A stretch of 64,000 bases of DNA from Bugula neritina (GCA_964035545.1 OZ037767.1:24010628-24074627); one strand, 5' to 3'; positions 1-64,000 are shown, counted from the stretch's first letter. Translations and numbers: made by a program. The notes: generated from the sequence alone by a model not told the origin.

Positions 1-529
1 GGAGAGGTCAATGGACTAGACTTCAGACATCATAATGTAAAACTTGCTAATGAAATTATTACAGCAGAATGTTAACTGTGTGTATCTAGTGGCAGTGGCT
101 AATCATAACTCTGCATTTTACTTTGACAGTTTTCATGCAGCAATCTACACTGCTGATGCCCTGTACTTAAGTACTGCAGTACTGGTAACTTGTCATAGAT
201 TGCGTATATTATGGACACAGTTTTTGCGAAACAGAAAAGTTTTGCTTGTGGACAGGACAATGTTAACTCGTTCACATTGGATATAATCTACCAACTAGTA
301 TCTAATAATGAGAGTTTTCTAATTTTTATGAAAAAATACTTTTATGTGCCGCTGATTTTCAGCGTATTCAAAACCGAAAAAAGCTGTTCAAAAAACATTC
401 CGAACAACTCTTTCGCAAGTACCTTGAGAAATAAAAAAACCTCATAATAGTTGATCAGTGAAATATGCATTCAAAATGGAATACCTAAAAGCATGAACAA
501 GGAATTATGCTACCTTATACTACTAGTAC

Positions 530-3500
530 CTTTGTCTCACTAGGACTAAGCAGCTCTTGGGTCTCATCTACAGTGTTGCACCAATCAATGCCCATTAATG
601 GTTTGATGATGTAGCCAATCTGGTCATGCTTGGTCATCCGGTCATAGTCATACACTGCTAATACTAAGCTTTTCTGCTGTACTTCTGCATATGTTAACTA
701 GATAAAAAATATCTAACTTTTAGCAGCTTACCCACAGTTCATATTGTGACAATTCAATAATATAGACATTAGCTACATTTTGCTAAAGTTCTCATAGGGA
801 CTTAAACTGCTATTCAAGCACAATAAAAATATATGCTTAGAAATTTAGTAGAACTGCTTAGAATTTATTACCCTTTAATGTGTTTTCAGCTTGGAAATGT
901 TCTTAGTGATGCATATCTGTTTTGAGAACTGATTAAATTCCAATAATTTTACCTTAAATATAAATGTTTCATTAAACACTGGGTTTAAAGTTCTCCTGTG
1001 TACTCTTGTCTCTACTTTCTTTTTCTTTTCATGTTGAAAATACACTTTAACATATGGATCGGAAAAGCCGGATATGTCCATAGCTTTAAGCTCTGAGGCT
1101 GATACTATGCCTACGGTTAGCTGAAACAGAACAAATGATGTTACTTTATGCCCTTTGGGTAATAGTCATCATGTGTCAGTATGACACCTGTCATGTGTCT
1201 GTATGACACCTGCCATGTGTATGTATGACACCTGCCATGTGTATGTATGACACCTGTCATGTGTATATATGACACCTGCCATGTGTATGCATGACACCTA
1301 GCATGTGTCTGTATGACACCTGTCATGTGTGTGTGTATGACACCTACCATGTGTCTGTATAACACCTGCCATGTAAATGCATGACACTTACTCTGTGTGT
1401 GATACATATTATTTAAGATGATATGACACCTGCCTATGTCTGTGTGACACTCACAGTTAAACATGTGATTTGGTGAAGCAAGAATAAAAATTTGCCAGCA
1501 TATAGAAGAAACTGCACAACACCCTCACCTCTTCTTTAGTAAAGTCATACTCTAAAGTATACTGAAGGAGTCCAACTTTTCGGTTAAATGTCTTTTCTTT
1601 AATGTAACTCTCTTCTTTCTCACTGGTTTCAGATGGCATGTCAGCTAGACTGTTGTCTAATGCCTCAATGTCAGGCTGTACCTAAATGAGTAAATATGTC
1701 TTTTATACCTTTTAATAGTAAATAATACTAGAAGATATAGTAGAAATATTTTATATATGTATAGTCTATATTATTAGCATTGTAAACTATCAAAATAGTA
1801 GCCAAAAAAATTTATTCTACTAGTAATTGGTTTCCTATGTGTAATACAAATTTTGCCATCACTTTTTTACATTATTTAATTAAGGCAGCTATTACGGTTT
1901 TTCTAAAAAAGAATTTAACAATGTATTGTTTATAGGGTGTGCCAGTGAGCATTTATATATTTTTAATATTTTTAAGACAATGCTTTGGAAGCTGAAATTT
2001 TAAAATCCCGCAAATGTATTTTTGATTTAGCTTTGATTTTTTATTATAATAATTGAAAACAAAATTGGTTTTATTTGCTAGCAGTCTTGTTATGCTTTGA
2101 CCAGCCAAGGGAATGTAGAACCTGACACACTTGCTTCTCTCCTACACCTACATTCCAACGTTTTGTTTTATAATTATAATATACTGTGATTAGCAAGTTT
2201 TGTTGTAGAAAACTCTAATTGTCATGCCTGTAGTTTTTAACAGTATGAAATATTGGGGTAAAATGCAGTTTTACTAATTCTACTGTATATCTATTGTATC
2301 TACTGTATATTTATTATACGTATTGTATATCTATCGTAATTAATGCTATGCGTTGAAATAGCTAGCAACCTGCTGTTTGTTGAGGGACTGTCTTAGAAAG
2401 GAAGTGCTGTTGTAATCCACAATACCTGAAACAACAAAGTCAACCATGAAACACTTCAGACACTACAAGGTTCTGTTGCAGACCAAACACTCAGCTAAAA
2501 ATATTTAACCAACAATCAATAACAGTTATAGATTGAGATTAAACCTGCTTTAATTACTTCACACGAAACTCTACTAAACGTGATATACACACTTTCATCA
2601 GTGTTTCATACGTGAAACTTTATTAAACGTGGCGTAAAAACCCCAATTAAGATGCTAAAAAATAAACATTTTGCATATTTGGCAAGTGCATGTTTGTGCA
2701 TGAAATATCATGATTAATTTGAAGAACTGATAGACTGATTAAGAATCTAGAACTATGTTTACTAAGAAAACACGTGTTGCAAAGTTTCACTTATAGCATC
2801 CATCAACCATCATTTCACAAAACATAGTTATATATAGATCTGTTATACTATTACCTTGCATAAACCCACTGTTTTGCTTTATATCTCTTTTTCTCCTTTT
2901 GCATTTCTTGCAAACGTAATATAGTATTCCAGCACCAACTAATGCAACACAACCAATTACTAGTAGTATGGACCACATTGGAACTGTAAGATAAATGAAC
3001 CACAAAGGAATTACAACTGGTTGAACAAGTAAACTAAAAATAGCGCAGCTTCTAAGGCACATGTATAATTGTTTTACCTTTATCTCCAAGTCATATCATT
3101 ATCAGTAGTTGGTTTTGCCTAATCTTTTTAATTCTTCAAGAACTTCTACATTAATCAACTACTGCTTGCATACGATTCTTATAATACTGTTGATTATAAC
3201 TTATAAGCTTAGCAAATGTAAGTACAAATCATATTTACAACTGCTAAAAGGTTCTAAAAATAAAACAGGTGGAAGCAAAAGTTTTGAGAAAAATTCCCAT
3301 TTCCTATGTTATGGATGCATATGCCATAACTTAGTTTACTTGATCTCGTAATATCATTGTGATATAAGATCAACAGCAGCGGCTATCTTTTAAAGGTCAT
3401 ATAACACATAATATTGTACTCAGTAATACAGTTATAAACTCTCCATAAAATAGACATTGCATGTAAATGAATTTCAAAGCCTTTTAAGTCTGAATGTCTA

Positions 3501-4234
3501 TGTCTGATGCATGACCGCCTTTACACACTTTGAATATATTATTATACTGCCACCCACTTGCATATCAGTGCAAGCTTATAGAGAAGTGTGCTGATAGATG
3601 CATGAATATTTATGAGCGTAAATAGCATGGTTTGCCGGAGCTTCAGTTGACGTCACCCAGTCCGGAAACCAACTCTAAATAGCTTAGTTCTGAGAGCTTA
3701 AAGCTTGTTCGTTATAAATGTTATGTTGATGGAACACTGCAATCTGTACAAGGATAGTACTTGTTAACGTATACACTATTTATACAAAATAATATGTAAT
3801 GCGCTATATAATTATACACATGCACGGCATGCCATGCTAATATTATATACCTGCTTAACATTGTGCATGTTTCATCATTTAATTAAAAATTTCGTTTCCC
3901 AACTGCTGCGTTATATGAACTGCTCATCTATCTTTTCTATACATGACCATATTACAAGTCAAGTTGACTACCTAACCATTTCTGAGCATCATCGCATTAC
4001 AAAAGTTAGTTTGACATGATCAAAAGAGCTTGGTAAAGTTGTGCGTGTATAAAGTTTTAGCAACAATGAATGTCATAAAATGTTAGTAAAGCCGGCACAC
4101 TTACATGAATGAGCAGACAACACCTGCGCTGTTGGTTCAACTACTACTGCTGCCGTCACTGCTGCCAAGGGCCTTTCATTGGAGACTGGCATGCTTGTGG
4201 GTGGTCTTGAACTTTCCAGCAAAAGCTGTGACAT
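530..4234 (-). CDS. Synaptotagmin (Syt1-like), 5' part through C2A; C2B exons lie beyond the left edge
   Basis: Phase-consistent exons 4234-4105, 2983-2855 (TM helix [31 protein letters not shown]), 2425-2370, 1681-1529 (VQPDIE...[13 protein letters not shown]), 1120-953 ([26 protein letters not shown]...[22 protein letters not shown]), 697-530 ([18 protein letters not shown]). All five C2A Ca2+-ligand Asp are present. Exact paralog uncertain. Confidence 0.92.
1168..1450. repeat. Intronic minisatellite, ~20-bp unit (ATGACACCTGCCATGTGTGT)
   Basis: Directly visible degenerate tandem copies in a synaptotagmin intron; source of spurious ORF 1141..1464. Confidence 0.85.
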
Positions 4235-4293
4235 CTTCTGAGTGGAGTATTGATTACACTAAAAATATTATGTATATGTAATTATTTTATTAC

Positions 4294-4432
<139 letters not shown>

Positions 4433-7400
4433 AATATGTATATTGATTTTTGTGAGCTTGAAAATAATGACAGATGAAATATTGATGAGAAATTAACACA
4501 GTTTGAACTCCCAGTATTTCTTGACCTCTTACTGAATGAAGTAGACACATTATGCCAGGTGCTTGAAACTTTACTACAGGCAGTCTTTATGACAAAAGTA
4601 TTTAATTCCATTTGCACTTCATATTTATTCAATATGCAAGGTGTCAACAGTGATGGTGATAGTTCAGAATGATTTCCATGCAAAGTGTTAGCTGCCATGT
4701 AAAATAGACTGAGGTAGAAAGACAGCATAATGAATCAAATAAACACAGAGTACAACATTCAAGTTGAGGTTTCGCTATGTTAGTCAATCTCTTGACAGTC
4801 TCTGGGGCAAATGCAAAGATAAATGAGTTGAATGAACTCTTTGAAGAATCACTTTTATAGATCATCTGTTGTAGAGCCTCTAGACTCGTGTGTGTAAATA
4901 TAGAACATTTACTTTACTATAGCAAAACCTGGTGTCACTGTTCAATTATCTTCCTTATGCATATGCAACTTTTCTCTCACAACGTGTGGCTGCTTTACAT
5001 GGTGAACTTTAAAGCTAAATATATAATGTATCCAGAAGGCAATGGGTTTACTGACAAGTTAAGTTAGTTGAAAACTCTCATAAAGTGCAGACATTTAATA
5101 ACGGCCCATACTAGTTTCACCTACAATAAGTTCACTGCCACAGCATAAGATGAAACAAGCAAAATATGGAAAAATATTGTACTAAAATTACAAATACCTA
5201 TATTGTTAATTGTGCTTTTACTACTACATATACTATACATTGTATATTACTGCATTGTTGTTTTAAATATATGTTTTATGTTGCATTATATCATATTACA
5301 TGAATTACCTACAAGTTAAATCAACTTGATCGATGAAAGAAATTAACTGAGTGCAATGAATAGGTAAAGTTAATCATTTTTAAATAAGTATCGTTGATTC
5401 TGTATATTGCATTAACTGATGTAATTATGCAATATAATACAACATTTACTTAAAACAATTTATGAAGTATAATATTAATAATAGGCCTACAATATATAAA
5501 CAGTTTTTCTTAGCCATTCTCACAGTACTGAAATATGTAATGTTATACTGTAATGTATACTGATAGATATCACGATGTATCAATATTTGTAAATGAAAGT
5601 AGTTGAGGGTCCTTGAATATGTAATTAGCCTACACAGATTGCACTTACCATGCTTTGATCAATACCTAATTTGATATATTTGTAATTACATAGATGTAGC
5701 GGCTCTCCCCTCAACTATATATTATCATTACAACACCTTCAGTTTTGATATAACTAACAGATAAACCATCTGGGAAATGAACAACTACAGCAGTATATCA
5801 CCAAACTTCGTGTGTCTGCATGTGTTTGGTATTATGTTAGTTATTTAAAACAATTGGTTTTTCACACTTGTGGGTGTTAAAACCAATAATTCTTGCTGTT
5901 TGACAATCTTGCTACCTCATACCCATCTACCTATTTGGCCACTATCTTGTATATTATATTACATTATATTATATTTAATTATACTATACCTATTATATTA
6001 TAGTATATTATATAGTATCTATGGTATGCTGCAAAATATTAAAGTTTTTTTTAGCTTTGTAAATAGGAAGAATAATTATGTAAGCCAACGTAGGGAATGC
6101 ATGAATGCCAGGATAGTTAAACTTGGCTTACAACTTTTGTGCCACACGTAAATGCCACACTGGGTTTAGTCATCAATATGACATTTGAAAAAATACAGTG
6201 GAATAATTATTTTCACAAAGAACATCATTTATGATACAAGCTGTAACATTTTGGTTTAATTGTTTAGTGAATTAATGATAGAATCATGATTTAACATTTA
6301 TCATAGAAGGTCTTCTCACAAATGTTGTTAGGGTTTGTTTTACACACAGATTGTTAATTTTTAGATAAAGGCATTGAATAAGAATGCAAAGTTATATCAA
6401 CGGCAATTATTAGGGAAAATAGACAAGGCCTGATAAACAGAAAGATTAAAAAGATTAAAAAAGAAAGAAAGAGAGTACTGTTTTTACAAGTGTTAATAGA
6501 ATAATTTGTTTGGACTTAAAAATCAAAACTAAATTTTGCTTGTTTGAGGCTGTTAAATACAATTACATAACTTGGTCCATGTACATTGATTAAATATCAC
6601 ACTATTACTACTAAAGTTGAACTAAAATCAATATTTATATGCCAATGAGCAGCTAATTTGCATGGGTGTATTTATGATGCAATAGACACACACTTAAATT
6701 TCATTGATAAACTTTGGTAAGACATTGAATATGATAGGTGCTACTTATACAGCTTTAAAGACTATTTGCTGCTGAGCTTTGATCTGTCTCATATTACTTA
6801 AGGTTAGGTGCAATTTCTATATGAAAATAAAACTTTGTATGTAAAAAGAAGCATTCTATAAGGACAGCTAGAGCCAAATTATAGAGTTTAGCCATTTGAA
6901 AGTTGAAAGGAATTGTTGACAGGGTACAGATTGAGGCAACAGAATGTGATATTTAAATGCAACATTGAAAAATAAAACAATTATTACAATTAAAGTAACG
7001 TAATTTTTAGCCAGCTTATTGTGCCAGTTTTGACATATAATTTGGTTATTGTGAGCTATAAAAGAAATAAATTTGCAGCAAATGCCAAACTAATAATTAG
7101 ATATAGGTCTGTAATACATAAAACAAAAGCCTCCTATATGAAAAAGGTAATATTATGTACAAGCCTGTAGTAACGCAGTTATGACTTGCAGCTACAAACA
7201 AATTGTGGCGTATGCTACAAAAGTACACTACTACTCCATAGACACGTGGTTACAGTAGATATTAATGTAATATAATTTGAAATAAATATAATATTCCATG
7301 CTAAAGACCACTCTAAGCTTTACTCATAGTGGTAAATTACTAAGGGTAGATGTACAACACTAGAGTAAAGATAGTTTTAGCTGTGTTCACCATTCTAATA

Positions 7401-7830
7401 ACTAAAGTTACTGGGTCGTGCCAGCACATGTATCATATAGTCTTACTAAATATAGGTAGAGTAAGAACTAGCAAGATGTGCAGAGAAGAAATTCTTACCA
7501 ATTTCCCTGCTGCTCAGTCTAATGTTTGGTTAGATATGATTTACTATGATATTCCATGGAGTGAATTCAATAGTCACGGCTAGAAAAATCAATACCAGGT
7601 GCTGCATACTATTATATTATGCAACTAGTTCCCTGTTATGAATAGCCACAATGTTATAATAAAGTAGTGCAAATGTTGTAACAGACTATTAGACTATTAA
7701 TGTTAAGAGAAAAACTTTATCTTCTGAAATCACAACATATCATATATTCTCTCATCTGTTGAAATAGCTGAAGTTTGATTTGAAATTTTTCATCAGAAAT
7801 TGACTTTAATATTAACATTCCTTTAGATCT

Positions 7831-7955
7831 GGAGCAGTGGTGGTCGAGTGGGTAGAAGATGGCCTAGTATACAATACGTGTACCAGGTAATGGGCTTAAT
7901 TCCCACCAGGACAATTGGTGGTGTCAGGAGGGGCATTCTATCATAATTGCTGCTT
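7831..7955 (+). mobile_element. tRNA-derived SINE, 5' fragment
   Basis: A-box-like TGGTCGAGTGG and degenerate B box GGCTTAATTCCC, followed by the core ATTGGTGGTGTCAGGAGGGGCAT...CATAATTGCT shared with the copy at 34122-34305. Confidence 0.6.
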
Positions 7956-9768
7956 TGAAAACTTTCAAACCATTTGCTGACGTAATGAGAGACACAAACA
8001 AGGACCTATTTGTGTACAGTATGCTTATAAAGTGCATATTACATAGTGATTAGACGCTGAGTATATGCAACAGTGGTCCATACACACATGCTGGCACATG
8101 TCCCAGTGTGCCGTGTGTATGAAACGCATGTGTAAGTATTAAGTTGTAAGTTATAATAAAGTTACGTCACTTCACCTCTATGATGTGATTATAAAAAGCT
8201 GCATAGTTCAACACTTCCCTGCAGCCATATTGCTATGATTTAGTTAGCCCACTCTTATACGTAGAGAACTTGGAAAAGAGCAGCAAATTGGCTTACAGAT
8301 TTGCAAACAAGCACACTCTGCACATTACAATTTTCTATGAAGACAATGACTTGTAACATGCATTAGCTCCAAAGAGATAAGCGCATAATATCGTTATTGT
8401 AGTTTGTACACAGATTAGAAGCTTAAATTCACTGCCTAAGAGTTTATGTCATATATTATATCAATTTTTTCAAAGTATATGAGCTCTGTATACTTCGAAT
8501 TTAACTTTTTTATCTTGGTTGTTAAAAAAAACATGCAGGAGGCATAATTTTGAGGTTCTCTCCCTCTCCGAATTTTAAAGCTATTTACATGCTTATAATA
8601 TTACAGAGAAATATTATGTAATTGGGAGTTGTCTTTTTTTTAAAAAATAATTTCAATGTGCTTAACTGTAGCATAATATAGATAGAAAGTACTATGTTGA
8701 TGGTATTTGTTAAATTTAATTTTAAATAATTATAAACATATAAACTGTATTTTTACATTTACATTTACTTTTACAATTCTCTAGTAGTTTAGCTGCAACT
8801 ATCACAGGTGTTAAAGGAACATAATCTAAAAGACATTCCACCATTTTGACCTATAAACGGTTAGTTATACTGGCTACGGATATGTATACTCGTACATCTG
8901 TGAGAGCTGCCAACAGCTAATTGCAACATTTAAAAATGACGCTTACATGCATAACTTACTGTTCCGTATTCATTTATAAATTGATTGTGCTATGCTCAAT
9001 CTCGGATAATCTAATCCAAGCTAATATATTTACCACAGTTTAAGGCGTTCAAAGAGGTTTAGAAAATTTCAGTGCCAATGTTTTGTCTCCGCATGAGTTT
9101 ATACCATCAGATGATTTTACATTTTATATAAAAGGCAATCAGTAAAACTTTTGAGGTAGTAGATAAGCAAACTAAATAAAAGACTCCTAGCTGAGTGTGT
9201 AAAGTCATTCTCAGTTAGCTGTAGATTGCAGTCTTGAGTTTAGTAACTTGAAATACAGGTAAAATATCAAAAGCTGATTCTATTTTTAGAATCAATGTAC
9301 TTGCCATATTATATCTAATAACGCCACAATACTACAATTCAAATGTGGTGGCATTAAATGTAGTAACTTAGAAACTAAGTATTGATTCATGCAGAGATTT
9401 TTTGCTGTTATCAGCAAGTAGCTCTCAATTTTTTGAATATAATAATGTTTTTAAATTGATGATTAATTTACTATAAAGCAAAATCTAACTAAAAATTAAT
9501 TCTTTCTTTTTAGTAATTTTATGTATAAATCAAAGTTTTATTGAAAAATCACTGTGGAATATAAATTTTATGTTGCTCAATGATTAGACAATCATATCAA
9601 AAATACAGTCAAGTCAAAAATACATTTATACTAATTCTACAAAAAGCAACTTTTACTCTTTCATGCAACATTATTTTTCACGTCCATTTGATTTGTTAAA
9701 CTACCATATTATACGCTTTAGGAAAAATTAATTTGTTCACAATGAAAGTGTACCTATAAATGCTGTGG

Positions 9769-9932
<164 letters not shown>

Positions 9933-10382
9933 GCCATCTGAAATATGCACTCAGCTTGTGATGGCACTCATAACTATGTGTGAGACTACAGGAAACTTGT
10001 ATGAGTAATTAAATTCCCATTATTGTTTGAAGCCTTTATCCCATTGAAGATCCCAAATGGATAACTTCCTTAGGAGACTAACTACCATATAAGCAACATG
10101 GTTTGAGGACTTTCGGAGTTTTGCTCTTCCTAACTGTTTCAACAGCAATTAGAGCCTTGCAGGGTTGGAGAAATACGAAGAAGACAACTTCAGCACCTTG
10201 CCTTTACAATAATAATATATTATTATGATATTGTTGTGTAATATTAGGTTAGAATATCATGCTGCTGTAAGAAGTTTATATGAACAATTAACAAGTCACA
10301 TATATGCTACAATATTGGAAAAAATATAATATACTAGTATAGGCCAGAATACCACAACGAAAATGTAGTGTTGTGTTTACCC

Positions 10383-10462
10383 AGGTGTATATAGGGTGTA
10401 TATGGTTAGTGCCCCTACATGCAAGCCGGAGGTCTGTGGTTAGAATTTCCGTGGGAGTAAAA
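10383..10462 (+). mobile_element. Possible degenerate tRNA-like SINE head
   Basis: A-box-like TAGGGTGTATATGGTTAG and B-box-like GGTTAGAATTTCC at tRNA-like spacing; no intact cloverleaf. Confidence 0.3.
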
Positions 10463-11344
10463 GTTTTATAAAAAACTAAATGAATATGTTATCAAATTTC
10501 TATTTCTTATTATTCATTTTTATTATTTGTTGCATACCGGTAGCACACTGTTCATGAGTATAAGTCTTCAGTAATTAAGGTGTATTACACATTGAACAAA
10601 CATGTATCATCATGTTACGGAAAATGTGCACATAAAAAGGAACTTTTGTTATCGTAGTAAGTATAGTTACTATAATAAAAAGTGACAAAAGTCAACTTAA
10701 TAAAAAAACCGATAATAAAAAAATGTATTTTCATAAAAACATAGTTATAAGCTACCAAAACCTTTAGAATGTAATATGGCTATAAGTATTGAAATAAACA
10801 TATACAGAACTGCAGACTTACTTATTTGAATATAAATTGATACACTTGTACTATATAACAGCGGACTCTACAGCTCACAGTAGGCTATACATTTTTTTCT
10901 GTTTAGCAAGCTATTCAATAAACTTGCTATGACTGTTGTCAACCAGCTATTATACTTATTTTGTGATTTACACTAGTCGTTATAACCTAAAACAGAGAGA
11001 TAATATAAATAAAAAATGTACAAGCTCTGTTGTGCTATATTTAACTATTTACTTCTTTTAGCTAATGCCACTGTAATCATGTATTTGGATTTGCGAGTTC
11101 ATCGCCAGTGAAACCATGATGTCATGAAATTCCCTTCAACATCAAGCAGTTCCGCTTTTGATAAAAATTGTATTATTATTATAACATAAGAGTTTACTTA
11201 CTGTTTGGCGACGACTCGCAATCGGCAGACGAAGATTTCCTTTACAGCAGTTGCAGGAATGCATTTTGTTTTGATGTTGCTTCACACTTCGTTCCACTTC
11301 CACCCTAGCTAAAATCCTTTTGAGGAGCCGACTTGCAAGTTATA

Positions 11345-12200
11345 TTTATAATCGTAATGATGATTGATATTTGATAATCATAATGGTGTTACTGTTATAC
11401 TTAATCTTATAGTTATTGAGTTTGACTTATTCATATTGAATTTGATAATCATAATCATAATGATATATTAATACTATTACTAATAGTAATAGTGATATTT
11501 TAATATAATTTGAATTAATCAATAATTGTATCAATATTAATATGTTATTGTTCATACCATTATAAATATGATTATCATATCAATATAAATATGAATAGTA
11601 ATACTGAATAGTGAATAGTAATACTAACACTAATAGTAATACTAATAGTAATACTAATACTAATAGTAATACTAATAGTAATACTAATAGTAATACTAAT
11701 AGTAATAGTAATAGTGATATTTTAATATAATTTGAATTAATCAATTGTATCAATATTAATATGTTATTGTTCATACCATTATAAATATGATTATCATATC
11801 AATATAAATATGAATAGTAATACTGAATAGTGAATAGTAATACTAACACTAATAGTAATACTAATACTAATAGTAATAGTAATACTAATAGTAATAGTAT
11901 TTCACTATTAGTATTAGTATTAGTAATACTAATAGTAATATTAGTAATAGTAATACTAATTAATAGTAATAGTAATACCAATATAAATATAAGCCTGATG
12001 TTTGATCTGGATGATGATTGTCATTGTAAAACGAAGAAGTATAACTATAAGTATAACCGTAGTAGTAAATATTATAATAATATTAAGAATAAGATGTTAT
12101 AATTTTGATATTAAGAAATCTTTAACAAATTGAAATTCAATACTATTAGTTATAGTATTACTATTAGTATTACTAATAAAATTTCAATACACTTATATTT
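11345..12200. repeat. AT-rich (TAA/TAG/TAC)n low-complexity tract containing a ~220-bp tandem duplication
   Basis: The block AGTGATATTTTAATATAATTTGAATTAATC...AATAGTAATACTAACACTAATAG occurs at ~11491 and again at ~11713. Confidence 0.85.
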
Positions 12201-12837
12201 ATAGTATTCAACATTGAGTGATTCACTAAGACAAAGCTTTGAAAATCAAAATCATAATGTTACACTAATAGTGATAACTTAATTTTACAATTGCTTTGAA
12301 TATAATTAGAATATTATAATAACCAGCTGGAAAATTTCTTTACTCACCTTTTTCTAATATTTTTCTCAAACTTGGCATTTATATTAAAATTTTGCTTCAA
12401 TCTGGTTTTGTTCTATAACATTGTAATTATAACTCAATAGATTTAATAACCTACCTATTCTAGTTGTACTTAATAGCTACTGATTTAGTTACTCATCCTG
12501 GTTTTGTACTATGAATAGTGCAGATAGATAGTTGTACATTAGCTATTACATTCCACAATCCAGACTTAGAATATAGACTGTTTTGTTGGTCAGGTAGAGA
12601 CTATGAATATGCTGTAGTCATTAGGCAGTTACCAGTTCAATTAAAGGTAACTAAAAGTTTCCAACTTCTTTGAGACAACTGTGGACTTGTGCTCCAAAAC
12701 TACTCGGTTAAGGGACACACTGGTCTGCAATAGTTAATATTTAGTAACGCAGCTGACTTAGTTGCTGTAGTGGTAGTTTACTAGCAGCTAAGTATTGCAA
12801 AAATTACAGTTCAAATAGTGGCAGCAAAAACATCCGT

Positions 12838-12863
12838 AGTAATAGTATTAGTATTCCGAGCAA

Positions 12864-12895
<32 letters not shown>

Positions 12896-12905
12896 TTCCT
12901 AGCAA

Positions 12906-12944
<39 letters not shown>

Positions 12945-13225
12945 CGGTGGCGGCGGTGGCGGTAGCGGCGGTGGCGGTAGCGGCGGTGGCGGTAGTGGTG
13001 GCGGAAGTGGTGGCGGCGGTGGTGGCGGCGGTGGTGGTGGCGGTAGTGGTGGCGGAAGTGGAAGTGGTAGTGGCGGTAGTGGTAGTAGCAGAAGTGGTAG
13101 TAGTAGTAGTAGCAGAAGTGGTAGTAGTAGTAGTAGCAGAAGTGGTAGTAGTAGTAGCAGAAGTGGTAGTAGTAGTAGTAGCAGTAATAGTAGTGGTGGT
13201 GGCGGTGGCGGGGTAGTAGTATTAG
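12838..13225. repeat. Compound trinucleotide repeat (GTA)n/(GGC/GGT)n
   Basis: Directly visible; generates spurious poly-V/P/L/Y ORFs. Confidence 0.9.
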
Positions 13226-13361
13226 CAGAAGTTGTAGCATTAATGATTGCAATGATCAAACCTAATAGAAGTTGTGGTAAAATCGTTGGCACCACAGCTG
13301 CAATGTAAAAGAACCATCTACCCATAAACTGGTTGCTTCTTTTAACCCTTAGAGTGTGAAT

Positions 13362-16300
13362 ATGGCAGAAGCAAATCCAGACACTGGATATTCTTTCCTA
13401 CAAGCAGCTGATGACGATGACGACGATGATGATTTGGAATTGGAGGAGCCGATCGAAGTTGTTTCGAGTCGGCCAGTTGCTGCTCAGCCTGCTATACCTT
13501 CACAACCAAAACCTGCTGACTCTGGGCCCACCCCTGCTGACTCTGGGCCCACTCTTGCTGACTCTGGGCCCACCCCTGCTGACCCTGGGCCCACTATTGC
13601 TGACTCTGGGCCCACCCCTGCTGTCCGTAGACGGACTTTTGCTGTTTCTGGGCCTACCCCTACTGCCTCTGCCCGCACCCCTGCTGTCCATGGGCGCACC
13701 CCTGCTGATTCTGATCAGAACAGAACTGCTAATTTTTTGCGTAGTCTCAAGACTGATAGAGCTTTCACTGATAAAGAACTGTATAGAGAACTGGAGAATA
13801 TGTATCACAACTGCAAGAGAAGATATAATGACGAAAGAGTAGAAGGGATAAGTGAAGATGGGACTGAATTTGTCCTGCAGAAGTTACAAGATGACTTTGT
13901 TCACTATAATCGAGTAAGTCAGTGTTGTGATGTGTAAGTTGATATTGTGAGGTGTAAGTTGTAGCTGTAATGTCTGAACTGATATTGGTACACTGTGTCC
14001 ATCATGTTCAAAGAGTTGAAGCTCTTTCTTACAAAACTATTATATATGAACCGTTAGGTGTAGGTATATAAAGGTGTGATACTATTGAGGTATAATCATG
14101 GGAAGTTCCCATTTCACCATCAGTTGTAATCTGCAGTATTTTTGATTCTATAATTCTCAATAAGACCCTCAGCACAATTTGTGAATTATTTCCTAGTTAT
14201 ATGACTCGGCAGTTAGATGTCTGTCAGTTTTTACCATTTATTTGACAATTTACATCCTTTTGTGATTAAAATGCTGTGGTTCTCCATTACTTCAGACTGC
14301 TTACCTATACCATATCTACAATTGGGTGTTTGTTTAGATATCCAATTGGTCATGAACTGCATGTTCTTTATAATAACTTGTTGAAAGGACGCTCCGTGGA
14401 GTGTCTATTTTCTTGTTGCCGGTTGCAGGATTTGTGTCCAGATTAGATATTGCTATTGCTGTAACCACATATTAGACACTGAAAACTGCCTTTTCTTCTT
14501 TAATATTCTAAAGTGTGGCCCAGTATATGTGAATGCTTTGATCTCTGTAGGTTGCCAATGTGTATACCAAAAGCATGCACAGTATGTTCATTGTACCTGT
14601 CTGGGCCTCTGCGTTTGAGAATGATACTGGGTAAGTTTACTTGGTAAATAAGCTTTATTGAGCATACAACGGTTGCTAGGTTATGTAGTAGAGAGAGTCT
14701 CCAACAGTATGTATATAAAGCATTAGCTTTTTATTTCAAAGCTTTACATAACTTGTTCTCATGAAGTCTGTATATCAACAATGCTGTAATACAACACTTA
14801 TCATGAATGCAAAGTTTTCCTTTAAGATTTAAAAAACCAATATTTGCCAATTCTGAGCCAAGGCCCTGCAAAGAGTAAAATACTAACTAAATGAATTCTG
14901 TAATTTTATAGCAATTGATTTCTGTTTTATATAGTAGGTATGTATTGTGGGTAGTTACTGCTGTGTACAAAGACTTGTGGGTAGTTACTGCTGTGTACAA
15001 AGACTTGTGGGTAGTTACTGCTGTGTGCAAAGACTTGTGGGTAGTTACTGCTGTGTACAAAGACTTGTGGGTAGCTGACCATTACTCTCTGACAGCAATA
15101 AACTAACCTGTTATTAATTTTAATTTGTCCGCCAACTTAGCTGTCAAAACATTTTTGGCTAAATTTTAACTTGCATTGGTTTTTGGTATAGTTGAAATTA
15201 TGTTGAATCTGGCAACCTTTCCATACTGTGTAAATCAAATAAAAACCTTTTATTTTTATAATATAAATTTAACCTTTATTAGCTTTGCTGCATTTTAAGG
15301 AATGTGAAGTTATCTTTACAACACAACACTTGAAGGTACAGTGTTGTGTTGTAGTAATAAGGTTGGGAAAATGTTGTGACTAGTACTACAGTAATACTGT
15401 GAGTACAGTGTTGTGACTAGTACTACAGTAATACTGTGGGTACAGTGTTGTGACTAATACTACAGTAATACTATAGGTACAATGTTGTGTTTAGTACTAC
15501 AGTAATACTATAGGTACAATGTTGTGACTGGTGTTAGTACAGTTTCGTCTAGGAATACCAACTAAAATTCTAGATCCCATCAGTTTCTCTTGCATTCTAT
15601 CAACAAAACTTGAATAAACTATTGTTAACATTTCATAGCTGGTTATTGGAGGCTATTGATTGAAGGATTTTGATAAGGCAAAACTTCCTTATGGTGTAAT
15701 GGTAACTAATGATGTACTATTTAGTTTTAAAGTGCCAGCTCACGTTGTATGACTAGCTACTTCAACACATTGTATCACATTGTATCACGTGTGCAAGGTG
15801 GCATATGACTGCCCATACAATGTTATTTCCTTGAAGGTTGGCTGTTGTACCATCATCTATTTGTATGACTACATCATGCTAACTCCATCACATTGATCTA
15901 CTCTCACGTTATAAACATCCTGACTGAAAATGATATTGTCATGTGATCATTTTCTTCATCCTACCTTTCAGGCAATGAAAACATATCATCTGATAAGCTG
16001 AAATATTTCAATTTTGTTGGTAGTTTAAACTCACTTAATTACTGGGCGTTGGATACATCATTACTTCAACAAGAAAATGGTTTCCTTTGCTCAAATCTAT
16101 TCAATGTTTAGCACCTTGCCTCGGTGTGTTGTAATTTGTTGGCTATTAGTATTTTTTCAAATGAAAAGACTCTCTGTTGCTTGATATTACTGTTTCAGTA
16201 TTCCAGCTGGTTACAGTAACTACTGGCTGTAATAAACTCTCTGTAAATTACTTCCTGATATCAGTGAACAGCTTTTCACTGGGATTTTGCTTTTGCTGTA

Positions 16301-19300
16301 TTGAAATCACTGGGAAATTCAATGTGTATTGAAATCACTGGGAAATTCAATGTGTATTGGATTATTTATTGAAGAAGCTTAGAAAATTAACAGTTTATGT
16401 CGTAGTTAGCTGATCCTTTGTGTAATCAATGAATTACAATGAAGTAAAATAAAAATAGTTTTTTAGAATGGAAAGATATGGCATTCCATTAATCCAGCTA
16501 AGTTATTAGCAAGACTTTCTTATCCCCCTTCCCCATTTTAATGATTCAGAGTCAATGTTGACTTCAAAGCTGCTCAAATGCTTGGAAAGCTGCCTATACT
16601 CATTTTATACAGTGATGGTACAATTGATTTATAGATCCCACCATTTATCAGCACAATGCCTTGCCAATAGTGGTAAAACATAGCAGCTGAATTGGATAGT
16701 TATTGAAAGCAGGTCTAGGATTCCTCGCAATCAGGGTTCTTGTTTGACAGAAAACTAAACACATTTTTTATTATCACCTGTCCAAGATCATTAGTATTTT
16801 ATCTCTGCTGACAAGCATTCTCTACAATTCTTTAGGGTAACTTTGCTTATTTGATGAGGTTGAAATCTGTGGTAATATGACTTGTGAAAATGCCATGGGG
16901 GGAGGTGATTACATTGTATAGGTTTTTATGGTCAAAGCTTATTGCAACTATTGCTTTTAAAATTTATTATTTAGTTAGCAAATTGATTGTGATTTTATTT
17001 GCTACTGCTTTGTGGTTAATATTTAGTTTTACAAGTTTCCTTCCTTTAAGTTGTGTTTATTGTTTCATAGAAATATAATGTTTATTTCACATTTATTTAT
17101 TATAGTAATAAATAAACTTTTTTATGTGTATATACCAATTATAATTATTGAAAACCTCAACAATAAAAGCCTCCTTCTAAATACCTGTTTTTTTTAAATG
17201 TTAATTTTAAACTAAACATTTTCAAGATGGGATGTTGAATTATTATTGATAGGTATATACTCTACCCAAAACTGCTTCCTCTCCGTGAATTCCTTGAGAA
17301 AGCAAAGGAGAAGAAGCCAGCGGAGAAGAAGCAAGCAGTGAGAAAATGTCTCATGTCTGTAGCTGCTGCTATTGACAGCCTGCACACACCAGTGCCTAAC
17401 CGTAGGTGAGTTCTTATTGTGTTAGTTTGTGCAAACAATGTTTTAGGTGTTCGGTTCAGTGGTTGTTTAACTGGTATATCTCTGTACCCTGTTGAAATAA
17501 ATAGCTCCCAGTTACTTTCTGTGCTTTTGTCTATTACTGTAATCAGCTTTCTCTCAGCTAGCTGTTTTATATTATAGCTTGTAGCTTTTTTATGTTTTTA
17601 TAGCTCGTAGTTCATAACCTTTTTGTAACGTCACATTGTCTATTATTTTCTAGTTGATTTCTGGTTTTGTTCTTCTAATAATTGGTAGTGTTTGCGAAAG
17701 CATTTTTCACTGTATCTGTTCTGACAAAACAGCTAACATACCCTGTGGCCAACAGTGTAACCTGTCAAAGATAAGCTATCTTGCTAAGTGTATAGAGGTT
17801 TACTTATGGTTTAAATACACAAGCTACTTATTATAGGATAAGTTTGTTTTATAAGTAGTTGATTTTAAAGTTTGGTAATTTATTATACTATTAAATAAAA
17901 ATAAACTATTGCTTGCTGGTTGGTAGGAAATACCTTTAGTTTAGACTTTGAGTTCAGACTTTAGGTATAATAACTCTCAATTCTAGCCTGCAATTGCCTA
18001 TTTCCCTTTCCATAGGGGCACAATGCAATGCTGTTTTTATATATGCCCAGTTATTGCACATGTAACCTCAGCTCTCTACACTGGTGCTTTACTTTCAATG
18101 AATATGCTGGGGAGATGAATGGGCCTATAAGCAACTCCGAGTTGGGGGTGACCTGAATGCAGTAGTTCTCGTTTATGAGTTTGGAGTATACATTGGACCG
18201 TGGAACTCCAAACTACTGCACTCAGGTCACCCCCAGCTCGGAATTGCTTATAGAACGATTTGAGGAAGACAAACCCTGTGAGTGGTTTGTGCAAACAGCC
18301 AGCTGATTTGTTTCCCTATTCTAGGATGACTATTCTTTCTCATTTTATTAATTGGTGGCGGATGTAGCTGTATTTTTCAATAAAGTATCAGTGAATATGT
18401 ACCATCAAAATATACAGTATCCCATGACCGACCACGGAGGCACATTAATAATTCATCATATAATTTAGTTGTAACAGAAGTTTTGTATGGGAAACTGTTG
18501 GATATTGATGCCATTCTGCATATATTGAAGGCCAATGTACTACCACCGAGGTGTGTGCATTGACAACGTGTGCATGCCTTCAGTGGAGAGAAAGAAAAAA
18601 GGGAAAAGAGGCAATGTGTCCGGGTTGGCTAAACTGAAACTAACGAGAAACACCAGAGGCTCGTATGAGCATGAAGCGTTGAATTCGGAAACCTCCATGA
18701 ACAACCCTTCCTTTCCGCTGGTAGGCGTTTACCACCACTAATAGTAATACTATGTAATACTTATTATATTTTAGGTATGGGTTGCTTAGTGTCATTATGT
18801 TATGAAGAGACATTTTCTGTCTTTAATAATTCTTGAAGCTTTTGTTATATTGTTACACTGAACCAGTGGTTCCTAACCTTCTTTGCTCTGTTCTCCCTTA
18901 AGAATTTAACTTCTCTCCAAACACACTTCCGTGCAGTAATAGAGCAATTTCAAAAACTTATATTCTTTCATTACATTTATGAACTTTTCTATGAGTTGGG
19001 GGTTAAAAATCTTTAGAGAACATAACTTCTAGTTCCATTCATATCAGCTAGAACACAAGCTTTTCTCAATTTCTCCAATAATGCACTTACATTTAACATC
19101 AAAGTGTGATTTGCCTGTTCAATTAGAGTACAGCTCTAGGATAGCTTGAAAATAGTTTTGGGGTTCTGTGGTAGTATTCATGTACATAATTGTACCAGTG
19201 TTGTACTGCTATATTCTCTTGTAGATTCATAAATATTACCACCACCCGGATCCCTGGAGTAGTGAAGCAGACAAGATGTATCAATATCTCAAGAAGCATG

Positions 19301-22300
19301 ACTGGTTTTCATTTGGAGTGTGTAAGTTACCAGCGAGATTATCCCAATTTGTATTGTATCTCACTTTGGGATGTGGAGTTTTCTTCACATAAAATATATG
19401 TTTACGGGTTTCAGCACCAACCTAGTAATTTCAAGAGAGATTTTGTGAAATAATTGAATCATGTGAAATAGAAACACAAATATAACGAGCAAGCTTATAA
19501 AGGGTTACCTGTACAGTAGCTCACTATTCCTAGGCCTTCCAAGCATAATGAAGCACATAAAACCTATTACTCACTCTGAGCTAATACTTTTTGAGTGAAA
19601 ACCTTTACTAAACTTGTAGCATCATGAATCTTGAATTATAGAAAATGGAAATTTCGAGCAATGAAAGTAAATTAACTGTAAATATGGGCAAAATAAACTG
19701 CATGATAATTAAAACAATAAATAAGGCTTGATTGACTTTTATTTTTTTAAAAGTTGAAGTCTCTACTACATTTTTAGATGCTCAAACCAGTCAAAAAACT
19801 AAGGCCGTTAGTAGGCCGAATAATTAAATGATAAAATTACTAAATATTAATATTTTACTTTTGCAAAAGTTTATAAGAAAAGGCAGGTATAGTGTCAAAT
19901 TTTTGGAGCACCATGTGTAACAAATTCACTATTTAACACCTTGTTTATAGTTGAAAGATTATTATCAATAGCTGCAGACTGCTTTGGCTATTTATTTGTT
20001 GTCACATCTTCAGGTGTTCTGTTATGCAGATATATTAGAAGTGATGGGAATTGTGCTGGAGAATCCTCTTCGAATAGATGAGATCCCATTAGATTCTACG
20101 AAAATTCATTATTTCCGCAAATTTAAAAAGGAACTTGAGGATGTGATCAATGAGAAGTTAAAGGAACAGAAAACTCTTTCCTCCACTTATGAAGAGTATT
20201 TAAGTCAGTATGAGTAATTCGACTGTTAATGGTCTCTGGCTTACTGTAAACAAGTATATTTGGGCTAAAGTATGTGAAATATAAAGAGTATTTAGGTCAC
20301 TTTAAGTTTTTTAACTTGTGAGAGTGAGTTGAAATTCAAAAGTACTTTGATCAATTTAGATCAGTAATCATAAGCTAACTATATGGAGTTTCCCAGGCCA
20401 AAATAGCGTTTCAGATTATGCTAGCAAACGAAGTTCATAGGTAGACATGGTTGTAGAGATTGCTGAGTGGTGTCTTGACGTAGAATCACAGGAGGAGGTC
20501 AGCCATGTGGAGTACAAGTACGAAGATAGCACCTACCATTTTGAATATCCCCTCAGCGAACCTACAGCTCACTTATTGGTAAATATATCCATGTATGTCG
20601 TTGCCTGTAAACCTCTCATTATATATGGCCCTAAGTTTACATTTATCTGTATCACTATGTTTAACACTTGAAACTCTCTAGGGGAATTCTATTTAAATGG
20701 CCATGGAAATCAAATTCTCCTAGGGCTTAAAGTCTAGGCTTGTCAACCAAGTTATGTACAACTGCAAATATTATCATTGAAATATACGCATAAAGTTTAG
20801 TGTTGGCATCAATGGCTGGGTTATCTTCTTTAGTGCATGTTTGACCGATCAGCCAGCAGAGATATGACCTTCCAGGACATCTTGGTAGAGAATGTAAAAG
20901 CAGCCACCTCTAGCTCTCGGAGTAATGGAAACAGTTTGTCTGCCAGTGGAAGTGCACTGTCTACAGATACTAATACTAAATATATCCCCATCACCTGTCA
21001 ATCTTGTCATCTACGTGACACTGGTCAGTTCTTATACGTACACTTAGAGAGATAATCTCTTAGAGAGGAATTATTTCTCCTAGTCTGTTTGACTTCTTTC
21101 ATGTAAATTAATTTTTTATAAAATCAATTAACAATAGTTTGTTTTCATATGCTGTGTTAATATACATAAATCATAATCCCTTGTTACGTTGCCTAATGTG
21201 ATTTTCTGTAGCTAATATTTCTAGCATTTAGTTGACAACAGGCATAGGGAAACATTCACAAAATCAGTGTCTAAAAGTTAGAGTATGGCTTCTGCTGCTA
21301 GTTGGGGAGTTTATAGAATAAGCATGTTCAATTTTTTATAAAATGCTTCACTTTTGCCTCATAGTTCTAATTTTACCCATTGTAGTGCCTTTGCCGACAC
21401 GTTCGTATAAGGGAAACTCTTACAAAAAGAGGCAAGAAAGTGTTCGAGCTTCCAAGTGTGACCCTAAAAAGTGTAACCAGACGTACTGCGTGCGGTGCTA
21501 TGTGAATGGAGAGCGACTATTCTGCCCTCAAGGTTACGGCTTTTCAGACCAGGGAGCTGTTGGCCATGGCACGACTAGCACCATCATAGGTTAGCTGCAA
21601 AGTTGATAGGTTTTCCTTAAAACATAAATTTGAGTTGTTTAGCACTAAGTAATACATTCGATTTCTCTTATTGCTGAGATAGTTTGTATATCTGGATAGC
21701 TTAGTACTTGTGTATAATTTCTAGTACACTTTTTGACTGTTTCAAAGTGAACTTGGTATGATTGGGGACTGTCTTAGTATGAATTTATTTCATAGAATTA
21801 CAACTTTCCCTGTATAACAAGTTTACTGTTTCTGTGGTGAACTGTCAATTGTGTAATTCTGTAAAATACCAGAGCAATAAAAGCAGCTGTTGCAGTCTTG
21901 CTAGAGAGAGAGAGTTCAGTATGTCTAGTAGCGGTGTAGTTTATACCAGTAAAAACTGTTTGCTAAGAACCTAGGAAGTTGTCCCAACATGTTGGCTGCT
22001 TGAAGCTCACTATTTACGTACTTCTTAGTTTTTCTAATCGCACAAAATATGTTTATTTCCCTGTGCGCTTAGCTAGAAGTTATTGTACTGTGCAATGTAA
22101 ACCTCCTCCACAGTAGAATTTTTATTTTTGAGTTTCAACTGTATTAAACTGTCATATTACTGAGATGCCATGAAAACAGTTTACTGTAGCTACTTCTGCT
22201 ACCATGATTTATTATACTTGACTTGAAACTGGATACTGCAGCTAACTGTTTCTTCCACTGAGTGCTAGTGCAACACCTGCTGGCATCCCTTCTAATCTTG

Positions 22301-25300
22301 CAGGTCACAGGTCAAGTTATGCCCTGATCATGTATGGCGATCACTTCATGGACCCAGAAAAGTCGCATCTTTTTGAAAGAGACGCTGACATGCTGAGGAA
22401 TGTGCTGGAACATCGACTCATCTGTGGCATTCCGTAAGATTTAACAGAACTTAATTTGTTAAACATCATTATTTTCATTCTGTTGCCAAGAAAATGCTAA
22501 ATATAACAACTGCACAAAGCTAATAAAATTGAAACATGGATTTTTATGATCATTTAATTGACTTGAATAATTGAAAAATAAAAGTTTGGGTTGGGAGAGC
22601 TATGAAGCCAGTTTTTATCCATAGTCTAATAATGCCAATGCTACAGCAGTATTGGCTATAAAGTGTTTTATTAGAAAAATTGCAAAATTTCCCAAAAAAC
22701 TTAAATGTTCAACTGCGAAGTTTTGTGTTGATGATAAATAGTAGAATATTATACTAAATATAACTATTTTACATATTTATATAGTCTTGTCTCCATGTTA
22801 AAGTCTCTCGAGTTACATGCCAGTCAGCGCAATAAATGAGTTCCTGTGTTTGCGAGTTTTCTTGAGTCTATCGAGTTAGTTGTTAGTAGGAACCGTATTT
22901 TCTTGTAGGAAAGAGAATATTGTTCACACGCCACTGTATAGTAAACCAAAAACCAAGACGGCAATGGAATTGCTCACAAAGGCTTGTGATGACCTGGTAG
23001 ATCGGATACACCGCAGATCGTGGAACCCCTCAACGTGTATGCCTGAGTTCAGTGAGACGTGTGTGAATGACGGCGAGTTCTGCGTGTTTGTGTTCTACTC
23101 TGGTCACGGCTGTAGTGACGATGAGAAATCGGACATACCATATGGTAGCTGGGTGCCATCAGCAACTTTCTCGGATGACGGAAAAACCATGTCGGCTGTT
23201 GACTTTATTTCTCAAGATGATTTGAATGAGATTCTCACACCTATCCGTAGATGTACTTCTGAAAACGACCAATGTAATGGAGCTTGCGTGTGAGTTATAA
23301 AGTACATGTCAGCTTTATGCATGTGGTGGCATCCACTTCTACTATTACTATTACTGCTACTGCCACCACTACTACCACCACTAGTACTAGTACTACCTAC
23401 AGCTTACTACTAAGAAGAGCTGTACTGCTGTATATCAATAGAGTATCATACTATATCAGTTAAATATTGTTTATTTGAAAGTTGTAATTGTTTTGCATGG
23501 TAATGATAATCTGACTTGGGTATATTGATGGTTTTGTGCACTTTTCCAGAGAGGTGGTTTACGTTACGGACTACTGCAGGCCACCTGAAGCTACAGATGT
23601 TGCATCGAATTTAGGATTGGTAACATGGAAATCAAAAAAGTCACGAAAGCAGGCTCTGCCCAAGGCTATAGTGGCCCCACGGTGGGACACCCAATCTTTC
23701 ACTATGTCAAGCTGTGATAATAGTGAAATCACATTTTGGTTTTGTACGCTGATGAGAAGTATATTTCCTGACGAGTGCACCAAGGTAAAAGAGAGCTGTG
23801 AGATTTGCGATGAGATTAGAAAAAGAATTGATAAGGATTGTTACGGAGCGTTTATTGACGGAAAGTGTCTAGAGTTACATATGGGGCACATGATAGAGAG
23901 TCACGGCCAGTACAAAACGGAGGTAGACGTGTGTGTAAAGACACCGGGGAAGAGTGATGATATGTTAATACTCGCTCACTACAATAAAGGCGGAGTGTAC
24001 TATCGAGTGTTCCCCTACAGAGAGGGTAGATTATTTATAATATTGATGTGTAGTTTTTATGAACTCATACACTTCCAAATAAACTCTAAAGTTGACCAAA
24101 ATTTGCCTCAATACAATTTGACAATAAAGTTCTGTAGTTATCATTACATATCATACTCCAGTATCTATATATCATACTCTAGTATCTACATATTACACTC
24201 TAGTATCTTTATGATATTACCAATTATTATAGCAGTACCAGTATATACCAGAAGAAATGGCATAGTACTGAAAATATGTAATATTGGGTTGTACTTGGTA
24301 AATGATATAACAAAATTCAAATTCTAGCGTTTTTGCCTTCTAAATATATATTTTATCACTTCGTTATTTAAATTAGTAATGACTCATTTTCTCTGATCAA
24401 TACTAATGTTGCTCACTCTGTACTACCTTCACTTATGTTCAATTGATCTCAACAGGTGACAAGGTTGTGGAGATAGACTTTTCAGAAAAGATAACTTGTG
24501 CTAATCTGATAAAGCATGTTAGAAATGGCGTTGGCCAGGATGTGGAGATCAGTAAGCTTTTTCTGCACAATTTATTCAACAGTAGCATTAATTTTTAATG
24601 ACACATCAGAATATATTTATCACATAAGCATGCTTGTCGCTGCATTTATTGTTCATAGATCCATAATATATGTTTAGTAAGCATAGTAAAATATCCGTAG
24701 TCTACTATGAGGTATTTTCAGGTAAAACATGGCCGTGTAAACTTTGTTTTTAACACGATTGTTTTGTGCTACATTGAGCAATCATTCTTATATAAATATG
24801 TGCATGTTTGTGTGTAAAAGCGAATTTCTAAACTGATCGGCCAATCAGAGTAACAGGTTCTGAAAAATACCAAGTTTCTCATGTGTCATTTGATGCTTCA
24901 AATCTCATCCGGTTTTTTAAAACGCTGGTGTCACGTTTTGCCCGAAGATATCTCAATGTGGAATGACCTTGAAGAGTGTCATAGTAAACACTGGGTTTGT
25001 CTGTATTCAGGGCTACTGACCAACAATCCTGGTGACTCGTCTAAGTTCTCCTTAGTCTGTGACCACACTGTCAATGATGTCTTACACTCGACCTCCAAAC
25101 TACGTCCTGGTGATAAGGCTGTCTATCCCTCTATACTCTACTACCAGACTATCAAACAGTGCATCCAGGTAACCTCTACTCTCATAGATAACTTTCAGTG
25201 TGCACATGAATAAATTATCCAGCTAATACTTTTTATTCTCCTATGCTTTATGAGTTATATAAGGGTTTTTTCACTCTTGTTAAATGGGATCATAGTTCCA

Positions 25301-27788
25301 ATCACAGCTGTTACTGAAGGCAGTGTTTAGTAACTGTTGTATATATTGAATTTCGGATAGTCTCAATTTGTTAGCATTTAACCATGCACTAGTTCACTAA
25401 CTCATTGTAGATTGAGCTCTTCGCTGTTGATGAGGATGCCAGAGATACGCTGCAGCTATGTCTAGATGAGAATGATGCTGAACGGATGGTAAGTTGACCC
25501 TTCCTGTTGAAACATGTTGCCATCAATATTTTGAAGGAGATTATTTGTGTAAATATACTAAGAAGCTGTTGGTGTTTGAAGGTAAATGAAATGTCCGACA
25601 ATCCTCTCCAGTTTCAAATCCCAGCCCGACAGTTGCCCAACCTTCTGGTTTACATCCTTCACCATCTCCGTCACTTGGAAGAGTATGAGTTGGACCCCAG
25701 TCACGTTGCCAGACAAGTTAGTCGGGGTTCGCCTACAGATTCTACTATGGCCCCCAGTGAGGACATGTACCCTACTCAAATTGCCAATGCCTCCATGGAA
25801 GGTAACCACTCACCTTATTAATTTGATGCCAAATTAGTATAATTTTTCAGATTTTTTCAGATTACTCTGTGCATATGTTTTTTCTTGATTTATCAGCATA
25901 AAGCTTTACATAAAGTCATACTAAATAAGTAAATAATATTGCTGTATAACTACTGTCGAAAATATTTATACTGAAATATTATATATTGGCTTTAATTAGC
26001 TTCAAATTTATTTGAATATTGATAATAAAAAGTAACTTTTGCTACTGCAGCTTTGATTTCATTTCTTTGGAATAATTTTGTTTATCCTTTTGCTATAAAT
26101 CAACCCCGATTAAACTTTGAAATTCAGACTGTGTTTACTTTTATTTTCAAAAATTTTAGTAAGTTTTATATTTTGATGAAATTTAGGGTGTGGGGTAACA
26201 AGGTGCCTCATGAATTATTTCTACAGGTAAAAGGTTTAAACAAACTTAAAATTCTGGTAACATCGCAATAGCCTTCAAGTGAGGGCTGGGTACAATTAAT
26301 CACTTCACTGATTGTAGAGAGAGCCAGAAACAGTTTGGCCTCATATATTTTGGGAAGAAGCGTTGATCTCAAAGCATTTAAAAGTGCCAAAAACTGGTTA
26401 GAAGTAGAAGAAAGAGCAGCGAAATATCTCAGCTCTGGCACTCAGAAAATATTTCACGTCGATCAACTAGCGTCAAGAAAATTCAGGTATTTTCCTATCA
26501 ATTATTCAACTCTGGGTTTTCCTAATAATTTGGAGAGTCCATTTGCTTAGAGTTTTCACCCCTGTGAGATCCCCTTGGGCTATGGACTGTGTGTGTTGTG
26601 CAGAGTTGTTAGCTGATGTTCTTCCTGGCATCACCAGTAACTCTGCTGGGATTTGTACCCATGACTCGCACTTGGCCAACAGATGCTTCCTTAAAGTCTC
26701 CAGGCTACAATTTAGCGTAATTTGTGACTGTAGCATTTGTCACCATCACATTATATTCACTTATACCAACTGATTGTAATAGTATTATTAACCATGGCTA
26801 AATAGATGTTTCACATGTTGAAGTAGCTGGGCAAGTTCATTTGTGATTGTTTGCTACCACAACTGCCTCCTTTACAAAATTTCATTTGGCAGCAATCAAA
26901 TAACCTGGTCTATCAGTCAAAGCAGTCACTCATTAATTCCAGCTCGTAAGGGTTAAGAGTTTGAAACGTTCTCCTTTTGAATTTGACCAAATGGAAAAAT
27001 GAAACCACTAGGAGCATGGTGTGTGTTCATGTGTGTATATGGACAATATATAGGCCTTGCCTTTTTATACTAGTTCTATATAGAACTTTTTGTAATATAT
27101 AGTGCTAAGCCTAGGGCTACACGGTGCGTATTTTCGCATGCGAAAATTGAAACCACAAGTAGCAAAGGCGTCCACTGTAGCGTCAGTGATGCGTGATAAA
27201 TAAAGCTTTCATTATTAAATCGCACTCGCTTTCAATAAAACGCAATTTACTGGAATTTAGCACTAAAATAAAGAAATTGGGCTCGCTTAATAACTACCAG
27301 CCAATTAGGTGACGACGACAGAGACGATTCGCACTTGCGTTGAAAATGCAGAGCGGCAAGTGCGAACGTTTTCTCAACGGCACAGTGGACACCTTTGCTA
27401 CTTGTGATTTCAATTTTCGCATGCGAAAATACGCACAGTGTGGCCCTAGGCTAATGTAATTGTGTTGATATGGTTCTCAATCATCTTTTAAGATACAATA
27501 ACCTAATGCTATTTATTTGCCTACAATCATAAAATGTGTCCTTATGCTGCCAATCTTTAGCTTGTGTGTGTTGGCAGCTGTTCTGTTAGTTGTGAGTTGT
27601 AGTGCAGGTGGTTGTGGCGTATGGAGTTTGCATAATGATGAGTCAGATGTTATAATAGTTCTACAATACAATTTCTGATACTGCTTGCAGAATTGAATGG
27701 CCCCGAACAAATCGTAGAAGAAATGATGAAACTTCTACCAACACATAAACATATCACCCAGTTTCTATATTTGGCTTGCAGATATTAA
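13362..27788 (+). CDS. Uncharacterised multidomain protein (~1211 aa): IRAK/Pelle-like pseudokinase + Cys-rich zinc-finger-like region + caspase-fold (paracaspase/metacaspase-like) protease + ubiquitin-like region
   Basis: 19 phase-consistent GT-AG exons with no in-frame stop: 13362-13913, 14551-14630, 17253-17405, 18531-18720, 19225-19321, 20030-20203, 20445-20578, 20834-21023, 21386-21589, 22304-22433, 22909-23289, 23550-24025, 24456-24551, 25011-25168, 25411-25488, 25612-25801, 26318-26486, 26551-26636, 27691-27788. Kinase-like motifs: DGTEFVLQKL, IVPVW, AIDSLHT..YYHRGVCIDNV, HDWFSFGVYILEV, EIAEWCLD. Protease motifs: YALIMYG..ERDADML, VFVFYSGHG, VVYVTDYCR. The last exon is uncertain; read-through would stop at 26773. 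Confidence 0.8.
13512..13712 (+). repeat. Coding 21-bp tandem repeat encoding (PADSGPT)n
   Basis: CCTGCTGACTCTGGGCCCACC units in the first coding exon. Confidence 0.9.
14946..15075. repeat. Intronic minisatellite, 30-bp unit (TTGTGGGTAGTTACTGCTGTGTACAAAGAC) x ~4.3
   Basis: Directly visible near-perfect tandem copies. Confidence 0.9.
15372..15532. repeat. Intronic minisatellite, ~37-bp unit (TGTTGTGACTAGTACTACAGTAATACTGTGAGTACAG)
   Basis: About four tandem copies visible. Confidence 0.85.
18125..18253. mobile_element. Short inverted-repeat (hairpin/MITE-like) element
   Basis: 43-bp arms at 18125-18167 and 18211-18253 are reverse complements with 3 mismatches; a related element lies at 39478-39586. 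Confidence 0.7.
27109..27451. mobile_element. PIF/Harbinger-type MITE, 343 bp
   Basis: 70-bp terminal inverted repeats (27109-27178 / 27382-27451, 4 mismatches) starting GCCTAGGGC, with TAA on both sides (3-bp TSD); no ORF. Confidence 0.85.
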
Positions 27789-30700
27789 TTTAGACAAATA
27801 ATGGATCAACAGCTAGATGTATTCTTATGCTACAAAACAACATCAGTTTGCAGCATGTATTGAGTCCTAATCATTCTTATAAAACTGTGATCATATTATA
27901 TTGTATTTTTATTCGTATCCTTAGTACTAAATCATAATTATGTACTATAAATGATGAAAAAAAGTATTTTTGTATTTTAATACATTATATTTTATTATAC
28001 CATTTTATACTTTAGTGGTAAAATCAGAATGATGTGAAATTTAGCTTTCTCTGACATTTTCTGTTCAGAGGATTTTGAAATATTCTGTAAAATTTTACAG
28101 AATTGTTTTTATACTTCACATGGCATGAGCTTGTTTTCCTAGTTTTAGCTTCGAAAATTAGCCTTTTTGACATTGAGTTTAATTTGTAGTATATTTAATG
28201 CTGTCTCATTATAACTCTAACTGATATTGGTGGTTAACTCTATAGTGTTGGTAGACCAAAGTTGTGCAATGTTGCTCTAATCAGATTATATTATACCAAA
28301 GTTTTCTAAATTCATTGTCATTTTCTATCCTCAATTATTAAGTAACTTGGAGTTGTACCTATATTCTTCCAAGCTACTGCTATCTATGCATACTTTTTAC
28401 CCGTCACAAGATAGTTGGGTTATTACATACTATTTTTGCTGATTTTTATTGCAATAAAGTTACAGGAAGCATATTTAAAGTGCTATTAAAGCAAACCTAA
28501 TTTTTTAACTCAAATTCTTCAGTCATGACCCAAGAACCGAGGGTTTAAGTAAAAGATTTGGCGTTGGCTCTGCTAGACATTTTAAATATGTTTTATCTAA
28601 TTTTTTCAAAATCAAAATTTTAAATGTTTTTATCTATTATATTTTTTTAATGATTTACTTGATGAAATAAAAACAACATATCATGTAGCAAGAACATTAG
28701 ATATGCAAGTTTTGCTTCCTTCTCAAAGTTATGCTTTGTCTATTTTCACTTGTTCTGTTATTTTATATTATTGATTATTGGTAATTTTATTTAATCAAGT
28801 CATACCTGTTTATCTAAATGTGTATAATAAAGATGGTATCTCTACTTCTGCTGTAGCTACTTTTATTATACTTATAGTGTTTCAAGAACAGGATCTTATG
28901 CACATTTAAAGACAACTGGGTAAGCAAGCTTTGTTCAAAATCAGCTTGTCTTCTGAGTACTTCTTGGAAAACATCTCGAAATGAACACATTTGTTCTAGA
29001 TTAACAGATTAAACGCAAAGGATTTCACTGTTCTCGCATATTTAAGGTTTTACTAGCAAGAAAATCCTTCTGTTATTTCATCAAGATTCAGTTGTTACTG
29101 TGGTTTCCAAGGTCATGATTTTTGCTGAAACTACTTCTTGAAATTATGGAGCTCTGTAGCACAAACATATATAGGGGGGGGGGGGGGGGTGTCCTAACTG
29201 GATTACAATAGCCACAGGAAAAAGATATGTTTTCAAATCAACACCTTAAAGTATAGTGGCGATTTTCAATATTTGAAAATTTCCTTATAGTATCCACAGT
29301 TATAGTTGTTTGAATATGAATTAGTTGGTGCAATTTCTTTTTTAAATATTTTGTATTATGCCTTGTCAGTATGTCTCTTCTACACTCACTTTCAATTGTT
29401 ATTATGAGTATTGTCTAACTTAGAGCCTTTTTCCCAATTGATTCAGTTATATCACTGGGAGATCAGCTCAAGTGTACTGATTATAGACTACAGTGAGAAA
29501 GTGTAAACTGACTATATGGCAATGATAAATCATATTAAAAGCAAAAAAGAACTTCTGTAAAAACTTTAATTTCTAGCCAAGTTTAAAACAGTAGTGCTAT
29601 ATTTTATTAGATATCTCACAAACAGTTGCTGGATAGTTAGGGATGTGTAAACATATTATATGTAGAGAAATTCTGCATCAAAGCTTTCTGTGTTGTGGCT
29701 ATTTTTTGAAGCTATTTGCACACCAGTCTTACCTACAGGACAGTTCTTGCTTGTTTTTTCCGTACAACCACTATAAAGGAACATGTGCTAGTAAATGGTG
29801 TTACCGCATTAACATAAGTAAGTTTTTATAACAATTTTTCTCTTTCTTTTTGCTGTTCATACACGTTTTAATCGTATTTTATTTTTTATTGCTTCTTGCC
29901 ACAAAGAGTTTGTTTGAAAATTTGCATTTATGTTTTTCTGTAGCATCAGCTTAAATGTTTTATGTTTGCAGTTTGTTATGTTAATATTTTAGTTTTGACG
30001 TGTAAATTAGGTGTAGCTAATGGTGTTAAGGTAAGTCCATGGTATGAGTCAAGATGTGGCATTCTAACAAATATTCATACAATAATGTACAGGTCAGGAC
30101 TTGTGCTAATCACAGACCTTCTTAACTGTAGTCATGTGGCTGAATATCTTTTAGCATTTCCTAACTTTCATATTTAAAGGTGCTAAAAAGGTGCAGTAAA
30201 AATTATAAAAATTTAATTGTTTTCTGCACCTTCACTACATTTCTATGGTTAGCATTATGTGAATGGAATTTTCATTGTCTCATGGAAATAGTTGCATCGC
30301 AACAAAACCGCAAGCACAAATTAATCTGTCCGGCATCCATTTGAATTCATGGAAACGCAGTGCTTGTTTCAAAAGACTTTTTCAAAGCTTGTTATTTACT
30401 GACATTTACCAATTCATGTCTTTCTGTTTAAAAGTGAAGCTTATAGTCTTATGTTTTATCGTAAATATCTGAACTTTAAGTGTTACAAAATTTTCATCAT
30501 AAAATATTGACGTAAATCTTTAGAACAAATACACTAAGTATATATTGTAATTTGTAAATAATTACATTCAACACCCCCAATCGTTATAAATATGTAAATG
30601 AATGGACTTGAAATTGCATTTGTACAATAGTAGGTTGAAAGTTGTCACACCCTGTAGGTTCGAAATTAGAAATAACTATTTCACACATTGCATGATAAGA

Positions 30701-32793
30701 TAACTATCTTCTTCAAGATTGACAAAACATAGTAATGAACTTAGGCAGTAGGTTAAATTGAAGTTTATATGAAATGTATCACACTGGATATAATTGGAAA
30801 TGTACCAGCATAGTATCTAATAACACATGTGGATGAATGTTAAGATATACTTTTAGTTTATACTTTAGAATGTTGAAACTTATTTAATGTTTAATTGCAA
30901 CTATAAAAAATTGTCTTAGGCTTTTCGAATAAATTATACTCACAAACAATTACCCATTAAATGCTTTTTATTTACTATATGGCTCAACATAGAAATAACA
31001 CCACCTTGAAAAGAGTCCCGAAATTGTTATCTATATGCCTGTTGTGTAATAAAGTTATGTTTTTATTTTGCATTATCCAGCTTGCGTGAACAAAATAACG
31101 AGAACCTGTTGTCTACACCCAACAAGCAGATAACTTTGATGGTGCCATTCACACTTTTCAGAGTGTTGTGTACTGAAATATAATTGAGCTGCCTATACAA
31201 AACAATGCATGGCCCAAATGAGCAAAATGCGGTACCTAGTGGACTATTCTACAGTCAATAGTGATGTACCAATGGTAGCAGTTATATAGATTTCTAAAAA
31301 AGCAATGGGCTGATTAAAATACAAAACTAATAATAAAATTGTGAGAGTTAAGGTTCATATCCAGCTTTGAAAATGTTAGGTCAGATTTGACACTCTACGT
31401 AATATTAGAAGCCTTATATAGGCCTATCTTATGCTGCAAGAAATGCATGTAATCCCCACCTTTGCACTTTATAATTATATTTAGGGTAGAAACTCCTTTA
31501 ATGTTAGAATGATATGTAGGTTTAAATCAGACTTATTTTTAGAAGGTTAAAAGACGTTAGGAAAACAAAAAAATTAATGAGCTTCAAATCCAAACTCCAC
31601 GCTAAAAGTTAGTAACACAAGATCTTAGTGAAAGTAGTATAGATTTGCTCATTAGAGTGAGGAGGTGTTAATCAACAGCTATATCCACATATTTAGTATA
31701 GGGAGGAAACAGTCACAAAGTGTTTTTTGTGCTTTGGCATTTTATATAACGTAGTAAGCACTGAAATTACCTAACATATTCTAGCAATGAACTTCTTTGG
31801 GAGATGGTAATTTTTAATGCAAATTCTATAAAAACTCATGCCTGTTACATGTTGCAGCATTATATTTAAATTACAATAATGCAATAGTAGATAAACTGAA
31901 TATGCATTATAAGTAGCAATGTTTAGAGTTTCACAACTTCTCATTAGGCGAGAAGTGTATAGCTGTTTAAAAGCACGGCTAGATGTCTCAACACTGTCTA
32001 TGACTGCAATAACATAGCTACTTTATTATTCTGCTGTTTGTTATGGTCCAAGATGCTGCTCAAGATTTCAAAGGGGACATAACTCCTTAGGGTATGTTTT
32101 GCAAATTTTATTTGATGCAGCTGCCTCAAAGTATGGTGTTAGGCCAGAGCATAAATTGAATTAAACAGCTTAAACTTTTAACTTGAAGAGAATCTGAAGT
32201 ACTTGCTACATATGAGGCGGTCAAGAGGGTCATTTCTACACTCACACACTAACGAGAGTGAAAGAGAGATAGATATGTGCAGTAACATTAACTGCTCTTT
32301 CCATCTTCTTTTAAAGATTTCTACTAGTAGCTCATGGTTTGTGACGCTCCGAATCAGCTATATTCTCAGAGCCTTCAGCCATAGGGAATCCTATCTGTGT
32401 TGTATATAACTGTGTGTCACACTACACTGCGGCAAGCTATATTCCTACAATATATAAGCTACACAGCAACACAAATTACATAATATCTTATGCTGTAAAG
32501 TCTAGCATAGGCTATGATTATGTAACTCAGGGTTGAATGCCCCTCTTATTTAATGCTGTTACTACGAGATTATGGATTGCGTAGTAAAGTGCAGTAGCTA
32601 AAGAAGTTAGTAATAGGTCGTCACCTGTCATTTGTGGAGCACTGACTGCCATTGCCTTTGCTTCTCTTGAACTTATCCTCCTACTCTTCACTGCTTTACT
32701 TGCCATGTTTTGATCTGATCTGACTTCAACAAACAAGTGGAATGCTCTACGTGAAAGTCATTTAACTCCAACTAGAAATTGATTATACACGAG

Positions 32794-43266
<10,473 letters not shown>

Positions 43267-44899
43267 CAGAATTGTTGGTGGTTGAGACTGCAGTCTATAT
43301 ACTATGTATAATGAAAAGACAAGTTCATTAGTGTCACAAAGTGTCCCAAGGTGTCATGAAGTGTCACTATCATAACAAACTCTATTTTTTAAGGTGACAG
43401 ATGGGAGCGTAAACATGCTTTTTATTTCGGTTAACCAGTATTTCTGTACAATCATATATCTAGAGTCTGGAAAGTGAAATATATACATCTTGATACTTGC
43501 GAAAGTTATTAAGAAGAAAAGAGAATAATTGTGGTATATGCTGGTTGTCAGCACATGTTCGTACTAAAAAGCATGAACACTTTATAGAGCACATTTTTTG
43601 GGCTGGTGTTTGAAAACCATGGTCACTTAATATGCCTTTTTTTATAAAGATAATGACTAAATGACTACTCTTGTTGAACCTCAACTGAGTCTTATAATTA
43701 GGCGTATAGATTGAAACTTGATTCATATCTACAAATCTATATTAGTGTAATAATTGTTCCTGGTGTATGAAAATTGATATTCCAAAAAAGGTTATACGTA
43801 TGTTGTTAGCATTGCTTTAAGAAAAAAAAACATAAAAAAGTTGTTTCTTCCAGCAGCCAAAATAAAATGAGATTCTATCTAATTTCAATGGCAGAGAGTT
43901 TTCTTGTAATTAGTGCAGATATATATTATACTATATGAGATCTCAGCCTATATCACCTTGTTTGTCTAAATTTTCAAAATGATTTTAGTAAGCTTGAGAT
44001 ATGGTGATTTTATTTGATAAAGTGTTTAGTACTCGGTGAAATAATGGTGAAATAATTTTGTGGTGTAAAATAGGTTCAGTATATTGCATACTTTTAATAT
44101 TACAAGACTGTCGAGTGGTAGAAGTTATGCATGGTATATTGAGCTGTCTTATTACATCTTCACTTTCGTACAATTTCAAATATTAACAAAGTAAATCTGG
44201 TGAATGGCCGCTATTGTTCTATTCATTTCTTTTTATGTACATATTTTTATTACTGGCAGTAAAATAATAATAAAACAGAAATTTGGTGGGGTCACTTTGC
44301 TAAAATGACCTGATGAATTATTTACTATTATAAATTTTTTTCATAGTATTGTGAAATATTTCCTTATTACATGTCATTCTAACCTCTAAAATTCAAGTAA
44401 GCTTATTATTTTATATATTTTGTTATAAAGCTACATTGTGTTTTATATAATAAAATTTTGGCGTCATTAAACTCTGTGTTATAAGGTAGAAAAGGTTGAA
44501 TGGGCAGAATATTATAATAATGATATATTTTATTTGTTTTTAAATAAATAAACTTGCAAATGACATTTCAATTATAAAAATAATTTAATGAGCATAAGAT
44601 CTATCTAGTAACAAAAAGTATCAAGCTGGTTATAACAACTTAATTATTGTATAATAGTTAAAGCCTTTGTGGAGTATAAAAGTGAAACTTTGCTGCAGGT
44701 ATAAAAAGTCTCTCGACGTCATAACTGAATATAATTAAGACTGAAAATGTGTTTCGATTTGAAATTAAATCTCTAACAGAGTGACTCATAGTTAATTGCA
44801 ACCAAAAATATTACGAAATGTGAAGGTTGAACTCGATGAGGTAATGCATACTATACCGCAGTAAAGGATCACAAATCTTGGGTTAAAGTGTAGAGCAAC

Positions 44900-47353
44900 T
44901 CAGGCTAAAATGTTGTGTTTTTGATAGATATTTTGTCGCTGAGTATTAAGTTCACCTTTCCACCTTTCTTGTGTAGCTCGAACATGATTAACTGCGGCAG
45001 CTACTCTCCGGCTAGCCTCAGTTCTGCTCCCAGACCGAAGTCGAGGCTACGGGAAATAAAGCACACCTCTGCAACAGCTAGTAATAGCTTGGAAGTTGTA
45101 AGTTGATTTTTATTGAGGCTAATATTAGAAGCTTCAGGCACTATACAGTGGCAGTTGACAGTTTCAGTATAGCAATACTTTATTGGCTACAGTATTATAT
45201 GGGAACACGCTACTACATAGCTGTAGTATTACAGGAGGATACACTAACGTACATACATACACAGCTGTAGTATTATAGAGAGACACATACACAGCTGTAG
45301 TATTATAGAGACACACTATCACACACATACACAGCTGTAGTATTATATGGGGACACACTATCACACACATACACAGCTGTAGTATTATATGGGGACACAC
45401 TATCACACACATACACAGCTGTAGTATTATATGGGGACACACTATCACACACATACACAGCTGTAGTATTATATGGGGACACACTATCACACACATACAC
45501 AGCTGTAGTATTATAGGGGGACACACATACACAGCTGTAGTATTAAAGAGGGACACACTACATGGTCTTGACCTACCTGTTCACTAGTTAACTCTTCACT
45601 CTGCTCATCAGTAAACTGTCTAAAGTGAGTTCTGCGTTTATTCATTATCGGGTCGAGGCACATCAAAAACAAACCATATATAAGCATCAGACCAAACACT
45701 ACTATGACGAATATAATCACCACCTGTAATGCACATAAATGACGCAACATTACCTGTTGATATGTGGATGAGAAAAAACATCTTGGAGTAATAATATTAA
45801 AAATGACTGTTACTATTACTACGGGTACCAGTTACCAAGTGCTCTATAAACTCAAGAGACATGCCACAGGGTTGAAGTACATACCTTTTGGATGGTTGAG
45901 TTGCGTTGTTCAAATTGACACTCGCACCGGAGACAAAATTTGTCTAAATCTTCGATATTGTCGACAGTGAGATCGGGAAGAATGTAGTTGAGAATCTCAA
46001 TACACAAGCTGAAAGTGCAAGTGAGAAAGTAAGCAGTTAGAATATCTATGAGGATGCTTATGCAATGCAAGATTTCTTTTATACGTACAATCACAACATT
46101 TAACTATGGAAAAAGATTGAATTTAGCACAAGTTCATAAAACGATTAGTGAAACTAAAAGTTTTTAGCAAAAAGAAATCAGTATGCTTTAGAATAAAAAG
46201 AGAGATTGTCATATACTTTCACCAATATTTATCCACTACCACAACGAATATGAATACAAGTTCCTTGATGAGACAAAGCTTCTTAGAAAAGATTTATTAT
46301 TTAAACTGCTTACCAAGACTCAGGTTCAACATTGTTTCTTATATAAACAGTTTGATCAGCATAGTCGACATGGTCTATGAAGAGATGGGTGCTGTTGAGA
46401 GAGTTAATTGTCTTGAGTCTAGGGCACACACATCTACACCTCTTATCTGCATCGGCCTGTATGTATAACAATGAGACGTGACAGAGGATATGATGGCAAT
46501 ATTTACAATGCATATATATACAGATTAATCCAATACGCCCTAGGGCATTAAATGGATATGCATATAGGTTTCATACTAAAATCAGCAAACAGGCATGACG
46601 GATTTAAATGGTACAGGGAGAGTAAAATGTTTGGCTACATTAGTGAATCGGGATCTTGCCCTTCAAGTATAGGTCTTATTCTGTTGTAGAAAGAAAACTT
46701 AAATTGGTCTAGACCAAAATGTGGGTTGAGTGTTCCCCGACATGTTAAATAAAGCCTTGAAGCACGTTTTTGGTTAACAGCTGTTGAATCAGTTTTATAT
46801 TTATAATAACTAGGAGCAATATTATGATGTCTGCATACTTAGTGCCTGCACTAACTACTCATTATGTTCTAACCAGAGTTACATGAATGATATTCAATGT
46901 ATGTATCTTTATGCCCTATTAGCAGTTCTTCTGTTAACATTTATATTATAACTTCTTTTGTTTCAGAACACTAGGCTTAGAGAATTGTGAAATTTGCTCA
47001 ACCTACGATAACAAAACAGTGATGTCTAAAAAATATGCTGTGGTAGAATAAATGACATTTAATAGATATTGTATAATCTATACGGTATGATTTCTATTAG
47101 ATTATACTGAGTAAACAATTCGCAACGATAAAAAAGGGAAGTACTATAAAACGAAAAAAAATTCGATATCATACTGGTATGATTTCGATAAATTTATGGT
47201 AATTTTTCTTGTAAAACATTCTGCTACATCATTACATGTAAGTAAAATACGAGTATAACTGACTTGTACAGACGGAAATGTTGAGAGTAAACTCAAACTG
47301 AAGATCACAAGAAGAACCGTGTGCAAGCAGGTCTCTGCAGCTACCATTTCCAT
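44900..47353 (-). CDS. TMEM9: Transmembrane protein 9 family protein, 216 aa
   Basis: Exons 47353-47264 (signal peptide), 46456-46314 (DKRCRCVCP), 46008-45885 (FCLRCECQFEQRNS), 45723-45577 (TM; IYGLFLMCLDP), 45046-44900 (QERWKGELNTQRQNIYQKHNILA*); matches the TMEM9 family motif series. Confidence 0.93.
45186..45562. repeat. Intronic minisatellite, 42-bp unit (ATACACAGCTGTAGTATTATATGGGGACACACTATCACACAC)
   Basis: About five near-perfect copies plus degenerate copies in the last TMEM9 intron. Confidence 0.9.
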
Positions 47354-47499
47354 GAACTTCAGTCAACAAAAAGATAGCTCCTTTTCGTTTAACAACCCTA
47401 AAATCATAAAATATTAAAGATGATTTTATAAACATGTATTACATAATGCCTTACTTGCTATAATCAATATGAAGGTTAATACATGAATACCAAAACATA

Positions 47500-48280
47500 T
47501 AATAACTAATATTATGATTATCAACATGAATAGCTTAGAAGTTATAGTTCGCTAGTTGTATTTAATAATTTATAACTACTATGCTCAGTTTTACTGGTAT
47601 TAGTAATAGTAATACTAAAACTAAATACTAGCACAAATAGTAACACTAATACTAATAGTAAGTCACTATTGCCATTGGTGTTGCTTATTATTTATCAATA
47701 TTCATATTTCATTATTTGGCTTTGCTATCATCAAAACTAATTACTAGTACTACAAGTAATACTACAAGTAATACTAACACTAACCGACAAAGCCGTAGCC
47801 ATACTTATGCTTATACAAATACTAATAAACAATAGTAATACACTAAGGCTATTACTGATTAATGATTGTTATGATAGTAAAACTAAATGCAATTGTTACA
47901 CTTACTCTTACTCTTACGCTACCCTTTACTTACAGTATACTATAACTATAGTCATTACTCATTAATCATTACACTTACTCTTACTCCCAGTTAGTCTTAC
48001 AGTTACTCTTACTCTAAGTCTAACTCTTAGTCTTACTCTTAGTCTTAAGTCTTAGAGCTAGTCAAAACCCCTAGCCCTAGGCCTACGGCAACTACTGCCA
48101 ATAGCAGTGCTATTGCTACTACTACTAATAGCACTAGAACTACGTCTTTGTCTGCTATTACAATTACAAGAAGTAGCACTAGTAGCACTACTAGTACTAT
48201 TATTACTGTATGTGTACAATTGCCACTACTAGTACTTGTAATCCAACGGCAACTGATACTAGTACTATGTGTGACTATGC
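47500..48280. repeat. (TAA/TAG/TAC)n and (CTCTTA)n low-complexity tract between the divergent TMEM9 and RPS4 starts
   Basis: Directly visible. Confidence 0.75.
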
Positions 48281-48436
48281 TCTGCTTCTATAAAAAGTCA
48301 CTGAAATGGAATAGGTTCAATCATTAAAATCACGAAAATGCGCCCGAAAGATTGTGATACCCGATAGAGTGGTTTGAACGATACAAATGTAGCGAGTTCA
48401 TTTAAAACGAAGGTTAAACAGGAAGCAATACCATCA

Positions 48437-48447
48437 TCCTCTTTTAT
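48437..48447 (+). promoter_or_regulatory. TCT initiator / 5' TOP pyrimidine tract of RPS4
   Basis: TCCTCTTTTAT lies ~10 nt upstream of the ATG-only first coding exon, as is typical for ribosomal protein genes. Confidence 0.65.
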
Positions 48448-48455
48448 CATCAAAT

Positions 48456-51164
48456 ATGGTGAGTGCGTAGGGTTTAAATTTTATTTGTTATAAAAAAATC
48501 CTCGATCATCACTATTGTAGTTTTGTCTTAAAATATGCATTATTTTTAAAAAAGAAAATGAGGTGAATTATTTTTTAACTTTGATGGTTTGTGATTCTTA
48601 AAGTGTTTCCCTGAACCTGTATTTCAATAGTAATGTAACTCTTATCTAGACATATCTAGCATTTCACTTTACTGTTTATTGTCGAATGCTCTATTAACTT
48701 TGTTATTATACAGGCTCGTGGACCCAGGAAGCATTTGAAGAGGCTTGCGGCCCCTAAGCATTGGATGCTGGATAAGTTGTCTGGTGTATTTGCACCTAGA
48801 CCCAGCTCCGGTCCTCACAAATTAAGGGAGTCTCTCCCCATCATACTGTTCATCAGAAACAGGTTGAAATATGCTCTCACCTATGACGAAGCCAAGAAGA
48901 TTGTTATGCAAAGACTGATTAAAGTGGACAACAAAGTTCGAACTGATTTGACTTTCCCAGCAGGATTTATGGGTATGTTGTCACTTTGTCATTGTGCAAT
49001 ATTAAAATAAGCATGAAGTTGTTCAATTTTTGTGATTGTCTTGGCTACAATCATTATGATAATCATTTTCATTTTCCGACTCAGCACACTGTATTAAAGG
49101 TGTTTTTATTTAATATATTGCTTAGTAGAAGTCTAATAGCAGATAATCATGTTCATTATGATATGTTTAGTTTATAAAGTTATGATACATCACAAACTAT
49201 TATGTTAGTATAATTACTATTATAGTCAATTATTTAATATTTTAAATGTCAAAAGTTCAAAAACTTCCCATGAACAATTTGAATTTAAAAAAGGTTCGGT
49301 CACTTCTTGGCTTTTTCTCATTTCAATTTTTTAAAATGAAATTTTAGGTTTTAAAATTTATTCCATAAAGTTTCAGTATAGACCCGTTCATTACTACCTT
49401 TATTCTATGTATTTTTTAAATACATTTTGTTCCAATTTTCTGGTTTGTGATGAAGACGTAACTACTTGTGTACAGATTGCCAAAAATACACTCTTACACT
49501 AAAGTGTAGACTTGCTATAGAGAATGAATATATCAAGTCTCATGTATGATATAAGATTTGCTCTCAAGGAATCTCTAAAGTAAAGTTATGGCCTATTAAA
49601 GCCATTTTTTAATCACACACAGTTGTATTTTTGTTGTGTGTGTTGTTGTAGTAGTGTAACTAACTTGTAATAGTTGGCTGTTAGAATGCTGCTGTTTCTG
49701 CCCAGTCTTTGAAGCAAAAGATGTTAGAGACTTTTTTTGTGATGTTTGTCCTAAATTCTTGTTACAGATGTGATCAGCATTGAAAAGACTTCCGAGAACT
49801 TCCGACTTGTGTACGATGTCAAAGGTCGATTTGCTGTTCATAGAATTACAGCTGAAGAAGCAACTGTAAGTTGAAGCTGACAGTACTGCCTTATTTCTGT
49901 TGTTATCCTCATAATGCTACTCTAAATATACCTGATGATGCCGCCACAGAATACTCACTGCTGTCTGTCTGTTATAGTACAAGCTGTGCAAGGTAACCAA
50001 ACAGTGCACAGGGCCAAAAGGTGTACCATACATTGCCACCCACGATGGCCGTACCATCCGATACCCTGATCCACTCATCAAGGTTAATGACACAGTACAG
50101 GTTAACACACAGACTGGCAAGATCATGGATTTCATCAAGTTTGAAGGAGGTGAATACCAACTCTTGTACTTTTTCCATTTAGCTGATGTCGGGGTGTTAG
50201 GTTTTTCATGTACTTGAAATTTAGTTTTGTTCTCGGTGATCAGTTGCATTTACCACTGCTCCCAAGCAGTAGTGTTGAAACATATAGATTACATGCATAT
50301 GCTATATCAACTTGTGTCATTTTTATAAAAAAAGACTTACAAAAGAGTTCAAACTTTCAAAACTATGCAACGCTGACTCAAAACTTCTATACCTGCAATG
50401 CATATTTTGCGCTTGCATTATAAACAAAATTTGATTTTTCGCAAGGTCATTCATTGGTCATGTCATCCAGCTTCAAATTGTCTACTAGAGTTGTTTACCC
50501 TGGTATAGTAGAAAATGAGCATCTAGTTTCAATAATTAATTACAACTAATGAACTGTTATAAATGCCAGGTCATCATTCAATTGTATGTGTTTTTAATCG
50601 TGGCTTTTCGTGTTGAAGTAGTGTCAACTGTTTTGTTTCATACTCCATTCTAACCATATTACAAACCGTACAGGTAACTTGGCCATGGTAACTGGAGGTC
50701 ACAACATCGGACGTGTTGGTCAGATTATCAATGTAGAGAAGCACCCTGGATCTTTCCACATTGTCCATGTCAAGGACTCGCTAGGTCACAGCTTTGCTAC
50801 TCGGTAATATATTTATATATACATGGTTTAATCGTTTGAATGTGTTGCGCACAGCTATGTAAAGTTTCTATTGAATTGGTGGAGTGTGAACATGAATATA
50901 TATTTTTCCTTACACTTGATATGTTTTATGTAGTTACGCTAGTGTAGAATGGTAATTTGAGCTAGTGGAGAATGGTAACTTGAGCTAGTGGAGAATCATG
51001 ATAGCGTTGTTTTTACTTCAAATAATTTGATATTTTTTTCTGCCTCTAGATTGAATAATGTGTTCACCATTGGAAAAGGCAACAAGCCATGGATTTCACT
51101 ACCTAAAGGCAAGGGAATTCGTTCAACCATTTTGGAAGAGAGGGAAAAGAGATTGGCTGCTTAG
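48456..51164 (+). CDS. RPS4: 40S ribosomal protein S4 (eS4), 258 aa
   Basis: Exons 48456-48458 (ATG), 48714-48972 ([22 protein letters not shown]), 49768-49865, 49978-50149 ([12 protein letters not shown]), 50674-50803, 51050-51164 ([11 protein letters not shown]...KRLAA*); AATAAA at ~51202. Confidence 0.98.
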
Positions 51165-51610
51165 ATCGAGTTATTTATTTGATCAGATGTAAAGCAAACT
51201 GAATAAATTCTACAACATCTAATACACAGCCTTTTTACTTGCTCTGATAATAACCCCATTTCTATATTATATTATAATGAATGGTTAATGGTAAGTGGAA
51301 GCAAATCCCACTTTCAATCAACAATCTCCATTCCTCAATTGATATGAATTATATAAGATGAGATATACCATACCTATAACAGTGTGAGTTGACTTCAAGT
51401 TATACAAAATTAATTCTATTTTTACCATGGCACGTATTTATTTTGAATAAAGCTCACCAATAGTGTACAGTGCATAAATAACTACAAAAAATATCATTCA
51501 CCAGGTTGTTTACAAAATGGATATATTATGTACAACATGCACAAAAAATATGATCAATGCTCGGATTAGTACCAGGAAATACCAGTGCTTTGATCTTTTA
51601 GTTAGAAACT

Positions 51611-54600
51611 TCATTCCTTCATCTTCAGTTCAATTACACACCCAAATATTAATATTGATTCCTCCTGCAAAAATGGTTTCACAGGATTGGTTGGCATAGC
51701 TTGATTTTGCATAAAGCTGTTGCAAAACAGTAATTCAAAGTTAACTTCCGCTGATAAAACAAGGACACCCTAAGAAATTGTCAGCTCATGAGTGCAACAT
51801 ACAATATTTGTAAATTTACCAGAAGAGGTGGGTCAGATGAAGAGGGTAGTTTTTCTAATTCCAGCACATTCTGTCCCGCTACAAGCTCTGACTTCAACGT
51901 TATGCTTGTGTATTTCTAAAATAAATTATGTTGACTCACCACATGGTGCAGTAACAGAATCGTTCGATAATAGTACAGCCATTGCATTGATGTTGATCAT
52001 TTTTGGACCTGCTTTACAAGTGTGATGTAATGGAGGGAATAATATGAGATGAAATTAAATATATTATATTAATTTCTACACTATAAACTTACATCATCTT
52101 CTGGACGTAAAATTTTTCCATTTAATTTGACAGTTCTAAATGGAAAAGGCCCATCTGTTGATAAGTGTAGTTTAGAACTTGCTAAGTCATCGTCATACTT
52201 TCCATTAGGGAAATAGTAAGCAGCAGTTAGTCTAGCCACGCCTACAAAAAACAAATTTCTACTACATACAGCATAACTTTACAAAACTCACCTTTTAGTA
52301 ACTATCATTTTCAATAGGCAGCAACATATAATATCAAATTGAAGTTTGAATAAGCGAAGCTTAATAAGACAACAGTTTGATCAAAGCTCACAAAACTAAT
52401 CTAGTTATAAAGAAACCATTATTCAACAAAACAGAGGAGAAAGTTAGAGTTGAAGCGAAGATTTAATAGCTATTAGAATTGGTAAAAGTTTATAATACGC
52501 ACATGGGACTCCGGGATCAGAAAATTTAAACTTGATGGTGCAACCGAGTGCAGAAGGTTGAGTGAGAATCCTTGGCTCTATAAAATAATTCTTAAGGGAG
52601 AGACGCTCGGTATGACTGTCTAGATGAGCTTTCATGTAAGAAGTTATCTCCTTTTCAAGTCTACAAGCACCGTGGGAAGACAATTCAAAGAAATCGTAGT
52701 AATATTTAGTTACATCAGCCTGCCTCAATTACGTCACTTACACTGATGACTCAGCACTATGACGTCTATGAACATCAAATGACCGTACTGACACCAAAAC
52801 TCATGCCAAAAGGTGCAAAAATGGTCTCATAGCTACACTGTGTTGGTTTCAGGAGGCCACATTATATTTAATAAACTGTGCACATTTGACACACCTTATT
52901 GCGTGCCGGTAATCCCTATTTTCATTAGTATGTTTTATTGTCTCTACTAAGTTTGCACCTGGCAGGTATCAGTCAGCTATAAGAACCTCAAATAATTTTA
53001 TGCTAACACCTTGCACCATGGTGACACCTAGCACCATGTTGACACATTACACCCTGTTGACACCTTGCACCATGGTGACACCTAGCACCATGTTGACACC
53101 TAGCACCATGTTGCTACTTTGCACCAGGTGCCATGTACAGACAATACGTTCAATAAACAGTAAATAAAATACAAATTGGATTTGCTAAACATACCTGAGT
53201 TGATGATTGTTGAGAAACTCAACTACTTTTAAATGTTTATTTTTCTTCGCCAGCATAGCTGCTGTTCTGCCTTTATGATTACTATACAATGTGTTGGCAC
53301 CGCACCAGGCCAGCCTCTTTACCAAGTCTAGAACTGCGGGCTGTTTATCTGGAGTTGTGGGTTGACTTACTGCCTAAAAGCACCCATAAGTTTTACGACC
53401 ATATACATATATGCCCAGATACTAAAAGTATACCACATGCAGCATTAATGATTGCCAGCTCTTATAAAACAAGTAAGTTCCTGTGCCTAAGAAAGAACCT
53501 GGAGCGCTTCCATGTGTTTATGAATTGACGTAGTAAAACTTAGATGAAGAATCCCTTGATTAGAGGGTATACACTACTTAGAGCTTACCTTACAATGGTC
53601 CACTGACACCGGCTTCATACAATATTGCAATTTATACAAATGTATAAAGAATATGCAGCCTTGTAAAATTCACCATTCTATGCTAGATCAAGATGAAGCT
53701 CTAATAGGTGCCCAATAAGTTCAACTATTATATGTGTTACTCATACAGCTTACCAAGTAGACAGGAGTAATTAAACAAACTCACCAGAGTCAGAGGTGTG
53801 TGGTAGTTAATGGTAGTGATATCTGGCCAAACTCCGGTCTCCAGCAACCAGGAACAAATTCTGAACTTTTGTAAGCAAACCGCGAAGTGGAGAGGAGACC
53901 AGTTGCCAGGCAACAGCACATCAACTGATGACAAGTGTTGGGATTTCTGGGACATGACTTCCTCTGTTTACAGAATAATACACCCAATATACTATACTAT
54001 ACTATACAGAATACTATACTATACTATACAGAATACTATACTATACTAACTAACAGTACATAACACTATACTAACTAACAGTACATAACAATATACTAAC
54101 TAACAGTACATAGCACTATAATAACTAACAGTACGTGACACTATAATAACTAACAGTACATAGCACTATAATAACTAACAGTACATAGCACTATAATAAC
54201 TAACAGTACATAGCACTATAATAACTAACAGTACGTGACACTATAATAACTAACAGTACATAGCACTATAATAACCAACAGTACATAGCACTATAATAAC
54301 TAACAGTACACAACACTATAATAACTAGCAGTACATAGCACTATAATAACTAACAGTACACAACACTAGTTGGAATGTAAAATTTGCAACCATCAACAGT
54401 TCCTAGTCTGATGTGAGAGTCAGATTGAGCCTACACAACATTCAAGCACTGGCTATTTAAAATCATACGAGGAGGATGGCTGATTGCAACAACTTCAAAA
54501 CTTGCATTTAAAGAACAGTTTTAGCTGAATAATATGGGCAGCAGCAAATAGACAGCGTATGTGTGTGATGTAGTCAGATGGTCAAGGGTAGTTTTATCAC

Positions 54601-57463
54601 GCAACTTTCCCCTCTGTATAAATGATTAGTACGTTTAAACTTTAGCTCTTTTAGTAAGATTAGCATTGTGGTATCTCACCTCACTATGCTAGTCAAAAGT
54701 TTATCAGACATAATTATATACTTGGTTGTTATTCACTAGTATTAGTATTAGTAGGAAAGAGGTGTATCTGTGTTAGCAATGAGCTATGGTCCTACAGGTA
54801 ATAACAAATGGCAAGTGGTTGAGAATGTTGCAAGTGAATACAAACCTTCATCTAACAGTAAAATAGCAGTAGTAAGAGGCATGGCTTCCCCTTGGAATGG
54901 ACCTTCACATTTGTTGATCCAATGTTTCAGACAAGCCTGCATTTCCCCCAATAAAACGGAGAAATCCACTTCACCCTGACAAACAATCAAGTTTATGGTA
55001 ACTTCTTTCATTCCATAATAATATATACATCATATGTAAAATATCGCATAATATCAGAAAAGAAGTAAACGTCAGTCAGGAATCACACTACAAGTAACTG
55101 ATGCAAGGAGATGTCAAATCTCAAGTGAGAAAATGCTATTTCACATAGAAAAAAGATAAAAAGGCATATAATCTAGTGATTAACATAAAGTCATTGCTTC
55201 GTGTGACAATCTAAGAGTCACACACACCTTGTCACAAAGCTGTGACATAATCACTGTCATACACTTCCTGCAGTCTGTAACCCCATCCCCACTGCAATGA
55301 TCCTCAATTTCAAACTCTTTGGCTAGTTTTATATATTCCGCAGTTTTCTTCTGTTTATAGAAAGCCATATGGGTACACACATGGTTGTCATCCACCTTCA
55401 TCTTTTCTATTATAATTACAAAGAACTGTCAATAGTTTTAGTATTTTATATATTAGTATGCTTAAAAAAGGAAGCGACTAATATTAGCAATAAAATTTAA
55501 GGGTCTGAGTCAGCATAATATTAAAATGGCTAGAAAGAAAAGTAGGAATGTGCAGTTTGCAACAGTGAAACTGAAATGATTCTCATACCACAAACCTTTT
55601 ATCATTATAGTAACTTAACTCACTTGCTGAGAGTAAACTCTTAGTTTCCACCATTCCAACCATAGGTGGTGCAACTTTAGGTGGTGCAACTTTAGGTGGT
55701 ACAGTTACAGGTGGTGCAGTTTTAGGTGGTACAGTTATAGGTGGTGCAGTTTTAGATGGTACAGTTATAAGTAGTGATACTTCAAGTGGTGCAACTTTAG
55801 GTAACAAAGTTTTAGGTAACACAACTTTAGGTGGTTTAGGTTCAGGTGGTGCAGCTTGTGAGGAGACTGCAGGTGCTTTGAGTGTGGCAGGTGTCTGGTG
55901 CACCTCGGAGTAGCTGGAGTTACCGGTAGAAATGGCCTTACTTGCGGCAGGAGATTCGACAGAGGAGGGTGGAGATTCTTTACACGAAGTCAATTCTGAT
56001 GTAGGAGAGGCTGAAATAGTTCACGTTACATCAGACAGGGAGACAACTACCAGTTACATGACAAATTGTTGAATCCCAATCAATGCCTTCTATGTTTTAC
56101 CTGCCTCAATATTTCTCGCATACAATGAGTAACACTATAGGCTATAAATAGTCACTTAGTTACGTATATATATTGAGCTTGAAAATGATGTTTTCCAATG
56201 AAAAAAATGAGTGAGTTGAAACACATAAAACTACTAATGTCGAAAAAGATTGAGTTTTAATAGCTAGCCTGAATAAAAGTGTTTATCGTAATTCTACATT
56301 TGACAACTTGCTCCTCCATACTGGTTTAGCTCAACGGGCATATTGCCAACTATAGAACTACTCATTATAATATAATCTCATAATGCAATTATCAGTTGAT
56401 GCAGATGAAAATAAAATCTTACATTAATAGCATAGCTAAAATATTCTACTAACAAAACAAGGTCTGGTAATCAAATTAAATGAATAACATATTATGATAT
56501 GCACTATATCTACAAATCTTAAGGCTAAGTCAGTTCAAACTCACATGCTGAACTAGTTAGCAGCGGAGAGTTTCTTTTATTCTTTTCCGGAAGGTTGAGT
56601 CTACAAAACAAAATGGACAAAATATTATCTCGCGGTGATACTAAACAATTTAGATAAGAGTAAATGTTTCATTAAGCAATTTGTGATGGTGCCGTTTGCT
56701 ATCACTGTGACATCATCATTCCACATTTATCTTGCTAAACATGTCAGCTGACTTTATTTTGAACAGTAAAATGCCATCTAGCAAGACAGCCCCCCCCCCC
56801 GACCTCCCCCAGTGCCTATGTAGTAGTCAAGAAAACAATTGGTTTAAGTCGTTTACAATAATATCTTGGGTTGCGAATCACCTGGTAAAAGATACAAACC
56901 GCTTTTTTGCAACATCTTGTCCTTTTTTCTACAAAAAATATAACTTCCATATAAGAAACTTCCAAAATTCATGCTTGAAAAAACCTAGTTTAGCTATTGC
57001 ATCCCAAACTTACTTTAGATTTGTTTTTAGAAACTTTTGATTGAAAGTAGGCAGTGACGATTTCCTCACAGCCCACGCCCAGATGTGCATGAGGTTCCCA
57101 AGTATCTTGACTAGGCGGGTAACCTTTCCATCTGACTCTGTACATAATCTTTGACCCCTGCGAATATAATACCCAACCTGGTCATTCAAAATGTCAGAAG
57201 ATGATGAAGTTTAGCAGTGAGAATATTGAAAAACATCATCAACATTCAACAAACTTTCATTCAAACTGATGAGAAAAATTTTTGTTGGTTAAATTATTAG
57301 GCTTACATTTAATTGAAATATAAAAAATATTTCACATTCAAAATTTGTATATAACTACTACTTTTAAAAGATGTATTTGAAAACAAACCTCATATTTATG
57401 ATCCACTATCTTTTCTACTTCATAGTACTCTTCGTCAGAAGATGCCGAGTTTGATTCTTCCAT
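51611..57463 (-). CDS. MPHOSPH8: MPP8/M-phase phosphoprotein 8-like protein (chromodomain + ankyrin repeats + C-terminal beta domain), ~645 aa
   Basis: 13 phase-consistent exons: 57463-57389, 57157-57014 (chromodomain YEVEKIVDHK...YRVRWKGYPPSQDTWEP), 56928-56882, 56600-56545, 56010-55624 (Pro-rich), 55406-55228, 54975-54846, 53963-53785 and 53373-53195 (ankyrin-like WSPLHFAV, HTPLTLAV, GRTAAMLA), 52660-52503, 52241-52093 (GPFPFRTVKLNG), 51915-51820 (VAGQNVL), 51769-51611. Architecture and C-terminal motifs resemble MPP8; orthology is unconfirmed. Confidence 0.75.
53005..53125. repeat. Intronic minisatellite, 18-bp unit (TGACACCTAGCACCATGT)
   Basis: About six degenerate copies visible. Confidence 0.8.
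53988..54368. repeat. Intronic minisatellite, 25-bp unit (ATAACTAACAGTACATAGCACTATA) preceded by (ATACT)n
   Basis: Directly visible tandem array next to a splice acceptor of the MPP8-like gene. Confidence 0.9.
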
Positions 57464-57769
57464 CTTTTCATGGAAGCCTGAATTTAATTTATTAAAAATT
57501 TACTTGGCATGCATATCAGTAATATGAACAATTTAAGAAACATGTTAATATAACCTAGTACGTGAGAGATTATGCATATATAAGATATGTAAACAATTTA
57601 TTGTTAAAGTAATTAAAGTAACATTTATAGCATATTGCATCACATTGAGGAGCAGAAGCTGAGAAATTGAGAGGGTCAAGTTCTTGTTTTTATTAAATTT
57701 TGGTTTGGCTAAGGCTATCTCTACTACTGCTCCTAAATGCAAATGCACTCATCATTATCTTAATATCTA

Positions 57770-58110
57770 CTTCTAGTAATAGTAATACTAATACTAATAG
57801 TATTAGTATTACTATTAGTAATACTAATAGTAAATGTAATAATAAGACTATTAGTATTACTATTAGTATTACTATTAGTATTACTTTCAGTATTACTACT
57901 AGTACTACTAGTACTATTAGTATTACTATTAGTAGAGTATTACTATTACTATTATTCTTACTCTAGTATTAAATTTAATATATTTATAAATATTAATAAT
58001 ATTAATAATACTAATAATATTTTTTTTATTATTATCATTATAATAAAATTATATTGATTAATTATAATAATCATTATGATTATGATTATCATTATGACTA
58101 CCATTTATAA
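57770..58110. repeat. (TAA/TAG/TAC)n low-complexity tract between the divergent MPP8-like and NPHP4 starts
   Basis: Directly visible; a similar tract follows NPHP4 exon 1 at ~58660-58900. Confidence 0.8.
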
Positions 58111-58498
58111 GTAATATGTATTTATACTATAAATAATCATATATTGCATTCGTTTTTAATAATTCACGCATTAGCCATCATGATTGGAAATTGAAATCAA
58201 AATGAATTAAAATAATATATAATTATTATTATATACAATTTGATTAAGATGATTGAGGAGCGAGCGTGCGTGACTTTATAGCATGTGTAATATGCAATTG
58301 GTCAGTGTCAGTTGATGAAGTGTTATGATTGGTAGATAATAAATAAAGGTCAAAACCATATATTCCTTTGAGAAGGTCCTATAATAAACGACTCGTTAAA
58401 CATTCAGTAACTTTGAATATGTTGAAAACGGCTATTCGCTGCGGGCCGAATAATCAAAATGCGTCCTTTGCAACCACAAAGTTCATGGAGCAGTAGGA

Positions 58499-61400
58499 AT
58501 GGAGTGTGTGAAAGCAAAAGCCTGGAAAGACTTTGTAGTAAAGAACAGTATTGTACCGCCCGCTTATGATAGATTTATACAGAATAATGACAACCCTACA
58601 CCTTTCTGTCTTAATCTAAAATATTTGGAAGGAATCGAAGTGGTAAAGTATCTTGAAATAAAACTATTACTGTTTTAGTATTTACTAGTCAAAATCATTA
58701 TCATTATGATTATGATTATGATTTACTTTTAGATTATCATTTACATTATGATTATCATAAATTGTAATTGTGGCGAAGGTGAGGCTGATAGTAATATTAT
58801 GATAGTGTTATTCATATTGATATTGTACTTCAACGTGTAATACTAGTAGTAGTTGTTTATTTAATTTTATAGTTATAATTAATAACTTTTACTTTTATTA
58901 TATTCCAACTAGCAATAGCCGTTAGTGTTAAAGACAGAACAACTATGTCTATAGGCATGATTTAAACAAAACCAAGTTAAAATTGAATTGCAGTAATTGG
59001 ATTAAAATAGATATTTCCTAAAATTTGTTTGTAGAAATCAACAAATCCTTCTACTGAATATCAGGTGCGAGCCACTCTATTCGATGTAACATACAACCAG
59101 TTCTTTGGACGACCATGGACTGGCTCATTACAGTCTGCTAAAAAGGGAGGCGGGAAGCACAAATTGTCGTTGAATCAAGTAAATAGCCACCAAATATCAA
59201 TATATAGTTATTAGGCTGTTGAAATTTAGCCACGAGAGTCTTGCTATGTCTTGGAAATAGAATTTAGAAAAATTATTCATGACTAAAAATAGTTCTTTTT
59301 AAATTGAGACAAGGCACTGTTTAGAAAAATAATGCTTATATAGAGCCGTAAATTCAAAAGAATTATCTGTTTATTAAAGTAAAAAGGTAATTACTGTATA
59401 ACAAATGTACATTGCAATATTGATTTTAAATTTTGAAAAGTTCTTTTTTAATTTTATATAGAACATCTACTTTTACACTTCTGTGAAAGACATTGATGTC
59501 CTCGTAGTGTTTGAGTTGATTGCTGTTGAGAACCATGATGGTAAAGTTCGCCGTGTTAATCGCGGATGGACATTTCTTAGGCCGTTTGCATCTGATAATG
59601 TTACAGATGTCAGTTCTAATAAAGAACCAACCGCTCAAAGGTAATTTTAAGTATAAGGAATTTAATGTTTGTATCTTCACAATTATTATTATGTAGTTAG
59701 AGTGTATACTGTACAAAACTTTTAAAATGTAGTTGAGATTTTTTTCAAACTATTGCACGGCATTCCCATACTCAGATTATGATGACAGGCCTATAAAGAG
59801 GAGATACTTTTTGTTACTTTGAATGTGTATTAATGTGTTGAATGATGTATAAGCTATACCAAAACCTGCGTGCTGTACTGTGACAAGTGTAAAAATCTTC
59901 ACACACTTATCTTCATAATAAGCAATATTGGCAAGATACACAAAAAAGATGTTTTCATACTCACGAAAATTGTAGTCTCATCAATTTACATGAAATCTGT
60001 TTGGGAAAGCATTGACCTCTACTTTAGATTGAGTATGTATGCCGGCACTCCTAGAGCTTTATTGCAAATGGAGAATCCTATTGAAAAGAACGAGAACATC
60101 TCCTTCCTGCCAGGATCCACCCTCATGTGTGGTTTGATGATAAATGCATCTCTGCTCAAGCTCCAACATCTTCTGCCAGAAAATGTCATTTTAGGCCCAA
60201 ATGATATAGTTCCAGGAGTGGTTGACTCTATCCATTCAGATACTGCACTCAGTAAGTGACGACTCACACACTGCACTCAGTGAGTACTGACTCACACACT
60301 GCACTCAGTGAGTACTTCTCACACGCTGCACTCAGTGAGTGATGACTCGGACAATGCACCCAGTGGGTGATGACTCACACACTGCACTCAGTGAGTACTG
60401 ACTCACACACTGCACTCAGTGAGTACTGACTTACACACTGCACTCAGTGAGTACTGACTCCCACACTGCACTCAGTGAGTACTGACTCCCACACTGCACT
60501 CAGTGAGTACTGACTCACACACTGTACTCAGTGATTGATGACTCAGACACTGCACTCAGTGAGTTTTTAGTCAGACTGTATGCATTGAGTGTTTGTTTAA
60601 AGAGTTACTCAGTCGCACAGCCATATGTTCTTTCTGTTACAGAAGATTGTTTCAGGAGACCAAAGTTGTTGAGGCCAATGAAAGCATTTCTAGACAAGGT
60701 TTCAGTTACACTGTATCCCAACATAGAGAAGTTTGAGGAGGAGTTACTCACCCTTCTCAATGAAGATCGGGTGAATAGAGAGAACACTGTAGCCGATGGG
60801 ACCAGCGTTTCAATTGTGGAGCGAAGACTCATGGTGAGATTGTATGACTTGTTCTTTTGAAATCATACTTTTGGTTTTGTAGAAAGCAAAATTACAAAAG
60901 CATATACAATTATTATTTTCACTAATATGTGAAAATTTGCTTTCAAATCAAAATGAATTCATTTTGAATATGTTGTTTTGATATCAAGCGAATACCAGTT
61001 AACATTTTCTTATTGACTTACTGCCTGTTACTATGTGTATGTGTTTAATGCAGATTGGTGTACACAATGGGTTTTGCTATGTGGAAAAACCAGAGGTGGC
61101 ACATCTTGTCCCTCAGGACTTGTCTCAGAGGCGAGGATCTTCTATCAGAAAGCATCAAAGAACATCTTCACATACATCACTGTAAGATAGAGATCACTGT
61201 AAAATAGAGATCACTGTAAGATAGAGATCACTGTAAGATAGAGATCACTGTAAGATAGAGATCACTGTAAGATAGAGATCACTGTAAGATAGAGATCACT
61301 GTAAGATAGAGATCACTGTAAGATAGAGATCACTGTAAGATAGAGATCACTGTAAGATAGAGATCACTGTAAGATAGAAATCACTGTAAGATAGAAATCA

Positions 61401-63642
61401 CTGTAAGATAGAAATTGTTGTTTTAACTGCATGTATTACATTTATGTTGCTCTGCAAGTTTTACTTGTTGATGCTGTAATACCAAAGAGTGTCTCTAGTT
61501 TTAAAACGATAATTTCAACAGTTTTGCCAAAGATGACGTCCATAACTCAATGGTTTATTGTTATGCTTATACATTGCGTGTGACAAGGGTATATATTGTA
61601 TAGAAATATATAGTAGTTGTATGCAGGTTAAAAGTAGGTTATACATATAAGCACTTGGAATGTCTTTGAATGATAAATAAAAGCCATTGGGCAAGCATCC
61701 TAAATTCACATATTTTGCAATTATAGTTAATGGCAAATTATATATGAAAATTGACCTTATAAAAAGTTTTGTAGCACTAAAATGTATACATTTTAGCAAA
61801 TTTTTATCATCGTAAGTTTGCGTGTTCAATCCGCTCGATTTTAAAGTGAATAATTTTTTCTACAGTATTTTAGTGAGTGAAGATATGCCTCTTATTACAA
61901 GTAGTTTTATTTTTCAATTTAGAAACTTGTCGGGGTTGTTTTACTTTCACACATTTCTGCTAGATTTCTTTTATTAAAGTCTACAGCATGTCAGCTTTGT
62001 TGTTCATCTGATTACGCAGATGATTTGCTGTAGTAGTGAAGTTTGAATGTGTTTTCTTTACGAATTTGGTCTGCACCGCCCGTTATGGCTGCAGATTAAT
62101 TAAGGCTATGTAAGACAATAATGTAGGCTAGAATTGTGATATGCTAGAGTTACTTAGAACATGGCTGTGCTGGTGAATTTTTAATGAATATTTCTATTGG
62201 CAATTGAAGCTAGAAGTTGCTCAAAATAGAAGATTTAATTTCCGTAGAAATAAATGTGTAGACATGGCTTATCCTAAATTTAGTTGTAGCTTTGCTAGGC
62301 CAGGTTGTTTGTGTGTCATCAGGCAGCACTTTTCACTGGTGACAAGCCTACATGTTATATTATAAAACTTACTATGGTGATTTTAGGAACAGTAATAGCC
62401 TCGGATCTACGTTTGTCCTCAGAGACAGGGTGCCTGTGAATGGGTTAGTGTGCGACCCACTCTTCACTGTTGTTTTCAGCTTAGAGTATATGATTTCAGA
62501 GCCTCTCAAGAAATCAGCTAATCAGGTAATGACTAGTATAGTTGGGAGTTATATTCAGGTTCCTAAAGTTACACATTCGGTACCAAAATGCAAAATTAAA
62601 GCCAGTTGTGTTAACAGAAAGCAGCAAGATCCATTTTTTATTGCAAAAACTTTGCCAAGACAAAACCTGTATCAGCACATGTGCTATACTATCAGGTGCT
62701 ATATTAGCAGGTGAGATACTAACAGGTACTATATTATCAAGTGCTATATTATCAAGTGCTGTATGAGCAGGTGCTATATTTGGATGGTAAAAATTACGTT
62801 TTGGCAACGCAGTATTTAGCCTGCGTAGGTAAATTATTTTCCTGGATTTTTGGTAATTGGGTGAATCGGCGACCCTCTTTCAGTGTTGACACAGACTTTA
62901 AGTTAAAACTTTTATTAGTTTAATTATTCCAATAGCTATTGACCTTGTACAAGAAGGGTTTTATCTGTTTGAAAAGCATAACAACTGTGTTTTAACGAAC
63001 ATATTTCACACAGTTTTCTGCAAAATTTGCTGCTAGCTCCTAGGCCGCCTACCCATTTCTGTAAAATCATTATGTTTTAGAATAACTTTTTTATCAGACT
63101 ATATTCTGTTGTATTAAATTGGAATCAAAAAGATTTTTTAAAACAACAATTCCATGCTCCTGTTGACTTCATAGCTAGTTCAGAGTTGGAATTTCAAGTA
63201 TATGTCACGTGTTGCAGGTTTCACTGAACAAATCACAGAGTTTCCCAGTGTCTATTAGGTGGGCTGGGTGGTCACCATTCATCAAATCCCCTCGCTCTGG
63301 AGAGCAGGTCACTGTACGTATACCAGTAGTTAGTGTACGTGTACCCAGTAGTTAGTGTACGTATACCCAGTTAGTACATGTGTATCAAGTTAGTGCTTGT
63401 GTACCAAGTTATAATATTTATTATAGTATTGCAATTTCTATAGCATACACCTGTGTAAGATGCTGGAGTAGAGGTCTTATTCGGTAGACCGGTTGTGTTT
63501 GTAGCTGTCATTTGGGGGCGGGCCAACAGCTAGCCCTGACAATGTGCTGACTTACAAACTTCCCAAGTTTGAAATGGAGAGCCAATCAGCTATAAAAGAA
63601 ATGACTGGCACGATGACTTTTACTTTCCTGGATGCTAAGAAG
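58499..63642 (+). CDS. NPHP4: Nephrocystin-4, 5' part (continues beyond the right edge)
   Basis: Exons 58499-58642 (WKDFVVKNSIVPP), 59035-59178 (TLFDVTYNQFFGRPW), 59462-59640 (IYFYTS...VVFELI...GW), 60028-60251 (LSMYAGTPRALL...HLLPENV), 60643-60833 (LYPNIEKFEEELL...IVERRL), 61054-61181 (IGVHNGFCYV), 62387-62525 (VFSLEY), 63218-63313 (IRWAGWSPF), 63505-63642 (GGPTASPDNVLTYK). Confidence 0.93.
60242..60564. repeat. 28-bp minisatellite (ACTGCACTCAGTGAGTACTGACTCACAC) x ~11.5 starting at an exon/intron junction
   Basis: The first unit overlaps the NPHP4 donor at 60251/60252. Confidence 0.92.
61176..61413. repeat. 17-bp minisatellite (ATCACTGTAAGATAGAG) x ~14 starting at an exon/intron junction
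   Basis: The first unit overlaps the NPHP4 donor at 61181/61182. Confidence 0.95.
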
Positions 63643-64000
63643 GTACAGGTGCACTCAACTCTCACTTTAGTCAAGTTGAACACATTTAGTATGACTGAAA
63701 TTCTTGGACAAAAGCTTGCTACAACTTTACAAATTTGACTGAATTCAAGAATTGTAAAATACTTGCTGCAAGTCTATTAAATTTAAATAAGTCAACATTT
63801 AGAGGTACCTAATTCAATCATTAACACTGCAACAAGGCTGAGAGAAATTTGCAGAATTTTAGTAATTTAATAAAATTTTGATGAAAATTCTTATTAAGTA
63901 TAATTTTAGTATTTTTATAGAAAATAAAGTATGGTGGTTTAAATGTTAATGTTCATTCATCGTAGATGAATGTGAGTTTTCAGCAGCCATTAACTTGTTG

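Follow-up and report, generated by a model that had tools for sequence, protein, structure and literature searches.

The window, a 64,000-nt stretch of Bugula neritina DNA, carries on its plus strand a single many-exon gene that is spliced and expressed. In our own exon reconstruction it starts with an ATG at position 13362 and comprises 18 exons over 13362-27748, coding for about 1179 aa. All exon phases of this model are compatible by arithmetic and no stop codon arises at a junction. The exons, numbered from the start codon, are listed below; the splice-site comparison with the public B. neritina sequence had a coverage (L001) of exon 2 onward, minus the exon 11 acceptor.

13362..13913, plus strand: exon 1, 184 aa in open frame, donor GTAAGT at 13914, outside L001 coverage; start ATG, poly-Asp run, PADSGPT-type repeats, then about 65 aa
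14551..14630, plus strand: exon 2, 80 nt; AG/GTAAGT kept in B. neritina; dN/dS 0.22
17253..17405, plus strand: exon 3, 153 nt; splice sites kept in B. neritina; dN/dS 0.36
18531..18720, plus strand: exon 4, 190 nt; a stretch resembling a catalytic loop and, after it, a long one resembling an activation loop
19225..19321, plus strand: exon 5, 97 nt; APE-like HHPDPW, and the DxWSxG motif as HDWFSFGV; dN/dS 0.34
20030..20203, plus strand: exon 6, 174 nt; motif continuation ILEVMGIVLENPL, then a fast-evolving helical stretch; phase fits, sites kept
20445..20578, plus strand: exon 7, 134 nt; EIAEWCL, where the kinase-like region ends; donor seen in RNA, acceptor from phase and conservation
20834..21023, plus strand: exon 8, 190 nt; a Ser-rich linker plus the Cys cluster's initial CxxCH
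21386..21589, plus strand: exon 9, 204 nt; Cys cluster C-x4-C-x4-C-x2-C-x8-CP
22304..22433, plus strand: exon 10, 130 nt; putatively the protease's first strand and helix (YALIMYGDHF ... RDADMLRNVL); RNA joints at both ends
22909..23289, plus strand: exon 11, 381 nt; putative protease core with catalytic His (FCVFVFYSGHG); RNA joints
23550..24025, plus strand: exon 12, 476 nt; putative catalytic Cys strand (VVYVTDYCRPP), hypervariable loop, conserved blocks
24456-24551, plus strand: exon 13, part of a stretch previously called beta-grasp-like
25011-25168, plus strand: exon 14, part of the same stretch; dN/dS 0.15
25411-25488, 25582-25801 and 26318-26486, plus strand: exons 15, 16 and 17; RNA joints, a loose end, and P0007
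27691..27748, plus strand: last exon, joined directly from exon 17; short tail with the stop TAA at 27746-27748

An earlier reading made from the sequence only had proposed 19 exons and ~1211 aa over 13362-27788. The many-exon spliced gene and its start codon hold, but a 19th exon of 56 nt with a stop at 27786-27788 found no support, as the public B. neritina model P0007 joins exon 17 directly to the last exon. The C-terminal tail differs by a 1-nt indel between the species and is conserved in neither frame. The acidic run and PADSGPT repeats ascribed to the N-terminus are real and can be read in exon 1, where the 21-nt (7-aa) unit recurs in about 9.6 copies at 13512-13713.

The RNA evidence consists of spliced contigs of run X7, from a close relative and 90-99% alike, whose GT..AG joints account for nine junctions, counting a loose end at 25801 -> 26318. 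The three junctions that had been singled out for confirmation (20578/20834, 21023/21386 and 21589/22304) are all present in these contigs, together with 22433/22909, 23289/23550, 24551/25011, 25168/25411 and 25488/25582; one RNA record (record 16) bridges exons 8 and 9. Public B. neritina models contribute three junctions beyond this set, P0002 and P0007 independently joining exons 11-12, 12-13 and the series 13-17, as well as exon 17 to the final exon. All AG/GT sites within the L001 coverage are kept in B. neritina. Splicing is thus observed from exon 7 to the end of the gene. Upstream, no junction of exons 1-7 was seen in the RNA contigs of the relative, and this part of the model is based on conservation, phase and a 609-aa NCBI B. 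neritina model that begins upstream of exon 2.

The lack of RNA joints for exons 1-7 might indicate that the model is a chimera of neighbouring genes, one carrying the kinase-like region and the Cys cluster and the other encoding the protease, all the more since the NCBI annotation of B. neritina lists three separate models here (609, 135 and 353 aa). However, the breaks between these models fall where that assembly has 1-nt indels, in exons 10 and 12, and JGI contigs of the same lineage (P0006) read through exon 12 uninterrupted. The RNA contigs link exons 7-8-9-10-11-12, so that the Cys-cluster exons are joined to the protease exons, and the 609-aa model itself ends inside exon 10, the first protease exon. 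We consider a chimera very improbable, and the single gene assumed in the earlier reading stands.

This gene is under purifying selection. Its overall dN/dS between the window and B. neritina is 0.38, and exons 2 to 17 are each open in both species, assembly indels aside. Among individual exons, dN/dS is 0.10 in exon 10, 0.22 in exon 11 and 0.13 in exon 16, and about 2 in exon 6; exon 13 has zero synonymous changes with a dN of 0.028, while the dN of exon 12 (0.144) is higher than the intron divergence (0.099). The gene is single-copy, exons 4, 9, 11 and 12, the four exons searched, each occurring once in its own 216-Mb genome. So far it has been found only in the Bugula neritina complex. The searches, made with single exons and partial models, returned no relatives outside Bugula; none was found in prokaryotic genomes, and we saw no evidence of transfer.

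Exons 10-12 contain what may be a very divergent protease of clan CD, C14 type, i.e. with a caspase fold. Read directly, the motifs YALIMYG, DADML, FVFYSGHG and VVYVTDYC occur in an order and at distances that fit C14. The presumptive catalytic His (FVFYSGHG, exon 11) is followed by the Cys (VVYVTDYC, exon 12), each apparently ending a hydrophobic strand. The His is kept in both available lineages and the Cys in all three Bugula lineages, in which the D, C, R and P of D-Y-C-R-P are likewise invariant. The only Pfam match to recur between exons of the window and the B. neritina orthologue is PF00656 (Peptidase_C14). It is matched by exon 11 at profile positions 67-90 (26 aa, E 0.0025) and by the orthologue P0002 over 57 residues (E 0.0057); scored exon by exon, they reach 18.0 and 16.8 bits, respectively, compared to a curated gathering threshold of 21.4 bits, and exon-wise no domain of the protein attains such a threshold. 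Hence the caspase-fold protease of the earlier reading keeps its ordered and conserved motifs, with a family match that stays below threshold in both the window exon and the orthologue.

Unlike the canonical caspases, of which its own genome has roughly 190 matches, the putative Bugula protease is missed by a caspase profile from that genome: an HMM built from 68 canonical caspase pieces gave no positive score for exon 11. The active site reads T-D-Y-C-R, not the QACxG pentapeptide of animal caspases. Metacaspases and paracaspases likewise have an Asp two residues ahead of the Cys, and SGHG, D-x-C-R-P and the strand order would fit this type; because of that Asp, cleavage would be predicted to occur after Arg or Lys, not after Asp. 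Downstream of the Cys, exon 12 contains a hypervariable loop at about 23586-23700 (the RNA contigs fail to align across 23586-23696), and beyond it a block, SCDNSEITFWFC, that is invariant, as well as another conserved cluster of Cys and His.

It is conceivable that SGHG and DYC occur by chance in some other alpha/beta fold, or that the domain is an inert scaffold. The PF00656 match in the window is short as well as sub-threshold, the canonical-caspase HMM is silent, AlphaFold, given three sequences of exon 12, yielded no fold (pLDDT 38), and an AB-hydrolase chain encountered in the PDB search shares YSGHG by chance. On the other hand, such a view has to accommodate the independent PF00656 match in the orthologue, four motifs in C14 order with the spacing expected, and a His and a Cys that are invariant wherever compared even though the surrounding loop outpaces the introns. 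We regard it as quite unlikely and retain a divergent C14-type protease as the preferred reading.

The cysteine cluster preceding the protease sits where the earlier reading had placed it and is nearly invariant between species: 66/67 residues of exon 9 are identical to B. neritina (99%, dN/dS 0.07), including all cysteines. It probably binds a metal. The only Pfam match of exon 9 is a weak one to Fer4_RLI, with an E value of 0.012 that is below threshold, and a search of 1.84 billion representatives with this exon gave no true relative. Beyond the protease, a ubiquitin-like (beta-grasp) part had been proposed. We found nothing in its favour, as neither exons 13-14 nor P0007 match a Pfam family, the Atlas gave no match, and AlphaFold on P0007 reached a pLDDT of 32. 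Exons 15-17 constitute a conserved C-terminal region, mostly helical by eye. In the proposed domain order, the positions of the Cys cluster and of the His and Cys motifs hold, the kinase motifs are visible but weak, and the beta-grasp stretch finds no support.

The kinase-like region ends with exon 7. By eye, exon 2 resembles the kinase strands beta4-beta5 (HSMFIVPVWASAF), and exon 3 (LREFLEK ... AAAIDSLH) reads as a kinase C-lobe from the hinge as far as helix E. The C-lobe motifs that can be read are IDSLH; the catalytic loop in exon 4, HRGxxxxN in the window (YYHRGVCIDN) vs the canonical HRDxxxxN in B. neritina (YYHRDVCIGN); VSG for DFG, also in exon 4 (NVSGLAK in place of DFGLAK); HPD for APE; and DWFSFGV, which can be read, with the ILEVMG on the far side of the exon 5/6 boundary, as subdomains IX-X of a kinase. 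A home-made kinase HMM, with significance derived from sequence shuffles (2000 for exon 3), matches exons 3, 4 and 5 in the correct order and register. The P values are optimistic because the expected places were fixed after the motifs had been read: the best match of exon 3 is to positions 109-133, just before the HRD loop (P 0.013 for the score alone), and its score at the expected place was reached by 0/2000 shuffles (P at most 0.001 for score plus place); exon 4 of B. neritina is matched with profile positions 138-150, HRDLKPANILL (P 0.15 for the score alone, 0.009 for score plus place); and exon 5 matches positions 185/189-203 (DIWSLGV; P 0.005 in the window and 0.0015 in B. neritina, at most 0.0015 for score plus place). 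Exons 1, 2, 6 and 7 gave no signal with this profile. Exon by exon, no kinase family was found in Pfam for any exon of the window or B. neritina at E values up to 10, and there was no above-threshold match to PF00069 or PF07714. The N-lobe would have to be supplied by the last about 65 aa of exon 1; GxGxxG is absent, and FVLQKL stands where VAIK is expected.

These data tentatively suggest that exons 3-7 form the C-lobe of a protein-kinase fold. Since both species lack the DFG Asp and the lineage of the window also lacks the HRD Asp, the region is probably no enzyme. The pseudokinase of the earlier reading is plausible, given the colinearity of exons 3-5 with the kinase profile and the HRD of B. 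neritina, but it comes without a Pfam kinase or an N-lobe signal. Alternatively, the gene could encode a protease of clan CD preceded by a long pro-domain of a novel kind, its N-terminal half having no kinase fold and the motifs being due to chance or convergence; the missing Pfam kinase, the four silent exons and the joint absence of glycine loop, VAIK Lys and DFG Asp would favour this. However, chance would have to produce profile matches with low shuffle P in three consecutive exons in the right order and register, an intact HRDxxxxN in B. neritina, and subdomains IX-X continuing from one exon into the next. We judge a novel pro-domain unlikely and favour a degenerate kinase C-lobe.

Overall, we lean, if only moderately, towards a cytosolic protein of ~1180 aa, encoded by a single-copy Bugula gene, that would combine a dead kinase C-lobe, the Cys cluster and a C14-type protease. 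The claim that no animal protein joins these modules was overstated. Caspases with a protein-kinase pro-domain have been reported in Macrostomum lignano and Eisenia andrei, where they were placed among canonical caspases and described as species-specific, with no functional study (Genome Biol Evol 2024, PMC11463336), so a fusion of kinase and caspase is itself already known from two other invertebrates. The Bugula protein would resemble these lophotrochozoan proteins in carrying, on a single chain, a kinase-type domain towards the N-terminus and a caspase-fold protease towards the C-terminus. It differs from them, compared by description, in its D-Y-C-R-P site in place of QACxG; moreover, their kinase domain is seen by standard tools whereas no kinase family is detected in Bugula, which also has the interposed Cys cluster and about 330 additional C-terminal residues.

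Two other types of clan-CD protease bear comparison. MALT1 has a C14 fold with D-x-C-R at the catalytic Cys and a further domain after the protease, cleaves with Arg specificity and is activated by dimerisation on a scaffold. The Bugula protein appears to share the C14-type motifs, D-x-C-R and a region beyond the protease; unlike MALT1, no death domain or Ig domains (as in type 1) were matched in Pfam by any exon or P0007. Type I metacaspases, found in plants, fungi and protists, carry the His in a motif of the FxYSGHG type, show D-x-C, and have a Pro-rich pro-domain with a zinc finger ahead of the protease. Here, the likeness would lie in the FxYSGHG-type motif, D-x-C and the Cys module before the protease, but the Cys is followed by RPP (D-Y-C-R-P-P) and not by the HSG of the metacaspase D-x-C-H-S-G. 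By common account, and to our knowledge, animals lack metacaspases. Phmmer searches of all PDB chains with exons 11 and 12 yielded no sequence match, and no metacaspase at E up to 10. By analogy only, one may also think of pseudokinase scaffolds such as RNase L, MLKL and the IRAK/RIPK-caspase complexes, where a degenerate kinase fold that regulates or oligomerises lies beside a death or immune effector; in Bugula the effector would be a clan-CD protease within the same chain.

With such an architecture, the dead kinase and the Cys module could form a platform for binding or oligomerisation and so pair two protease domains, comparable to the proximity-induced activation of MALT1 and initiator caspases. 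Downstream of the catalytic Cys, the fast-evolving loop might be a site of autoprocessing or regulation, and the protein may have a role in immunity, cell death or metamorphosis. The immune or cell-death switch imagined earlier would be one such possible role. A bolder version, which we hold to be somewhat unlikely, is an Arg/Lys-specific D-x-C animal protease without sequence kinship to MALT1 or to the caspases of its own genome, fused with both a dead kinase and a module that binds metal: a lineage-born single-chain sensor-plus-executioner. Its loop evolving faster than neutral DNA would then be as expected in an arms race. If the fold calls hold, invertebrates would build death or immune proteases by fusing a kinase fold to a clan-CD protease, beyond the canonical caspases, and the gene would offer a compact system for the control of a protease by a pseudokinase. 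In the public B. neritina annotation, the gene appears as three hypothetical proteins because of the 1-nt assembly indels, and proteome-based surveys of domain architecture therefore overlook it.

The gene at 13362-27748 is a real gene, carried by AT-rich animal DNA (contig C3; assembly size 216 Mb). Eighteen exons could be placed by sequence reading; their lengths add up to 3540 nt, i.e. 1179 amino acids and a stop codon, and cumulatively preserve one frame, with no stop codon at any junction.

Exons of the 18-exon gene model
13362-13913, + strand: exon 1, kinase-like region begins at its end
14551-14630, + strand: exon 2, kinase-like region
17253-17405, + strand: exon 3, kinase-like region
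18531-18720, + strand: exon 4, kinase-like region
19225-19321, + strand: exon 5, kinase-like region
20030-20203, + strand: exon 6, kinase-like region
20445-20578, + strand: exon 7, kinase-like region
20834-21023, + strand: exon 8
21386-21589, + strand: exon 9, cysteine cluster
22304-22433, + strand: exon 10, protease-like domain
22909-23289, + strand: exon 11, protease-like domain
23550-24025, + strand: exon 12, protease-like domain
24456-24551, + strand: exon 13
25011-25168, + strand: exon 14
25411-25488, + strand: exon 15
25582-25801, + strand: exon 16
26318-26486, + strand: exon 17
27691-27748, + strand: exon 18 (last)

Splicing is documented by RNA contigs from X7, a metagenomic RNA-seq run of a Bugula 'symbiont metagenome' study whose contigs are 90-99% alike to the window. 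The three junctions singled out by the sequence-only reading (20578/20834, 21023/21386 and 21589/22304) are all found there as GT..AG joints, as are 22433/22909, 23289/23550, 24551/25011, 25168/25411 and 25488/25582; in addition, one contig with a loose end at 25801 carries the letters of 26318 onward. The only intronic RNA contig has a word depth about 20-fold below that of the neighbouring exon contigs, a coarse figure; the data consist of contigs and so speak to the existence of spliced forms rather than their abundance. Among public B. neritina models, P0002 from NCBI splices exon 11 to exon 12, and P0007, read on another contig, connects the end of exon 12 with exons 13 to 17 and these with the last exon. 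The earlier exon reading was largely right except for one exon and the stop. Its stop at 27786-27788 requires an additional 56-nt exon, while P0007 joins exon 17 straight to the last exon. Dozens of AG..GT intervals fit such an exon by chance and none is supported, the best candidate being no more conserved than intron in L001, the homologous locus of the public B. neritina assembly GCA_010799875.2. Owing to a 1-nt indel the tail differs between species in either frame (window against B. neritina); we take the gene to end at 27748 and regard the tail as unconstrained.

The main B. neritina locus is represented at NCBI by three models of 609, 135 and 353 amino acids. This three-way division into hypothetical proteins is most likely an assembly artefact, because the breaks coincide with single-nucleotide indels that the assembly carries in exons 10 and 12 and because exon 12 reads through intact in JGI contigs of the same lineage (P0006). 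The indels disrupting the frame lie in L001:9540-9664 (exon 10, 1 nt) and L001:10562-11051 (exon 12), and they explain the three-model annotation. The 609-residue model itself begins upstream of exon 2 and reaches as far as protease exon 10, and so ties both halves of the gene together.

L001 is 85-90% identical to the window in long aligned blocks, and all AG and GT sites that it covers (exon 2 onward, minus the exon 11 acceptor) are kept. Exon 11 is 92% identical to the hypothetical protein EB796_024864 (Bugula neritina). From these identities the source of the window is a member of the B. neritina complex or a close sibling of it. Overall dN/dS between window and L001 is 0.38, with the lowest values in exons 9 (0.07), 10 (0.10), 16 (0.13) and 14 (0.15). 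In exons 2-6, for which there are no RNA joints, dN is below intron divergence except in exon 6 (20030-20203, dN/dS about 2), which supports the coding status of these exons. In exon 12, dN (0.144) exceeds intron divergence (0.099). Change is faster than in introns both in the loop after the catalytic Cys (23586-23700) and over most of exon 6, which may reflect diversifying selection, two sequences being compared. A synonymous versus non-synonymous screen for exon finding was dropped as too noisy, a consequence of the fast evolution of the protein. Runs X3 and X6, which carry the organism name of the assembly source, are 5-10% different from the window and, as against run X1, have variants in common with B. 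neritina runs of 2016; it appears that one organism name covers two cryptic lineages.

The caspase fold proposed for exons 10-12 is plausible, on evidence that is weak and comes exon by exon. Searches of Pfam and NCBIfam, exon by exon with about 60 pieces, returned Peptidase_C14 as the only recurring family match, always sub-threshold: exon 11 gives E 0.0025 and 18.0 bits over FCVFVFYSGHG, and its B. neritina orthologue P0002 gives E 0.0057 over 57 residues, both below the cut-off of 21.4 bits. Direct reading recovers the elements in the order of the C14 template, namely YALIMYGDHF, RDADMLRNVL, NDGEFCVFVFYSGHG, a helix and EVVYVTDYCRPP. Three Bugula lineages share the D, C, R and P residues without exception (D-[YH]-C-R-P), and SGHG is also kept. 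By these residues the signature is of the metacaspase/paracaspase type and not QACxG; accordingly, exon 11 goes undetected by an HMM made from the genome's own canonical caspases (68 pieces). No solved chain in the PDB matches exons 11 and 12 by sequence (phmmer), the ESM Atlas gave no match to exon 11 or P0007, and AlphaFold on the exon 12 alignment reached a pLDDT of 38. X7 contigs cannot be aligned over 23586-23696 in the loop following the Cys, where lineages also differ by indels; downstream lie an invariant SCDNSEITFWFC block and then a second conserved Cys/His cluster. The latter (23776-23890; C-x6-C-x2-C-x10-C-x8-C ... H-x2-H, invariant in three lineages) sits within the C-terminal half of the protease-like domain.

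The pseudokinase proposed for the end of exon 1 to exon 7 is likewise plausible. With exons searched singly, no Pfam kinase is matched in either the window or B. neritina. Since HMMER filters hide weak matches, a separate profile test was run on each exon singly, with all filters off and an HMM built from 24 kinase domains of the same assembly. Exon 3 aligned to positions 109-133, up to the LH preceding the catalytic loop; exon 4 of B. neritina aligned to HRDLKPANILL at 138-150 and exon 5 to DIWSLGV at 185-203, while exons 1, 2, 6 and 7 gave no signal. Against 2000 shuffles per exon, P values for score alone were 0.013, 0.15 and 0.005, respectively, and 0.0015 for B. neritina exon 5. For the score at the expected place they were at most 0.001, 0.009 and 0.0015 (exons 3, 4 and 5), which is generous as the places were picked after the motifs had been read. 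Colinearity across three consecutive exons is nevertheless hard to ascribe to chance. Neither a glycine loop nor a VAIK lysine is visible in the region, and NVSGLAK replaces DFGLAK in both window and B. neritina. The catalytic loop is YYHRDVCIGN in B. neritina, with a canonical HRDxxxxN, and YYHRGVCIDN in the window. The catalytic-loop Asp (exon 4, 18544-18552) hence varies between sibling lineages, which suggests that it was recently lost in one of them, having already been useless without DFG. We think it rather probable that the region is a kinase-derived, catalytically dead C-lobe; a complete kinase fold is unproven.

Between the two domains, the cysteine cluster consists of CxxCH at the end of exon 8 and C-x4-C-x4-C-x2-C-x8-CP in exon 9. 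It is present as read before and 99% conserved relative to B. neritina. The one family it hints at, below threshold, is Fer4_RLI (E 0.012); the name zinc finger is therefore a guess, and an Fe-S site is conceivable. With exon 9 as query, HMMER found just two proteins among 1.84 billion representatives, both repetitive and unrelated, and not the 609-residue B. neritina model. Exons 13-17 are well conserved, yet match nothing in Pfam nor, for P0007, in the ESM Atlas, and AlphaFold on P0007 gave a pLDDT of 32; the ubiquitin-like stretch claimed here is neither supported nor refuted.

The earlier statement that no characterised animal protein was known to join these modules is overstated, as Macrostomum lignano and Eisenia andrei have caspases whose pro-domain is a protein kinase or kinase-like, according to a survey of apoptosis genes in lophotrochozoans from 2024 (PMC11463336), so that the kinase-caspase architecture class is already known. 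They are given there as species-specific oddities, without functional study, and bryozoans are unmentioned. The Bugula gene differs from them in its non-canonical C14-like domain, the interposed cysteine cluster and the long C-terminal region. How such a kinase-like/caspase-like fusion protein would work can only be inferred. Searches for homologous proteins with exon 11, an exon 12 stretch and P0007 returned only Bugula sequences, proteins of 600-1200 amino acids being outside their length range, and exon 11 has no relative among JGI metagenome contigs and prokaryotic genomes. The 216-Mb genome has one copy each of exons 4, 9, 11 and 12.

Peptidase_C14 has at least 187 exon-level matches genome-wide, with clusters on C1 (32.8-35.5 Mb), C6 and C7, so that caspases are very largely expanded in this bryozoan. 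Apparent pseudo-enzymes occur among them; one locus (L003) has STHWAG and FFDASFG where the catalytic sites lie. Dozens of small unplaced contigs of the assembly (loci L037, L039 and L042-L059; e.g. C176:33222-33977, C33:18549-19265 and C133:75718-76287) carry full-length kinase matches broken by TAA or TAG only, never TGA, and these translate without interruption under the ciliate code (table 6). DNA of a ciliate associate seems to be present in the assembly.

Directly upstream of the start codon, 12836-13194 holds triplet-based repeats (GTA, GGT/GGC; periods of 15 to 42 nt) which create long spurious ORFs on both strands. Intron 2 contains three minisatellites, at 14945-15074 (30 nt x 4.3), 15370-15529 (37 nt x 4.3) and 16297-16359 (28 nt x 2.2). 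A 76-nt inverted repeat in the last intron (arms 27108-27183 and 27377-27452, 92% complementary, 193 nt apart) resembles a small foldback (MITE-like) element, and the order flanking it is not as in B. neritina. Finally, an exon at 42014-42325 (+ strand) matches Pfam Hormone_recep (E 2.6e-5), the ligand-binding domain of nuclear receptors, which it encodes in part, and belongs to a neighbouring gene.
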